Positions 1 to 64,000 are shown, counted from the first letter of the stretch. The stretch is 64,000 bases of DNA from Pseudomonadaceae bacterium (GCA_024743175.1 JANSXA010000001.1:521656-585655); one strand, 5' to 3'. The notes: a model not told the origin generated them from the letters alone. Program-made: numbers and translations.

Positions 1-1147
1 AGCTGGCAACTGCCAATCCCAGCCGTCCACCACCAGACTGCCCGACTACAGGACGACTGCCGTCTTCGCCAAGATCAGCCAGTTCACCGACCTTAAGCTC
101 CAGCGTCATCTCTTTGCCGTCGCGGACGAGCTCCACCTCAGCCATGTCGCCTGCACGTACTCGACCGACAAAATGTGGCAGCTCAGAGGAGCGTTCAATG
201 GAACGACCGTTGAACGACGTGATGATGTCACCAGCTCGCAAGCCACCTGCCGCAGCGGGGGTGTCGTCAAAAACCTTTGAGATCAGCGCGCCGTGAGGAC
301 GGTCGAGCCCAAAACTTTCAGCAAGATCACGACTGACTTCCTGAATCATCACACCGAGCCACCCTCGTGATACTCGACCGTCTTCTTTCAGCTGATCGGC
401 AACTTCCATCGCGATATCGATGGGAATGGCAAACGAGACGCCCATGAATCCACCCGAATTTGAATAGATCTGCGAGTTGATCCCGATCACATCGCCGTCC
501 AGGTTGAACAGCGGACCGCCCGAATTACCCGGATTGATGGCTACGTCGGTTTGAATGTAAGGCACATAGTTTTCGTTCTGAGCAGTGGGCAGACTGCGCC
601 CTTTTGCACTGACAATGCCGGCAGTGACAGAGTAGTCAAAGCCAAATGGAGAACCAATGGCCAGCACCCACTCACCGACTTTGAGTTTTTCAGATTTACC
701 CAAATCAACCACTGGCAGGTCTTCGTCGGTGGTGACTTTCAGAACAGCCAGGTCAGCGCGCACGTCCCCGCCAACCAGTTCCGCGACCAGCTCACGCCGA
801 TCACTTAAGCGCACAACAATTTCTGACGCGCCATCAACAACATGGTTGTTGGTCAGAATATAGCCGTCTTTGCTGATGATAAAACCACTGCCCAACGACG
901 TCGACGGACGCATATTCGGCACCCGTGGCCGTGATCCTGGGGGGCCAAAAAAGCGGAAAAACTCTTCCAGTTCATCACTACGCGGCTGGCCACGGCGGGA
1001 TTGGCGCGGCTCACCAACGGTACTGATGTTGACAACCGCCGGTGCATTGCGCTCTACCAATTGTGTGAAATCTGGCAGTTCCTTTGCCTGCGCTGCCCAT
1101 GCGGGCGCGAGCAGAATAAAAAACGCAACGATCAATCTAAACTTCAT
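1..1147 (-). CDS. degP: DegP/MucD (HtrA family) periplasmic serine protease with PDZ domain, 3' end runs off the window
   Basis: Not in the ORF track; translated by hand from ATG 1147 (AGGA RBS): MKFRLIVAFFILLAPAWAAQA signal peptide, TNNHVV, DLAVLK, INPGNSGGPL catalytic motifs, PDZ follows; lies downstream of rseC as mucD does in Pseudomonas. Confidence 0.95.
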   Translation of the reverse strand, partial: MKFRLIVAFFILLAPAWAAQAKELPDFTQLVERNAPAVVNISTVGEPRQSRRGQPRSDELEEFFRFFGPPGSRPRVPNMRPSTSLGSGFIISKDGYILTNNHVVDGASEIVVRLSDRRELVAELVGGDVRADLAVLKVTTDEDLPVVDLGKSEKLKVGEWVLAIGSPFGFDYSVTAGIVSAKGRSLPTAQNENYVPYIQTDVAINPGNSGGPLFNLDGDVIGINSQIYSNSGGFMGVSFAIPIDIAMEVADQLKEDGRVSRGWLGVMIQEVSRDLAESFGLDRPHGALISKVFDDTPAAAGGLRAGDIITSFNGRSIERSSELPHFVGRVRAGDMAEVELVRDGKEMTLELKVGELADLGEDGSRPVVGQSGGGRLGLAVAS

Positions 1148-1204
1148 ACTTTGTTTCCTACTAAAGTGTCAGGATATTCATGTTCTGCACTGATTTAGCC
1201 CTGT

Positions 1205-1615
1205 CTATTGACGGGGACTGGTATTAACTTCGACCCGCAACAGCGGAATAAGTTTTGCGCCATGCCTGGTTAATCCGATACCCGCCAGCAGCAGTGCAGT
1301 TGTGATCACGGCAAGGCTGACAAGCGGCGCCGCGGTCATACCGAAGACCTGAAAAGCGTACCCAAAACCCAGCAGAAGCAACAGCGGGAAGCCGAAAAGT
1401 ACAGCTACAACGGTGTTCAGACCACGGCCGGACACAGCAACTTCCGCGTCAATCAGGCTCTGCGTCTGTTTGTCCTTCTGCGGCAAACCTGGCGCAAGCC
1501 ACTTGCCCGCACAACCCTGCTGGCAGCTGGTGCAACCTTCTTCGGCAGCCGTAAAGACACGTTTGCCAGCCAGTTCAGAAATTATAATATTCTTATTAAT
1601 CAATGGGTTAGCCAT
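1205..1615 (-). CDS. rseC: RseC/MucC family positive regulator of sigma E
   Basis: CxxCxxGC motif (GCTSCQQGCAG), two TM segments (FGFPLLLLL), position after rseB. Confidence 0.85.
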   Translation of the reverse strand: MANPLINKNIIISELAGKRVFTAAEEGCTSCQQGCAGKWLAPGLPQKDKQTQSLIDAEVAVSGRGLNTVVAVLFGFPLLLLLGFGYAFQVFGMTAAPLVSLAVITTALLLAGIGLTRHGAKLIPLLRVEVNTSPRQ

Positions 1616-2618
1616 TCTTCTGATGTACGGTTGTGACTATGTTCCGGGCCGTTTCGACCGGTATCTCACCCACCAGTGTGACCAGATAATACTGCCCCTG
1701 TTCTTCGATCTGATGGGTAACTGCTACGGTTGCACCATTCTGCGAGACCATGCTTGCGGCCCCGGCCTTCGGCATGGGTTCAATGTAGATCGAAAATGCC
1801 GCCAGGCCGTCGCTGTACATCAGACTACTGACCTGACTGCCTGAAGCCGGCTTGTGGCGCATATGGGAATCTGTCATCGCAAAGCCCGCCGGTAACCAGC
1901 GTGTACTCCAGGCTGAAGGCATAGGCTCATCACTGTCTGCAGCGGCTGGCGGTTGCCAGGGTTCATCCGCAGCCTGCAGCGTTAGATGACTGACCATGCC
2001 ACCACTGACACCTTCAGGTTCCAGCGCCGAATCTTCAACATCGTCGCCAACCAGCAGCTGATTGAACATGAATATTTCCAGCTTCTGACCACGATGATCA
2101 ACCAGTTCTGAACGCAGCAACAGCGACGTTTCTTTATCGATCCAGATGCGGTAGCCGTATCGATCCTGGTCTTTAGGGCTGATCGCAACCCGCACGGCAG
2201 TGCGACCGGCCGCCCTGCCTTCACCAAAAGTACCGACAGTATAAATATCCGCAATCTGATCAAACTGACGCACAAAGGCACGCGCAAACGGGCCCGCTGG
2301 GATACTTTTTTCCAGCGCGATCAGGTCGTCTCCGGGCATCACGATGCAGGAGACCACTTCACCTGTGCGAATAATCTCCCGCGGCGCACCATTGAGATGA
2401 ACAAGCCGCTCGCGTTGCACCCCATCAACTTCTTTGTGCACAACCCTTAGACTGGCAAGCTCGCCACCGGTGTAATAGCTGAACACCCCATCGTAGCTGT
2501 GGTTAGTGAACGCGGCGTTCATGTCCTGCAGCATCTGCTCTACCAATTGTGCCACTGCAATACAGGGCACCAGGCAAGCAACTGTTGCCAGACACAACAA
2601 GCGAGCCAGGTTCATCAT
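1608..2618 (-). CDS. rseB: RseB/MucB periplasmic anti-sigma E regulator
   Basis: Signal peptide; RERLVHLNGAPREIIR, DRYGYRIWID, YSDGLAAFSIYIE motifs; operon position. Confidence 0.95.
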   Translation of the reverse strand: MMNLARLLCLATVACLVPCIAVAQLVEQMLQDMNAAFTNHSYDGVFSYYTGGELASLRVVHKEVDGVQRERLVHLNGAPREIIRTGEVVSCIVMPGDDLIALEKSIPAGPFARAFVRQFDQIADIYTVGTFGEGRAAGRTAVRVAISPKDQDRYGYRIWIDKETSLLLRSELVDHRGQKLEIFMFNQLLVGDDVEDSALEPEGVSGGMVSHLTLQAADEPWQPPAAADSDEPMPSAWSTRWLPAGFAMTDSHMRHKPASGSQVSSLMYSDGLAAFSIYIEPMPKAGAASMVSQNGATVAVTHQIEEQGQYYLVTLVGEIPVETARNIVTTVHQKNG

Positions 2619-3244
2619 TTTTGGGGTGAGCTCTGACCATTGCTGGTTTCAGCCGGCACGAGGGGCGGCGTACTGCGGAACGTGGCCACTTTTACAAATG
2701 ACGCGAGACTTGCCTGATTCATCGCACGCTGCTGTATGTGATGCAGCATCAGCGCCTGCTGGCGCTGCTGATCAATGGCGGTTGCCTGCTGGTACATCAC
2801 CGGCGCCAGTTCACCGCTACCACTCAATGCTGGTTGCACACCTGCGTAGTCTGCCGTCGGTTCAATTTCGCTGTCGAAAACACCGCCGTTGACCATCACC
2901 AGAACAGCAACCACGGCAGCAACTGCGGTACCTGTAAGTCGCCCTATCCAGGGTGAACGTTGATTCTTCTGCGGATCGATCGATACATCACGCAGCGGCT
3001 GGGAGACATCGGCATCGGCATCTTCAGTCTCATTCAGCGTCTGCCAGATGGCTTCCCGCAGTCCCGGCTGATAGTGCTGCATGTCTTCGCGCATGACGTC
3101 TCGCACCAGCGCAAATCGATACCATTGCTCGCGCAGATCCGAATCCTGTTTGGCTTCATCTAAGACACGGCGCAACTCAAAGGCGTCCGCCTCATTATCC
3201 ATCGCCGCTGAAAGTGATTCTCTGAGCTGTTCCGTCATCACCAA
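2615..3244 (-). CDS. rseA: RseA/MucA anti-sigma E factor
   Basis: N-terminal LRESLSAAMDNE...W.R..LVRD motif, single TM helix, downstream of rpoE. Confidence 0.92.
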   Translation of the reverse strand: MVMTEQLRESLSAAMDNEADAFELRRVLDEAKQDSDLREQWYRFALVRDVMREDMQHYQPGLREAIWQTLNETEDADADVSQPLRDVSIDPQKNQRSPWIGRLTGTAVAAVVAVLVMVNGGVFDSEIEPTADYAGVQPALSGSGELAPVMYQQATAIDQQRQQALMLHHIQQRAMNQASLASFVKVATFRSTPPLVPAETSNGQSSPQK

Positions 3245-3260
3245 TCCCTATCCTACCTTT

Positions 3261-3294
3261 TTCCGTTTCCGGATTTTGTTCCGTTTCCGGATTT
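3261..3294. repeat. 16-bp direct repeat (TTCCGTTTCCGGATTT x2, period 18) in the rpoE-rseA spacer
   Basis: Copies at 3261-3276 and 3279-3294 read directly. Confidence 0.9.
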
Positions 3295-3361
3295 CCCCGT
3301 TTCTCTAACTGCTCCACAGCGCTTGCACTACGCGCTCCCCTATAGACCAGGCTATGACTGA

Positions 3362-3997
3362 TTAGTTCGATTCATCTGTGTTATCCAGTAAGGGTCTGAT
3401 GCGCTGGTCAACAAATTCCCGCGCGCGAAATATTCGACTGCGTACAGTGCCCACCGGACATTCGAGAATGTCCGCAATCTGTTCATAACTGAGCCCGTCA
3501 AATTCGCGCAGGGTCAACGCACTGCGCAGGTCGTCTGGCAACTGCGTCAGCGCATCATGAATGGTAGATTGCAGCTGATCTCGGGCTAACGCTGATTCAG
3601 GATCCTCGCTCTCCCGCAACATGTCTGCATCATCCCGATAGTCCGCATCTTCTATATCAACATCACTGCTGGGTGGACGTCGGCTGCGGGAGACCAGATG
3701 ATTTTTTGCGGTGTTGATCGCTATCCGATACAGCCAGGTATAAAACTGACTGTCACCGCGAAACCTTGGAATCGCGCGATAAGCCTTGATAAAAGCTTCC
3801 TGGGCGACATCTCTGACTTCATCGGCGTCTCTGACATAACGACCGATCAAATTAAGAATACGCACCTGATAACGCGCAAACAGCATGTCAAACGCTGCCT
3901 GGTCACCTTTCTGGACCCGTTTCACGAGTTCCTGGTCTGTATCTTGCGCCAAGTGGATTCCGATTGTTAATAGTCTGGCGAGGCAGGCAAGCTGCAC
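3362..3997 (-). CDS. rpoE: ECF sigma factor RpoE/AlgU (start may be TTG 3952)
   Basis: DVAQEAFIKAYRA, FYTWLYRIAINTAKN, GTVRSRIFRARE motifs. Confidence 0.97.
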   Translation of the reverse strand: MQLACLARLLTIGIHLAQDTDQELVKRVQKGDQAAFDMLFARYQVRILNLIGRYVRDADEVRDVAQEAFIKAYRAIPRFRGDSQFYTWLYRIAINTAKNHLVSRSRRPPSSDVDIEDADYRDDADMLRESEDPESALARDQLQSTIHDALTQLPDDLRSALTLREFDGLSYEQIADILECPVGTVRSRIFRAREFVDQRIRPLLDNTDESN

Positions 3998-4059
3998 CGC
4001 AAAGCCGCGATATTCTGCCGATGTCTGCCGCTATATACTAGGGCGCTTGTTTAACGAAT

Positions 4060-5691
4060 TTGTCAGGTGGGCGCGTGTCACAGAGATTTTCCACAGATGT
4101 GCTGATTATTGGCGGTGGTGCCGCCGGTCTTTGCGCCGCTCTGCAACTGGCGGAGCACGCCCGGGTCACCGTGCTGACCAAAGGCGGCGTTACCAGCGCA
4201 TCAACACACTGGGCACAGGGCGGTATCGCTGCGGTAACCGCCGCGGAAGACACTTTTGGGGATCATGTCGAAGATACGCTGGTTTCAGGCGCTGGGCTGT
4301 GTGACGAGGATATTGTCAACATGACCGTGGCTTCGGCACCCGCGGTGATCCATCGACTCTCAAGCTGGGGAGTGAATTTTGATCAGGAGGGCAATGAGTT
4401 TCATTTAACCCGGGAAGGCGGTCACAGCCAGCGCCGCATTCTGCATGTTGCAGATGCCACCGGCCGCGCCATTAACGAAACGCTCACCGCCAGGGCCCTG
4501 GACCACCCGAATATTGAATTGATGGATGATCGTCTCGCCATTGATCTGATCAACCTGTCGCGCCTGGGCCGCTACCCGAGCCGCTGCGCAGGTGCCTACG
4601 TCTTGAACCGCAGCACTGGACACGTGGAGGTATTCCAGGCGCGATTTGTAATTCTGGCTACTGGCGGTGCCAGCAAGGTTTACCTGTACACCAGTAATCC
4701 AGACAGCTCTACCGGCGACGGCATTGCCATGGCCTGGCGTGCAGGCTGCCGGGTTGCCAACATGGAATTCAATCAATTTCACCCCACCTGCCTGTACCAC
4801 CCGCATGCAGGCAGCTACCTCATCTCTGAAGCCGTGCGCGGTGAAGGTGGCGTGTTACGTCTGCCAGACGGCAGTCGTTTTATGCACAAGTTTGATAAAC
4901 GTGCAGAACTCGCACCCAGAGATATTGTCGCCCGCGCCATCGACCACGAAATCAAGCGTCTGGGAGCAGACTGTGTTTACCTGGACATCAGTCATCGTTC
5001 AAAAGAGTTCATTCTCAGCCACTTTCCGAATATCGCGCAGCGCTGTGCAGACCTGGGTATCGACATCAGCAAAGAGCCTATTCCGGTTGTGCCTGCTGCC
5101 CACTACACCTGCGGCGGTGTTGTTGTCGACCAGCACGGTCGCACCGATCTGCCTAACCTCTACGCAGCTGGCGAAGTCAGTTATACAGGTTTGCATGGCG
5201 CCAACCGCCTGGCCAGTAATTCACTGCTGGAGTGTCTGGTGTTTGGTCACAATGCGGCAGAAAAAATCATCAGCCAGTTAGACCGCCCGTTTGATATTCC
5301 GATTCTTCCGCATTGGGACGAATCCAAAGTGACCGATTCAGATGAGTCGGTTGTGATTGCTCACAACTGGGATGAGCTGCGCCGATTCATGTGGGATTAC
5401 GTGGGTATTGTGCGCACAAATAAACGTCTGGCCCGGGCCCAACACAGGATCGACCTGCTCAAACAGGAAGTGAATGAGTACTACACCAACTACCGGGTCA
5501 ACGATGACCTGATTGAATTGCGTAACCTGTTACACGTTGCCGAGTTGATTGTGCGTTCGGCACTGAAACGCCACGAAAGCCGCGGCTTACACTACAACCT
5601 GGACTTCCCGGAGACCGGAGAGCGTGCACAAGACACCATTATGTTCCCGGGTAGTATTGATCAACTGGATATTCTCAAACCCTCGGCTTGA
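4060..5691 (+). CDS. nadB: L-aspartate oxidase
   Basis: GGGAAG FAD motif, [41 protein letters not shown]; divergent from rpoE as usual. Confidence 0.98.
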
Positions 5692-6023
5692 CGCGGCACC
5701 TGTTCCAGCAGAAAAATGCGCAAAGCCGCCCGTTGCCCCGGCTGAAGTTCGCCGGGAAATATCCAGTGGCTTGCAGCGTAGGTCCTGATACACATCAGGC
5801 CACCCAGCTGCCAGAGCGCTCTGATGTTGTCTTCCTGCAGATAGATGCGCCGGCTGACTCGGGAAAGCCGATACATCTGACGTCGCATCAAGCGCGTGCT
5901 GCATACACAGACCAGACCAACACCCGCGAACCCCAGCCAGAAAAAACTGACCCAGCTCATATAACCTACCCATAAAATAGCAAGGTAAACCCGCCAGGGC
6001 GATAGACTCAGTTCAACGGTCAA
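5661..6023 (-). CDS. YgfX-like small membrane protein (tentative)
   Basis: Two hydrophobic N-terminal segments; overlaps the sdhE stop, matching the ygfZ/sdhE/ygfX/nadB synteny. Assignment is positional. Confidence 0.5.
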
Positions 6024-6292
6024 AGACGACCGTTGCTGGCAATGATTTTGTCGACCACGGTGCGGGTCAGGTCATCTGCGGGTACTTCACGACCCTGCAA
6101 CCAGTCGAAGAGCTGCCAGTCTTCTTCTTCCAGCATGTTTTCGTAAGTGGTCTGTTGATCAGCAGGCAGCGCATCAAAGTGATCACGCACAAACGGCACA
6201 AGTTTCAGCTCGAGCTCAAGCATGCCGCGGCGGCTGCGCCAGTAGATGTGTTTTAAATGCGTCGGAGAATCCATAAAATTGGGTGAATCCAT
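6020..6292 (-). CDS. sdhE: Succinate dehydrogenase flavinylation factor SdhE
   Basis: WRSRRGMLELE (RGxxE) motif. Confidence 0.95.
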   Translation of the reverse strand: MDSPNFMDSPTHLKHIYWRSRRGMLELELKLVPFVRDHFDALPADQQTTYENMLEEEDWQLFDWLQGREVPADDLTRTVVDKIIASNGRL

Positions 6293-6380
6293 AAAATAAG
6301 TTCAGTTCGGTTCGACAGGATCTATACTGTGCTCACCTTATCTTCAGTGGCTGGGAAAACCAGCAGTTTAAGTCGTCACG

Positions 6381-7142
6381 GTGTGTAAGCGACAAGGAGC
6401 AGAGTTGGACACTTCACAAAGCAATTCCTCAGCGCATTCTGGCCTGCACGGTCAGTGGCATCAGGCTGGCGTGATCAGCGTGCTGGGTGCAACCGCCGCT
6501 GATTTCCTGCAGGGATATGTTACCTGTGACACCCGCAGATTGCAGCCCGGCCAGGGTCTGCCTATGGCAATCTGTAATCTTAAGGGGCGGGTTGTGGCCA
6601 GCGGCTGGTTGATACCTGCTGAAGATGGGATTGATGTTATTGTGCATGCAAGCCTGCTCGATGACGTGCGCACGTTCTTAAAGCCCTATGTGACGTTCTC
6701 TAAATGTTCGTTCGCCACGGACTCGGACAGGCACGTTGCGGTTAACACCCCGCAAGCCGATATGGTTCTGACACCACATCTGACGCTACAGCTCGGCAAC
6801 CCTGAGGCTGCTCTCAATGATTGTTCAGATGCTGTGAACACCTATCTGATCAACGCTGGTTTTGCCTTTATCAGCAAACCTGTGAGCGGACAATTTCTGC
6901 CTCAGGTGTTAGACCTGCACAATCAGGGTGCCGTGGATTTTGACAAAGGCTGCTACCTGGGCCAGGAAATAGTTGCCCGCGCCCAGTTTCGCGGCGCGGT
7001 AAAACGTCATCTGGTCAGCTTCAGCGACGCCAGCTTGCCTCACATCGGAGACCCCTGGGGGGACAGCGGCACTGTGATCGCAATCAACAGCCTCGGCCAG
7101 GGTCTGGCGAGCGCGAAGGTGGCGACCAACTCAACCGGGTAG
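6381..7142 (+). CDS. ygfZ: YgfZ family folate-binding Fe-S/tRNA-modification protein
   Basis: FDKGCYLGQEIVAR signature; divergent from sdhE. Confidence 0.93.
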   Translation: MCKRQGAELDTSQSNSSAHSGLHGQWHQAGVISVLGATAADFLQGYVTCDTRRLQPGQGLPMAICNLKGRVVASGWLIPAEDGIDVIVHASLLDDVRTFLKPYVTFSKCSFATDSDRHVAVNTPQADMVLTPHLTLQLGNPEAALNDCSDAVNTYLINAGFAFISKPVSGQFLPQVLDLHNQGAVDFDKGCYLGQEIVARAQFRGAVKRHLVSFSDASLPHIGDPWGDSGTVIAINSLGQGLASAKVATNSTG

Positions 7143-7191
7143 TCCCACGCGGCGATGTTGTCTTGCACGCCAGCACCGCAACAGCAGTGTT

Positions 7192-8373
7192 TTACAACGA
7201 ATACAGGTTCGCGACATTTGTCCGCGTGATTTTGTCGCGGGTTTCAGCGGTGTAGTTTTCAAACATCTCGTTAAGCACCTGGGTAGAACACGGCCAGGTG
7301 GAGTCTGTGTGCGGATAGTCCGACCCCCACAGCAGGCTTTCTTCGCCAATCAGTTCGCGGGTGCCCAGCGCTGCGGTGTCATCTTCGATGGTTGCAAAGA
7401 ACTGTCGCTTCCAGATCTCCATGACGTCGACTGGTGGCGTGCTTGATGAATCCTTTGCATATTCCCGCGCCCAGCCCTGCTGAACCTTGTCCAGCCAGTG
7501 GGCAATCCAACCCGCATTGAACTCCGCCAGCACAAACTTCAGATTAGGATGTTCAGCACACACGCCTCTCACCATAAGCTCAACCATTGTGTCGTGGATA
7601 AGCGCAGGGCTACCCGCATAGTTTACGATTGGGTCACGGCTCGCCGAGGCTTTCAACCAGTCCGGAACGTGGGACATGCAGGCAACATGAAAGGCTACGG
7701 GTAAGCCCGCTTCTTCTGCGAGCGCCCACATCGGCTCGTATGCGTCGTCACAGTAGCGCAGACCGCGCGGCGCGTTACTGGGAATGACAACACCTTTGTA
7801 TCCGAGTTTAATGACCCTTTCGAGCTCAGCAAGGGCAACTTCAGGCCGCTGCACCGGTAAGGCTGCCAGCCCGACAAGGCGCCCTTTTGACGCGACTGAT
7901 TGAGCATGCATCCAGTTGTTGTAATTGCGCTGCAGCGCGATCATGAGATCCAGATCAGATAAGCTGAACATCGGAAACCAGCCCGGATAAAGGATCTCGG
8001 CAGACACGCCGTCAATGTCCTGATCATCCGGGCGGCGCGCGCCATCAGTCAGTCCGGCACGCATGGCGGCGTAACCACCATTGATGTAAGCCTGTATCTC
8101 TGGATCATCGATGGAACCGGCACCCGGCTTCGACGCATGCTCGCGCGGTAGCGGCTTATCATAATCAAGCCGAGTTCCTGCAAGCGCCATATAAGCCACG
8201 TTGCGGGAACGCTTTGGGTTGTTTGGAATGACAATAAATTCACCAGCCCCCTCCTTACTGACAACACGCGGAGCCTCATCGCCAAACTTTTCAGGCAGGC
8301 CTTCAAACACCTCGGGACCCTCCAGAGCATGTGAATCAGCCGATATGGGTCGCGGGTCGTTGAGTAGTGTCAT
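7192..8373 (-). CDS. Amidohydrolase-2 family metal-dependent hydrolase/decarboxylase
   Basis: SADSH, YEPMWALAEEAGLPVAFH, LAEFNAGW, WGSDYPH motifs. Confidence 0.85.
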   Translation of the reverse strand: MTLLNDPRPISADSHALEGPEVFEGLPEKFGDEAPRVVSKEGAGEFIVIPNNPKRSRNVAYMALAGTRLDYDKPLPREHASKPGAGSIDDPEIQAYINGGYAAMRAGLTDGARRPDDQDIDGVSAEILYPGWFPMFSLSDLDLMIALQRNYNNWMHAQSVASKGRLVGLAALPVQRPEVALAELERVIKLGYKGVVIPSNAPRGLRYCDDAYEPMWALAEEAGLPVAFHVACMSHVPDWLKASASRDPIVNYAGSPALIHDTMVELMVRGVCAEHPNLKFVLAEFNAGWIAHWLDKVQQGWAREYAKDSSSTPPVDVMEIWKRQFFATIEDDTAALGTRELIGEESLLWGSDYPHTDSTWPCSTQVLNEMFENYTAETRDKITRTNVANLYSL

Positions 8374-8445
8374 GGTGATTCCTCAGGCGTGAACGGTGTT
8401 TGCGTGTGGTTTGTGCACGCTGAATGTTTTGTGTGCATGGGGAGT

Positions 8446-8473
8446 ATTATGAACACGTTCATTATACTGTCAA
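8446..8473 (-). promoter_or_regulatory. Sigma70 promoter TTGACA-N16-CATAAT for the amidohydrolase, overlapped by the palindrome ATGAAC-AC-GTTCAT (8449-8462; putative TetR operator)
   Basis: Read directly; a TetR gene lies immediately upstream. Confidence 0.6.
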
Positions 8474-8477
8474 GCAA

Positions 8478-9101
8478 TTAAGACCGCTTACCTTTTTCAC
8501 CCAGCAGCCACTGCAACTGAGCAGAAATAGCCTGTTCAGCGGCACTTGCACCGGCAATCAGAGCCAGACGATGCAGGTTGATCGGCAGCGCCAGCGCGCC
8601 ATGCACTGCGCTCAGCACCAACTGCGCCAGCACCGCCGGATCACCCTGACGAAACTGGTCGTCTCGCTGACCGTCAGCTATGGCCTGGACAAAAAGCGTG
8701 AAAAAAGCGTCGTCCGCCAGTGCGATCTGTTCCGGTTGCGGTATGGATTCGGGTCTGACAAAAAGCATCGCACTTCGAAAAACCTGCGGTTCCTCGCCGG
8801 AGAAGCGCACATAAGCTTGTAGAAGCGCCCTGAGCCGCTCAGCAGGATCAGAAATTTCCTGGCCAATATGCGTCATCTGCTGCACCAGCTTGCGCACCGG
8901 TTGGCGCCAAAGTGACTGCAGCAACTCGCTTAAACTTCCAAAATAGGAATAGACCGTTCCTACTGAAACGCCAGCATGCTCGGCAACTGCGCGAACCGAA
9001 ACGTCCCCCAGGCCGTTTTGCGCATAGAGCTCTGCAGCTGCTTCGCGAATGTTGCGGCGAACGCGTTTACGTTGTTCATCTGTCAGAGCAGGTCTGGGCA
9101 T
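8478..9101 (-). CDS. TetR/AcrR family regulator
   Basis: HTH SVRAVAEHAGVSVGTVYSYF. Confidence 0.93.
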   Translation of the reverse strand: MPRPALTDEQRKRVRRNIREAAAELYAQNGLGDVSVRAVAEHAGVSVGTVYSYFGSLSELLQSLWRQPVRKLVQQMTHIGQEISDPAERLRALLQAYVRFSGEEPQVFRSAMLFVRPESIPQPEQIALADDAFFTLFVQAIADGQRDDQFRQGDPAVLAQLVLSAVHGALALPINLHRLALIAGASAAEQAISAQLQWLLGEKGKRS

Positions 9102-9316
9102 TGCGATAGGGCTGCACGTTTGCGCAGCTGCTGTTGGCGTTGTGCGACTTTATCACGATTGGGTTAATCACCTGGCAGCAGATTAAGAGGCGAATTGCGG
9201 CCAGGTCTGAGACGGGACCTGCCGCACAAATACCGCGATTGAAGCCCTGCTGGGCCTGCGAGCGAATAGATCCTGTCTATACTCAGAAGGTATTCACTCT
9301 CCGGACACCCCTATCC

Positions 9317-10153
9317 ATGGCTGAACTTGCCGAATCCATCGCCGCGGACATTCAAACCGCTTTAGACAAAGACCAACTTGAACTGCCTTCTTTACCCGAA
9401 GTAGCGCTGCGCATCCGCGAAGAAGCTGAATCGGAGTTTGTTTCGGCAGTATCGCTGGCGAAAGAAGTCGGCGACGACCCGGGGCTGGCCGCTCAGCTGG
9501 TGCGTATAGCCAACTCACCGATGTTCCGCGCCACCCGCTCAATCGACGATCTGAGCCAGGCTATCAGCCGTCTCGGCGTCGACTATTCAGCCAACATGGT
9601 GACCGGCCTTGCGATGCAGAATATGTTTCAGGCAACCACAGAGTTTGTTGACAACCGCCTGCGCGATGTCTGGAAAAACTCAACGGAAGTAGCTGCCTGG
9701 AGCTCAATCCTGTGCAAAAGATATACCCGCCTGCGCCCGGACCAGGCCACCCTGGCAGGTTTGACCCACTCTATCGGTATACTGCCCATACTCAGCTGGG
9801 TAGAAGAAAATGACAGCCTGATACGTGACAGTATGACCCTTGACCGGGTCATTGAGAGCATCCATCCAACCATCGGTGGCATGATCCTGCGGCACTGGAA
9901 TTTTGCTGACGATATCGTTGTTGTACCCGAGCATTATCAGGATGACCAACACCAGGCAAACGAAGTGGACTACGTAGACATTGTCTGCGCAGCAAACTGG
10001 CTGTTACATCGTGATACAGACAAATCCATCAGCGAACATAAGTGGTCAGGCGCGTCCTCGCTGCAACGCATTGGGTTTGATCCGGAAATGGATGAACTCG
10101 AGCTGGAAGGTCTGGTGGAACAGGTAAATGAAGTGAAAAACGCTTTCCACTGA
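9317..10153 (+). CDS. HDOD domain protein (ORF extends to 9134; ATG 9317 preferred)
   Basis: LPSLPEVALRI, DPGLAAQLVRIANSP, AISRLG, AGLTHSIG motifs. Confidence 0.9.
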   Translation: MAELAESIAADIQTALDKDQLELPSLPEVALRIREEAESEFVSAVSLAKEVGDDPGLAAQLVRIANSPMFRATRSIDDLSQAISRLGVDYSANMVTGLAMQNMFQATTEFVDNRLRDVWKNSTEVAAWSSILCKRYTRLRPDQATLAGLTHSIGILPILSWVEENDSLIRDSMTLDRVIESIHPTIGGMILRHWNFADDIVVVPEHYQDDQHQANEVDYVDIVCAANWLLHRDTDKSISEHKWSGASSLQRIGFDPEMDELELEGLVEQVNEVKNAFH

Positions 10154-10244
10154 TCCAGGCGTACGACAAAACCAAAGGGTTCTGGGAGCCAGTCCGGCTT
10201 TGATGGTAATCTGCGCAGTCTGTTAAGCCACGAGCCGAAGCCAC

Positions 10245-10868
10245 ATGAGTGACGCCTGCTGCAGCGATCTGGATGTCAGCAACCTTGCTGCACGTCAACG
10301 CAGAGTGCTGATCATTGTCTTATTCATCAACATCGCAGCGTTCCTGATTATGGTTGGCGGCGCCTGGCTAAGTGGTTCCGTCTCACTGCTTTCCGGCACT
10401 CTCGACAACTTTGGTGATGCGGTGACCTACGCCCTGAGCCTGGCTGTTGTCGGCGCTGGCTGTTCGGCTAAAGCCCGGGTTGCCTTATTTAAAGGTCTGT
10501 TGATCCTTGGCGCTGCGGTGGCCGTTGCTGTGCAGATCATGTTGCAGCTCAGCGACCCGCAAACCCCACTGTTCACAACCATGGGCCTTGCCGCGGTTGC
10601 CAACCTCGGGGCTAATCTGCTGTGTTTGTGGCTGCTGACCCCCTACCGTCATGACGATATCAATATGTCTTCGGTGTGGGAATGTTCCCGGAACGATGTC
10701 GCTGAAGGCTGTGCGGTTATTGGCGCAGCTGCTGCAGTGTGGATTTTTTCTTCACCGTGGCCCGACCTGTTAGTTGCGATAGCGCTGCTGGTCATGTTCA
10801 CCCGCTCTGCCTGGCGCGTACTGACTGGCGCCTGGCGCGAGCTCTACCCAAGCAGCCAATCCGTATGA
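10245..10868 (+). CDS. Short CDF-family cation efflux transporter (TM domain only)
   Basis: N-terminal DACCS, SLLSGTLDNFGDA, W.CSRND motifs; about 5-6 TM segments. Confidence 0.8.
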   Translation: MSDACCSDLDVSNLAARQRRVLIIVLFINIAAFLIMVGGAWLSGSVSLLSGTLDNFGDAVTYALSLAVVGAGCSAKARVALFKGLLILGAAVAVAVQIMLQLSDPQTPLFTTMGLAAVANLGANLLCLWLLTPYRHDDINMSSVWECSRNDVAEGCAVIGAAAAVWIFSSPWPDLLVAIALLVMFTRSAWRVLTGAWRELYPSSQSV

Positions 10869-10898
10869 ATCTGGCTGAAGAAGCGCGTCAGGCCACTA

Positions 10899-11804
10899 TC
10901 AGTCGCGGGAATCTTTAGCACCGTACATCATCTGTATGCTGGAAAAATCCAACGCGCCGGCGCCGTGATTGGCACTGTGCAGCTGATACAGATTCTGTGC
11001 CAGCGCGCCCATGGGTATTGCACTGCCTGAAGCCTGAGCAGTTTCCATGGCCAGACCGAGATCTTTACGCATCAGATCCACCAGAAACCCTCCGCTGTAG
11101 TTGTTTGCTGCTGGCACGTTGTCCATCACGCCAGGATATGGGTTGTACACGTTTAGTGCCCAGTTACCGCCGGACGAGGCTTTCATAATGTCTGAAAGCA
11201 CTTTCGGATCGAGCCCCTGATCAACGCCCAGGGCTAATGCTTCAGCGGTACCCGCCATCAGGATAGACAGCAGCATATTATTGCAGATTTTGGCAATTTG
11301 ACCGGCTCCTGCGTCACCAGCGTGAAAAATATTTGAACCCATCGCCTGCAGCACCGGCGTTGCGCGGGCCAGAACCTCAGCTTCGCCGCCGACAATAAAG
11401 GTCAGCGTGCCGTTCTGAGCGCCACCAGTACCTCCGGAAACCGGCGCGTCCAACATCGCCACACTGCGCTGCGCTGCGGCAGCAGCAACTGCCTGAGCGC
11501 TACCTGGATCGATTGTAGAGCAGTCAATAACCAGGGTTTGAGGATCCACAATGTCCAATAAGCCGGCTTGATTCCCATCGCCCAGGTAAAGACCCCGCAC
11601 ATGGCGTCCTGCGGGTAACATGCTGATCAACACATCTACACCACTGGCCGCCTGAGCGGCGGACTCACAGGCTTCAACATCACCTGCAGCAGCAAGCGCC
11701 GCCGCTGACAGATCAAACGCCTGGACTGTGTAACCTTTGGCCAGCAGATTGCTGGCCATGGGGCCGCCCATATTACCTAAACCAATAAAGCCTACTTTCT
11801 GCAT
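10899..11804 (-). CDS. mmsB: 3-hydroxyisobutyrate dehydrogenase
   Basis: FIGLGNMGGPMA, DAPVSGG, AKICNNMLL motifs; start at MQKVGF (11804). Confidence 0.95.
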   Translation of the reverse strand: MQKVGFIGLGNMGGPMASNLLAKGYTVQAFDLSAAALAAAGDVEACESAAQAASGVDVLISMLPAGRHVRGLYLGDGNQAGLLDIVDPQTLVIDCSTIDPGSAQAVAAAAAQRSVAMLDAPVSGGTGGAQNGTLTFIVGGEAEVLARATPVLQAMGSNIFHAGDAGAGQIAKICNNMLLSILMAGTAEALALGVDQGLDPKVLSDIMKASSGGNWALNVYNPYPGVMDNVPAANNYSGGFLVDLMRKDLGLAMETAQASGSAIPMGALAQNLYQLHSANHGAGALDFSSIQMMYGAKDSRD

Positions 11805-11817
11805 GTTGTTACCTTTT

Positions 11818-12939
11818 TTACCCCAAACCCGCCAGTGGGTGCGGCGTTTCAAATGACGAAAAATGAGCCATCACGTGCGCTTCAGGTAGTGTATCAATGT
11901 CCCGGTACTGCCAGTGCGGCGACCCGTCTTTCTCGATCAACAGCGCGCGTACACCCTCAGCAAAATCAAGATTTGTCGCACAGTGACAGGCAATGTTGTA
12001 TTCCATACGAAACATATCAGCCAACGACATATCTGTACTGCGACGGAGTTGTTCCAATACAATGCCCGCAGTTGTCGGGCAGCCGCCGCGCAGGTTCTGT
12101 AAACCGCGATCAATCCACCTGGATTGGCCCTCGAGATTCTCCAGTGCCTGCACCTGTCTGGCCAGATTATCCAGAGTGATTGCAAAAGCCGGCAGCTGCT
12201 GGATTTCCCCCTCGGGCAGGTCTACATCCGGCAAACTGGCGAGCGCATCGGCAATCGCCTGTGTATTTGCATCAGCGTCCTTTGAAAAAGACACAGATTG
12301 GAGGACCGTCAGCAGAGTACTTCGCTCTGCATGAGGGACCACATGAGTAGCCAGGCCTACTGTCAGAGCATCCGCAGCATTCACATGGCTGCCAGTCAGG
12401 CCAAGAAATACGGCCTGGTGCGGTGCCATCTGATTGAGACTCCAGGTGGCGCCGGCATCCGGAAACAGTCCAATGGTGATCTCCGGCAAAGCCAGCTTTG
12501 AGCGCTCTGTAGCAACACGAAATTCAGCCGCACTGAACAGACCCATGCCACCACCCATAACCACGCCATGGCCTAAGCAGATCACAGGTTTGGGGTAGGT
12601 ATGCAGTTGGTAGTCCAATGCATATTCCTGCGCAAAGAAGTCAAACGGGTAAGCGTTGACCACTTCTTCTGCCTGGTGGTTGCTGACGATGGCGCGATAA
12701 AGCGCCTGAATATCACCCCCGGCACAAAACGCTTTTTCGCCGGCTCCGGTGAGCAGAACGGCAACCACCTCAGGGCGTTTGGACCAGTTGTCCAATGCCT
12801 GGGTTAACAATTGAATCATCTCAAGATTCAGCGAGTTGAGGGTCGGCTCTACGTTCAGGGTGGCTTCCGCCAACACCAGCTGGGAGGCCAGGCTGTGTTC
12901 GGTCAGGACCACACTACTGTGTTCTGAATCATCACTCAT
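11818..12939 (-). CDS. Enoyl-CoA hydratase/isomerase family, 3-hydroxyisobutyryl-CoA hydrolase-like
   Basis: AFCAGGDI, GVVMGGGMG, PEITIGLFPDAG, DFAEGVRALLI motifs; adjacent to mmsB. Confidence 0.85.
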   Translation of the reverse strand: MSDDSEHSSVVLTEHSLASQLVLAEATLNVEPTLNSLNLEMIQLLTQALDNWSKRPEVVAVLLTGAGEKAFCAGGDIQALYRAIVSNHQAEEVVNAYPFDFFAQEYALDYQLHTYPKPVICLGHGVVMGGGMGLFSAAEFRVATERSKLALPEITIGLFPDAGATWSLNQMAPHQAVFLGLTGSHVNAADALTVGLATHVVPHAERSTLLTVLQSVSFSKDADANTQAIADALASLPDVDLPEGEIQQLPAFAITLDNLARQVQALENLEGQSRWIDRGLQNLRGGCPTTAGIVLEQLRRSTDMSLADMFRMEYNIACHCATNLDFAEGVRALLIEKDGSPHWQYRDIDTLPEAHVMAHFSSFETPHPLAGLG

Positions 12940-12951
12940 CAGACAGGAACC

Positions 12952-13740
12952 TCAGCTGTTGGTCCAGGCTGGCGGTCGCTTTTCCAGGAAAGCGTTGACC
13001 CCTTCACGCTGGTCATTACTGTCAAACAGATCAACAAAGGCGTTACGTTCGACGGCGTAAGCGGAGGCAATGTCTCCCGAACGCGCCTGTTGTATCAGAT
13101 CCTTACAGGCCGCCACCGCAATCGGGCTCTGTTGACCCACGGATTCAGCAAGCTCCAGCGCTCGGCCCCTTGCCTGTCCAGTCTCCACCACTTCCTCTAC
13201 CAGACCGATTTTTTCCGCAGTGTCTGCATCAATGCGTTCGCCACATAGAATCATACGCTTTGCCCACCCCTCACCGACCATCCAGGCGAGGTTCTGAGTA
13301 CCGCCACCACAGGGTAACAAACCTACTGTGGCTTCCGGTAATGCCAGCTTCGCCTGCTGCTCGGCGATGCGGATATCACAGGCTAAAGCACACTCAAGGC
13401 CACCACCCATGGCAAAACCATTAATCGCTGCAATAGTGACCCCACGAAAGTTTGACAATGTTTCAAACGCACGGCCAAAGTGTTCCGCCATAGATTGTGC
13501 GGTGTCTTTGCTGCCGTCGGCAAACAGTTTCAAATCCGCCCCGGCAGAGAAGAACTTGTCTCCTTCTCCGGTTAATACCATGGCGTAGATTGATCTATCC
13601 GCTTCACAATCGTGTACCAGCTGGGTCAATCCCGAAAGGCTTTCGGGATCCCAGGTGTTAGCGGACGGATTGTCAATGGTTACCACCGCGGTGTGACCGC
13701 GTATTTCCAGAACCAGTTTCCGGGTGGTTGATGTCACCAT
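12952..13740 (-). CDS. Enoyl-CoA hydratase
   Basis: FFSAGADL, GFAMGGGLECALACD, LPEATVGLLP motifs. Confidence 0.92.
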   Translation of the reverse strand: MVTSTTRKLVLEIRGHTAVVTIDNPSANTWDPESLSGLTQLVHDCEADRSIYAMVLTGEGDKFFSAGADLKLFADGSKDTAQSMAEHFGRAFETLSNFRGVTIAAINGFAMGGGLECALACDIRIAEQQAKLALPEATVGLLPCGGGTQNLAWMVGEGWAKRMILCGERIDADTAEKIGLVEEVVETGQARGRALELAESVGQQSPIAVAACKDLIQQARSGDIASAYAVERNAFVDLFDSNDQREGVNAFLEKRPPAWTNS

Positions 13741-13809
13741 GGCTTATGCCTCTCCTTTCGACGTGTGAACGGTATTCTTAAACTACAGGGATGAAGTGTG
13801 GACAACCTG

Positions 13810-14505
13810 TCAGTCGATTGCCAGCCAGTCTATGGGCTTGTGGTTGTGTGCAGACAGATAGGCATTGGCCTTGGAAAAATGTTTACAGCCAAAAAAACCC
13901 CGGTGTGCGGACAGCGGCGAAGGGTGAGGTGCTTTCAGCACACAGTTTTTCGCTGCATCCACAATCGATCCCTTTTTCTGCGCATAGCTGCCCCATAACA
14001 TAAACACCAGCCCTTCCCGTGCCTGGCACAACTCGTGGACAACCGCGTCAGTAAACTGCTCCCAACCTTTGTTCTGATGGGAGCCCGCTTTACTCTGCTC
14101 GACGCTCAGCACCGCGTTTAACAACAGAACACCCTGCTCTGCCCAACTGGTTAAACAACCGCGATCACTGCTGATTGTCTGTTGAACGCCTAGATCGCTG
14201 TGTATTTCTTTCAGAATGTTCCGCAAGGATGGGGGCACCGGCGTGCCTGGCAGAACTGAGAAACACAGTCCGTGTGCCTGGTTGGGACCGTGATACGGGT
14301 CCTGACCGATGATGACTACTTTCACTTTGTCTACCGGGGTCAGATTCAGAGCGCTGAACATCTGTTTGCCTGGTGGAAAAATGCGCGCTCCCCGGGCTTT
14401 TTCAGCACGAAGATACCTGCTCAACTGTTGCATGTAAGGCTGTTCGAACTGTGCGCCCAGCAGTTCGCGCCAGGAGGCTTCCAGTTGTACCGAGGTGTTC
14501 GCCAT
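13810..14505 (-). CDS. ung: Uracil-DNA glycosylase
   Basis: GQDPYH, PPSLRN, GVLLLN, HPSPLS motifs. Confidence 0.98.
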   Translation of the reverse strand: MANTSVQLEASWRELLGAQFEQPYMQQLSRYLRAEKARGARIFPPGKQMFSALNLTPVDKVKVVIIGQDPYHGPNQAHGLCFSVLPGTPVPPSLRNILKEIHSDLGVQQTISSDRGCLTSWAEQGVLLLNAVLSVEQSKAGSHQNKGWEQFTDAVVHELCQAREGLVFMLWGSYAQKKGSIVDAAKNCVLKAPHPSPLSAHRGFFGCKHFSKANAYLSAHNHKPIDWLAID

Positions 14506-14531
14506 GGCTTATCGCATCAACTGCTGATGAG

Positions 14532-16010
14532 CTACTGCGGCCGCATCAGTGGAAACAGGAGCACGTCTCTGATCGACGGTGAATCTGTCAGCAGCATGAC
14601 CAGTCGATCAATCCCTATGCCTTCTCCGGCGGTAGGCGGCAGGCCCACTTCCAGGGCGTCGATATAATCCTGATCAAAGTGCATCGCTTCATCGTCACCT
14701 GTGCCTTTCAGCGCAGCCTGGGCAGCAAAGCGGTCCGCCTGATCAACAGGGTCATTCAGCTCAGAAAAACCGTTAGCATACTCACGCCCACCGATGAAAA
14801 GTTCGAAGCGATCTGTCACCGCATCGTTATGATCGCAGCGCCGTGCCAGCGGAGATACCTCTGCAGGATACTGTGTGATAAAAGTTGGCTCGGCCAGGCG
14901 CTCTTCCACCTGAGCCTCAAAGACTTCCAGTTGAAGCTTGCCTACACCCCAGCCAGGGTCTGCTGCAAGATTCAGCGTTTGCAATCGTGCCCGTAACGCA
15001 TCCTCATCATCTACAGACGATTCATCCATGCCGCCGAGGGCAACCAGTGATTCCGCCATAGTCATTTGTGCGGAAGGTTTACTGAAATCCAACTCAAGAC
15101 CCTGATAAGAAATTGTTGGGGAACCCACCACATCTGTACACAACGCTGCCAGCAGCTCATCGGTCAGTGCCATGAGATCTTTGTAGTCGGCATAAGCCTG
15201 ATAAAACTCCAGCATTGTGAATTCGGGGTTGTGGCGGGTGGACAGGCCTTCATTGCGAAAATTTCGGTTTACTTCGTAAACCCGTTCAAAGCCCCCTACC
15301 ACCAACCGCTTGAGGAAAAGCTCAGGTGCAACGCGTAAATACAGTTCCAGATCGAGCGCGTTATGGTGCGTAACAAAAGGACGCGCCGTTGCGCCACCGG
15401 GAATGCTGTGCATCATGGGTGTTTCCACTTCGAGGAAACCCCGCCCGTCAAAAAACTCGCGCATGCGGGCTATCACCCGGGATCGGGTTTTAAACACAGC
15501 ACGCGACTCATCATTCATGATCAGGTCAAGGTAACGCTGACGATATCGAATTTCCTGATCGGTGACACCATGGAACTTCTCCGGCAGTGGGCGCAGAGTT
15601 TTGTTCAACAGTTCCAGGCTTTGGGCCTGAACCGTCAGTTCACCTTTGTCAGTGCGCATAAGCACACCGCGCACACCCACGATATCACCTATATCCGTCA
15701 GATCTTTAAACGCATCGTACGCCTCTTCGCCCATGTCGTTTTTGCGCAGAAAGCACTGGATCTGGCCACTGCTGTCCTGGACCGTGATAAAGCTGGCTTT
15801 ACCCATCACCCGTCGCAACATCAGTCGACCACAAACGCTTGCCGTGAACCGCGCTTCTTCCAGCTGGGGTTTGTCGGCGTCCGCATAAGTAGCGTGTAGA
15901 GTTTCAGCAAGGTCTGAGCGCCGAAAGGCATTGGGATAACCGCCACCTTGCGCCAGCCAACGCTGCCTCTTAGCTTGTCGATTCGCCAACAAGTCTCTTT
16001 CTTCACTCAT
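14532..16010 (-). CDS. lysS: Lysyl-tRNA synthetase (class II)
   Basis: RYRQRYLDL, FRNEG...HNPEF, GIGIDRLVM motifs. Confidence 0.98.
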   Translation of the reverse strand: MSEERDLLANRQAKRQRWLAQGGGYPNAFRRSDLAETLHATYADADKPQLEEARFTASVCGRLMLRRVMGKASFITVQDSSGQIQCFLRKNDMGEEAYDAFKDLTDIGDIVGVRGVLMRTDKGELTVQAQSLELLNKTLRPLPEKFHGVTDQEIRYRQRYLDLIMNDESRAVFKTRSRVIARMREFFDGRGFLEVETPMMHSIPGGATARPFVTHHNALDLELYLRVAPELFLKRLVVGGFERVYEVNRNFRNEGLSTRHNPEFTMLEFYQAYADYKDLMALTDELLAALCTDVVGSPTISYQGLELDFSKPSAQMTMAESLVALGGMDESSVDDEDALRARLQTLNLAADPGWGVGKLQLEVFEAQVEERLAEPTFITQYPAEVSPLARRCDHNDAVTDRFELFIGGREYANGFSELNDPVDQADRFAAQAALKGTGDDEAMHFDQDYIDALEVGLPPTAGEGIGIDRLVMLLTDSPSIRDVLLFPLMRPQ

Positions 16011-16081
16011 CTTCGGGCCGCCTTTTTTCTCTGCTTTGTTGAGCGCATTGCATATCTGGCCTGTGCCGGGCCAGACAACGG

Positions 16082-17180
16082 TTATAAGCCTGCTTTCAAA
16101 CTGGCTTCTATAAATCCATCCAGGTCGCCATCCAGCACGCTGTTCGGATCAGTGCGTTCGATGTGCGTGCGCAGGTCTTTGACCCGGCTCTGGTCCAGCA
16201 CATAGCTGCGGATCTGACTACCCCAGCCTATATCTGCTTTGGCATCCTCGACCGCCTGCTGCTCTGACCGCCGGGCGAACATCTCCAGTTCATACAGTTT
16301 TGCACGAAGCTGTTTGTAGGCACGGTCTTTGTTCTGGTGCTGGGAACGTTCGCTCTGGCATTGCACAACGGTGTTTGTCGGCAAGTGGGTCAGGCGGACT
16401 GCTGAATCAGTCCGGTTAACGTGCTGACCACCGGCACCGCTGGCACGATAAGTATCCGTTCGCACATCTGCGGGATTGATTTCAATTTCGATGTCATCAT
16501 CTATTTCCGGTGAGACAAAAACCGAAGCAAAAGAGGTGTGGCGTCTGCTGCCGGAATCAAAGGGTGATTTACGTACCAGCCGGTGCACACCAGTCTCAGT
16601 TCGCAGCCAGCCGAAAGCATACGGCCCTTCGATCTGTACAGTGGCGCTTTTGATACCGGCAACTTCCCCTGGGCTCAACTCGGTCACTGAGGCTTTGAAT
16701 CCTCTCTTTTCCGCCCAGCGCAGGTACATGCGCAACAGCATGTCAGCCCAGTCCTGAGCTTCTGTACCACCGGAACCCGACTGAATGTCCACAAACGCGT
16801 TGGCGGTGTCCATTTCACCCTGGAACATGCGCTGGAATTCCAGTTCAGCCAGTTTCGCCTGCACAACCTCTAACTCAGCAGCGATATCATCCAGGGCATC
16901 GCTGTCAGATTCATCGCTGGCCAGCTCCGCAAGCTCGGCCAGGTCTGCAAGGCTCGCCTGCATATCACCCAGGCCAGTGACAACCTGTTCCAGCGCAGCG
17001 CGCTGTTGCCCCAGCTTCTGCGCACGATCGGGATCGTCCCAGACAGCTGGCGCTGCTAACTCGCGCTCAACCTCTTCCAGCTGCTCACACTTGCCAGCGT
17101 AGTCAAAGATACCCCCGAAGCGCGGATTCGCGGTCGGTCAGGTCTTTGAAAGTTTCGCGCAACGCGGTTATCTCAGCCAT
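16082..17180 (-). CDS. prfB: Peptide chain release factor 2, translated through a programmed +1 frameshift (25 codons 17180-17106, then 17104-16082; 365 aa)
   Basis: SPF and GGQ motifs; the 5' part [25 protein letters not shown] ends at CTT-TGA-C. Confidence 0.97.
17102..17117 (-). promoter_or_regulatory. prfB +1 frameshift site CGGGGG-TAT-CTT-TGA-C
   Basis: Internal SD-like G-run, slippery CTT and in-frame UGA read directly. Confidence 0.95.
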
Positions 17181-17371
17181 GTTATTTCAGGTCTTTTGTT
17201 AGCGTTAAAAAAAGCAGCAGGTCTATGCTCTGGCGCAGACCAGTGGGCGGCTAGTGTAAGGATTTGGCAGCACTTTTTCGAGGGTTTGAATCACTTAAAA
17301 TGGCTGAACCCATGCACTTGGCCCGGCATACTGGATACTTCCATATTAAGCCTCGCGTTAAGGAGGAAATC

Positions 17372-17635
17372 ATGACCGCCAACATCCGCCCCGCTCTGCC
17401 GTCAGATAAAACCGTCTGCCTGGAACTCCTGGGTAAGCTGGTGGAGGCCACCGAAGGCGCCATCGACACACACGCTGGAGAAGTGTTTGACAGCTTGTTG
17501 GATGGATCACGAGGCCAGGTGCTGCTGGCCGAAGAATCGACCCGGGTACTTGGTCTCGCTGCGGTAAGTTTTAGCCTGGCCATGCGCTACGGTGGAGAAT
17601 ATTGCCAACTCGAAGAACTGGTGCAAACGCCCTGA
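17372..17635 (+). pseudogene. 5' part (84 codons up to the att core) of a GNAT acetyltransferase interrupted by the integrated element
   Basis: Strong AAGGAGG RBS, ATG 17372; ends ...YCQLEELV then QTP-stop in element sequence; joins in frame to 34109-34297. Confidence 0.9.
17603..17623 (+). repeat. Left att core TGCCAACTCGAAGAACTGGTG (21 bp)
   Basis: Exact copy at 34088-34108; flanking bases differ on both sides. Confidence 0.97.
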
Positions 17636-17683
17636 AACGCCCGTGCGATAGGCGTCTTGGAAGAATCTAAGCGATTACTAAGC

Positions 17684-17714
17684 AAAAAGCCCCGGTGACG
17701 AGCCGGGGCTTTTT
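17684..17714. terminator. Bidirectional intrinsic terminator AAAAAGCCCCGG-TGACGAG-CCGGGGCTTTTT closing the late operon
   Basis: 12-bp perfect stem with T-tracts on both strands, 87 bp after the last element gene. Confidence 0.9.
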
Positions 17715-17800
17715 AATTTCTAGGTGTAATTTTCCACGACGCCACTTTCTCGGCGTAGACGACACACGACAACGATAAACGCCATCAAGGTGCTGACATT

Positions 17801-18220
17801 TTAACTGATTGGGACGAGCACGTCTGCCTGATAGTTGGTCTCAGCCAAATATTCGAGCCAAGCGTCAGACTCACCAATGCGCCGCACTGACGTTGCTCTG
17901 AAGATCAGGCCATTGATAGTCGACATCTCCCAACAATCAGCCACACGGTCGCATAACTCTTGCGCCAAGCCGTCGCCCTGCCCCGCCGGTGTGAACACCT
18001 GCACGGACGCTGTACCTTGAATGCGCTTGCGTTTGCCTGCTATGGAAATGCCTATTTGCTGTGCAGCACCAGGCAGTACAGTGAGACGTACCCAGGGCAC
18101 GTTGTTGATCTGGGCAAGCTGGGTAGGCACGCCAGCGAAAACCACACGATACGTAGGCGAGAACGTCGCCCATTGATCGTTGAAGCGTGAGCGAATCTGT
18201 GAGGCAACAGCAGCGGTCAT
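17801..18220 (-). CDS. Phage tail terminator-like protein (DUF4128-like)
   Basis: PWVRLTVLPG...G...VQVFTPAGQGDG.A..L.D.VAD pattern; last gene after head closure. Confidence 0.7.
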   Translation of the reverse strand: MTAAVASQIRSRFNDQWATFSPTYRVVFAGVPTQLAQINNVPWVRLTVLPGAAQQIGISIAGKRKRIQGTASVQVFTPAGQGDGLAQELCDRVADCWEMSTINGLIFRATSVRRIGESDAWLEYLAETNYQADVLVPIS

Positions 18221-18576
18221 GAGACCAGCGTCACTTTATATGCAGCCATTTGGTCGCCGGAAACCACAAGCTGCGCATTCAGCACAGTGAAGGTCTTGCC
18301 GTCGAAAATGACCTCGTCATCGACAGCCGGTCGACTGGAAGTCTTTGCTGCAAGGTAGGTGAGCAGTTGCCCAGTCTGCACAACACCAGATAACCGGCTT
18401 TCATTGTACGGCTGTGGCGGTGAAATTTTGACGTGCTCTTCGGTCGTGGTGTTTGTGACCTTGCCGCTTGCAACATCATAAGCGCTGGTATGGCGTCGCA
18501 GGGTCGCAACCGTGCCGAACGTGTTGTCGATCAGCTTTTCGGCCAGGTCTCGAAATCGTACGTCGTATACTGTCAT
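18217..18576 (-). CDS. Phage head-closure (stopper) protein
   Basis: 119 aa; FG..ATLRR...YD..SG, P..DD.V..DGKTFTV pattern; position after the adaptor. Confidence 0.65.
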   Translation of the reverse strand: MTVYDVRFRDLAEKLIDNTFGTVATLRRHTSAYDVASGKVTNTTTEEHVKISPPQPYNESRLSGVVQTGQLLTYLAAKTSSRPAVDDEVIFDGKTFTVLNAQLVVSGDQMAAYKVTLVS

Positions 18577-18920
18577 GCGAGTTGATCCCAGTGAACATCG
18601 GTCGAGCCGTAGTCGAGTTCGTCCTTGTGGCTTCCCGAGAAAATTAAGTCATAGCGTGCCGGGCTTGCGTCGTCCCGGTTGCACTTCTCGGTCTCTGTTG
18701 GAATGTTGCCCTTGTGCACCCAATGCGTGTACAACGAGCAGGCCAGGCCCATTGAGCCGCAGCGGTGTGCGTTCCAGCATTTATCGCAGGGGCTTTCTTC
18801 AATGTACGGCTGTGCACTGGCACGGTTCCTGCGAGACTTCTCACGAACGAAGACGTTGTCTTCATAAGGCGCGAATTCCTGCTCGCCATAGGGCAGCTTA
18901 GCCACGTTCCCAAGTTCCAC
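18573..18920 (-). CDS. Hypothetical protein with Cys cluster (CxxC...C...C...H)
   Basis: PCDKCWNAHRCGSMGLACSLYTHW; overlaps both neighbours (23 nt and 4 nt). Confidence 0.55.
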   Translation of the reverse strand: MELGNVAKLPYGEQEFAPYEDNVFVREKSRRNRASAQPYIEESPCDKCWNAHRCGSMGLACSLYTHWVHKGNIPTETEKCNRDDASPARYDLIFSGSHKDELDYGSTDVHWDQLA

Positions 18921-19917
18921 GTTGAGAGGTGAGCAGAATCTCTACTTCCCGGGATGCATCAAAGAAAAACTTTTCGCGCTGGGCGTTGAAGTATTCGACT
19001 TCAAGCTCACCCAATTTCTCGCGCTTGGTGGAGCGGTCAAGCACACCCACAAGCTGCGACGCGGAAAGCCCGTCATCGGCGATAGCGGCACGCGCCAGGA
19101 AGATTTGTGCACGCTTCAAAGCCTCGGGAATCTCTGTCGTTGTGTAATAAACAAGGTTTTTGTTTTTGCTGCTCACACCAAGCGGCAACAGTGAGCCGTC
19201 AGGGAAATCGACATAGTCGCGAATCGCTGCCCATTCCCTCGGCCACTCCATGCACTGCCTGGGCTCTACCTTTGAGCCTATCCAGCGCATGCGGTACTTC
19301 TGTGACAGGTAATCCACTGCGTACAACAGCGCTGCATCCAGCACAGCGGTCGACACGCGCGGGCTTGCTGTGAATATTGAGTCGTTTCGGTTCTCCCAGA
19401 ACGTGCGCATCTCTTGCAGCGACACGTATGAGTTCGGGCATGGGCTGGCGTTTGAGTTGGTGCCGTCATTGACTACGATCACGTTGCTTACCTCCAAGTC
19501 TTCGATGGGTGACGGTAGCGGGCTTACAGGAGACCCTACCGGGCTAATTGGGCTCGGCCAGGGTGAGTAGTCCAGCGTTGGGGAAGCCAGCGGCGACACA
19601 GGAGACGGTAGCGGGCTGATTGGGCTCGGAGCAGGGCTCAGCGGCGACGGTGCCGGTGATATCGGACTCGGCATTGGCGATATACGCTGCGGGCTGGGCA
19701 GCGGGCTGATTGGCGATGCAACCGGGCTGATTGGTGAAGGTAGGGGCGAACTCCTTTGCGGACTGGGTCTGGGTGATCCAAGGGGCGAAGGCTGCGGGCT
19801 GATTGGCGAAGGTACGGGGCTCGTGTTGTACGGTGACGCAACCGGTGACGCAGGGGTTGCCCCGAACGCACCGATCTGCTCGTCGAAACCTGAACCATAT
19901 GCACCGATATTCGCCAT
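18898..19917 (-). CDS. Head-tail adaptor (so-called DnaT-like ssDNA-binding family) with an N-terminal Ser-Pro heptad stalk
   Basis: C-terminal NSYVSL.E...F, A.DYL, Q.MEWPR, IPE.LK.AQ..LA, KREKLGELEVEY motifs; about 30 SP dipeptides in residues 24-137. Confidence 0.8.
   Translation of the reverse strand: MANIGAYGSGFDEQIGAFGATPASPVASPYNTSPVPSPISPQPSPLGSPRPSPQRSSPLPSPISPVASPISPLPSPQRISPMPSPISPAPSPLSPAPSPISPLPSPVSPLASPTLDYSPWPSPISPVGSPVSPLPSPIEDLEVSNVIVVNDGTNSNASPCPNSYVSLQEMRTFWENRNDSIFTASPRVSTAVLDAALLYAVDYLSQKYRMRWIGSKVEPRQCMEWPREWAAIRDYVDFPDGSLLPLGVSSKNKNLVYYTTTEIPEALKRAQIFLARAAIADDGLSASQLVGVLDRSTKREKLGELEVEYFNAQREKFFFDASREVEILLTSQRGTWERG
19507..19848 (-). repeat. Protein-level SP-x-SP-x-P heptad repeat region (114 codons)
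   Basis: SPISPQP, SPISPVA, SPISPLP, SPISPAP, SPLSPAP, SPISPLP, SPVSPLA, SPISPVG, SPVSPLP; the DNA copies are diverged. Confidence 0.95.
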
Positions 19918-19920
19918 TGC

Positions 19921-21090
19921 TTAAGCCCTCAGTGCTGCGGCCATTGCAGGGAATCCGCCTACCGGTACTGCTTGGTCTGCGAAACCCCCGGCAGCGGAAA
20001 CAGAAAGATCGCCTTCGGTGTACGGGCTGCTGCCGCCGTCAATGTACTGCGGGTCTGCGGTGATATCGTCGACGAAGTCGTAAGGCGTACCAGCAGGTGA
20101 CACGTTGAGGGGTGAGCCAGTTACCCGCGGGGCTACGCCGCCGAGCGTATTGGTCTCGTTCAGCGGGTTGAATGCGCAGCGGATAGCCATAAGAGGGCGA
20201 CCGCTCGGTTCCCTACTGCCGTTCACGCCGTACCCGCCGTTGTTGGTAGCTACACAGTGCAGCATGATTCCGTTGTTCAGCGAGGCATCGCCGGGGACCA
20301 TATCGAAACCGTCCGTCGCATTACCGTGTGCGGTGCAGTTGATTAGGCGCGAATGAAGCGGTCCTGAGTTGTTGGACTGTTCCGCGAACCCTGCGCGACC
20401 GTTGTATGCCGAAACGCAACCGATCAAAGAAATATGGGCGTCGTTGCCGGTGATACGAAAGCCGTCGCCTGTCCCTTCTGGGGAGATACTAGCCGTGCCA
20501 TTTTCAAGCGCGACCGAGTTAATGCAGGTGTCGCCCGGTTGGAGATTAAACCCGATGTCGATGCACTTCTCAGCACGACAGCCGATATAGGTGTTGTAAG
20601 AAAGAGTTGACGGGACGCTATCGAAGCCGGTTCCCCAGCCATAAGCACCGCAGTTCACGAATACACTGTACTGTGCCCCGACTAAATCGAAACCAGCTTC
20701 GGCATTATCGCCTTGCTCGAAAATAGTGACGACATTTTGCACAAACCAGTAGTCGCCATTGAACTCTAGACCGGTAGCACTCGGGCCAACGTCGGGGGAA
20801 GCCGTTTTTCGAAAGGTAATAACACCGCCGTCGCCCACGACGGAGCCGTAGCCGATTAGCTTGCAGAAGCCTTCGCCGGGTGTGCCGCGACCGCTAATTG
20901 TCCATTGACTGCCGCCTTGCGGCGAAATGTCGAGCGAGTTCATAGAGTAGTCGCCGTCTGCATTGGTGGCGTAGACGGTGTCTGCATTGAACGTGGTGTT
21001 TCTAATCAGTTGGTGTAGCGCGATTGCGTTCGCTTCTGAAGAGCCGTCGCCTAAACCCTTTGATGCTGGTGCGGCATAATATGTAGCCAT
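19921..21090 (-). CDS. Right-handed parallel beta-helix (pectin-lyase-like) protein
   Basis: N-terminal YY..P...G.GDGSS.ANA motif; Cys/Asn ladder repeats GCVSAYNGRAGF, NCTAHGNATDGF, HCVATNNGGYGV; C-terminal DPQYID; GGAG RBS. Confidence 0.8.
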   Translation of the reverse strand: MATYYAAPASKGLGDGSSEANAIALHQLIRNTTFNADTVYATNADGDYSMNSLDISPQGGSQWTISGRGTPGEGFCKLIGYGSVVGDGGVITFRKTASPDVGPSATGLEFNGDYWFVQNVVTIFEQGDNAEAGFDLVGAQYSVFVNCGAYGWGTGFDSVPSTLSYNTYIGCRAEKCIDIGFNLQPGDTCINSVALENGTASISPEGTGDGFRITGNDAHISLIGCVSAYNGRAGFAEQSNNSGPLHSRLINCTAHGNATDGFDMVPGDASLNNGIMLHCVATNNGGYGVNGSREPSGRPLMAIRCAFNPLNETNTLGGVAPRVTGSPLNVSPAGTPYDFVDDITADPQYIDGGSSPYTEGDLSVSAAGGFADQAVPVGGFPAMAAALRA

Positions 21091-21113
21091 GTGTCTACTC
21101 CTTTGTTATGGAG

Positions 21114-21140
21114 AAAAAAGAAGGGGCTCCGAAGAGCCCC
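21114..21140 (-). terminator. Intrinsic terminator GGGGCTC-TTCG-GAGCCCC-TTCTTTTTT after the major capsid gene
   Basis: 7-bp GC stem, UUCG tetraloop and U-tract read directly. Confidence 0.9.
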
Positions 21141-21151
21141 AAACCCCATAC

Positions 21152-22183
21152 TTAGAGAGACTGTATTGCTACAGCGCCCGTGTTTTTCAGTTGAAGCACA
21201 CGGTCCCAGTTGGTGCCTGTGCCGAGCACAGTGTCAGTCGGGTTAATGCCGCCGTTAGCGAGGTCATAGGAGTAACCCATCAAGCCAACATCGAATGCAC
21301 CAGTCGTGTTCTGGATAGAAAACTGAACGTTGTCATTCCCATGCACGGTCTGAAAATCAATATCGAAGGCTTCGCTTTCGGTAATGGTCACAGCGCCAGG
21401 CTTCAAGCCGAGCGTTACATACTCGCTCAATTCGCCGGGGCTGGAAGTGTTAACCAGTGCAGCGGAGTCGCTAACGATCACAGGAATGCCGAGCGTTTCG
21501 GGTCGGCCAGTCTGGACGTTGAAAGAACTCAAGCCGTCGATGTTTGCGGTGATCTGGGACTTAACCAAATCGAACCACACTTTCGAGTGCATCACCCAAC
21601 AAGCAACTTGTGACGCTTGGTCACCAAATTGTGCAAGCGTATCAACCAAGTCGTTAGACGTGATTGTGCGTTGCGGGGATACCGCGCCGCCGATGTCGAT
21701 GTTGAGAGAAGCCTGATTCATGGTTGCTGCAACCAAGGCAGTCAGCGCACGGTCGAGCTTGTAGATCGCTCGGTCTTTGGCGATCTCTTCAGCAAGCAGT
21801 GCAGTAACGTCTGCGGGCACGGTCCCAAAAGTTTTAGCCAGTGCGTCAAAGCTATCTTCGACATACAAAGACTCGTTCAACTTCACAGAGATGATTTCCG
21901 AGCGATTCAGCCGCGTAGGTGTGATCGGCTGGTTACCCGGTGAGGCAGAACCTACCTGTCGACGGGAAATTAAGCCGCCGTGATTGATAAACTGTGCAGA
22001 TGCCGCGTAGTCCCCGGGGTGAATGCTGCTGGTTAAAACCATCCCGCCGTTGCTTGCGGCGTTGAATGCGTTTGAAACCTGCGGGGTCAGTTCGGTGATT
22101 GCAGTTGATAAAAGGTCTGGGTACAGCAAGCCGGAAACCGACAAGTGACCAGTTGAACGAAAGTTTTGTGAGCCTGAACTCAT
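21152..22183 (-). CDS. Major capsid protein (siphovirus Gp13-like type)
   Basis: AFNAASNGG.VL...GD, AKFGD-like AQFGD, LGIPVIVSD and GL.GYSYD.ANGG.NPTD..L.TG.NWD motifs resemble this capsid family as recalled. Confidence 0.85.
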   Translation of the reverse strand: MSSGSQNFRSTGHLSVSGLLYPDLLSTAITELTPQVSNAFNAASNGGMVLTSSIHPGDYAASAQFINHGGLISRRQVGSASPGNQPITPTRLNRSEIISVKLNESLYVEDSFDALAKTFGTVPADVTALLAEEIAKDRAIYKLDRALTALVAATMNQASLNIDIGGAVSPQRTITSNDLVDTLAQFGDQASQVACWVMHSKVWFDLVKSQITANIDGLSSFNVQTGRPETLGIPVIVSDSAALVNTSSPGELSEYVTLGLKPGAVTITESEAFDIDFQTVHGNDNVQFSIQNTTGAFDVGLMGYSYDLANGGINPTDTVLGTGTNWDRVLQLKNTGAVAIQSL

Positions 22184-22297
22184 AACGTGATACTCCGTAT
22201 TTGAAAGTTAATTGCTAACCTTCCCGAGCATCGCGCCGTGCACAGGTCGACTGTGCGGAATGGGAAAGCCTGTATTTTCATACAGTGAGAAAAAATG

Positions 22298-23698
22298 TCA
22301 AGGGTTATTTTCCTCGTCGAAGACTGACTGCCCACCTGCGACCGGGTTTTCGATCTCAGCGAGCGACAGCTCTTCTATTACATCAAGGTCGTCGGGTAAT
22401 AAGTTCCGACGCTTGGCTTCGCGCAACAGTGATGCCCGGGTCAACGCACCAATAGCGTTCAATTCGAGCAAATCTCTCATTTCTGAATCGGCCAGGGCCA
22501 GGGACGCAAAATCTTCGAAAACGTCAACTTGCGCGTCGTCCTGGGGCAAAGCTGTGCCGAGCATGTCGCCAGCGATACGCAGTGCCGCTTCAAGTGCTTG
22601 TTTCAGTTCCCGGGATAACGGGCGCAGGTCGAGCGAGCTTTCGACGTCATCGAGCGCCCTTGCGGTTGCTGTGGCGTTACCCGGACGTCTACCCATTGTC
22701 AGATTCAGGGAGGATGTAGCAATGTGCTGCTCAAGCGCTTCCAGCTCAGTACGTCCAGCCCCTACCCCTTTACCGCTATGCTCGAGGAAAGCAAGCGTGT
22801 CGCCAGCATCCAGCACGGTTAATTGATTAGGTCCAGTCACAATCTGCTTGAACTCGCTTTCACTCTCGCCCGACTCAGTAGTGCGGGTTAGTGTTAATGC
22901 GGGTGCGCGGACTGCGTGCGTTATGTTCTGCTGCTCACTGTTGCTGACCCAGTGCTCAACGTTTAGATGAGCCAGGTCTTCAAGTAGCGGTCTACCACCC
23001 GCAAAGCCAACACCGCGGAACTGGGCACTCACTAAAGGCACGTAATCGAAACCGGTGTCGACATCTTCAATCAACTCAGGTTCGTCGCTGCCTTCCATCT
23101 CTTCATAGATGCGCAGCCGGTTCGGTTCATAAACCCAATACTGACATTTCTTTTTTGTCTCGAAATCGTCGCGCTCGGTCACGTCGAACTGAATCACGGC
23201 GAAGTTATAGACCTCAATGCCGTCGACAATCTGAGTATCCCAATCAAGCAGCTTGCTCGGGTGTATCAGCTTCCAGTAAGGAATTGCTGCCTGCTCGTCT
23301 GCAAGCGTCTCAGCTTCGATGCGCTCCCGGTCTACCAAGATATGCGCAACGCCATAATCGACACCTTGCGTGCACAGGTCACGTGAGAACGCTGCCAGGT
23401 CGTCGCCGGTTCCGGTGACATTGCCTGCAAACTCAATCATGCGGGCGGGGACTTTGTCAGTCGGTGCCGGGGCTCGGGTTAAGAGCTTACCGACAACACG
23501 GTCAGCAGCCTTGCTGTAGAAATTGGTCAGCGTCGCACGCCGTAGCCGCCGGGAATATCCTTCAGCAGATTCGTGCGGGTTTGGTGGTAGGTACTGCTCA
23601 GCGGCGGCACGCATAGCGACAGTGCCGCCGCGCAAGTCATCTGACATCTTCCATAAGGGGGCGAACATTTTGTTCTGCTGGTTCGGTTCAATTTTCAT
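22298..23698 (-). CDS. Phage portal protein (DUF4055 type)
   Basis: GG..AMR.AAE.YLP..P.ES...Y..RL.RA...N, PLLEDLAHLNVEHW..NS.Q.NI.H motifs; ATG 23698 one base after the upstream stop. Confidence 0.88.
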   Translation of the reverse strand: MKIEPNQQNKMFAPLWKMSDDLRGGTVAMRAAAEQYLPPNPHESAEGYSRRLRRATLTNFYSKAADRVVGKLLTRAPAPTDKVPARMIEFAGNVTGTGDDLAAFSRDLCTQGVDYGVAHILVDRERIEAETLADEQAAIPYWKLIHPSKLLDWDTQIVDGIEVYNFAVIQFDVTERDDFETKKKCQYWVYEPNRLRIYEEMEGSDEPELIEDVDTGFDYVPLVSAQFRGVGFAGGRPLLEDLAHLNVEHWVSNSEQQNITHAVRAPALTLTRTTESGESESEFKQIVTGPNQLTVLDAGDTLAFLEHSGKGVGAGRTELEALEQHIATSSLNLTMGRRPGNATATARALDDVESSLDLRPLSRELKQALEAALRIAGDMLGTALPQDDAQVDVFEDFASLALADSEMRDLLELNAIGALTRASLLREAKRRNLLPDDLDVIEELSLAEIENPVAGGQSVFDEENNP

Positions 23699-23699
23699 G

Positions 23700-24293
23700 C
23701 TATGCAGCCTCACTGATTATGCGAATCGCTTCGCGCATTGTTTTACCTTTCCCGATCAGCTCTTTAATTTTCGCTTGCCGTTCCTCGGGTGTTTGGGGTG
23801 CGGTATCGCGCACTTCGGGCTTGCTGGTTTTGCGCGGAGCACCACCACCACCGCCGGGAGACTTGGCATTGAATAACGTGCCGTGATCGCCCGCTTCTTT
23901 GATGCTGTTTAGAGCATCGACGAGGGACAGCGGATGCTCCGCGTCATCGCGTAGAATCTTGCCGTTATCACCTTTCAGCACGTACTCGCCGTCTTCTGTC
24001 TTGGTGATGCGGTCAGCGAAGAACGAACGTGCGTACCGGTTACCACCCGCCGCTTCGAGTGCATCGCGCAAGGCAATGTCTTGCTGTAGGCGAGAGACCT
24101 CTTCGGGCTTGGCTGTGTTCTTCAGCTCTTCACGCAAAGCTTTCACAGTCGAGTGCACCTTTTCCGCACGTTGCTCGCCATAATTGAAAGCCTCTTCATG
24201 AACGAAAAAGTCTTCATCCTTGGGCTGCACGTACTGGGCTTGTTCCTCTTCGGACAGCTCATTAAATTCGTCGGGGTTCAGTTTAATTTTCAC
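23700..24293 (-). CDS. Capsid scaffolding protein (putative)
   Basis: Acidic N-terminus, coiled coil, LF.....GGGG followed by a short C-terminal helix. Confidence 0.65.
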   Translation of the reverse strand: MKIKLNPDEFNELSEEEQAQYVQPKDEDFFVHEEAFNYGEQRAEKVHSTVKALREELKNTAKPEEVSRLQQDIALRDALEAAGGNRYARSFFADRITKTEDGEYVLKGDNGKILRDDAEHPLSLVDALNSIKEAGDHGTLFNAKSPGGGGGAPRKTSKPEVRDTAPQTPEERQAKIKELIGKGKTMREAIRIISEAA

Positions 24294-24861
24294 TTGGGAA
24301 GTTTCCTCTTTCCGTTTGCATAAGTTTCAGCAGCGACTCGTGTGCGCCAATTTGTTGATTGACACGGAAGGCGTTGTCTCGATCTTTGTAGGGGGTCAGC
24401 GTTTCTCGGTAAACGTTCAGCAGGTCGTCAGAAACGCCGGTAATCTCTCGGGGCGTGTGCAGCAAAGCCAGCCCGACGGATTTGTGCGCGTCTGGGTTTG
24501 CGAGCAAGTCCATCTTCCCCGCAGCGGAACTGATCAGGTCTCGGTAGCGTTGCAGCAGCTCACCGCGGTCGAAGTCGGAGATCGGCGGCAACTCTTCACG
24601 TTGCAGATGTTCAGAACTGCGCAGGTTACCGAGTCGTTTTTCAACCGCGGCAATGTCTTCGTCGAGCATAGAGCCAATCTCAATGCCTGCTTCATTAAGC
24701 TGTTTCGCAACGCCCTCTTCGGTAAGGTCGGCATCCTCGGTCAACACAGCGCGCAAGTCGCTGTGTACGTCTAACCGGGTCGTGAGCGTCTGGTACGCTG
24801 GGGTTAAGAATTCATCGTCTGCGAACATGTGCTCGTAAACGATTCGCTGTGCGTTTTTCAT
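24283..24861 (-). CDS. Hypothetical acidic helical protein in the head module
   Basis: 192-aa ORF overlapping both terL and the scaffold gene (translational coupling). Confidence 0.65.
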   Translation of the reverse strand: MKNAQRIVYEHMFADDEFLTPAYQTLTTRLDVHSDLRAVLTEDADLTEEGVAKQLNEAGIEIGSMLDEDIAAVEKRLGNLRSSEHLQREELPPISDFDRGELLQRYRDLISSAAGKMDLLANPDAHKSVGLALLHTPREITGVSDDLLNVYRETLTPYKDRDNAFRVNQQIGAHESLLKLMQTERGNFPSEN

Positions 24862-26258
24862 AAAGCAAATTCCCTTGATCGTCGTTTGACGGGTTTAAAG
24901 TTAACTAGGTAACGGATTCCATCTATCGAATGGTCCGGACCGACTAAATCTTCTCGTCGGGTCTTGTGGTGCTCGACAGTCAATGTCGTATCACGCGCAT
25001 AGTCGCAGTTGGCGGTGTAGTAAAGTGCAGCGCCAGTCGCTTCAGGATTGTTACAGTTGGCAAACCGCTGTCGCATCATTGCCCAGCCGTGCGCCCGGTC
25101 TTGTTTTTGTGACTTACGCAGACTGACGCCGTTAGCGCGAAGTATCGCGCCGGGGCTATCGACGCCCAGGTCGGCAAACGCTGCACTATCAAGCACGCCG
25201 TGTGGTTGTCCGGGTAGCCCCCAATGACGCCACATAGACGTAACATGCTCGGCCACTTTAGCGGCTGGCATTTGGGAGCCCTTGTCTAAATCTTCCGGTA
25301 CAGCGGTATGAAATTCGTCAAAGACCACACTGTCGTTTTCCTTGAAGAACTGGTCTTCATGCATCGTGGGCCGCGTGAAAGTCGCCACCAAAGAAAACGC
25401 AGCCGGTGACGCACTACCCCAGTCCGCACCAATTTCGATCTTTACGTTATTCGGTAATTTCGACCAAGGCTTCAGAACGCAGCGGTCTTCTTCGAACGAC
25501 GATCCAAAGAAAGCACCTACCCGAATATCCCACGCACCGAACTCAAAAGCGTCGGCAAGCTCCGGGTCATCTTTGCGAATCTGGGCAAGCGAAGCACGGT
25601 ACTGATCGTAAATAATAGGGTTGTCTTTCGGGGTAGACGGGTTAAACAACCAAAGCCGCTTGGTGTCTGGGTCGCGGTACTTGACCGGGGGCAAGTTGGG
25701 GAACTCTTTAACAAATCGAGAACGTACGGCGCTGTGACCGATGCCGCCCGGGTTTGCAGTAACAATAAGTCTAAGGGGCACGTGTGCGGGACCAGACAAC
25801 GACGTCGCGATGCGGTCGAACAAAGTAAGGTTCGGCCATTGCTGAATTTCCTCGCACCAGATTAGGGTAAAGCCCGCGCCTTGCACCTTTGTCCATGTAT
25901 CCGCCGTCTCGAACTGCTCCCAACGGACGACAGCGCCATTCTTGAAGCGCGTGCGGCGTTCCTGCTTGTTGTGGGTGAAGGCGTCGGGACCGAGCATCGT
26001 GCGCCAGGTGTCGAAACACTCTTCTTGTAGGGTTGCGATTTCAGACCAGTGACGCCGGTAGATAAGGACATGTGAATCTGGGCCGTAATCAGCGATGTGA
26101 TGACCAGTGATGCCTGCGGAGACCTTAGTTTTCCCGCCCCGGCGACCACCTCCGCTAAAGAGCCCTGTACCGAGACCCGTTTCGTCACGCTCTTCAAACG
26201 TGAGCGCCCGCGCCTGGGGCTCGTTCCATTCGATATGTCCGCGCGTTTCACTCGACAT
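24858..26258 (-). CDS. terL: Terminase large subunit
   Basis: Walker A GGGRRGGKT, Walker B LIWCEE, motif III VTANPGG, nuclease motifs IGADWG and DHSIDGIRY. Confidence 0.93.
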   Translation of the reverse strand: MSSETRGHIEWNEPQARALTFEERDETGLGTGLFSGGGRRGGKTKVSAGITGHHIADYGPDSHVLIYRRHWSEIATLQEECFDTWRTMLGPDAFTHNKQERRTRFKNGAVVRWEQFETADTWTKVQGAGFTLIWCEEIQQWPNLTLFDRIATSLSGPAHVPLRLIVTANPGGIGHSAVRSRFVKEFPNLPPVKYRDPDTKRLWLFNPSTPKDNPIIYDQYRASLAQIRKDDPELADAFEFGAWDIRVGAFFGSSFEEDRCVLKPWSKLPNNVKIEIGADWGSASPAAFSLVATFTRPTMHEDQFFKENDSVVFDEFHTAVPEDLDKGSQMPAAKVAEHVTSMWRHWGLPGQPHGVLDSAAFADLGVDSPGAILRANGVSLRKSQKQDRAHGWAMMRQRFANCNNPEATGAALYYTANCDYARDTTLTVEHHKTRREDLVGPDHSIDGIRYLVNFKPVKRRSREFAL

Positions 26259-26922
26259 CGGTGATGTCCTCGGCAGTCAGGTCGATGACCTTCTCGTCTG
26301 GGGCTTGGGGTTTGGCTATCTGGGGCAGATTGAACGTGTACTCGTGTTTGATGGTGGACTCGTTGCCCTTCTGCAAGATTTCCGGATCGAAAGCCTTAGC
26401 CACGAACTCGGCAGCGCGTGTGTCGCCTTCCATTGCCTTTGTGATCTGGGCAGTAGCAATCTGCTTGATGACGTCGCCGCGTCCGGCTTCAAGTGCCGCC
26501 GCTATGGGCGGGTGCTTCTTGACCCACTTATTGAGCGTAGTCAGTTCGATACCCAGCTCTCGGGCAATGTATTTCATTGAGGGTTGCGCCGCGGCCAGTA
26601 GGCGTAAGCGCTGAAGCCCGTCGGCAGTAAGGGTCTGCACCTCGTTTGCGGCTTTGGGGAGCCACCCGCGGGCCTCTGCTTCGGCACACGCCTCACCCAG
26701 CGCTGTTTGCACTGTGGGCGCGTATATTGCTTCGACTGCGAGCTTCACCCGCAAGGATTTCTTGCGCCATGTGCGCCACGTAGAGGCAGCGACACCAGTG
26801 TGCCGGGTGAGTTCTTGTATGTTGGTGACGTGTTTAGGTCGCTCCTTGATCATTTTAAGGAGCGCACTTTCAGTATGTGCGACGGGCATCGGTCTTATTA
26901 CGGCAGCATCGTGCTGGAACAA
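26248..26922 (-). CDS. Terminase small subunit-like protein with two HTH motifs
   Basis: IQELTRHTGVAASTWRTW and MKYIARELGIELTTLNKW HTHs, then A.EGD..AA.F; overlaps the terL start. Confidence 0.7.
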   Translation of the reverse strand: MFQHDAAVIRPMPVAHTESALLKMIKERPKHVTNIQELTRHTGVAASTWRTWRKKSLRVKLAVEAIYAPTVQTALGEACAEAEARGWLPKAANEVQTLTADGLQRLRLLAAAQPSMKYIARELGIELTTLNKWVKKHPPIAAALEAGRGDVIKQIATAQITKAMEGDTRAAEFVAKAFDPEILQKGNESTIKHEYTFNLPQIAKPQAPDEKVIDLTAEDITDVE

Positions 26923-27081
26923 AGAACTGTATAGATGTCCAGCAAAATAGGGAAGATACCTTGTTTTACAACGACTTACAGCGACTTACTGGGACAACTA
27001 AGGGTGTGCGGTATGCTGGCAAAGGCTGGTAGCACCCGGGATAATGATCCCCGTCACCAGCCAGCCAGCCGATGACAAACG

Positions 27082-27174
27082 AAAAGCCCCGAGAGGTTTC
27101 TCCTTGCCTCCCGGGGCTTTTTTGTGGGCGTATAGAAAGAAGCCCCGGCAAAACCCTCATTGAGCCGGGGCTTC
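27082..27174. terminator. Two tandem GC-rich hairpins (27082-27123 bidirectional terminator-like; 27139-27174) between the early and late operons
   Basis: AAAAGCCCCG...CGGGGCTTTT and GAAGCCCCGG...CCGGGGCTTC. Confidence 0.7.
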
Positions 27175-27479
27175 CCAGTGCTCTTGGCGGGGAGCACTGT
27201 GTTGTGGCGATGGAAAGTCCCACTACAGAAAACCATCACCGCGAAGCCATGATACCGAACGCCTGCACGGTGAACACAAAAGCCTATTCACTATTTCGTC
27301 TATTTCGTAAAACGAAAAATAATTTCGCCTGTATCAACCCCTTTTGCTTAGGCACTGCTTAGATTTATTCATAAACCCTATTGCAGCGGGCATTTCTACC
27401 AGTTCAATCGACTGGTGAGCGATGAATCGAGCCCACGGGGAGCGTGAGACAACCTAACCCGCTACTCCCCCCAAAGTAA

Positions 27480-27680
27480 GAAAAACCATAATTCCAGAAT
27501 TCCAGAGTAATTTAGGGGGTCTCTATATATATATGTGTAAATCAGGGGCAAAAGTAGGGTGAAAACAGTCAAAAAGAGAGAGTCTTAGTAAAATATAGAT
27601 ACATACATACATTACTCTGTAATAACTGTTTATCCCTACAAAAACCCTTGTAAATCAATAACTTATAATTCCAGAAGACT
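27480..27680. promoter_or_regulatory. Putative replication origin of the element
   Basis: AATTCCAG at 27490, 27498 and 27667; inverted CAGAGTAAT (27503)/ATTACTCTG (27611) around an AT-rich core with a (TA)n run; exact IHF consensus AATCAATAACTTA at 27653-27665; directly downstream of the primase-helicase. Confidence 0.6.
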
Positions 27681-27688
27681 TTTCGGGT

Positions 27689-30343
27689 TTATTCTGTACT
27701 TGTCTGGTTTATCCACTCCGGGTTGATCTCAAAACGGGGTGTTTTCTTCCCGCGCTTCGAAATTACAGAAGATTCCCGAATAATCCCGAAAGAATTCAGC
27801 GTCCGAAATATGGAATAAATGTCCTTATCCGTGTGCCCGGTATGTTTACCGAACACCTTCATAACGCTCGTCACGTCGCTCAACGTAAAGTAGCCTAGCT
27901 CTTCGTATCTTTTGCTCCTACCACAGCGTTTCAGCACCTCTGCTAGCTTCTTAGCGTCCTGAACCTGCACGACACGCAAGTCCAGCAGTGCCGACATGTG
28001 CTGCTGATACCGCTCCGCCATACGTATGCATGTCTCTACAGCACGCAGCGACACGGGCCTTGTTTGAAGCCACTCCCGCCCCTCGGAATCTGTTTTACGC
28101 TCAAGCTTGGATAACCCGGCAAGCTCGTCTGCGCCTTGGTTCAGCAGCGCGTGTACACCGCACAGCATGAGCACGTGTCGCCCGTTCTTAGCGTGTATGC
28201 CGCGCTGCACAGGGTCGAGTTCCCGATCCCTGGCTATGCGTTGCTGATCCCAGTTGTACCGCGCGAAGCGCCTGTCTGCTTCGTCGTCGAACGTCACGAC
28301 AAGGTCTCCGTCTAACTGCCGACACTGAAAGAGTACGGCGCGAAGAGCCTTATTCCACGCGCCCTCTGTTTCCTCAAGCCTTTTTTGCCAAAGCCGCTCT
28401 TCTTGATAGACCGCGTCGAAGTCGGTCTCGTCGATGTGTTGATTGTGCGTAAATCCGTCTGGGACGACGATATTCAAGAAACGGAAAATCCACCCATTCT
28501 CTAGGTCAGCACCTTCAATGGTCTTGCTGATACTTTCCGGGGTTGATACACCACCAACCGGGCAATACCCGCGGTCTGCGTTCATGTGAATAATGTCGTT
28601 CGGGTCGATGCCTGCACGAATCTTGCTGTAAGGGTCGTTTGACCATGCAGAAAGGTAGTATTCGGCGTCTGCACCTTTGCCATTTGCGCGATACTGCCCG
28701 AACTGCTTAACGAAGCTGGACATTTCGTCAGACATGTAGCCCATGCCGTTAGGGTTTTGCGATAGTTGCTTGATGCGAGCCTCAATGGTGGCGTCTTTGT
28801 CGTAGACGACTTCTCGTATAGGTCGCGGTCCGCGCTCTTCGGCCTCTTCGCCGCCCATCTGCCCAGCCTCCTCCCACTCACGCAGCCTCTTCTCGTGGGT
28901 GCGTTGTCGCTCCCTTTGGAACTCTACTATAGGCTTGGTCACGCGCCCCCATGAGCCGGTTTTCTGGAAGCCTGGGGGCATGATTATCTGCACCCACGGG
29001 CTCGGTGTTTGCTCAAAGTCGTGTAGTGCCTTGACGGTCGTGCGTGCGCCAGCGGCGAGACCGACGGCGAATATCATCATCGAGCAGACCGCTTCCACGG
29101 GCTGATTAGATAGATGCGCTATCGCTTCGCAGTACCGGTACTGATCAACCGACAGGAATTCCTTTGCTGGGAATGTCAGCGCCTCGACTTGCTCTTCGTC
29201 GTCAATGGTCAACGGATTGAAGGGCTCCGGGGGCTCCTGTCTGTGGGTATCGTCGGGACGTTCCCAGCCTTGTTCTTCAGCATGCTTGAATATTGAGTCA
29301 ACGCGGTAGCAAGGTCCGTTTTGCTGCTCGTAAAGGATCGTGCCTTCAACGCTTCGTGCGTCGTGCCATATCTCCTTGATCTTTTCGGTGCCGTCATACT
29401 TGCGCGCTTTGGTCTTGTGCAGACCACCAGCAGACCACTTGTCGGCCAGGTCAAACAGGGCTTGGGCGTGCTCTTCATGCTCACACGCATGTCGTGACAG
29501 CGCCATGATTGCCTTGCCCCAGGAGAACGGTGCCTTTGTGTCCCAGTAGGGTGCGTCTGGGTCACAGTGGGATAGCGCGGCGGTCAGTTCATCCATTGCA
29601 AGGGGCATGGGTTGCCATTCGTCACGTATGTACTCAGGCACGCGGGTGTGGTCGGTCTTGCCGTTGAACTTTGGTAGTTCTGTCGGCTTGGGCACGTGTG
29701 TAGACAGCGGCTCTGAGTGCGGCCAGTCAACCGCACCGAACTCGACAAGTTCATAGTCAGCGTCCAGCAAACCGCCTTCACCACCCCCGGGCACGGCGAC
29801 CGGCTGCGAGCATACGGGGTTTGGGAATATCTCTAACTCTTGATCGGCGACACCTTTCTGCCCTTCTTTAAAGTCTATTTCTTCGCATATGCCGCGCAAT
29901 GCCTTGCGGACGTGACCAAAGTACGTCGGCTGCTCCCATCTGGCATACAAGTGAATGCCTTTGCCGCCCTTCGACTTGAACGCAATGAGATGCACGCCAT
30001 GCTGCTTTGCAGTCGCGGTGATTTTTTTCGCTGCGTCTACCATTTGCGCCCAGGTTGTTGCGCCGTCGTGATCATCAAGATCGAACTGCGCAATCTGCAC
30101 CATCGGTTGCCAGTTTTCGGGTCTCTCCGCCCGGGGTTTCATGCGTATGATTTCGTCGCACAGGTAGAACGACACGGGTTTGCCTTTGCTCACCAGTTCG
30201 GTGAACAACCTGCTCTTAAGTAAGCCGGACTCGCAGGACTGCTTGCCGGGCTTGCCTTTGTTTTTGGTGCGGTGCAGGAACGTCGTGTCGGTGCCTACGT
30301 AGGGGTGAATGTACTGACTGAAAAAGTTGAGTCTGGGTGTCAT
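27689..30343 (-). CDS. Primase-helicase fusion (AEP-like primase + PriCT-2-like + DUF3987/YfjI-like ATPase)
   Basis: FDLDDHD and KSKGGKGIHLY primase motifs; L..ALSHCDPD..Y...W...IMAL; PPGFQKT P-loop; MSDEMSSF; NGWIFRF. Confidence 0.8.
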   Translation of the reverse strand: MTPRLNFFSQYIHPYVGTDTTFLHRTKNKGKPGKQSCESGLLKSRLFTELVSKGKPVSFYLCDEIIRMKPRAERPENWQPMVQIAQFDLDDHDGATTWAQMVDAAKKITATAKQHGVHLIAFKSKGGKGIHLYARWEQPTYFGHVRKALRGICEEIDFKEGQKGVADQELEIFPNPVCSQPVAVPGGGEGGLLDADYELVEFGAVDWPHSEPLSTHVPKPTELPKFNGKTDHTRVPEYIRDEWQPMPLAMDELTAALSHCDPDAPYWDTKAPFSWGKAIMALSRHACEHEEHAQALFDLADKWSAGGLHKTKARKYDGTEKIKEIWHDARSVEGTILYEQQNGPCYRVDSIFKHAEEQGWERPDDTHRQEPPEPFNPLTIDDEEQVEALTFPAKEFLSVDQYRYCEAIAHLSNQPVEAVCSMMIFAVGLAAGARTTVKALHDFEQTPSPWVQIIMPPGFQKTGSWGRVTKPIVEFQRERQRTHEKRLREWEEAGQMGGEEAEERGPRPIREVVYDKDATIEARIKQLSQNPNGMGYMSDEMSSFVKQFGQYRANGKGADAEYYLSAWSNDPYSKIRAGIDPNDIIHMNADRGYCPVGGVSTPESISKTIEGADLENGWIFRFLNIVVPDGFTHNQHIDETDFDAVYQEERLWQKRLEETEGAWNKALRAVLFQCRQLDGDLVVTFDDEADRRFARYNWDQQRIARDRELDPVQRGIHAKNGRHVLMLCGVHALLNQGADELAGLSKLERKTDSEGREWLQTRPVSLRAVETCIRMAERYQQHMSALLDLRVVQVQDAKKLAEVLKRCGRSKRYEELGYFTLSDVTSVMKVFGKHTGHTDKDIYSIFRTLNSFGIIRESSVISKRGKKTPRFEINPEWINQTSTE

Positions 30344-30464
30344 TTTTTGTCTGCCTTTTATCTTAAAGGCAGACCTCGGGGGCGGGGCGGTGAAGAGGGG
30401 AACACCTAGCCGGGCACTACTCGCCCGGCTTACTTTCTGTGCGCCTTCGGCCTGCGGGAAGGGG

Positions 30465-31478
30465 TTACTTGTTACTTATGTGATGCGGGTTGCTCTTGAT
30501 CGACTGCTCGCATAGGCGTTCGATGTGTTGCTGTCGCCTGTCCATGCAGTCGCTCGGTATCAGGTAGGCCAGACGTGACAGCCATTCCTCCTGCGTCAGC
30601 GGCTCCAACACAATCGCACGTCGCTCGAACGCCTCGCGGCGCACCGTCTCGTAATCGTAGAACTGCGCACGCATCTCGGCTTCGAATGTGAGCCACCGGT
30701 CGGCTCGCTCTAAGTGGTTGAGCGTGTCTATATCCTCGCCCTTGTTCCACAAATTTCCAGCGCAATTAGTGCCGAACACAAGCGGCTCTTCGTAACGCGA
30801 GCCCGGCACTGTGATCTCGAACCAGTAGCCCGGTATTGAATCCAGTTGGCTAATTTTTGAGACGTGCCCGGTTCGATTCTCGGGGTTATGGTCTACCAAT
30901 TCGTCAGCAAGTGGATTGATTGGTTTGTGCCGGTCTACCAACACATCCTCGGCAATGCCACGGGCGAAAAAATTTAGCTCGTGATTGATTCGGTCGAGAA
31001 TGAGTTGCTCGGGGTCGTCACTCGTAGGTCCGCGCTCTTTGCCTGGGTTTTCCATCCGCCGCAAGTGCTGCTTGAGTCGCAGCCCGAGTGCGTCGAGCTT
31101 GGCTTCCCACTCGGGCTGCGTCATGTCATCCAAAACGACGCCGCTTGCTTCGAAGAACTTTTGCTTCACGTGCGCGTAGTCGAGCATCTTGCCGCACGCT
31201 TGGTCCCAGTCGCGCAGCAGTTCGTTGAACTTGGCGTCGAAAGGCCCGTGTTCAGAGTTACGCAAGTCATCGACTAGCTGGTCTTCGTTGTAGTCGTGTT
31301 CGGGGTCGTTGGCTATGCATGCACGCATATGCCCCGCCACTTTGAGCGCGTAGTCTCTGTCTTCGTGGATAAGCGCAACTTCGTCGACGGCGAAACTCAC
31401 TTGGTCGCCGTTATCGGTAATCAAGTGAAAGCCGATCTCTGTGTCGTATCTGTTCATTGTAGTTATAGCGTTAGTCAT
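30465..31478 (-). CDS. Hypothetical protein with an internal two-fold repeat
   Basis: DYAHVKQKFFEASGVVLDDMTQPEWEAKL vs DYETVRREAFERRAIVLEPLTQEEWLSRL. Confidence 0.75.
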   Translation of the reverse strand: MTNAITTMNRYDTEIGFHLITDNGDQVSFAVDEVALIHEDRDYALKVAGHMRACIANDPEHDYNEDQLVDDLRNSEHGPFDAKFNELLRDWDQACGKMLDYAHVKQKFFEASGVVLDDMTQPEWEAKLDALGLRLKQHLRRMENPGKERGPTSDDPEQLILDRINHELNFFARGIAEDVLVDRHKPINPLADELVDHNPENRTGHVSKISQLDSIPGYWFEITVPGSRYEEPLVFGTNCAGNLWNKGEDIDTLNHLERADRWLTFEAEMRAQFYDYETVRREAFERRAIVLEPLTQEEWLSRLAYLIPSDCMDRRQQHIERLCEQSIKSNPHHISNK

Positions 31479-31785
31479 CTTGTTTTCCTTCTTTTCTATT
31501 AGGTAATTCTTTCACCCACCCAGGCACGCCGGGTAACGGTGATCCTGCGAGCTTTGCTTCGCGCCGTTCTGAATTGGTCATCTCTTTGATCCACTGCCTT
31601 GCTGTGTAGCCATTTCCATGCAGCCACGTCAGCGCCTCGTCTAAGTGAAAATTCCGCAGCAATGGCAGCGTTGCCCTGCTTAGTGCGTTCGGCCAGACCT
31701 TCATGTCTGGATCATTGAGCGATTGCTCGAACTCACCCGGCTGTGCAGGTTTGAAAATCTCGTCGAATTTATCTTTGTCAATCAT
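31471..31785 (-). CDS. Hypothetical protein
   Basis: 104-aa ORF with 8-nt overlaps to both neighbours. Confidence 0.65.
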   Translation of the reverse strand: MIDKDKFDEIFKPAQPGEFEQSLNDPDMKVWPNALSRATLPLLRNFHLDEALTWLHGNGYTARQWIKEMTNSERREAKLAGSPLPGVPGWVKELPNRKEGKQDD

Positions 31786-32074
31786 TTACGTATTCCTTTT
31801 CTGCTTCTTCTAACTTTTTGATTAAGGCACGGGCTATCTCAGCCGCTACGCCGTCTACAATTTTTATGCGTTGTGCTTCAGCTTCCCGGCGCAATTGCCG
31901 CTCGCGCTTGAGCGCACCCTTCAGCTTGTCGACCTCTTTGCCGGACGACCAACCTTCCAGCACAAGCGCTTCTAGTCGCATGACATCGTCGCCGAAATGT
32001 GTTGTATAGGGCTGATAGCCTGGGGGTTCAGGGTCCAGCTTTTCGAACTCGTCTAAGGGTATTTCTGGCTTCAT
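31778..32074 (-). CDS. Hypothetical coiled-coil protein
   Basis: 98-aa ORF in a coupled chain of overlapping ORFs; LKRERQLRREAEAQR coiled coil. Confidence 0.65.
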   Translation of the reverse strand: MKPEIPLDEFEKLDPEPPGYQPYTTHFGDDVMRLEALVLEGWSSGKEVDKLKGALKRERQLRREAEAQRIKIVDGVAAEIARALIKKLEEAEKEYVND

Positions 32075-32421
32075 GCGTCACCTGCCTTAAGCCGTTCGAC
32101 TTCTTCAGCACTGAGCATGAAGTAGTCAGGCATACCCAGCGGCACGACGGACTGACGAGCGGCTTCCGTGCCGTGCTGTTCAGCGATCAAGTCGTGATAG
32201 AACCGGGTCATTAAGGGGAGGATTACGAAGCTGCGCCCGCGATCACCTCGGGTGCCGGGCACCTTCAGAATACGATCTTTGTGCAGTTCGTTGAAGTAAG
32301 TGAGACTGGTGTTTTGCTCACCAGTTAAAGGCGACTGGTTCGCCTCTTTTACGGGTGCAAGAGGCACCCAGCCGTAATACAACGTTTCCATATTGCGCGT
32401 ACCAAACAGTCTCCCGCACAC
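32071..32421 (-). CDS. Hypothetical protein, first gene of the early operon (possible excisionase/regulator; alternative ATG 32391)
   Basis: ATGA overlap with the next ORF; function inferred from position only. Confidence 0.55.
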   Translation of the reverse strand: MCGRLFGTRNMETLYYGWVPLAPVKEANQSPLTGEQNTSLTYFNELHKDRILKVPGTRGDRGRSFVILPLMTRFYHDLIAEQHGTEAARQSVVPLGMPDYFMLSAEEVERLKAGDA

Positions 32422-32654
32422 CGCTCACAGGGGATTAATTGGTCTCAGTACGTGCTTTATGCTTTCCGGGTGGAGTGTCGCAATCGGTCGGATTTTAACC
32501 GCCGTGCCGCTTGAAGCGCCAGAAAGGCTCTCGCCTAGACTTTTCTAACCTCGGCGGCGTCCGTGCGGTATCCGTTGGGGGGTCGAATCGGAATTTCTAG
32601 AATCGACGTCGGCGCCAGCCAGGCCAGGTCAATGGAAATGCCAATGACCTGGCT

Positions 32655-32683
32655 ATCCTACGACGACGAATAGCGCTTTACAA
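32655..32683 (-). promoter_or_regulatory. Putative sigma70 early promoter TTGTAA-N17-TAGGAT followed by the hairpin GCCAGGTCATTGG-N5-CCATTGACCTGGC
   Basis: Read directly; the spacer is exactly 17 nt. Confidence 0.5.
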
Positions 32684-32729
32684 GAATTTTTTCTTTTAAG
32701 AACAGAAGGATACGGCGCAAAGCTCGACA

Positions 32730-32747
32730 ACTTGACATATGTCAAGT
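32730..32747. promoter_or_regulatory. Perfect 18-bp palindrome ACTTGACATATGTCAAGT overlapping the integrase stop codon
   Basis: Self-complementary by direct check. Confidence 0.7.
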
Positions 32748-33989
32748 CTGCTCGAAGAGTTTCGCTAAATGGTTGTTATATTTCTGCAATGCGTCCGCTC
32801 GCACATCTAGGTCAGGCGGCTTGCGACTGTAGTGCGCGGTGATGCTGCCCTTTTTCTTATGGTTTAGCAGCCAGGCAATAACAAGCTCGTTGTAACCCAG
32901 TTGATCATACAGCGTTGCGCCCATCGTGTGCCGCCATCGGTGCTGGGGATTGTGTCGATAGAAGTCCGGCAACGGCTCCTTGTGGTTCAACAGCGAAAGT
33001 GAGTAACGCACGTTCCTAGGCACCTCGGAACCTTGCAGCGCCACGCGAAAAACCTTGTCACTATCGCCAGCTACGCACTTCGCATCATCCAGAATGCAGC
33101 GCATTTGCGATGTAATAGGTAGCCGGTGCACCTTGCCGTTTTTGGTGGTTGCACTCGGCAGTACAACAGTATCGGATTCGACCATCGACCAAGTTAGTTT
33201 CGATGTTTCCGTACGTCTGCACCCAGTATATGCAAGCCACAACGTGAACAACCGGTCACCTTCGGGTAAGCCCTGCGGCCACCACCTGCATAGCGCATCG
33301 CCAAGCCACTTTAGCTGCTCGTCCGTGTATGGTTTTTCGTAGGGCGACAGTTCGTCCTCGTCCTCTTTTTCTGGCGGTAATAGTCTTTTTGTAAGAATGT
33401 GCGTTGGTGGTTGGTAGGTTTTGTCGTGCGACTCAACGTACCGCAGTATCGTTCGCAGGTATCGAAACGTATCTCGCGCCTGCTTGGGCGTGCCAATCAT
33501 GCCTTTCTGACCTTTAATCTCGCCGCGTTTGATTTGATTGAAACGTCTCTCAACATCCTTTGTTGAAATCTCCCGGTACGGACGTTCAAACCAGTCGCCG
33601 AGATAACGCTTTAGTTGGTCCGGCACTTGCCCTGCGGTCGCCGCCTTCAAATCGCGTGACTGCATCCAATCAAGCATGACTTGCCGTAGCGTTTGTCCGC
33701 CTCGCTTTTGCGTCCAAGGGTCTTTGTTGTCACCGAGTTCTGACAGCCAGCGAATAGCCACCTTGCGGGCAGACTTCACGTCGGGTTGCTTGATGACCTT
33801 GCGGAAGGTCGAGCCGTTCGCACGTCTACCAGACAGCACAAACGATTTCCGTCCGCTCTCGTGTAGTTCCAACCCAAAACCTGCCGGGTCTGTGAACCAT
33901 TGGAAATTCGACAGCTCCGGGTCGTACTTGGCGGCGTCGACATTTTTCTGTGTTGGCTTTACTCGTGCGCGCGTTTTAGGTGCCTTCAT
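32742..33989 (-). CDS. int: Tyrosine integrase with N-terminal arm-DNA-binding domain (ORF extends to 34028)
   Basis: Arm domain GFGLE...SGRKSFV; catalytic residues in YTGCRRTE (R), TKNGK (K), HRWRHT (HxxR), LLNH (H) and TAHY (Y). Confidence 0.93.
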   Translation of the reverse strand: MKAPKTRARVKPTQKNVDAAKYDPELSNFQWFTDPAGFGLELHESGRKSFVLSGRRANGSTFRKVIKQPDVKSARKVAIRWLSELGDNKDPWTQKRGGQTLRQVMLDWMQSRDLKAATAGQVPDQLKRYLGDWFERPYREISTKDVERRFNQIKRGEIKGQKGMIGTPKQARDTFRYLRTILRYVESHDKTYQPPTHILTKRLLPPEKEDEDELSPYEKPYTDEQLKWLGDALCRWWPQGLPEGDRLFTLWLAYTGCRRTETSKLTWSMVESDTVVLPSATTKNGKVHRLPITSQMRCILDDAKCVAGDSDKVFRVALQGSEVPRNVRYSLSLLNHKEPLPDFYRHNPQHRWRHTMGATLYDQLGYNELVIAWLLNHKKKGSITAHYSRKPPDLDVRADALQKYNNHLAKLFEQT

Positions 33990-34087
33990 CTTGCTTATTT
34001 CGTGCTTAGAATCTAAGCAAAATAGCACATTACAGGGTATTACAACACCAGCAGAAGGCGCTATAACACGGTACTACGTCACACGAG

Positions 34088-34108
34088 TGCCAACTCGAAG
34101 AACTGGTG
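34088..34108 (+). repeat. Right att core TGCCAACTCGAAGAACTGGTG
   Basis: Identical to 17603-17623. Confidence 0.97.
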
Positions 34109-34297
34109 GTTGATCCCGCTGCGCGTGGCAAAAACGTCGGCGGTCTGCTGCTAGAAGCGACTCTCAAACTCGCGCGAGAACGAGGCTGTGCGGAATATGG
34201 CTTGTATCTCGTCGCGACTACGGAGAAAAATCTGCCGTTTTACCAGAAGTATGGCTTTGAACGTGTTGGCAGCGAGCTGCGCCAACGCCTGGTCTGA
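34088..34297 (+). pseudogene. 3' part of the interrupted GNAT acetyltransferase
   Basis: CQLEELVVDPAARGKNVG (GNAT motif A) and N...FYQKYGF (motif B); an in-frame TAA at 34064 shows no replacement 5' end. Confidence 0.9.
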
Positions 34298-34308
34298 AGC
34301 TTCAAAGA

Positions 34309-36012
34309 TTATAGCGCTTCGAGAAAATCGACCATGAGCTGTGGCGTAGGAATCTGGCCATAGTCGTTGACACTCAACTTGTAGACAACCCGGACCTGTT
34401 CGGTGCTTGCAGACACAGGTGCCTGGCGGAAGGCAATCGCATCTATGATTCGGGTGTCCTTCTTCAGCACCATTTTAAGGTGCTGCTCTCCAACCACGCG
34501 CTGACTCACCAGTTCAAACTCGCCACAAAATGAAGGTTCCGGAAACCCACTGCCCCAGGGGCCGGCTGCAGCCAGATGTTCAGCCATCTGCAGCGATAAC
34601 TCGTGGGCCTCGAGGGCTCCATCCGTAATCAGGCGTGCCTGCAGCATCTCAGCGTGACTGAAGTGTTGCACGGCTTTGTCGAAGATCACCGCAAAGCGCG
34701 GCAGGTGAACGCGTTTTATGCTCAGTCCCGCTGCCATGGCATGGCCACCAAACTTCAACAGTAGCCCGGGATGACTCGCAGCAACCCAATCGAGCACGTC
34801 CCGGATGTGCAGGTCGGTAATGCTGCGAGCGGACCCTTTAAGTTCATCCGGCGCCGCATCGCCGGCATCGGCGAAAGCAATCACCGGCTTATGAAATTTT
34901 TCGCGCAGACGTCCCGCGACAATGCCGACAACACCCTGATGGAACGATTCGTGATAAACCGTCAGACCCACGCGATCGCTATCCGCCTGATCCTGAGCCA
35001 GCAGCAACTCGGCATCACCTACCATGTCCTGTTCCAACTGGCGGCGGGCCTTGTTCAGCTGATCCAGCGCCGTGGCCAGACGTCGCGCTTCTGGCAGGCT
35101 GTCGGCCAACAGACATTTAATGCCGATACTCATGTCTTCCAGACGCCCGGCCGCATTCAGCCGTGGGCCCAGGGCAAACCCTAAGTCCTGTGCTGACAGC
35201 GTTGCCAGCGATCGTTTTGCTATTTCTGCCAGGGCTTTAATGCCGGGCAGACAGCGGCCTGCACGCATGCGGGCAACACCCTGATGCACCATAATTCTAT
35301 TGTTGGCATCCAGCGGCACAACATCCGCCACCGTACCCAGAGCAACCAGATCAAGGTATTGCGCCAGATTCGGCGCGGGTCGCTGATCGGTGAACCAGCC
35401 GCGGTTGCGTAAGAGCGTGCGCACAACACCCAGCACATAGTACGCCACACCAACACCCGCCATGTTGCGACTGGGGAAGTTCGCGTCCGGCAGATTTGGA
35501 TTTACAATGGCAAAAGCACGGGGCAGTTCTGCGCCTGGAAGATGGTGATCAGTGACAATCACATCAATGCCTAATTCCCGAGCGCGATCCACACCCGCCA
35601 CACTGGACACGCCATTATCGACAGTAATAATCAGATCTGGCTGGCTTGTGTGGGCGAGGTCTACAATTTCCGGCGACAGCCCGTAGCCGTATTCAAAGCG
35701 ATTGGGAACGAGAAATTCAACATGTTCAGCGCCAAAATCCTGCAGAATCTTTACACACAGGGTGACGGCAGTGGCGCCATCAGCGTCAAAATCACCAACA
35801 ATCATAATCTTCTGCTGCTGCGCAACAGCATCCGCCAGCCGCTCTGCAGCCTTCTGCACATCCGGCAATTGAGCCGGTGATGCAAGTGACTGGAGTGAAC
35901 GGTCCAGCTCCTGACTGGTTTGTACACCACGGCCGGCATAGATGCGACGTAACAGTGGTGGCTGCAGATCCGCCAGTAGCTCAGGATTGACCTGACGGGT
36001 CAGAATTTCCAT
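34309..36012 (-). CDS. recJ: ssDNA exonuclease RecJ
   Basis: GDFDADG, PNRFEYGYGL, TDHH, LGTVADVVPL, FGGHAMAAG motifs. Confidence 0.98.
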   Translation of the reverse strand: MEILTRQVNPELLADLQPPLLRRIYAGRGVQTSQELDRSLQSLASPAQLPDVQKAAERLADAVAQQQKIMIVGDFDADGATAVTLCVKILQDFGAEHVEFLVPNRFEYGYGLSPEIVDLAHTSQPDLIITVDNGVSSVAGVDRARELGIDVIVTDHHLPGAELPRAFAIVNPNLPDANFPSRNMAGVGVAYYVLGVVRTLLRNRGWFTDQRPAPNLAQYLDLVALGTVADVVPLDANNRIMVHQGVARMRAGRCLPGIKALAEIAKRSLATLSAQDLGFALGPRLNAAGRLEDMSIGIKCLLADSLPEARRLATALDQLNKARRQLEQDMVGDAELLLAQDQADSDRVGLTVYHESFHQGVVGIVAGRLREKFHKPVIAFADAGDAAPDELKGSARSITDLHIRDVLDWVAASHPGLLLKFGGHAMAAGLSIKRVHLPRFAVIFDKAVQHFSHAEMLQARLITDGALEAHELSLQMAEHLAAAGPWGSGFPEPSFCGEFELVSQRVVGEQHLKMVLKKDTRIIDAIAFRQAPVSASTEQVRVVYKLSVNDYGQIPTPQLMVDFLEAL

Positions 36013-36024
36013 TTGTTGTCTTGT

Positions 36025-37299
36025 TCAGTCAAAGCCTTCAACGCGAATTCGTACAATTTCACCGGCTACCTGCGGCAGCTCTCTGACTTCATCCATGGCT
36101 GCCTCTATGTCAGCTTCGCTACTCATCTGCGTCAGCATGACAATGGCAACCGTGGTCTGACCCGCTTTCGGTTCTTTCTGTATTGCCGCCTCGATGCTGA
36201 TGCCATGCTGGGACAATGCCTGGGCAACACGCGCAAACACACCAGGCTCATCCTTGGTCGGGATTCGCAGATAGTTGCCGCTGCGTACCTGTGCCATAGG
36301 TAGAATGGGTACACTGGAAACTTCTGCGCCAGCGGATGCAATGCGCATGTTGGACCCTTTACGTTGCGCCAGCGATACCACATCGCTGAGCACTGCTGAG
36401 GCGGTTGCGCTACCACCCGCACCTGGACCGCTGTACAGCGTATCACCGGCGGCGTCACACTTGACCAGCACCGCATTCATAACGCCATCAACATGCGCCA
36501 GAAGCTGACTGTTGGGTACAAGTGTTGGGTGCACTCGAGCCTCTATGCCTTCGTCTACCTGGCGCGCGATGCCCAGGTGTTTGATGCGATAGCCCAATTC
36601 ATCCGCATAACGAATGTCATCCGCGGTGACCTGAGCAATACCTTCGATGTGCAGCTGCGCAAAATTGAACGGCTGATCGAAGGCCAGCGCCAGCAGGATG
36701 GCCAGCTTATGAGCCGCATCAATACCTTCCACGTCAAAGGTTGGGTCAGCTTCGGCATAACCCAGTTCCTGAGCGCGGACTAACGCATCTGCGAAGCTGG
36801 CACCCTCTTCTTTCATCGCGGTAAGGATGTAGTTGCAGGTGCCGTTGATGATGCCCATGACATGTTCAAACCGATTCGCAATCAGGCCACGCTCTATGCT
36901 GGAAATAATCGGGATTGCACCGGCAACCGCTGCTTCAAAACCAATCGTGTTACGCAAATCCTGAAGTTCATTGCCGTGTTTTGCGATAACCGCTTTATTG
37001 GCTGTTACTACAAGCTTATCGGCACGTACAGCCGCGTTGATCAGATCCAGGGCTGCTTCTTCCCCGCCAATCAGCTCAATCACCATGTCCACGTCGTCTG
37101 CCAACAGACTGTCGAGGTCGGTAGAAAAGCTTGCACCCAACAAATCTATCTCAGGTTTTGGTGTTCGGCTGGCAACCCGGGTGACCACCAGCTCCACGCC
37201 ACCACGCGCGGCGATCAGCGACTGGCGCTGAGCGATAATCTCCAGGACGCCGCAAGCAACGGTGCCAAGGCCGGCGATGCCCAATCGAATCTGCTGCAT
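36025..37299 (-). CDS. hom: Homoserine dehydrogenase with ACT domain
   Basis: GLGTV, VTANKA, FEAAVAGAIP, GIINGT.NYIL, GYAEADPTFDVEG.D motifs. Confidence 0.96.
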   Translation of the reverse strand: MQQIRLGIAGLGTVACGVLEIIAQRQSLIAARGGVELVVTRVASRTPKPEIDLLGASFSTDLDSLLADDVDMVIELIGGEEAALDLINAAVRADKLVVTANKAVIAKHGNELQDLRNTIGFEAAVAGAIPIISSIERGLIANRFEHVMGIINGTCNYILTAMKEEGASFADALVRAQELGYAEADPTFDVEGIDAAHKLAILLALAFDQPFNFAQLHIEGIAQVTADDIRYADELGYRIKHLGIARQVDEGIEARVHPTLVPNSQLLAHVDGVMNAVLVKCDAAGDTLYSGPGAGGSATASAVLSDVVSLAQRKGSNMRIASAGAEVSSVPILPMAQVRSGNYLRIPTKDEPGVFARVAQALSQHGISIEAAIQKEPKAGQTTVAIVMLTQMSSEADIEAAMDEVRELPQVAGEIVRIRVEGFD

Positions 37300-37310
37300 T
37301 GTCTGGTCGC

Positions 37311-38063
37311 CTAATTCAGACCGATCGCTTCTGCCAATGCGGCAGCTGGCATATAACCCGGTAACAGGCGGCCATCAGCAGTTACAATGGCCGGCGTGCC
37401 CGTCACGCCCACCTTACGGCCCAGATCGTACTGTTCAGCAATCGGGTTTTTGCAGTCTTTCATATCAATATTCATGCCGGATTTCAGAGCGGTGAGTGCT
37501 TCGGTGGGTTCATCGGCACACCAGGCAGATACTATTTTTGCATGGGTTGGTGTACCCAGGCCGCCACGCGGGTAACCCAGATATCGCACTTCAATGCCCA
37601 GAGCGTTAATGTCGGCGATTTCCTGATGTAGTTTTCGACAGTAGCCACAATCAACGTCAGTGAAGACACTGATATAAGATTTGGTTTCACCGGCTGGACT
37701 GAACACCACCATATTCTCCAGCGGCTCAGCCTCCAGCAGCGCCCGCCTTTTTGTCATGCGCCGGGTTTCTGCAAGATTCTCAACTTCAGAAGTCAGTCGA
37801 TACATGTCTCCGGAGAACAGATACTCGCCATCAGCACTGCCATAAAGATTCTGTCCACCTTCCAGCTCAACCACAAAAAAACCTGCCATCGGGGTGGCTA
37901 CAACAGATTCGATGGGCAGGTCTGGCAGCAGTTCTGCAAGTTTTGCCATAAGCTTGTCGCTGCCTTCGGGGTACGGCTGAGCCGCAGCAGAAAAAGGCGT
38001 GGCAACCAGCAAACTCAAACCAAGACTTGCTGCAATTACCAGGTTCAGGGATTTACTGTTCAC
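37311..38063 (-). CDS. dsbC: Thiol:disulfide isomerase DsbC
   Basis: Signal peptide, FTDVDCGYC, GVTGTP; downstream of xerD. Confidence 0.95.
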   Translation of the reverse strand: MNSKSLNLVIAASLGLSLLVATPFSAAAQPYPEGSDKLMAKLAELLPDLPIESVVATPMAGFFVVELEGGQNLYGSADGEYLFSGDMYRLTSEVENLAETRRMTKRRALLEAEPLENMVVFSPAGETKSYISVFTDVDCGYCRKLHQEIADINALGIEVRYLGYPRGGLGTPTHAKIVSAWCADEPTEALTALKSGMNIDMKDCKNPIAEQYDLGRKVGVTGTPAIVTADGRLLPGYMPAAALAEAIGLN

Positions 38064-38102
38064 GTGTCGTTCATTCCTTTCGGCTATCGGGTATTGCTTG
38101 CT

Positions 38103-39008
38103 TCACCCGCGAGGGTGATGTGTACGTACTAGATTCTGCAGTCGCTGCTGGGCTATGTGCGTGTAGATCTGAGTTGTAGAGAGATCACTGTGGCCCAACA
38201 TCATCTGCACTGCACGCAGGTCAGCGCCATTATCCACTAGATGAGTGGCAAAAGCATGGCGTAATGTGTGCGGTGACACCGTTGTCGGGATGCCCGCAAC
38301 GAGCGCATATCGCTTTATCGCATGCCAGAATGTCTGCCGGGTCATCTGCTGGCCGCGGCGACTCGGGAACAGCACACTGCCGGCTTCTCCGAGAAGTTCG
38401 TCACGCGCCGCCTGCAGATATCTGCGCAACCACAGTAGACTGGTCTCACCCATGGGTACCAGACGTTCTTTGCCACCTTTACCGGTCACTCGAACTACAC
38501 CCTGGCGCTGGTTGATACTTGTGAGTTGCAGCGAAATCAGTTCTGAAATGCGCAGACCGGTGGCATACAGGACCTCAAGCATCGCCCTGTCACGCAGACC
38601 CAGAGCAGTTTCGACATCTGGCGCAGCCAGCAGCGCTTCAACCTGCGCAGCTGAAATAACCAGCGGTAGAGCCCGTCCGGTTTTAGGGTGCGCAAGCAAC
38701 GCTGTAGGATCCTCAGCAAGTACCTCTCTGAGCAACTGATGCCGATAAAAGCCCCGCAGCGCGCTCAAACTGCGCGCCGCACTTCGGCTGGCGATACCCT
38801 GACTGAAACGCTGCGCAATATATTCCATAAGATCTGATGATCGTGCGTTGAGCAGATCTCGCCCACGGGGCAGCAACCACTTCTGCACATTCTGCAGATC
38901 ACGGCGATAGGCAGCCAGCGTATGCTCGCTGAGACCTCTTTCTAACCACATGGCGTCTAGGTAAGTGCTGATAACCTCATCTGGCGAGGACACGGCAACT
39001 GCTTCCAA
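38103..39008 (-). CDS. xerD: Tyrosine recombinase XerD
   Basis: LYATGLRISEL, GKGGKERLVP, HTLRHAFATHL, LGHSDLSTTQIY motifs; xerD-dsbC synteny. Confidence 0.97.
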   Translation of the reverse strand: MEAVAVSSPDEVISTYLDAMWLERGLSEHTLAAYRRDLQNVQKWLLPRGRDLLNARSSDLMEYIAQRFSQGIASRSAARSLSALRGFYRHQLLREVLAEDPTALLAHPKTGRALPLVISAAQVEALLAAPDVETALGLRDRAMLEVLYATGLRISELISLQLTSINQRQGVVRVTGKGGKERLVPMGETSLLWLRRYLQAARDELLGEAGSVLFPSRRGQQMTRQTFWHAIKRYALVAGIPTTVSPHTLRHAFATHLVDNGADLRAVQMMLGHSDLSTTQIYTHIAQQRLQNLVRTHHPRG

Positions 39009-39127
39009 AAAGATAATACTGAATCACGATTTTAGTCCGAAAGTGACACAGATTGACACGCCGGGACGGCGGTTCTTTCGAGTTTCAGCGCGCGGGGCGG
39101 GCTCATCCGGATACCCAAATTCAGATT

Positions 39128-39140
39128 TAACTTATTGAAT
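39128..39140. promoter_or_regulatory. IHF-like site (ATTCAATAAGTTA on the minus strand; one mismatch to WATCAANNNNTTR)
   Basis: In an AT-rich tract about 50-65 bp upstream of a sigma54 motif. Confidence 0.55.
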
Positions 39141-39191
39141 TTTAAAGATATTTATTTATAAGGCGTGAAAAAGGATGGGTTAGCGTAAAGT

Positions 39192-39207
39192 TGGCACGGG
39201 ACATGCA
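39192..39207 (+). promoter_or_regulatory. Sigma54 -24/-12 promoter TGGCACG-GGAC-ATGCA
   Basis: GG(39193-4)-N10-GC(39205-6) with the TGGCACG consensus; no ORF downstream on this strand. Confidence 0.7.
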
Positions 39208-39217
39208 GCTTAGAAAG

Positions 39218-39430
39218 CGAGCTTCAATGCAGTATGTCACCGTCCCCCCGACATATTGGAGCACCGCAGCTGAACGGACGTCTCTCCCGTGATGCTGACC
39301 AGCTTGCTAAGCGATCTCTCTCCCCCTCTCTCCCAAGCTTAGCAAGCTGGCTCTATTTCTAAAGCCTCCTGCTCTCTCCATCTTTCCCGATATTCTGGGT
39401 CAGATTTCAGGGGTAGAGAGATTGCCTAAA
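39218..39430 (+). ncRNA. Candidate sRNA with 3-4 hairpins bearing CU-rich loops
   Basis: Stems 39230-38/39250-58, 39274-77/39287-90 and a perfect 14-bp 39299-312/39337-350; loops ACCGTCCCCCC, ACGTCTCTC and GATCTCTCTCCCCCTCTCTCCCAA. Confidence 0.6.
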
Positions 39431-39435
39431 GCAGT

Positions 39436-39789
39436 CTACTTGATCTTTTCTTTGATTCGCGCAGCCCGACCTGACAGTTCACGCAGATAGTACAACTTCG
39501 CCTGGCGCACATCACCGCGTCGCTTCACTTCAATACTGGCAATCAGTGGGCTGTGGGTCTGGAACGTACGCTCAACGCCAACGCCATGGGAAATCTTCCG
39601 CACAACAAAGGCTGAGTTCAGGCCGCGGCTTTTAATGCCAATAACAACGCCTTCAAAGGCCTGCAGACGCTCACGATCACCCTCTTTGACTCGGACCTGG
39701 ACACTGATGGTATCGCCAGGTGCAAACTCAGGGATGTCCTGATTCAGCTGGTCGTTCTCAATCTCTTCAATGATTTTATTTTTACGCAT
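39436..39789 (-). CDS. rplS: 50S ribosomal protein L19
   Basis: [33 protein letters not shown] motifs; ATG 39789 with GAGG RBS. Confidence 0.98.
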
Positions 39790-39797
39790 GTTAAGCC

Positions 39798-40568
39798 TCA
39801 CTGCTTTTTCGTAGTGTTCTGCTGTTCTTTCGATGCGGCAAAACACGCTGTTAACAACTTTCTGTCCGCATCAGAGAATACTCGTCGTATGAGCATGTCC
39901 GGGCGCTGATGGAAAGTTCGTTGTAACGCCTCCCGGCGTCGATATTCAAATATTCTCTGGTGGTCACCACTGAGCAGAACGTCAGGCACGCTGCCTTCGG
40001 CGGTATCCACGGGGCGCGTATAGTGAGGGTAATCGAGCGTTCCATCAAGATGTGATTCGTCAATTATTGACAAAGAATTACCTAACGTACCGGGAATATG
40101 TCGCGCAATCGCATCACAGACCACAAGCGCAGCTAATTCACCGCCGCTGAGTACATAGTCACCAATAGACCAGCGCTCATCCACATAGTGATCGACAAAG
40201 CGCTGATCCAGACCCTCGTAGCGCCCACAGACGATGATCAGGCTGCCTGTCTGGCTTTCCTGTACCGCCGTTGCCTGCTGGAAAACCTCGCCCTGGGGGT
40301 CCATGAGCACCACCTTCGGCGTATCCGGGGCCGCGGCTCGAGCCGCTTCCAGTGCTGACACCAGCGGTGCCGTCATCATCACCATGCCGGCACCCCCGCC
40401 ATAGGGACGATCATCAATCGTACGGTGTTTATCTTTCGCAAAATCGCGTGGGTTAAAGGTCTGCAGCTGCAGGCTGCCGGCTTCCAGAGCACGAGCAAAA
40501 ACCCCACCACTGCGTGCTGCATCGATCAGTTCCGGTAATACGGAAATAATCCCTAACCACATGGCCAC
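39798..40568 (-). CDS. trmD: tRNA (guanine-N1)-methyltransferase
   Basis: [31 protein letters not shown] motifs. Confidence 0.98.
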
Positions 40569-40569
40569 A

Positions 40570-41097
40570 TCACCAGTCCTGCTCCCACTGCACCGTTATC
40601 CGACGGGTTTCCAGATCGACCTGTTCTACATAGGGATCTACAAAGGGGATCAGCAGCTGTGGTTCCAGACCTTTCACTACCAGCACATCATGGACACCGG
40701 TTTCCATCAGATGATCCACCACACCTAACACCTGGTTGTGCTGATTGATGACTTCGCAACCCGTCAGGTCCTGCCAGTAGAATTCGTCTGCATCTGTTGT
40801 GGTGTTGAACGCAGCCCGCATCACGCCGATGAGAGTGCCCGTCAGCACCGCAGCCTGATCGCGATCTGTGACCCCTTCAAATCCCGCTACAAAGCCCTTT
40901 TTGTGCGGCCGGATACGGTGGGATGGCGATTTCTGCCAGCCGGATGCAGCCGATGCCTGCAGCAGCCAGGGTTCGTAAGACAGCAGATTTTCCAGTGGCT
41001 GAGTAAAAGACTGGACATTGACCCAGCCTTTGATGCCATAGGGGGCGCCGATGCGCCCCACCACAATGACCCTGTCGGCAGTATCCGCGACGGGCAT
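40570..41097 (-). CDS. rimM: Ribosome maturation factor RimM
   Basis: GRIGAPYGIKGWV, EFYWQDL.GC, LIPFV motifs. Confidence 0.96.
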   Translation of the reverse strand: MPVADTADRVIVVGRIGAPYGIKGWVNVQSFTQPLENLLSYEPWLLQASAASGWQKSPSHRIRPHKKGFVAGFEGVTDRDQAAVLTGTLIGVMRAAFNTTTDADEFYWQDLTGCEVINQHNQVLGVVDHLMETGVHDVLVVKGLEPQLLIPFVDPYVEQVDLETRRITVQWEQDW

Positions 41098-41115
41098 GAG
41101 AGGGGATTAAAGCGT

Positions 41116-41379
41116 TTAAGCAGCAGCCGCGGGAGCGGCTTTTCGTGCCTGCTTGATCAGCTTTTTAACGACGTCTGATGGCTGAGCGCCGACCGACATC
41201 CAGTAATCAACGCGGTCGAGATCCAGCCTCAATGACTCGGATTGACCTTTTGCCAGCGGGTTGTAAAAACCCAGTCGTTCTACAAAGCGACCATCGCGAC
41301 TCTCTGAGCGATCTGCCACCGTAATGTGGTAGAAGGGGCTTTTTTTGGAGCCGTGACGGGCCAGACGAATTGATACCAT
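41116..41379 (-). CDS. rpsP: 30S ribosomal protein S16
   Basis: [28 protein letters not shown] motifs. Confidence 0.98.
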
Positions 41380-41519
41380 GTGTTGCTCTGTCTACTTTAA
41401 AGTTAAATCGAAAGTGTGAAATTTCAGGCGGCGTATTCTATAGCAGGTCTTTTAGAATGCAAGCGCACAAGATTGCACCCTGCAGCCCCCCTGCTGCCTC
41501 CGATCAGCGTGTATAATGT

Positions 41520-42887
41520 CTATCTACGAGGCATACCCGGCGGCGGTTTCATGCCCTGCAAGCCGCGCATCATTTTCTGCATGCCGCCTTTTTTTGACAC
41601 CTTCTTCATCATCTTCTGCATCTGTTTATGCTGTTTGAGCAGACGATTAACATCCGGCACTTCAGTGCCGCTGCCTTTTGCTATTCGCTGTTTGCGTGAG
41701 CCATTAATGACATCCGGAAAGCGGCGTTCATGCGCGGTCATGGAATCAATGATGACTCCCATGCGTTTGAACAAACCGTCGTCAAGCTGGGCCTGGGCAC
41801 CGGGTGGCAACTGTCCCGCGCCTGGCAGCTTATCTAACATACTGGATATACCGCCCATGTTCGCCATCTGATCAATCTGATCGCGAAAATCTTCGAGGTC
41901 GAATTTGCGCCCACGGGTGATTTTCTTGGCAAGCTTCTGGGCCTTGGCTTTATCAACTTTGCGTTCCGCTTCTTCGATCAGCGAGAGCACGTCACCCATA
42001 CCCAGAATACGCGAGGCCAGACGATCAGGATAAAAGGGTTCCAGGGCATCGGATTTCTCACCCATACCGAGGAATTTAATGGGTTTGCCGGTGATGGCTC
42101 GTACCGACAGTGCAGCACCACCGCGGGCGTCACCATCAGCTTTAGCTAACACCACACCCGTTAACGTGAGCGCCTGGTTAAACGCCTGGGCGGTATTGGC
42201 GGCATCCTGGCCGGTCATTGCATCGACGACAAACAGGGTTTCAACCGGCTGCAAGGATTCCTGCAGGCTGCGAATCTCACCCATCATCGCTTCGTCTACA
42301 GCCAGCCGCCCCGCTGTGTCGACAATCAGAACATCAGCAAACTGTTTTTTTGCTTCAGCTACCGCACGCTCTGCAATAGCCAGCGGCGCTTCATCCGCTG
42401 TAGATTCAATAAAATGGGCTTTAACTTCTCCCGCCAGGGTCTGCAACTGTGCAATGGCTGCCGGTCGATAGACATCGGCGCTGACCACAGCGACTTTTTT
42501 CTTTTCCCGCTCATTCAGATATCGGGCCAGTTTTGCGACTGTGGTGGTTTTACCTGCACCCTGCAGACCTGCCATCAGAATGATCACCGGCGGCGCTGCT
42601 GCCAGATTCAGAGCATCGTTCGCATCACCCATGGTGTGCACAAGTTCGTCGTGCACTATTTTGACAAACTGTTCACCGGGGTTCAGCGCATTGGATATCA
42701 CCGTACCCAGTGCTTTGGTTTTGACCTGCTCGATAAACGTTTTCACGACCGGCAACGCAACGTCTGCCTCTAACAGCGCCATGCGCACATCACGCAAGGC
42801 ATCGCTGACGTTTTCTTCCGAGAGCTTGGCGCGACCGGAGATACCGCGCAGGGTTTGGGTTAATTTATCGGAGAGATTTTCGAACAT
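41520..42887 (-). CDS. ffh: Signal recognition particle protein Ffh
   Basis: GLQGAGKTTT, DTAGR, DGDARGGAALS motifs; Met-rich C-terminus. Confidence 0.98.
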   Translation of the reverse strand: MFENLSDKLTQTLRGISGRAKLSEENVSDALRDVRMALLEADVALPVVKTFIEQVKTKALGTVISNALNPGEQFVKIVHDELVHTMGDANDALNLAAAPPVIILMAGLQGAGKTTTVAKLARYLNEREKKKVAVVSADVYRPAAIAQLQTLAGEVKAHFIESTADEAPLAIAERAVAEAKKQFADVLIVDTAGRLAVDEAMMGEIRSLQESLQPVETLFVVDAMTGQDAANTAQAFNQALTLTGVVLAKADGDARGGAALSVRAITGKPIKFLGMGEKSDALEPFYPDRLASRILGMGDVLSLIEEAERKVDKAKAQKLAKKITRGRKFDLEDFRDQIDQMANMGGISSMLDKLPGAGQLPPGAQAQLDDGLFKRMGVIIDSMTAHERRFPDVINGSRKQRIAKGSGTEVPDVNRLLKQHKQMQKMMKKVSKKGGMQKMMRGLQGMKPPPGMPRR

Positions 42888-42955
42888 GAATCTTTACGCG
42901 TTGATTTGCGGAGCCCGTATTATAGCCATATCGGTCCTGTTCGACTAAGCGCTTA

Positions 42956-43864
42956 ATGCTTCAAGAGCAGGGTTTGATGTGCCAAACTGCAGCATATAGA
43001 CCAAATGAGCTCACACTGCTTGAGTATCGACATTTTCCCAGCGCACATTCCTGTAGCCCTTTCGGGACGCTCACCGTGACACTGACCGCCTCAATTGCCG
43101 CCATTGCATTGTACTGCGCTGGCCTGCACCTGCGTTGGCGTCAACGCGAACAAACCGTACCCAACCGAGTGACCCTGGCAATCACGCTGGGCGCGCTGAC
43201 GTGTCATGGGTTTGCCGCTTTCACTCTGATCAACAGCAGCTACGGCCTCGACCTCAGCGTGGTGCCCGTCAGTGTCCTGGTGGCTTTCATTATTGTTGCC
43301 GTGGTCGCCGTCGCCAACATTCGTCTCCCGGTCGAAAACCTCTATCTGTTCCTTTTCCCGATTTCCATTGTGGTTTTACTCGCAGCTAATCTTATTGAAC
43401 CCGGTGGAGAACCACTGGATAGCCTCTCTGGCGGCCTGCTACCGCACATTCTATTGTCCCTGGCGGCTTACAGCGTACTCATGATGACCGCCTGCCAGTC
43501 GATTCTGCTGGCGTTGCAGGAAAGACGACTACGCCATCCCGGCGAACAGGCTTTTACCATCCTGCCTCCGCTGGAAACCATGGAAAGGCTGCACCTGGTC
43601 ATGTTGTGGATTGGCCTGAGTCTGTTATCCGCTTCTATCTTGAGCGGCTTTGTATTTCTTGAAGATGTTTTTGCGCGCCAGGTGTTGCATCACGTGGTGC
43701 TGACCTCGTTAGCGTGGCTGGTTTACCTCGTATTTCTCAGTGGCCACTACCTTTACGGCTGGCGGGGTATGACATCGGTAAAGTGGAGTCTGAGTGGGTT
43801 CAGTTTGCTGTTGCTGGGGTATCTGGGCAGTAAGTTTGTCGTGGAGTATCTGTTAACCAGATAA
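42956..43864 (+). CDS. Cytochrome c assembly (CcsA/YpjD) family inner-membrane protein (true start probably near GTG 43076)
   Basis: PHI.LSL.AYS, LPPLETMERL, H..LT..AW..Y, Y.GSKFV.E motifs; divergent from ffh. Confidence 0.88.
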   Translation: MLQEQGLMCQTAAYRPNELTLLEYRHFPSAHSCSPFGTLTVTLTASIAAIALYCAGLHLRWRQREQTVPNRVTLAITLGALTCHGFAAFTLINSSYGLDLSVVPVSVLVAFIIVAVVAVANIRLPVENLYLFLFPISIVVLLAANLIEPGGEPLDSLSGGLLPHILLSLAAYSVLMMTACQSILLALQERRLRHPGEQAFTILPPLETMERLHLVMLWIGLSLLSASILSGFVFLEDVFARQVLHHVVLTSLAWLVYLVFLSGHYLYGWRGMTSVKWSLSGFSLLLLGYLGSKFVVEYLLTR

Positions 43865-43894
43865 GCGAACGGAGATGTTGGAGATTTTCAGAGA

Positions 43895-45184
43895 TTGAAC
43901 GGCGAAGAATTTCCCGTATGGGTGCTGTTAAGCAGCATTGTGGTCTTAACCTTTTTGTCGGCATACTTTTCCGGCACGGAGACCGCAATGATGGCGCTGA
44001 ACCGCTATCGTCTTAAACACCTGGTCAAGCAACGCCACAAAGGTGCCCGTAAAGCCAACCGTATGTTGCGTCGCCCTGATCGTCTCCTGGGCGTTATTCT
44101 GGTGGGCAATAATCTGGTTAATTTCTCTGCCGCCACCATTGCGACAGTTATTGGTCTGCGCCTGTACGGTGACACTGGAGTGCTGCTGGCACCCTGGGTG
44201 CTGACGATCACGTTCCTGATTTTTGCAGAGGTGGCGCCAAAAACTCTGGCTGCATTGCACCCTGAAAGCTGGTCATTCCGCTCAGTTTATGTGCTGCAAC
44301 CGCTCCTCAAACTGCTCTACCCGGTGGTCGCGTTCATCAACTGGTTCAGCAACGCGTTGGTACGCTTGTTTTCCCCAAGCCAGGGTGAAGATAACGAAAA
44401 CCTCTCCACCGAAGAACTCAAAACCGTTGTCAACGAAGGCGCTGTTTCGGTTGGCGAGCGTCAGAGCATGATGGTCCGCCTGCTGGACCTTGAGTCTGTT
44501 ACCGTTAACGACATCATGGTGCCACGCAGCGAAATTGTTGGCATCGATATCGAGGCGGAAATCAACGACATCCTGGATGCAGCAGCAACCAGCCAGCACA
44601 CGTTGCTGCCCATCTACAAAGAGTCTATAAACAATGTGCTGGGCATCCTGCATCTGCGACGCATGGCTCGACTGGTGACCATCGACGACTTTACCAAAGC
44701 CGATCTGATGCAGTTAACACGTGAACCTTACTTTGTGCCTGAAGCAACCCCTCTGCATACTCAGCTGTTGAACTTTCAGAAGGAAAAACAGCGCATAGCC
44801 ATGGTGGTTGATGAATATGGCGACGTGCAGGGCATTGTTACACTGGAAGATATTCTGGAAGAAATTGTTGGCGAGTTTACCAGCGATTATGCCTCCAATA
44901 TGGCGGAAATATCGCCACAGGAAGATGATGCTTATGTCATAGACGGGTCCGCAGTGGTCCGCGAGATTAATCGCGCGTTACATTGGGAGCTGCCGCTGAC
45001 CGGCCCGCGCACCCTGAATGGCCTGGTGCTTGAATACCTGGAAACAATTCCAGAATCCAACCTGTGTATACAGATAGATGAATATCAGATCGAAACGCTG
45101 CAGATTAACGACAATATGATCAAGAATCTGAAAATCCGCCGGCTTGAACCGTTCAAGCCGGTGGATCATGAGGAAGAAGACTAG
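43895..45184 (+). CDS. HlyC/CorC (YfjD-like) CNNM-CBS domain protein
   Basis: FSGTETAMM, IL.GNNLVN, EVAPKTLA, VVDEYGD..G.VTLEDILEEIVG motifs. Confidence 0.93.
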   Translation: MNGEEFPVWVLLSSIVVLTFLSAYFSGTETAMMALNRYRLKHLVKQRHKGARKANRMLRRPDRLLGVILVGNNLVNFSAATIATVIGLRLYGDTGVLLAPWVLTITFLIFAEVAPKTLAALHPESWSFRSVYVLQPLLKLLYPVVAFINWFSNALVRLFSPSQGEDNENLSTEELKTVVNEGAVSVGERQSMMVRLLDLESVTVNDIMVPRSEIVGIDIEAEINDILDAAATSQHTLLPIYKESINNVLGILHLRRMARLVTIDDFTKADLMQLTREPYFVPEATPLHTQLLNFQKEKQRIAMVVDEYGDVQGIVTLEDILEEIVGEFTSDYASNMAEISPQEDDAYVIDGSAVVREINRALHWELPLTGPRTLNGLVLEYLETIPESNLCIQIDEYQIETLQINDNMIKNLKIRRLEPFKPVDHEEED

Positions 45185-45212
45185 CTTCCGGACACCCCTG
45201 CCAGAGCCATTA

Positions 45213-46904
45213 TCATGACTTAGCCCAGCGACGATTCATGGCAGAAATGATGGCATACAGCGAAGCCGTGATGGTATTTCTACTCACACCGATGCCATAA
45301 CAACGACTGCCATCAGACTCATCGTCAATGGCGAGGATGGATATGGCCTGGGCATCACTGCCCTCCCCCAGGGAATGTTCGTGATAAGCCACCACGGTGA
45401 GAGGCTCGTTTAGGGTTTCCACCAGCGCGTTAACAAACGCTTCAATTGGACCGCTACCCTCAGCATCAACGGTGACCGTGCTTTCGGATACTTCAATTCT
45501 GGCGACACATCGCTGATCCTGTTCTCGTCCGCTGAGCAGATCATAATCAATCAGCTTGTAGGGACCCTCCTGATTGGTATAGGTCTCAATCAGACGATCA
45601 AATATTTCGCTGGGCTTAACTTCACGGTCCAACTCCTCAGTAAGCTTCTGCACTTCTGCGCTGAACTCCACCAGAATGTCGCGAGGCAATGCAACGCCGT
45701 AATGCTCCTCCAACAAAAAGCCTATGCCGGCCTTGCCGGACTGGCTGTTGACCCTGACAGATTCTTTATATGAACCGCCAACATCAGCAGGGTCGATGGG
45801 CAGATAAGGCACTTCCCAGCTGTCTCGATCAACTTTAGACATGCCTTTACGGATGGCGTCCTGGTGAGAACCGGAAAACGCGGTAAATACCAGGTCACCC
45901 GCATAGGGATGACGCTCTGCAACCACCAGTTTGTTAACCGCTTCGACTGTTTCACGAATCTTCGGCATAGCGCGGAAGTCCAACGCCGGATCTACGCCCT
46001 GACTGAACAGATTCATCGCCATGGTGACAAGGTCGCAGTTACCCGTACGTTCTCCGTTACCGAACAGCGTGCCCTCAACGCGGTCTGCACCAGCCATTAA
46101 GCCCAGCTCGGTCGCAGCCACACCGGTGCCACGGTCATTATGCGTGTGCAGGCTGATGACCGCAGAGTCTCGACGGGAGAAATTACGAGCAAACCATTCG
46201 ATCTGATCGGCATAGATATTGGGGGTCGACATCTCCACCGTAGATGGCAGGTTGACAATCATCGGCTGCTCAGGGGTTGCACCCCAGGTATCAGCTACCG
46301 CTGTGCAGATTTCTGCCGCAAAATCGAGTTCGGTGCCGGTGAAACTTTCCGGCGAATACTCAAAGGTCACATCAGCATCAAAGTCTTTTAAACCCTGCTT
46401 GACGATTTCAGTACCCTGCACGGCCAGGTCAATGACACCTTGTCGATCCATTTCAAAGACAACTCGGCGCTGCAGTTCAGAGGTGGAATTGTAAAGATGG
46501 AAAATCACGCTGGGAGCGCCCTGCAGCGCCTCCACTGTGCGCTCAATCAGCTCCGCCCGAGCCTGACACAACACCTGGATACTGACACCTTCAGGAATTC
46601 GATCTTCATCAATTATCCGACGGATAAAATCAAAGTCAGGTTGGGAAGCTGCGGGAAATCCCACCTCAATTTCGGCAAAGCCAATCTCCAGCAACAGATC
46701 CCAGAGTCGCAGCTTCTCATTCACATTCATCGGATCGATCAGCGCCTGATTGCCATCGCGCAGATCAACACTGCACCAGCGCGGTGCCTTCGTCAGCACC
46801 TTGCGTGGCCATTGACGATCCGGCAGATCGATGGGTTTAAACGCGTGGTATTTTTGAAAAGGCATCGCGCCCTGGGCGCGTCCTGAAATATGACGTTGGC
46901 TCAT
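45213..46904 (-). CDS. leuA: 2-isopropylmalate synthase (yeast-like/LeuA2 type)
   Basis: WCSVDLRDGNQAL, EIEVGFP, SLHTHNDRG, GERTGN, AFSGSHQDAI motifs; ATG 46904 with AAGGA RBS. Confidence 0.97.
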   Translation of the reverse strand: MSQRHISGRAQGAMPFQKYHAFKPIDLPDRQWPRKVLTKAPRWCSVDLRDGNQALIDPMNVNEKLRLWDLLLEIGFAEIEVGFPAASQPDFDFIRRIIDEDRIPEGVSIQVLCQARAELIERTVEALQGAPSVIFHLYNSTSELQRRVVFEMDRQGVIDLAVQGTEIVKQGLKDFDADVTFEYSPESFTGTELDFAAEICTAVADTWGATPEQPMIVNLPSTVEMSTPNIYADQIEWFARNFSRRDSAVISLHTHNDRGTGVAATELGLMAGADRVEGTLFGNGERTGNCDLVTMAMNLFSQGVDPALDFRAMPKIRETVEAVNKLVVAERHPYAGDLVFTAFSGSHQDAIRKGMSKVDRDSWEVPYLPIDPADVGGSYKESVRVNSQSGKAGIGFLLEEHYGVALPRDILVEFSAEVQKLTEELDREVKPSEIFDRLIETYTNQEGPYKLIDYDLLSGREQDQRCVARIEVSESTVTVDAEGSGPIEAFVNALVETLNEPLTVVAYHEHSLGEGSDAQAISILAIDDESDGSRCYGIGVSRNTITASLYAIISAMNRRWAKS

Positions 46905-47051
46905 GCCAATATTTCCTTTGTTTGTTGCTGCGCTGCTGCGCAATATAGTCTCTTTCTAAATCGTCTCAGAGAGACTCAGCCAGGGTAAATCTGGTATCGA
47001 GTCTTACTGGTGTCTGAGTATCATCTGGGTGGGTGTTTATACCCTGGGGTG

Positions 47052-47144
47052 TTAAATAGTTGCCGGTGCTACCGGCAGCAGCAGTGTCGCCGCCAGGAGA
47101 GGCAGCGAAGACAAGGGCAGAAGTGGCAAGCTCTTAATGTTCAC
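47052..47144 (-). CDS. Leu-rich leader peptide MNIKSLPLLPLSSLPLLAATLLLPVAPATI (10 Leu of 30)
   Basis: Translated by hand from GTG 47144 to TAA 47052; ends 147 nt upstream of leuA. Confidence 0.75.
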   Translation of the reverse strand: MNIKSLPLLPLSSLPLLAATLLLPVAPATI

Positions 47145-47150
47145 GCCGCA

Positions 47151-47179
47151 ACTATAGTCTGAGCTGAATTGTTTGCCAA
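47151..47179 (-). promoter_or_regulatory. Sigma70 promoter TTGGCA-N17-TATAGT for the leuA leader
   Basis: Exact 17-nt spacer; the leader GTG begins 7 nt after the -10 box. Confidence 0.7.
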
Positions 47180-47192
47180 GCACTAGTGCTGG

Positions 47193-48377
47193 TCACAATC
47201 CTGGCTTTACCGCCGCAGCGGCTGTGCTGGCCTTTGAACGTGCGTCCTCAATAGTTTCGCCAAGCGCTAAAGCAACACCCATGCGCCGTTCGCCCCGCAC
47301 CTGCGGCTTACCAAACAGACGCAACTGAGTATCCGGCTGTGCTAACGCCTCCTGCAGGCCGTCAAAGGTGACCTGATCAGAATCTCCGCTGACCAGTACC
47401 ACCGCTGAAGCGGCTGGCCCACGACACGCAATGTTGGGTATTGGCAACCCGAGGATCGCGCGGGCATGCAGCGCAAATTCAGATAAATCCTGACTGATCA
47501 TTGTGACCATACCCGTATCGTGGGGCCGCGGACTGACTTCGCTGAAATACACCTCATCGCTTTCGATAAAAAATTCCACGCCAAACAGGCCATATCCACC
47601 CAGTTCCGCAGTGACCAGGGCGGCAATTCGTTCACTTTCAGCCAGCGCCACAGATGACATCGGCTGGGGCTGCCAGGATTCCTGATAGTCTCCTCCCGCC
47701 TGGCGGTGACCGATGGGTGCACAAAACGAGACGCCGTCAACGTGCTGCACTGTGAGCAAGGTGATCTCGTAGTCGAAATCGACAAACCCTTCGACGATAA
47801 CCTTACCGCCACCGCCACGCGCACCCTCCTGGGCGTAATCCCAAGCCGCCTGCGCCTGTGCAGCGTCTTTCACCAGCGATTGCCCTTTACCGGAACTGGA
47901 CATGACGGGTTTAACCACACACGGAAAGCCGATCTGCTCTATTGCCAGCGCGTAGGCCCGGGCATCTTCTGCAAACACAAAGGGTGAGGTTTTTATCCCA
48001 AGAGCGTCTGCTGCAAGCAACCTTATTCCTTCACGATCCATGGTCAGCTGTGCGGCTCTCGCCGTTGGTACAACCGCTAAACCCTCACGCTCCAGTTCAA
48101 CCAGGGTTGCCGTCGCAATGGCTTCGATTTCAGGGACAACCAGATGCGGCTGCTCCTGAGCAATGACCGCGGCTAGAGCAGTTCCGTCAAGCATGTTGAC
48201 CACATGACTGCGATGCGCCACCTGCATAGCAGGGGCATGGGCATAACGATCCACCGCTATCACCTCCACACCCAGACGCTGTAATTCTATCGTCACTTCT
48301 TTTCCCAGTTCGCCACTGCCGAGCAGCATGACCCGGGTGGCGGTTGCGGACCCCGGCGTGCCAATAACAACACCCAC
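47193..48377 (-). CDS. purT: Formate-dependent phosphoribosylglycinamide formyltransferase
   Basis: [40 protein letters not shown] motifs. Confidence 0.97.
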
Positions 48378-48379
48378 GA

Positions 48380-48931
48380 TCAGAGGTCCTCGGCGGCGAC
48401 AGCTTCAGCAGCGCCCTGAGGGATCATGTCTTCTCTGAATCGGCGTGCGTTCTCCACGTAATGTGCAGCCCCCAGGCGTATGTTCTGCGCCTGCTCAGGT
48501 GAGAGTGTTTTCACAACTTTACCCGGAGAACCCAGAACCATGGAGTTATCCGGAATTACTTTTCCTTCAGTTAACAGGGCGTTAGCACCGATAATGCAGT
48601 TTTTACCTATCTTTACACCATTCAGCACAACAGCATTAATGCCAATCAGCGACCCCTCGCCGATGGTGCACCCATGCAACATGACTTTGTGGCCGATGGT
48701 GACGTGGGGACCTATTTCCAGCGGGTAGCCCATGTCCGTATGCAACACCGAGCCATCCTGGACGTTGGAGCCTTCACCCACGGTTATCAGGTCGTTGTCG
48801 CCACGCAGCACCACGTTAAACCAGATATTGGCGTCTTTCTTGAGCAGCACGTTGCCTACAACGGTTGCGTTGTCTGCAACCCAATACTCACCCTCGGCAC
48901 GTACTTTGACGCCTCCCAATTGATACAACAC
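48380..48931 (-). CDS. Gamma carbonic anhydrase (YrdA) family protein
   Basis: [28 protein letters not shown] hexapeptide repeats; GTG 48931 with GGAG RBS. Confidence 0.93.
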
Positions 48932-49109
48932 AGCATTCTCCCCGACAAAAGAAACATGAAAAAACAGCGCCCATGGTAAGCGCACACCCTCACAAAACAA
49001 CCCATCCGGCACATAAGTACCCTCACAAATCCCTTACAGCTCGACGTTAGGTTATCTGGCGCCACTGATGCATAGTCCTAAGCGTTAGGGGTTCAATGAA
49101 AGAGACACA

Positions 49110-49505
49110 ATGAAACAGAAACTACCAGCGTTTGATGTACTGGTAGACATGGCACGTAATGATCCGCAGCGTCTGGAGAAACTGCGTCGCATACTCACTG
49201 AACACGTGATTGCGGGTGCCACCACGGAACAAAAACGCAAACGTCTTGAAGGCTTACAGTTTCGGGTTGACCTGGAGCGCGAACGTGCACGTTCGCCCCT
49301 GGCTGCAACCATCAGAATTTCAGAGATGATGTGCCATTCTCTGGCAGACCTTCATCGATCAATGGTGACGCCCCTGGTTGCTGAGCAGGAAGGTGAAGAA
49401 TCTCCAACGGCGACCGTGCTGGCTTTTCCGAAGCCTGCGCGCAGTTTTTTCAACTTTGACGACGCAGACGATGACCCTTCTGATGAAGGAGAGGACAAAG
49501 ACTAA
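49110..49505 (+). CDS. DUF3135-like protein
   Basis: LP.FD.LV.MA.NDP..LE.LR, LEGLQFR.D..R.R pattern. Confidence 0.7.
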   Translation: MKQKLPAFDVLVDMARNDPQRLEKLRRILTEHVIAGATTEQKRKRLEGLQFRVDLERERARSPLAATIRISEMMCHSLADLHRSMVTPLVAEQEGEESPTATVLAFPKPARSFFNFDDADDDPSDEGEDKD

Positions 49506-49534
49506 TCAGCAGCAGCTGGTTATAATCCGGCGCT

Positions 49535-50074
49535 ATGAAATTCTGCAGTAACTGCGGCGCTACGCTGACGTTCACTATACCGCCAGGTGACAACCGTGAG
49601 CGGCACGTGTGCAACGATTGCGACACCATTCACTACGTTAACCCGCGCATCATCACCGGTTGTCTACCGATCTGGGACGATCGAGTGCTGCTGTGTCTAC
49701 GCGCCATCAACCCACGCAAAGGTTACTGGACGCTGCCTGCGGGCTTCCTGGAAAACGGTGAAACCATTGCCGCCGGTGCGGCTCGGGAAACCGAGGAAGA
49801 AGCCAATGCCAGGGTGTCTGACCTGGAGCTCTATACGGTTTTCAGTCTGCCGCATATTTCCCAAGCCTATATGTTTTATCGTGCGCAGTTGCGCGACCTG
49901 GATTTCAGCAGCGGCGAAGAGAGCCTGGATGTGCGCCTGTTCAAGGAAGACGAAATCCCATGGGATAACCTGGCCTTCCCCGTCATCAACAAGTCGCTGC
50001 AATACTATTTTGACGATCGCAAAAGCGGGCAGTTTCAGTTTCGCTCGGAAGCCATAGAATTCAAACGGCGTTAG
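49535..50074 (+). CDS. Nudix hydrolase with N-terminal zinc ribbon
   Basis: FCSNCG...C..C..IHY.NP; Nudix box GFLENGET...GAARETEEEA. Confidence 0.93.
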   Translation: MKFCSNCGATLTFTIPPGDNRERHVCNDCDTIHYVNPRIITGCLPIWDDRVLLCLRAINPRKGYWTLPAGFLENGETIAAGAARETEEEANARVSDLELYTVFSLPHISQAYMFYRAQLRDLDFSSGEESLDVRLFKEDEIPWDNLAFPVINKSLQYYFDDRKSGQFQFRSEAIEFKRR

Positions 50075-50098
50075 CCTTTCGTCGGACGCTTCAAGCGA

Positions 50099-53000
50099 TC
50101 AACCCAGTGCCACCCTGGCATTGCGAAACAGGCGCATCCACGGCGCGTACTCACCCCAGCTTTGATCCTGCCAGACATTCTGTCGGCTGAGATAGACACG
50201 TTCCGGGTGGGGCATGGTGATCAGGACTTTCCCCTGATTGGCGGTTACTCCCGCCAGACCTGCCGGTGCGCCATTGGGATTGTGTGGATACAGCTGGGTT
50301 GTTTGTCCCGCCGGATCCACATAGCTCATAGCCACCTGATCCATCTGTTGTAACTGCGATAAATCAGTGTGCTGACGAAACTCTGCTCGCCCTTCCCCAT
50401 GGGCTACAGCAACGGGCAGAATGCTGCCCGCCATTGAAGCCAGCCAGGGTGAAGTGTTGTTTTCTATCCGGGTCATTACTGTTCGCGCTTCAAACTGCTC
50501 GGAGCGGTTGGCAACAAAGCGCGGCCAGTGCTGTGCACCAGGTATAAGGCTGTGCAAGCCGCTGAGCATCTGGCAGCCATTGCATACCCCCAGCACCAGA
50601 CGGTCTGCGTTGAAAAAATCTTCAAACTGACGGCGGACAGCTTCGTGAAACAGCACGCTTTTTGCCCAACCACCGCCGCCACCCAGGACGTCGCCATAGG
50701 AAAAACCGCCACAGGCAACCAGACTGGAAAAGTCCTGCAGATGTGCACGCCCTTCTATCAGGTCGCTCATATGCACATCAACACACTCAAACCCTGCCGC
50801 GGTGAACGCAGCAGCCATTTCGATCTGCCCATTCACTCCCTGCTCGCGAAGAATCGCAATCTTAGGTTTCAAGGCTGACACGTAGGGCGCAGTGACATCT
50901 TCAGCGACATCAAAACTGGTCTTTGCATGCAGGCCCGGATTGACCTGAGCAGAGCTCAGCAACCCCTGATATTCTTCGTCAGCACAGGTTTCATTATCCC
51001 GCAGCCGCGCCATCGCGTGACTGGTTCTGGCCCAGACCTGCTCGAGTTCCGCGCGGGTATTGGAAATGATGTTCTGACTACCCTGGGAGACAGTGATCTG
51101 CTCTGCAACAGTGGCATGACCCAGACGCATGACATGACACGGCGCGTGGGCCAGGAAGTCATCTACATCTGCTGACGCAACCTGCAGAACGATGCCTATC
51201 TCTTCGGTAAACAAAGTTGCCAACACATCAGCCTCCTGAGGCAATGTGATCTGCAAACCACAACGCCCGGCAAACGCCATTTCCAGCAACGTGACAATCA
51301 GGCCGCCGTCAGAGCGATCGTGCTGAGCGATAATCTGTCCTGCCCGCCTTGCCTGCAGCACAAAGTCCAGCATCGCTCGGAAGCTCTGTGCATCGTCAAC
51401 ATCCGGCGCATCATCACCAAGTTGCCCGTAAACCTGCGCAAGCACACTGCCACCAAGCGCTTCACCGCCTGTATGCAGTAGCAGCAATTCGTGCTCGCGC
51501 TGGGGCTGCACAACGGGTAACGACGTTTTTGTGACGTCATCAACCGGTGCAAACGCAGACACAATGAGTGTCACCGGCGACACCACGGACTTATCCTCGC
51601 CATTTTCCTGCCAGCGGGTCTGCATCGATAAAGAGTCTTTGCCTACCGGTATGGCGATACCGAGGCTGGGACAGAACTGTTCACCCACTGCAACCACTGA
51701 ATCAAACAGACTCTGTTCTTCCAGGTTAGAACCCGCTGCCGCCATCCAATTAGCTGACAGAACCACACGTTCTATGCCTTCCAAATCAGCACTGACGAGA
51801 TTGGTTAAGGCTTCCGCAACCGCCATTCGAGCGGCAGCGGCGGGATTAATCAGCGCCAGCGGACTGCGCTCACCCATGGCAAAGGCTTCACCACGGACGG
51901 TGGTATATCCGCGCATGGTGACAGCTGCATCAGCCACCGGCACCTGCCAGGGACCTACCATCTGTTGACAGGCCACCAGGCCGGTAATGGAGCGGTCGCC
52001 GATGGTAATCAGAAACTGTTTGCTGGCGACGGCAGGAAACTGCAGTACGCGACTCAAAGCCTCTTCGATTTGAACCGTCGCCAGGTCCAGTGGAGGCTGA
52101 ACAATTTGCTGGCGAGCAAACTGCCGAGACATTTTTGGCGGTTTGCCTAACAACGTCTCTAACGGTAGATCAATGGGGTAATTATCAAACTGCTGATCAA
52201 ACACCTTGAGCTGCCCATCATCTGTTGAATGGCCCACTACAGCGTAGGGACAGCGCTCTCTTTGACACAGGGCTTCAAAGCGATTCAGTGCAGCAGCATC
52301 AATCCCTAACACGTACCGTTCCTGAGCTTCATTGCACCAGAGCTCTAACGGCGACATACCTGAATCGGCGCTGTTTACCGCACGCAATTGAAAGTGCCCT
52401 CCGGCGTGCGCATCATGGATCAGCTCAGGCAGCGCGTTGGATAACCCACCGGCTCCAACGTCATGGATCAGTCGGATTGGGTTGTCGTCACCCAGCCCAC
52501 AACAGGCGTCGATGACTTCCTGACAACGTCGTTCCATTTCCGGATTGCCCCGCTGTACCGACGCAAAATCCAGATCCTCGGCACTGCTGCCCGAAGCCAT
52601 ACTGGATGCCGCGCTGCCACCCAGACCAATCAGCATAGCCGGGCCACCCAGCACAACAAGGGCTGTGCCCACCGGAAAATCCTGTGCATGCACATGCTCT
52701 TCGCGAACGCTGCCTACACCACCGGCAATCATGACGGGCTTGTGGTAACCACGCACACCCTGTTGCAACTGCATCTCAAAGGTACGGAAATAGCCGCTAA
52801 TGGCCGGGCGTCCGAACTCGTTGTTGAAACTGGCCGCACCTATAGGTCCTTCCAGCATGATGTGCAGTGGATCTGCTATCTGCGCAGGCTTGGAGGTTTC
52901 TAACTCCCAGGGTTGTGCTAGACCGGGAATATTCAGATGCGAGGTGGTAAAGCCGCTCAAGCCTGCCTTGGGTTTTGAGCCTCGGCCTACAGCACCTTCA

Positions 53001-53959
53001 TCTCTGATCTCACCACCCGATCCCGTTGCTGCACCTGCAAACGGTGCAATGGCAGTAGGGTGATTATGGGTTTCCACCTTCATCAGCACATGCACGGGTG
53101 CCTGTTCGAAGCGGTAGACATGATCGTCAGATGATGCTGAGAAGCGCGCTTCCTGACTGCCCTGAATCACCGCAGCGTTGTCCGAGTAGGCGCTGAGAAC
53201 ACCCCGCCCATTGGTCTGCTGGTAGGTGTTCCTGATCATGGCAAACAGCGACTTCGGCTGCAGCTGCCCATCAACGTGCCATTGCGCGTTAAAGATTTTA
53301 TGCCGGCAGTGTTCACTGTTGGCCTGGGCAAACATCATCATTTCCGCATCGGTGGGATTACGCTGGGCGGATCTGTAAGCCTGTTCCAGATAATCAATTT
53401 CGTCCTCTGACAGCGCCAGTCCAAGCGTGAGATTAGCTGCGGTTAACGCATCCCTGCCTTGTTCCAGGAGATTCACGTAGCCTACTGGTGCCGGCGGTTG
53501 GTGCTGAAAAACCCCCTGGAAGTCTTCGTCGAACAGCACGGTTTGAGTCATACGGTCGTGCAGGTGTTCCAACGCCATATCCTCAGCCTCATCATGAGAT
53601 TCAACAAACCAGCGGACACCCCGTTCAACACGAATAATCTTTGTCAGACCACAGAGCGTGAAGATGTCTGTTGCTTTGCTGGACCAGGGAGAAATTGTCC
53701 CGGTCCGAGGCACTATCGTGAGGACGCGACTCCCCGCAGGCTGTGGCAGGCCCAGTTGCGGCCCATAGTGCAACAGTTCCTCGACCTGGTGCAGTTCTGC
53801 CTGGTCCAAAGGCTCAGCTGCAAGCAGGATGTGCACAAACTCAGCATAGCTGATGCGGGGCTCAAAGCGCCGCATCTTGGACAGCGCAAACGTACTCAGT
53901 GCCGGTGCACCAGCAAGCACCAGTATTTCCTCGCTATCCGATGAAAGACGCTCTGACAC
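50099..53959 (-). CDS. purL: Phosphoribosylformylglycinamidine synthase (large fused PurL)
   Basis: [50 protein letters not shown] motifs. Confidence 0.98.
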
Positions 53960-53986
53960 TATCCGAAACTCCTTCTTGCTTGATGC

Positions 53987-54481
53987 CTACACCTGCTGCT
54001 GTGATGCGGCTTGCGCCCTTTTAGCGCTAAAAAATTCGGACAGGATCTGCCCGCAGGGTTGAGACAGTATCCCACCGGTCACTGCCAGCTGATGGTTTAA
54101 CCAGTCATTGTGTAAAAGAGGATGGCTCTGCACAGTACCTGCCTTGGGTTCAGCAGCACCATAAACAAGACGTTGAACCCGCGCCTGAACTAACACCCCT
54201 GCACACATCATGCAGGGCTCCAGGGTCACGTACAGGGTCACTTCAGGCAGCCGGTGATTATTCAGTTTCTGTGCGGCACTGCGCAGCGCAACCACCTCAG
54301 CATGCGCGCTGGGATCACAGGACATAATGGTCTGGTTGTGACCGCTGCTTATCAAGACATCATCTGCCACAACGACTGCACCAACGGGTACTTCCCCCTG
54401 TTCCCTTGCAAGGTGCGCCTGCTGCAGGGCACGTTGCATCCAGTACTCATCACGCGCAAAGTCAGGCGCCAGGCCGCTCAT
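53987..54481 (-). CDS. tadA: tRNA adenosine(34) deaminase
   Basis: GEVPVGAV, HAE, TLEPCMMC motifs. Confidence 0.95.
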   Translation of the reverse strand: MSGLAPDFARDEYWMQRALQQAHLAREQGEVPVGAVVVADDVLISSGHNQTIMSCDPSAHAEVVALRSAAQKLNNHRLPEVTLYVTLEPCMMCAGVLVQARVQRLVYGAAEPKAGTVQSHPLLHNDWLNHQLAVTGGILSQPCGQILSEFFSAKRAQAASQQQV

Positions 54482-54688
54482 TTACACGCAAGGCTCATCA
54501 CTGAACTGAGCAAACGCAGCTTCACGTTCGGCCTTCGACATACCCTGCGTTTCGTCCACAAACCGATTGCGAGCCTGCCGACTTGAGAACACCCAGATAC
54601 AGACACTGTCTGCACTGTGATAGATAGCCTTACACTCATCGTCGATTGCACATAATTCCGGCGGTATCTGCACAGGTATACAGAACAT
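54482..54688 (-). CDS. 68-aa hypothetical protein coupled to tadA
   Basis: TAA abuts the tadA ATG (TAAATG); GGGAG RBS. Confidence 0.65.
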   Translation of the reverse strand: MFCIPVQIPPELCAIDDECKAIYHSADSVCIWVFSSRQARNRFVDETQGMSKAEREAAFAQFSDEPCV

Positions 54689-54689
54689 T

Positions 54690-54704
54690 TCACTCCCACT
54701 CGAT
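54690..54704 (-). repeat. Distal att copy of the guaA 3' end (ATCGAGTGGGAGTGA)
   Basis: 14/15 identical to the guaA end ATAGAGTGGGAGTGA at 62354-62368; both read IEWE-stop. Confidence 0.85.
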
Positions 54705-54888
54705 TATCAATCGACTATTTTTACCTTTTATTATCAATGGCTTATTTCTCCGCCAATCGGTAATACCATGAAAAATACCATGCTCAGAAAACCCTTCAAA
54801 ACACTCGAGAATTTGAAAAAATCGCTATCGGCCGCTGCCGGAACAGCGACTCATCTTATGCCACAGGGGGGTTGTCGTCCCCATAGTC

Positions 54889-55520
54889 TCACACTCGCCC
54901 CTGCAAAGCCTGGCGAGTAAACTTTCTCGCGGCGTTCTGCCTACCGGCATTGTCGTTCACCTCGACGAGTCGCCGAATCCGCTCGCAGACTTCGTCGGCC
55001 TGATTCAATCGGGTGGCAGCATCCATCGCCTGGTCATACGCCTCCACCACATCGATGCTGGTCACCTCGTAACCCCTCATTCAACCAACGCAGCGCCGCC
55101 ATGGGGGCACCCAGAGCAAATGCCGGTGCCCATGCCGATGCCGATGCCCATGCCCATGCCGAGTCAAGTTAGTCCCTGGCTGCTCTGGCCAAGGTTTTCG
55201 GATCACAGTGACCCTGATTGGCGAGTACCAGTGCCAAGTCAAATAACTCGAGCTCCTTTGCGGTTGCATTCCACTTGCCCTCCTCTACCGGCGCGGTTTT
55301 GATCAGATCGGTAAGTACTTCCGACTGAGCCATCAACGGATCGCGCTTCACTCTGGCACGATAGCGCGCGAGATACGAATTACCCTGGGCCGCAATCAAC
55401 CCATAGCGACTATAGGCCTCGTCATGGAGGCCCGAGGAGACCAGGATCTCTTCGCAGACCTGATCAATAGCCGAATCAGGTTGCTTGAGCCCCTGGAGGC
55501 CTCGGCGCGGTCTGACCCGC
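54889..55520 (-). pseudogene. Degraded C-terminal fragment of a conserved hypothetical protein
   Basis: Segments AEASRG / CEEILVSSGLHDEAYSRY...EEGKW...CDPKTLARAARD / PAFALGAPMAALRWL / GYEVT are broken by frameshifts and a stop; 5' boundary approximate. Confidence 0.65.
55121..55162. repeat. Hexamer tandem repeat TGCC(C/G)(A/G) x7
   Basis: TGCCGG TGCCCA TGCCGA TGCCGA TGCCCA TGCCCA TGCCGA. Confidence 0.9.
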
Positions 55521-55903
55521 CTGTGGTTGTCGCAACAAATTTGATTGTGCGTGGGAAAAAAACTTGAAAATCAGGACTGTCAGCCAAGCTCCCGGCAATC
55601 TGACCCATCAAAGTGGAAAACCCTTTTACGCCCCTCCCGCTGTGCGATTGCGGGTTAGGCTCGGTGTGAATGAAGCGGTCTTTTATGATGCTGATAATTT
55701 CGACATCACACGCACGGGGTGATGCCCATCGCACTTTGACCGAGACCGATCGGCCCTGTCAGGACTATGTTCCCTACCTTAAACCACTTCCTCATCCGCG
55801 CTGTCGCAACAACGCCTGGCTCAGAAAACAAGACTGGTTTGCAGATGAACTCGTCCAGCTGAAACGGCCGGTTGGTCAGCGGCTAGATTAAAAACTGAAG
55901 GCT

Positions 55904-57373
55904 TTACTTCTCACCATTTGCTATCGCCACTCTTTCTAGTTGCGCAGCATTATGCCTATCGTACATGGCAAATAAATTTGCCTCAAACTGTACTTTCTCA
56001 GGCGTATTGCATGACAGCTTGCTCATGAACGCTCTAGTGGCTGCCGTGACGTCTGATACTGTCAATCGCTCTTCGTCGCCATGCATCCGATTCAGAATGC
56101 TGTCTGAGACCTCAGCTTGGTAAGGATCTGCTCGGCTTATGGGCACGAGTCTCTCATAGAGACGCTCTGGCACGGTATGCCTGATGGTATTCGAAGACGT
56201 CACCCGCTCTGACTCAATGCCTAAGCCGTAATCGGTTTTGGTAATCGCTATCCAAGGGATGGAAATTGTTTTCGGTTTCGGCCCCATACATTGCGAAAAC
56301 GTATCGTCATAACGGAAGAGATAGGTGACGTAGGCGGCAGGTAAAAGGCTTTGATTGGCGACCCATTCATCCATGGCAGCTCTTTCGCGCTCTGTCAAAA
56401 ATCCTTTCCCTGACAATAAAGAGCTCAAATCCTGATAGGCCCGGTTTCCATCTCCCGTCATGGCCTTGACATAGGGCGCCGCGAAACGACGATCAGACAC
56501 GGCCACCTTATTTGGCAGGTTTCGATAAATCGCCTCGACATAAGCGCCACCTGTTGGCAAACCCTGGACCAACTGCGCATCTTTACCCTGTAGCTCTTTG
56601 TCATCAAAAGGATTGCTCGTTGGAGCCACCGACGCATACATGCTTTTCTCGGGAATGCCCTCGCGGGTCAGTTTTACTGTGGTGAGATACTGCCTCAAGA
56701 CCGGCGTCAAAGTAGACGGCATTAACGTCGCAGCAGTTTTGGGAGAGGCCGTTTTGCGATCAATCGCAAGCTTACCAGCCCATTGGCGATCACCCGCAAG
56801 GGTAAATTGACCATAAAGGCTGGATTGCGCCATGACGTCCTCAGAACCGCCGCCGCAATTTTCAGACATTAATTCAGGATAGACTTTGGAATGCTCTGTT
56901 ATCTGCCCTCCATCCGTCTGAATATAATATCGGCTAGTGCTATATCGTGCGGTTACGGGGCGAGGATGTTTGTCAGCGATACGAATATTTACGGGCAGAA
57001 CACAATCGCGCACTGGGTCATGGGCAAAACCGTCATAGATTCTCTCCGCATACGAGCTGCCCTTTGTCTCATATAAAACGAGGTCGAGCGATCGGTTTTG
57101 CGCCGCCAGTCGCCATGGCCCTTCGAGGTTTGCAGTGGCGGGGATATTGCTCGCGGCTTCACGCGCTTTTTGAACACGGTCGCGTTCTTCCTGCCGACGT
57201 TGCGCAGCAGGTTTTTTCATTTCAACACCCGCTTGCCCAAACAGGTCTTCCAACGCGCTGCTAATTTCCTTCGTCGATTGAGCAGATGCAGTCACAGGCG
57301 CCAAACCAAATGAACTCGAGGCAATCACAGCAAAGAATATCTGACAGGAGATCTTGCAACTGGTGGCTCTCAC
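55904..57373 (-). CDS. Secreted hypothetical protein
   Basis: Hydrophobic N-terminus ending ASA-Q; C-terminal two-Cys domain. Confidence 0.8.
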   Translation of the reverse strand: MRATSCKISCQIFFAVIASSSFGLAPVTASAQSTKEISSALEDLFGQAGVEMKKPAAQRRQEERDRVQKAREAASNIPATANLEGPWRLAAQNRSLDLVLYETKGSSYAERIYDGFAHDPVRDCVLPVNIRIADKHPRPVTARYSTSRYYIQTDGGQITEHSKVYPELMSENCGGGSEDVMAQSSLYGQFTLAGDRQWAGKLAIDRKTASPKTAATLMPSTLTPVLRQYLTTVKLTREGIPEKSMYASVAPTSNPFDDKELQGKDAQLVQGLPTGGAYVEAIYRNLPNKVAVSDRRFAAPYVKAMTGDGNRAYQDLSSLLSGKGFLTERERAAMDEWVANQSLLPAAYVTYLFRYDDTFSQCMGPKPKTISIPWIAITKTDYGLGIESERVTSSNTIRHTVPERLYERLVPISRADPYQAEVSDSILNRMHGDEERLTVSDVTAATRAFMSKLSCNTPEKVQFEANLFAMYDRHNAAQLERVAIANGEK

Positions 57374-57613
57374 GGTCGCCCCTTTTCTGAAAATTGATGC
57401 AGTTGAGTATACCCAATGGGAGTGATCAAGTGGTTTTTGACAACCCAGTTACCCCGCCACATTTGCTGTTCGGCGGGCGCTGACACGCTTATGACTGTCG
57501 ATGTCGACCAAGAATTCTGGGCTAGGTCACACCGTTGGGCTCGCTATACTTGCTGTGACGTTGACTTCACCGCCACGGCGTTCGCAGACCTCAATATCGA
57601 AAACAAATGTTCA

Positions 57614-58522
57614 TTATTCCGGCCCGGTATGCGTAACACCCAAGGCCTCCAGTCGGCTGGTTAACAGCGCAATGGCTTTGGCATAGCGTTGCGACAATGA
57701 TGCGGCCTGTGCATCGGGTAAGTCACGAAGGCGCTCAGGGTCAGTATTGTCCAGCAGATCGCAAAGCTTCACTTGCATTGCACCTACTGCCCCCTGGTCC
57801 GCCAACCACTCGATACGTTGCGCATAGGTGCGGTCATCATCCGGTTTTTTGGTCAGCGCACTGACGATGTCAATGGTATCGTCCGAATAACCCCGTTGGT
57901 GCAGGTCATCTGCGGTGATACCGCAATCTTCCATCACGTCGTGCAACAGGGCAGCGTGGCGGACATCCTCTCCCGCATCGGGAAACACCGCCTGCAAGCG
58001 CATATGTACACGCAGCGGATGTTGGGCATAAGCGTGGCCAGCTTTGTCGGTTTGCCCGGCATGCAGTTTGATGATCCAGGAAACCGTGTCATGTACGCGT
58101 CGCTCTCTTGCCCAGCGATCCCATGTCTCATCCGTGACCTTGTCGTGATCAAAAATGCCATAGACATCGAGTGTATAAATCTGGCCGGCAAGATCCGCAT
58201 GGAAGTCCTCGTCGACGCCGGGCAGGCCCTTGCCCTCGGTATCGGTGACACACTGGGCCAGCAACAATAATTCATCCCTGAATAACAACTCGACGGGGGG
58301 TTCTCCCCAGACGTTTTCCATCGCTTCGCTCAAGGACTCAACCTTCTGCGGACGACGTTCTTCCGGGCCAGGAATAAGGTAATGCAATTCCGTAGCCCAG
58401 TAGTGATTAGCGCAATACCGCACAATTGCCTTGATCGCCGCCCATTCCTCGATGGAGGCATCGACGGCGGCGAAGGCATAGTCTGTGCGTTCAATGGTGA
58501 TCATAACCCTGGCCTCAGACAC
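57614..58522 (-). CDS. RelA/SpoT-type HD hydrolase (small alarmone hydrolase-like) with an unknown N-terminal domain
   Basis: HAGQTDKAG..Y..HP.RV, AALLHDVMED, V.ALT, VKLCDLLDN motifs. Confidence 0.8.
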   Translation of the reverse strand: MSEARVMITIERTDYAFAAVDASIEEWAAIKAIVRYCANHYWATELHYLIPGPEERRPQKVESLSEAMENVWGEPPVELLFRDELLLLAQCVTDTEGKGLPGVDEDFHADLAGQIYTLDVYGIFDHDKVTDETWDRWARERRVHDTVSWIIKLHAGQTDKAGHAYAQHPLRVHMRLQAVFPDAGEDVRHAALLHDVMEDCGITADDLHQRGYSDDTIDIVSALTKKPDDDRTYAQRIEWLADQGAVGAMQVKLCDLLDNTDPERLRDLPDAQAASLSQRYAKAIALLTSRLEALGVTHTGPE

Positions 58523-58524
58523 AC

Positions 58525-59733
58525 TTACTGTTTGATGGAGAGGCTTTCAGCTCTTTTCATGGCACTCCGACCGCGCGACTTATCGCTGAAATAGGCCTTG
58601 AGCAGTGCATCAACCTCATCAAAGGTAGTGAGAGATAATGCCTGGTTTGCCGTCACAGCTTGCTCCAGCGGTTTACTGGCCTTTTGCAGCTGCTCCAGCG
58701 CGTATTCATAATAATCAATCTGGCGTCTGACCCGCTTGCTATTGCCATGGATATCTCGATGCGAGTAGGCCAGATTCAGCCCGATATCCGCGGCCGTGAT
58801 GTACAGTTCGAGCCAATCGGATTCCCTGGCTAAGACCCGCTTGTTCTCTGCTTTCACGGTATTACTAATCGCTTCACGGGCATCGGGGTTATCGTTGTAG
58901 GTGAGCCAGTTCCGGTAGGCTGTATCGCGAACCAGCTTCAAATGACCCGCATCATCAATCTTGAAGTTCAATTTATCCGGATTAATCCGTTCATCGGCAA
59001 TCCTCCGTTCTTCAGGCCTGAATTTCAGCACCAGCAGCTGCTTTGAATGCGGGTTGGCGTTGGGAAAATCAGGGCATATTTGCTTAATCTTAGGAATAAT
59101 GGTGTTCTGTAAATACGCGGCAGGATTGGCAGCCAGCAGCGAGCTTTTTACCTGGTCATTCTCGTATTCAGCAATCACGCTGACATACGCGTGTTGGCAC
59201 CAGGCTTTGCCGGCTGAATAGAAATGAGAGTGTGTAACCAGCCCCGGCGCTCTGTGGAGAACGTAATCAGTAAATTCTGGGTAGTCGTCGACCGATTTTT
59301 TAGCCCGGCTCACAGCAGCGGGGTTCGGCTTGGGCTGATCCCTGGCACCGCACAGTACCGGCAGATCATCCCACTTGCCGCTACTAAAATCACCGTAGAC
59401 CGGAAAGAGATCGTCCCATGACACCATCTTGCGCTGGTCCCGGTCATACCAAGAATTGTGCCCCCTTAAGCCCATGTAAGGCGCATCACCAGCGAGCTGA
59501 CGATACTCCTCGGCAGTGAAGTTGTGGTTATCCTGGGATTGAAAGGCTTTGTAGCTAATCAGCCCAGGTAGCCTGGAACAGGACGGCCGCTTATCCGGAT
59601 CAAGGTATTGCTTGAACGGGATAACAAAGACATTGCCGTATTCGGTGGTGATGATGTCCTGTGCGTGCGCGGACGATATGCCCACTACCGCAGCCATAAG
59701 GTTTAACAGTAGCTGCCTGTGCCAACGAAACAT
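58525..59733 (-). CDS. Secreted hypothetical protein (ORF extends to 59817)
   Basis: ATG 59733 with GAGG RBS; signal peptide ending AHA-Q; stop lies 2 nt before the HD gene. Confidence 0.75.
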   Translation of the reverse strand: MFRWHRQLLLNLMAAVVGISSAHAQDIITTEYGNVFVIPFKQYLDPDKRPSCSRLPGLISYKAFQSQDNHNFTAEEYRQLAGDAPYMGLRGHNSWYDRDQRKMVSWDDLFPVYGDFSSGKWDDLPVLCGARDQPKPNPAAVSRAKKSVDDYPEFTDYVLHRAPGLVTHSHFYSAGKAWCQHAYVSVIAEYENDQVKSSLLAANPAAYLQNTIIPKIKQICPDFPNANPHSKQLLVLKFRPEERRIADERINPDKLNFKIDDAGHLKLVRDTAYRNWLTYNDNPDAREAISNTVKAENKRVLARESDWLELYITAADIGLNLAYSHRDIHGNSKRVRRQIDYYEYALEQLQKASKPLEQAVTANQALSLTTFDEVDALLKAYFSDKSRGRSAMKRAESLSIKQ

Positions 59734-60085
59734 TGTAGGGTCCCTCATTCTGGTTAGTGGGCGAGTCGGAATCCGCCTCTGGCCATAGGGTAACTGCCAG
59801 CCATGAGCCTCTAGCAACCAAAACCCGATAGCGTAACCGCATGGCCGGAAATTCGGGCCATTGGGCCCATGAAACCGTCAGGGTCATACCCGACTTCGAC
59901 AACAGCGTCGCCAGTCTTGCGGTGAAGTCCAGCGGGTTTCCTTTCCATATGTATGAAAACGATAACTCGGAATTACCTATGCTGCCGGGTTTTAAACCCC
60001 ACCCTGCCGTCGAGGGGTTACGACTCGTAATGTTGCGATGTTATACTCGTTAGTCAAGTATCGGAGTCTAGGGAAATTGCGAACG

Positions 60086-61573
60086 ATGACCCAAAAAATA
60101 GTTCTGACGTTGATCTTTTTCAGTCTGCCAATCAGTGCTACTTACGCCAACACAGACTGCAACATCGAACAACTGGCAGGCGAATACAAATCAGCTTACG
60201 GGGCGATGGAGTGTGGGGCGGCTTCAGGCCGACTTGATTGCTGCTACGGTAATGTTCGCTCGTGTGATAAGAAACTGGAGCTTACGCTATCCTCGCGCGG
60301 TAACGAGCTGACGGGCAAATGGATTGAGGGGAGCCAGAACGGGGCAGCACGGTTTACCGTCACAAGAGATTGCAGCGTAAGTGACGGCTTCTGGGGTAAT
60401 GGTCGACGCGCCACCTCGCCCTGGTCGGTTGCACGCGTGGGACAAGCAAAGAAAGCACCCGCTCCGACCCAAGGTACTGCCAAGGCCACGGTCAGCCGAC
60501 CTGCCCCTGCTCAATCCATTAGCTCATCATCAAGCTCACAGTCAGATACCGCCACTGGAATGCGCATCGAAAGTGCTCTCGCCGCGCTGGGATACGACCC
60601 GGGCCAGGTGGATGGCGTAATCGATGGGAATACCCGGCTTGCTATTGTCGATTGGCAGCGCAAGACCGGGCACAACGCAACCAGGGGGTTGTCGACGCGC
60701 CAGCTGGAGTATATGGAAGAGCAGGCGGTCGAAGCACGTGCGCTTGCTGAGCGCCGCGCCCAACTCGAGTCCATAAGCCCGCTGGCTCGCTTTAACAGGC
60801 GTGTAGAGCGCAATGAAGCCGTCGTCCTGTTGGATACGAAAACCCGCTGCGAAGAAACAGGCGACCCGCTGGTCGTTATCGCCGAGAGCGAAGCGGCCAT
60901 ACCCGAGAGTGGCCGCGTGCTGGGTGCTTTGCAGAACGCCATCAGCTCCATGCGTTCCGAGTGTCGCAGAAACTGGCGGCGTTTTGACGTTCCCGTCTAC
61001 ACACCGGCAGGTGCAAAGCTGAGCGAACGCTACATGTATATGTACAAATCAGGCGTGATCCTGCCCTACTCTGTTCTTACCGCAGAATATCTGGATTTTC
61101 TCAGCAATGACCCAGGGTACCCGTTTGCCCGGGTGGCTCCCCCCCTGATCAATATAGCCAGTGGCTTGTGGGAGCGGGAATTTACCCGCGGCGGCTGGTC
61201 TCAGTCCATGGGTGGCGATGCACATTGGCAAACCATCGCATTTCAGTTCGCGCTGGCGGATGCACAACTGTGCAAAAACCAGGTCGGTAAGACCGTAACC
61301 TACAAACACACTATTACGCAGCAGGACGAATATACCGTGGATACCACTACGGTCACCTATGAGTTTGATGCAGACTGGGAGCCGATTATTCTGCAGATAC
61401 TTGCAAACGGAAACCACATCGGCATTCCCATGGGCACCGGCGCCAAGCATCTGATCCGGACTTTCGGATGTGATTCAGAGGAAGTGGCCCGCCTGCGGCG
61501 CAACCCGATTACCGTGGTGGCAAAAACGCTGGGTATGCCATTGCCGCCCGGCGCAGGACACGTTCAGCAGTAG
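60086..61573 (+). CDS. Secreted protein with a peptidoglycan-binding (PG_binding_1-like) domain (ORF extends to 60038)
   Basis: Signal peptide ending TYA-N; LAALGYDPGQVDG.ID.NTR.AI.DWQRKTG motif; Cys-rich N-terminus. Confidence 0.8.
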   Translation: MTQKIVLTLIFFSLPISATYANTDCNIEQLAGEYKSAYGAMECGAASGRLDCCYGNVRSCDKKLELTLSSRGNELTGKWIEGSQNGAARFTVTRDCSVSDGFWGNGRRATSPWSVARVGQAKKAPAPTQGTAKATVSRPAPAQSISSSSSSQSDTATGMRIESALAALGYDPGQVDGVIDGNTRLAIVDWQRKTGHNATRGLSTRQLEYMEEQAVEARALAERRAQLESISPLARFNRRVERNEAVVLLDTKTRCEETGDPLVVIAESEAAIPESGRVLGALQNAISSMRSECRRNWRRFDVPVYTPAGAKLSERYMYMYKSGVILPYSVLTAEYLDFLSNDPGYPFARVAPPLINIASGLWEREFTRGGWSQSMGGDAHWQTIAFQFALADAQLCKNQVGKTVTYKHTITQQDEYTVDTTTVTYEFDADWEPIILQILANGNHIGIPMGTGAKHLIRTFGCDSEEVARLRRNPITVVAKTLGMPLPPGAGHVQQ

Positions 61574-61769
61574 CCTATCCTCCGATGAACACCGGCGGCC
61601 GCCGGTCGAGATAGATTTGCAATATCTCGATCAGGGTTGCTGTCGGGATCTTTGCAGATCGCCATGTCGGCCATGCGCCGGCAGCAGCGCTCAGCCCATA
61701 GCCCGCACCGTGGAGTGCGCGCTTGTCCCGTCCCCTTTCGCCGAGACCTAACCCCGCTCAGTTATAAGT

Positions 61770-62182
61770 GTGAGTGCATCACTGGCGTACCTGCTGGATA
61801 CCAACATCCTGTCCGATCTAGTCCGCAATCCGCAAGGCTTATTAGCCGCAAAATCACCAAGGCAGGCGAGGAAACTGTTTGCACCAACATCATTGTAGCC
61901 GCAGAACTCCGCTATGGCGCAATCAAGTCAAATTCTGCAAAACTTGCGGAACGCGTTGACGTGATACTCTCGGCACTGGAAAACCTGCCACTCGAAACAC
62001 CCGCCGACCACCAGTACGCATCTTTACGACATAACCTCACACGTCAGGAAACACCGATTGGGCCAAATGATCTACTGATTGCTGCACAAGCCCTTGCGAA
62101 TGACCTTACGGTGGTAACTGCAAATATCGGTGAATTCTCGCAGGTTCCTGGACTGAAAATAGACAACTGGTTGCAGAACTAG
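61770..62182 (+). pseudogene. vapC: VapC/PIN toxin with a 1-nt frameshift near 61836-61845
   Basis: YLLDTNILSDLVRNPQG is in one frame; KIT...AELRYG...IGPNDLLIAAQAL...TAN..EF..VPGL..DNW is in another. Confidence 0.8.
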
Positions 62183-62353
62183 CCATCGACGCCAGACTGG
62201 ACCGTGGAGAGAAATCTTCGTGACTGCTGTCACAAATAATCATTGACAGTCTTCCCAGAAAAAACTGTCCACTCTCGATTCGCTGAGAAATATGTCTTTG
62301 TCGTTAATACCTGCAGTTGCTAGTCGGTGCCAGACATTGCCCGCCAGTTCCAG

Positions 62354-63934
62354 TCACTCCCACTCTATGGTTGCTGGTGGCTTGCTCGAAACATCGTAAA
62401 CAACACGCGAGACCTCAGCGATTTCATTGATGATCCGATTGGCGACCAGCTCAATAAAATCATAAGGCAGACGTGCACTGCGCGCCGTCATGAAATCTAT
62501 GGTTTCAACCGCGCGCAGAGCAATCACGTGTTCATAACGCCGGGCATCTCCTACTACGCCAACGGATTTAACAGGAAGATAAACAGCAAAGGCCTGGGAT
62601 ACCGCATCATACAAATCCGCATGGCGCAGCTCTTCAATAAAAATTGCGTCCGCACGACGCAGCACGTCAGCGTACTGTGGTTTCACCTCACCCAGAATTC
62701 GAACACCCAGGCCGGGCCCGGGAAAAGGGTGCCTGAACACCAAAGATTTAGGTAATCCCAGTACGAGGCCAATCTGTCTGACTTCATCCTTGAACAGTTC
62801 ACGTAGCGGTTCCACCAGACCTAACGCCATACGTTCCGGCAAACCACCCACATTGTGATGGGACTTGATGACGTGTGCGTTACCATGTTTGGACGCTGCA
62901 GACTCGATGACATCCGGGTAAATAGTGCCCTGTGCCAGCCACTTGACCGCTGGAAGCGCTTTGGCTTCCCGTTCAAAAACATCTATGAAGGTGTTGCCAA
63001 TGGCTTTGCGTTTGTCTTCCGGGTCTTCAAGACCGGCCAGTTTTTGATAAAACTCCTGCGTGGCGTCCACAGTTTTGATTTTCAGCGGCAGCGCATTACC
63101 AATGCCGCTGTCTTTACCAAAAGCCATTTCAACTTCATTGCGCTCATCCAGGCGCAACAGCCCGTTATCAACAAAAACACAGGTGAGCTGTTCACCGATC
63201 GCACGCGCCAGCAAAGCCGCCACCACGCTGGAATCCACGCCACCAGACAGGCCCAGGACCACCTCGTCATCACCCACCTGTTCGCGCACATTCGCGATCG
63301 CATCTTCAATGATGTTTTCAGCCGTCCAGTCACCTCTACAGCCACAGATTTCCAGCGCAAAAACCGCCAGCAAAGCGTTACCGTTAGCCGTGTGGGTGAC
63401 CTCTGGATGAAACTGAACACCGTAAATATGCCGGTCACTGTCTTCCATTGCCGCGATCGGCGCACTTGATGTACTTGCGGTTACAACAAAACCTGGCGGC
63501 ACTTCTATGACCTTGTCACCATGGCTCATCCACACATCAGCGCTGCTGATCTGGGTTGCTCCTAACGACCCGATCAAGGCGCTCGGCTGTTCTGCTGTAA
63601 CTTTGGCGTGGCCAAATTCCCGCTTGGCTGATTCCTGCACACGCCCGCCCAGCTGTTCCGCCAGCGTCTGCATGCCATAACAGATACCCAGTACCGGCAC
63701 ACCCAGATTGAGGATAGCCTGCGCCAGACGTGGCGTTTCGCCCAGGGTCACGGTTTCCGGCCCGCCAGACAGAATGACGCCCTGTGGCGCAAATTCGCGC
63801 AGAAACGCCGCGTCGATATCGTAGCTGTAGATTTCACAGTAGACGCCACATTCGCGTACGCGCCGGGCAATCAATTGTGTGTATTGCGAACCAAAGTCGA
63901 CTATCAGCAACCGCTGATCATGAATGTCATGCAC
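62354..63934 (-). CDS. guaA: GMP synthase (glutamine-hydrolysing)
   Basis: [38 protein letters not shown] motifs. Confidence 0.98.
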
Positions 63935-63939
63935 GTTTT

Positions 63940-64000
63940 TCAGCTTCTCGGGTAGTTGGGGGCTTCTTTGGTGATAGCCACATCGTGCACATGTGATTCA
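63940..64000 (-). CDS. guaB: IMP dehydrogenase, C-terminal end only
   Basis: [19 protein letters not shown]-stop, immediately upstream of guaA. Confidence 0.9.

What the first reader, a model, noticed from the sequence alone, without database searches (positions are those of the whole stretch)
39128..39435. Candidate sigma54/IHF-dependent sRNA with anti-Shine-Dalgarno-like loops between xerD and rplS
Seen: an IHF-like site, then TGGCACG-N4-ATGCA, then about 215 nt with no ORF folding into hairpins (one a perfect 14-bp stem) whose loops are almost pure C/U (CCGUCCCCCC, CGUCUCUC, UCUCUCUCCCCCUCUCUCCC, CCUCCUGCUCUCUCC). Known: sigma54 promoters need an enhancer-binding activator, often with IHF, and CU-loop multi-hairpin sRNAs (cuckoo/alpha-r14 type) pair with RBSs. 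Inference: an unannotated trans-acting sRNA. Alternatively the opposite strand (rplS 3' UTR) shows about seven GGA motifs, several in loops, as a CsrA sponge.
Basis: partly seen in the sequence, partly recalled or inferred. Interest (0 to 1): 0.75.

Follow-up and report, generated by a model that had tools for sequence, protein, structure and literature searches.

The report
Pilus-linked sigma-54 small RNA gene
Between xerD and rplS lies a conserved, unannotated gene of about 142 nt for a small RNA in an uncultured marine/soil Pseudomonadales family; it has a sigma-54 promoter whose upstream sites resemble those of the pilin gene, and three hairpins with C/U-rich loops that probably pair with ribosome-binding sites.

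Summary
TGGCACGGGACATGCA (39192-39207) is a sigma-54 -24/-12 box. It is kept, with a free-varying spacer, in every homologue examined. It is followed by three covarying hairpins with loops GUCCCC, CGUCUCUCC and CUCUCCC-rich. The third hairpin, a 14-bp stem plus U-rich tail, is the likely terminator.

The conserved RNA is about 142 nt (39218-39359), not 215 nt. The fourth CU stretch (39367-39381) is conserved only in the nearest relative.

G-U versus A-C counts (101 vs 16), fold z-scores (-4.3 vs -1.2), the promoter and the U-tail all point to the + strand. This argues against the minus-strand CsrA-sponge alternative.

No Rfam family matches. The RNA occurs in at least 12 of 44 genera of one GTDB family (records labelled Ca. 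Azotimanducaceae, Pseudomonadales or K189A, nearly all MAGs) and in none of 134 genera sampled across the order, apart from its own.

New here: the upstream activator sites resemble the pilA promoter's sites (GTGAC-N7-GTCAG-N3-GTGAC at about -160, with an IHF-like site at about -60). All 21 genus genomes with the full RNA have a PilR orthologue, and none of the 42 without PilR has it. I infer a PilS/PilR-activated sRNA.

Targets remain unresolved. Strand and ends are not shown by reads.

The parts
39021..39059 (+). Putative enhancer (UAS) for the activator: GAATCAC-N7-GTCCG-AAA-GTGAC, followed by TTGACAC one helical turn later. It lies about -171 to -133 from the promoter and only 13-50 bp upstream of the divergent xerD start.
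   Evidence: A PWM built from the pilA UAS of 12 other genomes of the genus scores 8.0 here (p=0.013 against 2000 random windows). Own pilA scores 33.8, and ten other sigma54-type boxes of the genome give p=0.43-0.97. Relatives carry stronger versions, GTCGCAAT-GTGAC-N5-GTGAC-N7-GTCAA.
39128..39140 (-). IHF-like site ATTCAATAAGTTA (reads TAACTTATTGAAT on the + strand), about -64 to -52 from the promoter box.
   Evidence: 1 mismatch to WATCAANNNNTTR. TAAC-N2-ATTGA is conserved at this position in relatives. pilA promoters have the same kind of element, CTAA(C/G)-N4-TGAAAT.
39192..39207 (+). Sigma-54 promoter TGGCACGGGACATGCA (GG at 39193-39194, GC at 39205-39206).
   Evidence: TGGCAY-N5-nTGC is invariant and the spacer varies in all homologues. 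rpoN is present in the genome.
39218..39359 (+). The sRNA itself. The TSS at about 39218 is predicted from -12 spacing and is not mapped. The 3' end is placed after the U-rich tail CUCUAUUUC.
   Evidence: CM R1 scores 150.6 bits on 39216-39362. MFE equals the covariation-supported structure, z = -4.28. A metatranscriptome contig of 170 nt corresponds to about 39205-39374.
39221..39262 (+). Hairpin 1: outer stem GCUUCAA/UUGGAGC, inner stem UAUGUC/GACAUA, loop 39239-39249 ACCGUCCCCCC (conserved GUCCCC).
   Evidence: The U-G pair at alignment position 9/47 alternates with U-A, and G-U with G-C and A-U.
39267..39297 (+). Hairpin 2, loop 39278-39286 ACGUCUCUC. The motif CGUCUCUCC(C) is nearly invariant across the family.
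   Evidence: Most of its pairs show double (compensatory) changes.
39299..39359 (+). Hairpin 3: 14-bp stem CCAGCUUGCUAAGC/GCUUAGCAAGCUGG with a 24-nt loop GAUCUCUCUCCCCCUCUCUCCCAA (39313-39336) and the tail CUCUAUUUC. This is the probable intrinsic terminator and the most widely conserved module.
   Evidence: The compensatory pairs GC->AU and UA->CG, together with 30 G-U against 2 A-C cells, are; the same compensatory pairs are tabulated.
39360..39435 (.). Spacer before the rplS stop codon. It is not part of the conserved RNA.
   Evidence: Conserved only in G015. The pairing appears in the long fold.
38103..39008 (-). xerD-like recombinase gene, divergent from the sRNA.
   Evidence: ORF list. 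The same neighbour is present in relatives.
39436..39789 (-). rplS, the last gene of rpsP-rimM-trmD-rplS, convergent with the sRNA. Its transcripts appear to read through the antisense of the sRNA.
   Evidence: ORF list. RNA-run contigs are continuous from trmD/rplS to about 39180.

Best explanation
This is the gene for a conserved sRNA of about 142 nt, transcribed from the + strand by sigma-54 RNA polymerase.

Shown by comparison:
- a -24/-12 box in the correct register;
- three covarying hairpins whose loops carry UCCC-type C/U motifs;
- a third hairpin with a U-rich tail that ends the conserved unit.

Inferred, activation: an enhancer-binding protein bound about 130-170 bp upstream, with IHF bending the DNA at about -60. 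The activator is most likely the pilus response regulator PilR, because the same tripartite GTGAC/GTCAG/GTGAC site stands at the same distance upstream of the sigma-54 pilA promoter. The RNA would then be made whenever PilS/PilR switches on pilin synthesis.

Inferred, mechanism: the exposed C/U loops pair with G-rich Shine-Dalgarno regions (GGAGAG/GGGAGA) of several mRNAs and block translation initiation, as in other C-rich-loop sRNAs. The targets are not identified.

My confidence by layer: a real + strand sigma-54 sRNA about 0.85; PilR as the activator about 0.6; RBS pairing as the mechanism about 0.5.
For: Promoter:
- The box is conserved with a variable spacer in 10 of 10 homologues.
- 47 CU-loop hairpin-3 records have a box on the same strand, 87-159 nt upstream.
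- The strict pattern occurs 11 times in the genome against 1 for the reversed control.
- rpoN and hfq are present, and the genome has 10 EBPs.

Structure:
- RNAalifold finds 36 pairs, 11 with double changes.
- On 52 sequences, 94.6% of cells pair against 81.3% when shuffled; 199 cells show double changes against 48; slid controls give 21-47%.

Strand:
- G-U 101 against A-C 16.
- z = -4.28 on the + strand against -1.16 on the - strand.
- The pyrimidine/U tail follows hairpin 3 only on the + strand.

PilR link:
- The pilA UAS consensus (G/C)TGAC-N7-GTCAG-N3-GTGAC lies at about -160 in 24 genomes of 6 genera.
- 30 of 43 sRNA upstream regions exceed the 95th percentile of random windows.
- In the own genome only pilA and the sRNA score among 12 sigma54 boxes.
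- The own PilR candidate sits in rluD-comL-pilS-pilR-fimT synteny.
- 21 of 21 sRNA-positive genus genomes have the PilR orthologue, and 0 of 42 genomes without it have the full sRNA.

Expression: the region is present in RNA-derived assemblies, including a stand-alone 170-nt metatranscriptome contig.
Against: - No strand-specific reads were available. Only strandless Logan contigs were available, and some end 13-40 nt upstream of the predicted TSS. TSS, 3' end and strand therefore rest on sequence logic.
- The own-genome UAS is a weak match (PWM 8.0, p=0.013). The PilR/sRNA co-occurrence is confounded with the split between large-genome and small-genome clades.
- A distant clade has NtrC-like sites instead (TGCACCA-N3-TGGGTCA). 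Two genomes without PilR keep a hairpin-3-only version with a different UAS.
- Target prediction gave no enrichment over a reversed-loop control. The best candidates keep extended complementarity only in the closest relatives.
- pilA's own ribosome-binding site is among the least complementary.
Confidence: 0.6

Rival explanations
1. The + strand sigma-54 sRNA is real, but its activator is not PilR. It could be NtrC or one of the eight unassigned EBPs, and the similarity to the pilA UAS would then reflect related DNA-binding domains or chance.
For: The own UAS match is weak. Clade D relatives carry NtrC-consensus-like palindromes. An NtrC orthologue is present. Genomes without PilR keep a truncated version with a perfect sigma-54 box.
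Against: The shared tripartite site stands at the same distance in the pilA and sRNA promoters across genera. No other own sigma54 promoter scores. Co-occurrence with PilR is perfect, 21 of 21.
Confidence: 0.22
2. The RNA is real but does not work mainly by pairing with ribosome-binding sites in trans. One option is that it acts in cis as an antisense partner of the read-through 3' UTR of the rpsP-rimM-trmD-rplS transcript, either through RNase III processing or with the abundant r-protein transcript titrating the sRNA. The other is that it sequesters a pyrimidine-binding protein.
For: RNA-run contigs run continuously from trmD/rplS across the whole antisense of the sRNA to about 39180. The locus is fixed next to rplS in all relatives. 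The hairpin-3 stem is conserved in sequence beyond what structure needs. There is no statistically supported trans target.
Against: The most conserved residues are the single-stranded loop motifs, not the stems. That is the signature of seed regions. Antisense overlap alone would not conserve loop sequences across genera. Contigs carry no strand and may merge overlapping transcripts.
Confidence: 0.12
3. The functional RNA is on the minus strand: the rplS 3' UTR, or an RNA processed from it. Its G-rich loops (GGGAGAGA, GGGGAC) carry GGA motifs and would sponge CsrA/RsmA.
For: Every loop holds GGA on the - strand. A CsrA-like gene exists in the genome. The - strand appears to be transcribed as rplS read-through.
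Against: G-U 101 against A-C 16 means the - strand would carry C-A mismatches in conserved stems. The - strand fold is not better than shuffles, z = -1.16 to -1.42. There is no CsrB/RsmY/RsmZ match even at E<=10. No GacA box lies near the locus. A conserved sigma-54 promoter and U-tail exist only for the + strand. The GGA motifs lack the usual A(N)GGA loop context.
Confidence: 0.04
4. There is no RNA gene. Hairpin 3 is just a bidirectional terminator for rplS, and the sigma-54-like box is a chance or decayed site.
For: Hairpin 3 lies 15-80 nt from the rplS stop codon. In the small-genome clade the - strand has a U-run after it.
Against: A terminator does not explain a -24/-12 box conserved at a fixed register in about 47 species, two further covarying hairpins with invariant loop motifs, or a conserved UAS and IHF site.
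Confidence: 0.02

Closest known systems
Sigma-54/EBP-dependent sRNAs: Qrr1-5 (LuxO), GlmY (GlrR + IHF), CrcZ (CbrB + IHF), NrsZ (NtrC), Pxr. These are named from my own knowledge; the Qrr/LuxO dependence is also stated in the abstract of bioRxiv 10.1101/2021.07.01.450815.
   Same: A stand-alone sRNA gene whose only promoter is a -24/-12 box with an upstream enhancer and, as for GlmY and CrcZ, an IHF site between them. The RNA serves as the post-transcriptional output of one two-component system.
   Different: There is no sequence or structure homology: none of the 4227 Rfam models matches. The inferred activator is PilR, for which the library search found no sRNA target. The loops are C/U-rich rather than the Qrr seed, CrcZ CA motifs or GlmY decoy structure.
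sX13 of Xanthomonas (PMC3771888), and the 6C sRNA of Mycobacterium, whose C-rich loops are named in its title (PMC6486639). RsaE/RoxS-type UCCC sRNAs of Firmicutes are added from my own knowledge.
   Same: Several hairpins whose loops expose C-rich motifs. The 6C paper's title states that its C-rich loops bind multiple mRNA targets. Here every loop carries UCCC/CUCCC, which suggests the same logic.
   Different: Unrelated in sequence, with no Rfam hit. The promoter type is sigma-54. Targets were not demonstrated here, and genome-wide prediction was not better than a control.
   Same: Multi-hairpin RNAs with anti-SD-like pyrimidine loops.
   Different: No covariance-model match. The phylum-level host, architecture and promoter all differ. 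The resemblance is one of mechanism, not membership.
CsrB/RsmY/RsmZ protein-sponge RNAs.
   Same: Only the complement of this RNA would show repeated GGA in loops.
   Different: It is the wrong strand by G-U asymmetry, promoter and terminator. There is no GacA box and no model match.
The PilS/PilR - sigma-54 - pilA circuit of type IV pili. The P. aeruginosa regulon is described in PMC6058289.
   Same: The promoter architecture matches the pilA promoter of the same genomes: a tripartite GTGAC/GTCAG/GTGAC site at about -160, an IHF-like site at about -60, and a -24/-12 box.
   Different: The product is a non-coding RNA rather than pilin. The half-site arrangement differs: there is an extra GTGAC-N7-GTCAA palindrome in relatives, and the own copy is weaker.

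Membership tests
Sigma-54-dependent promoter | GG at -24 and GC at -12 with consensus TGGCAC-N5-TTGCW spacing | tested here: met
   TGGCACGGGACATGCA at 39192-39207. The box is invariant and the spacer varies in all homologues.
Sigma-54-dependent promoter | rpoN and enhancer-binding proteins encoded by the genome | tested here: met
   An ORF with the RpoN box (ARRTVAKYR) lies on C1. There are 10 PF00158 EBPs.
Sigma-54-dependent promoter | Upstream activator sites about 100-200 bp away, often with an IHF site between them and the promoter | tested here: met
   Conserved GTGAC-type sites lie at -170 to -125, and TAAC-N2-ATTGA at about -60.
Sigma-54-dependent promoter | Transcription abolished without rpoN or the EBP | not testable with these tools
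   The lineage is uncultured and no stranded reads were available.
PilR regulon | Same binding motif as the pilA promoter of the same organism | tested here: inconclusive
   A leave-own-out pilA PWM gives pilA 33.8, the sRNA 8.0 (p=0.013), and ten other promoters p>0.4. Relatives score up to 15-16 (p=0.0003), and 30 of 43 have p<=0.05.
PilR regulon | Co-occurrence with pilS-pilR | tested here: met
   21 of 21 genomes with the full sRNA have a PilR orthologue of at least 70% identity. 0 of 42 genomes without PilR have it. This is confounded by clade structure.
Rfam families (cuckoo, alpha-r14, sX13, Qrr, GlmY/Z, CrcZ, NrsZ, RsmY/Z, CsrB and the rest) | Covariance-model score at or above the gathering threshold | tested here: not met
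   There are 0 hits on the whole window. Only chance hits (E 0.12-6.8, plant miRNA and similar) appear at E<=10 on 38950-39500.
C-rich-loop base-pairing sRNAs (functional class) | C-rich motifs exposed in two or more hairpin loops and conserved among homologues | tested here: met
   The motifs GUCCCC, CGUCUCUCC and CUCUCCC/UUGGUCCC are conserved in loops across 48 sequences.
C-rich-loop base-pairing sRNAs (functional class) | Complementary G-rich sites at the RBS of target mRNAs, conserved in relatives | tested here: inconclusive
   The energy distribution is no better than the reversed-loop control. The candidates are a DUF4212-symporter operon, a small OMP, a gpsA-like gene and an OmpR-type regulator. 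They keep long complementarity only in the nearest relatives.
Csr/Rsm sponge RNAs | Multiple A(N)GGA motifs in loops of the transcribed, structured strand | tested here: not met
   GGA occurs only on the - strand. Its stems would carry A-C mismatches (101 G-U against 16 A-C on the + strand), and its fold is not better than shuffles.
Csr/Rsm sponge RNAs | GacA/UvrY box (TGTAAG-N6-CTTACA) upstream | tested here: not met
   No match with up to 3 mismatches lies within 2 kb of the locus.

The most novel reading that the evidence does not exclude
The PilS/PilR pilus two-component system has a dedicated sigma-54-dependent sRNA as a second output besides pilin. Sensing of the pilin inventory would then be relayed post-transcriptionally to a set of mRNAs with G-rich ribosome-binding sites. 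This would be the first PilR-dependent riboregulator I could find. It could explain why PilR regulons contain many genes without PilR sites. In addition, the RNA is fully antisense to read-through transcripts of the rplS ribosomal-protein operon, which could couple its activity to growth rate.
Probability: 0.4. Interest if true: 0.65.

Novelty: new member of a known kind. Interest (0 to 1): 0.5.

Why it matters
It adds a well-supported, unannotated RNA family to a widespread lineage known almost only from MAGs (marine, sediment, soil, alga-associated). It also gives this lineage a testable regulatory circuit: PilS/PilR plus IHF plus sigma-54 driving an sRNA. Sigma-54-dependent sRNAs are few and each has been informative (quorum sensing, amino-sugar, carbon and nitrogen control). 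A pilus-linked one would connect surface and pilin sensing to translation control. The family alignment and covariance model made here could be used to annotate it in other genomes.

Tried and rejected
- Rfam at gathering score and at E<=10 gave nothing.
- A second genomic copy of TGGCACGGGACATGC (C11) lies inside an ORF with no hairpins and is a chance match.
- Strand from public RNA runs: only strandless Logan contigs were available. The region is present in them, but ends and strand stay unresolved.
- EBP naming by NCBIfam identified only NtrC. PilR had to be identified by synteny.
- A regex search for the UAS at other sigma54 promoters was uninformative until the pilA promoter was noticed.
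- Target prediction used heuristic gene calls and RNAduplex of the three loops against 5514 start regions. It was no better than reversed loops (mean -15.8 vs -16.6 kcal/mol; 0.1% tails -32.4 vs -33.3).
- The two best-looking candidates were followed into relatives. Extended pairing is kept only in the closest species.
- pilA, pilSR and flagellar genes are not outstanding targets.
- Small-ORF reading: frames and lengths are not conserved.
- GacA box: none.
- Earlier notes of this scan: nothing on this element.

Full report
LOCUS. All neighbouring genes are on the - strand: an xerD-like gene (38103-39008), then a 427-bp gap, then rplS (39436-39789), trmD, rimM, rpsP and ffh. The candidate is therefore divergent from xerD and convergent with the ribosomal-protein operon. 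The window is contig C7:521656-585655 of a 4.7-Mb, 98%-complete assembly. The best DNA holders are phycosphere and algal metagenomes.

OBSERVATION. TGGCACGGGACATGCA stands at 39192-39207, with GG and GC in the canonical -24/-12 register. It is preceded by an AT-rich stretch containing ATTCAATAAGTTA (39128-39140, - strand; one mismatch to the IHF consensus). The segment 39218-39359 folds on the + strand into three hairpins (MFE -48.3 kcal/mol, z = -4.28, no shuffle as good). The reverse complement is not better than shuffles (z = -1.16). Rfam gives nothing at gathering score on the whole window, and only chance hits at E<=10 on the locus.

CONSERVATION DEFINES THE UNIT. A DNA search of 41 related genomes found 10 homologues, all in the same GTDB genus. 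Their similarity begins at the promoter box. All ten keep TGGCAC-N5-nTGCA while the 5-nt spacer differs in each. The alignment shows three conserved hairpins and loss of similarity about 10 nt after the third. Only the nearest relative (88% identity) shares 39360-39435.

RNAalifold recovers the three hairpins, with 36 pairs of which 11 show double compensatory changes. A covariance model (R1) finds the RNA in 23 of 67 genomes of the genus. There are 21 strong hits, all in genomes of 3.3-6.1 Mb. In a 301-genome, 134-genus sample of the order it finds only the window's own genome; that sample held only 7 genomes of the RNA's own family besides it.

A scan of 185,579 species genomes with the hairpin-3 stem pattern returned 65 loci. 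Of these, 47 have a C/U-rich loop and also TGGCAY-N5-nTGC on the same strand 87-159 nt upstream. The records are nearly all MAGs, plus one single-cell assembly, labelled Pseudomonadales, Gammaproteobacteria, Ca. Azotimanducaceae or K189A clade. Within the GTDB family the strict stem pattern occurs in 47 of 400 genomes and 12 of 44 genera. This is a lower bound, since the window's own variant stem escapes the pattern.

Across all of these the loop motifs are the most conserved letters: GUCCCC in loop 1, CGUCUCUCC in loop 2, and CUCUCCC (often followed by UUGGUCCC) in loop 3. On 52 model-aligned sequences, 94.6% of cells pair against 81.3% after shuffling. There are 199 cells with double changes against 48. 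Slid controls pair at 21-47%. The alignment is fitted to the model, so these figures lean towards the structure.

STRAND. Four independent features point to the + strand:
- The conserved sigma-54 box is oriented towards the hairpins.
- G-U pairs outnumber A-C mismatches 101 to 16 over 48 sequences, and 30 to 2 in hairpin 3 alone. On the - strand those G-U pairs would be C-A mismatches.
- Only the + strand folds better than shuffles.
- Hairpin 3 is followed by a pyrimidine/U-rich tail on the + strand in nearly all species.

No GacA box is nearby and no Csr/Rsm model matches. The CsrA-sponge reading is therefore unlikely, although a CsrA-like gene exists. No conserved ORF is present.

EXPRESSION. 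Only strandless Logan contigs could be laid. Two probable RNA runs (flagged 'RNA?') hold a contig that runs from trmD/rplS through the gap and ends near 39180. A marine-sediment metatranscriptome holds a separate 170-nt contig equivalent to about 39205-39374. The region is thus transcribed in nature. The rplS operon probably reads through the antisense of the sRNA. TSS, 3' end and strand are not established by reads.

WHICH ACTIVATOR? The genome has rpoN and ten EBPs. NCBIfam names only NtrC. Inspection of the other strong sigma-54 boxes showed that the type IV pilin gene pilA (C1, MKNAMQKGFTLIELM...) has TGGCACACGGTTTGCT with cTGTGACcgccagcGTCAGCtaGTGACAtt at -159.

pilA promoters of 24 genomes in six genera of the family share (G/C)TGAC-N7-GTCAG-N3-GTGAC at about -160 and an IHF-like CTAA(C/G)-N4-TGAAAT at about -60. 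The sRNA promoters of the genus carry (T)TCAC-N7-GTCGC-AAT-GTGAC followed by GTGAC-N7-GTCAA over the same interval.

A PWM built from pilA sites gave the following results:
- It scores 30 of 43 sRNA upstream regions above the 95th percentile of random genomic windows, ten of them at p<=0.0023.
- With the own pilA left out, own pilA scores 33.8 and the sRNA 8.0 (p=0.013, site 39021-39049).
- The ten other sigma54-type boxes of the genome give p=0.43-0.97.

The EBP at C7:658404-659825 lies in the order rluD, comL/bamD, a pilS-like kinase, the EBP, then a fimT-like minor pilin. From my memory of PAO1, this is the pilSR neighbourhood of Pseudomonas aeruginosa. Orthologues of at least 70% identity occur in 25 of 67 genus genomes. 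All 21 genomes with the full sRNA are among them, and none of the 42 without PilR has it.

Caveats on the PilR assignment:
- The co-occurrence tracks the split between large-genome and small-genome clades.
- The own UAS is a weak match.
- One distant clade shows NtrC-like palindromes.
- Two genomes without PilR keep a hairpin-3-only RNA with a perfect TGGCAC-N5-TTGCT box and a different upstream repeat.

I rate PilR as the activator at about 0.6.

MECHANISM. The loops all expose UCCC/CUCUCC, the complement of GGGA/GGAGAG Shine-Dalgarno variants. The nearest functional analogues are the C-rich-loop sRNAs sX13 (PMC3771888) and 6C (PMC6486639), plus RsaE from my own knowledge. hfq is present.

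I tried to find targets. Exact complements of the loops sit on the ribosome-binding sites of several genes:
- a DUF4212-symporter operon (uugggggagagaggcAUG);
- a 193-aa beta-barrel OMP (GGAGAGACGgAUG);
- a gpsA-like gene;
- a 602-aa secreted protein;
- an OmpR-type regulator.

However, a genome-wide RNAduplex scan of 5514 heuristic start regions is no better than reversed-loop controls. In relatives the two best candidates keep long complementarity only in the closest species. pilA's conserved AACGGAGU ribosome-binding site is among the least complementary. The base-pairing mechanism is therefore an inference from anatomy, and the targets are unknown.

VERDICT. The finding is a real, previously unannotated sRNA family, of a known general kind: sigma-54/EBP-dependent, with multiple hairpins and C-rich seed loops. 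It is restricted to one uncultured Pseudomonadales family. It has a plausible and new link to the PilS/PilR pilus regulon.

Noticed in passing
L110-L133 (pilA loci), e.g. own genome C1:104523-104668 (-): The pilA 5' UTR, about 75-100 nt between the sigma-54 promoter and the start codon, is conserved across genera: GCAACGG(G/A)CGCGGC ... GGCUGCCACGUUUUGACA ... AGUAACGGAGU. This suggests a structured leader with a regulatory role of its own.
   Followed up: partly
L035/L088 (G022:C436:11376-11780): One relative carries the full sRNA followed by two partial tandem copies (CM hits of 26.8 and 20.9 bits). Each consists of a GC-rich hairpin (AAGCCGCUCCUACAGAGG...) fused to hairpin-2/3-like modules, so the 3' module has been locally duplicated.
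   Followed up: partly
L041, L042, L060, L069 (G004, G329; K189A-clade records): Small-genome members that lack PilR keep only hairpin 3, behind a perfect CTGGCACagcttTTGCT box. Their 5' part is different and AT-rich, with AUUAGGAGAAGAA in it, and their upstream direct repeat is GCACAC-N5-GCACAT. The regulator and seed appear to have been swapped.
   Followed up: partly
window 39405-39420 vs 39313-39328: In this genome and its nearest relative, a segment just before the rplS stop codon (GGGGUAGAGAGAUUGC) is complementary over about 16 nt to the hairpin-3 loop. Read-through of the sRNA terminator, or the rplS 3' UTR on the other strand, could therefore form a long alternative helix.
   Followed up: no
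window 39180-39900 (runs X20, X26, X16): RNA-run contigs are continuous from trmD/rplS through the whole antisense of the sRNA. No intrinsic terminator is predicted for rplS on the - strand in 38900-39600.
   Followed up: partly
window 38993-39059: The putative activator sites begin only 13-30 bp upstream of the xerD start codon (TTG 39008 or GTG 38993). The xerD promoter must therefore overlap the sRNA's enhancer/IHF region, and divergent co-regulation is possible.
   Followed up: no
window 39059-39071 (+): There is a terminator-like hairpin, CGCCGGGACGGCG followed by GTTCTTTCGA, on the + strand with no + strand gene upstream. It overlaps the 3' edge of the enhancer region.
   Followed up: no
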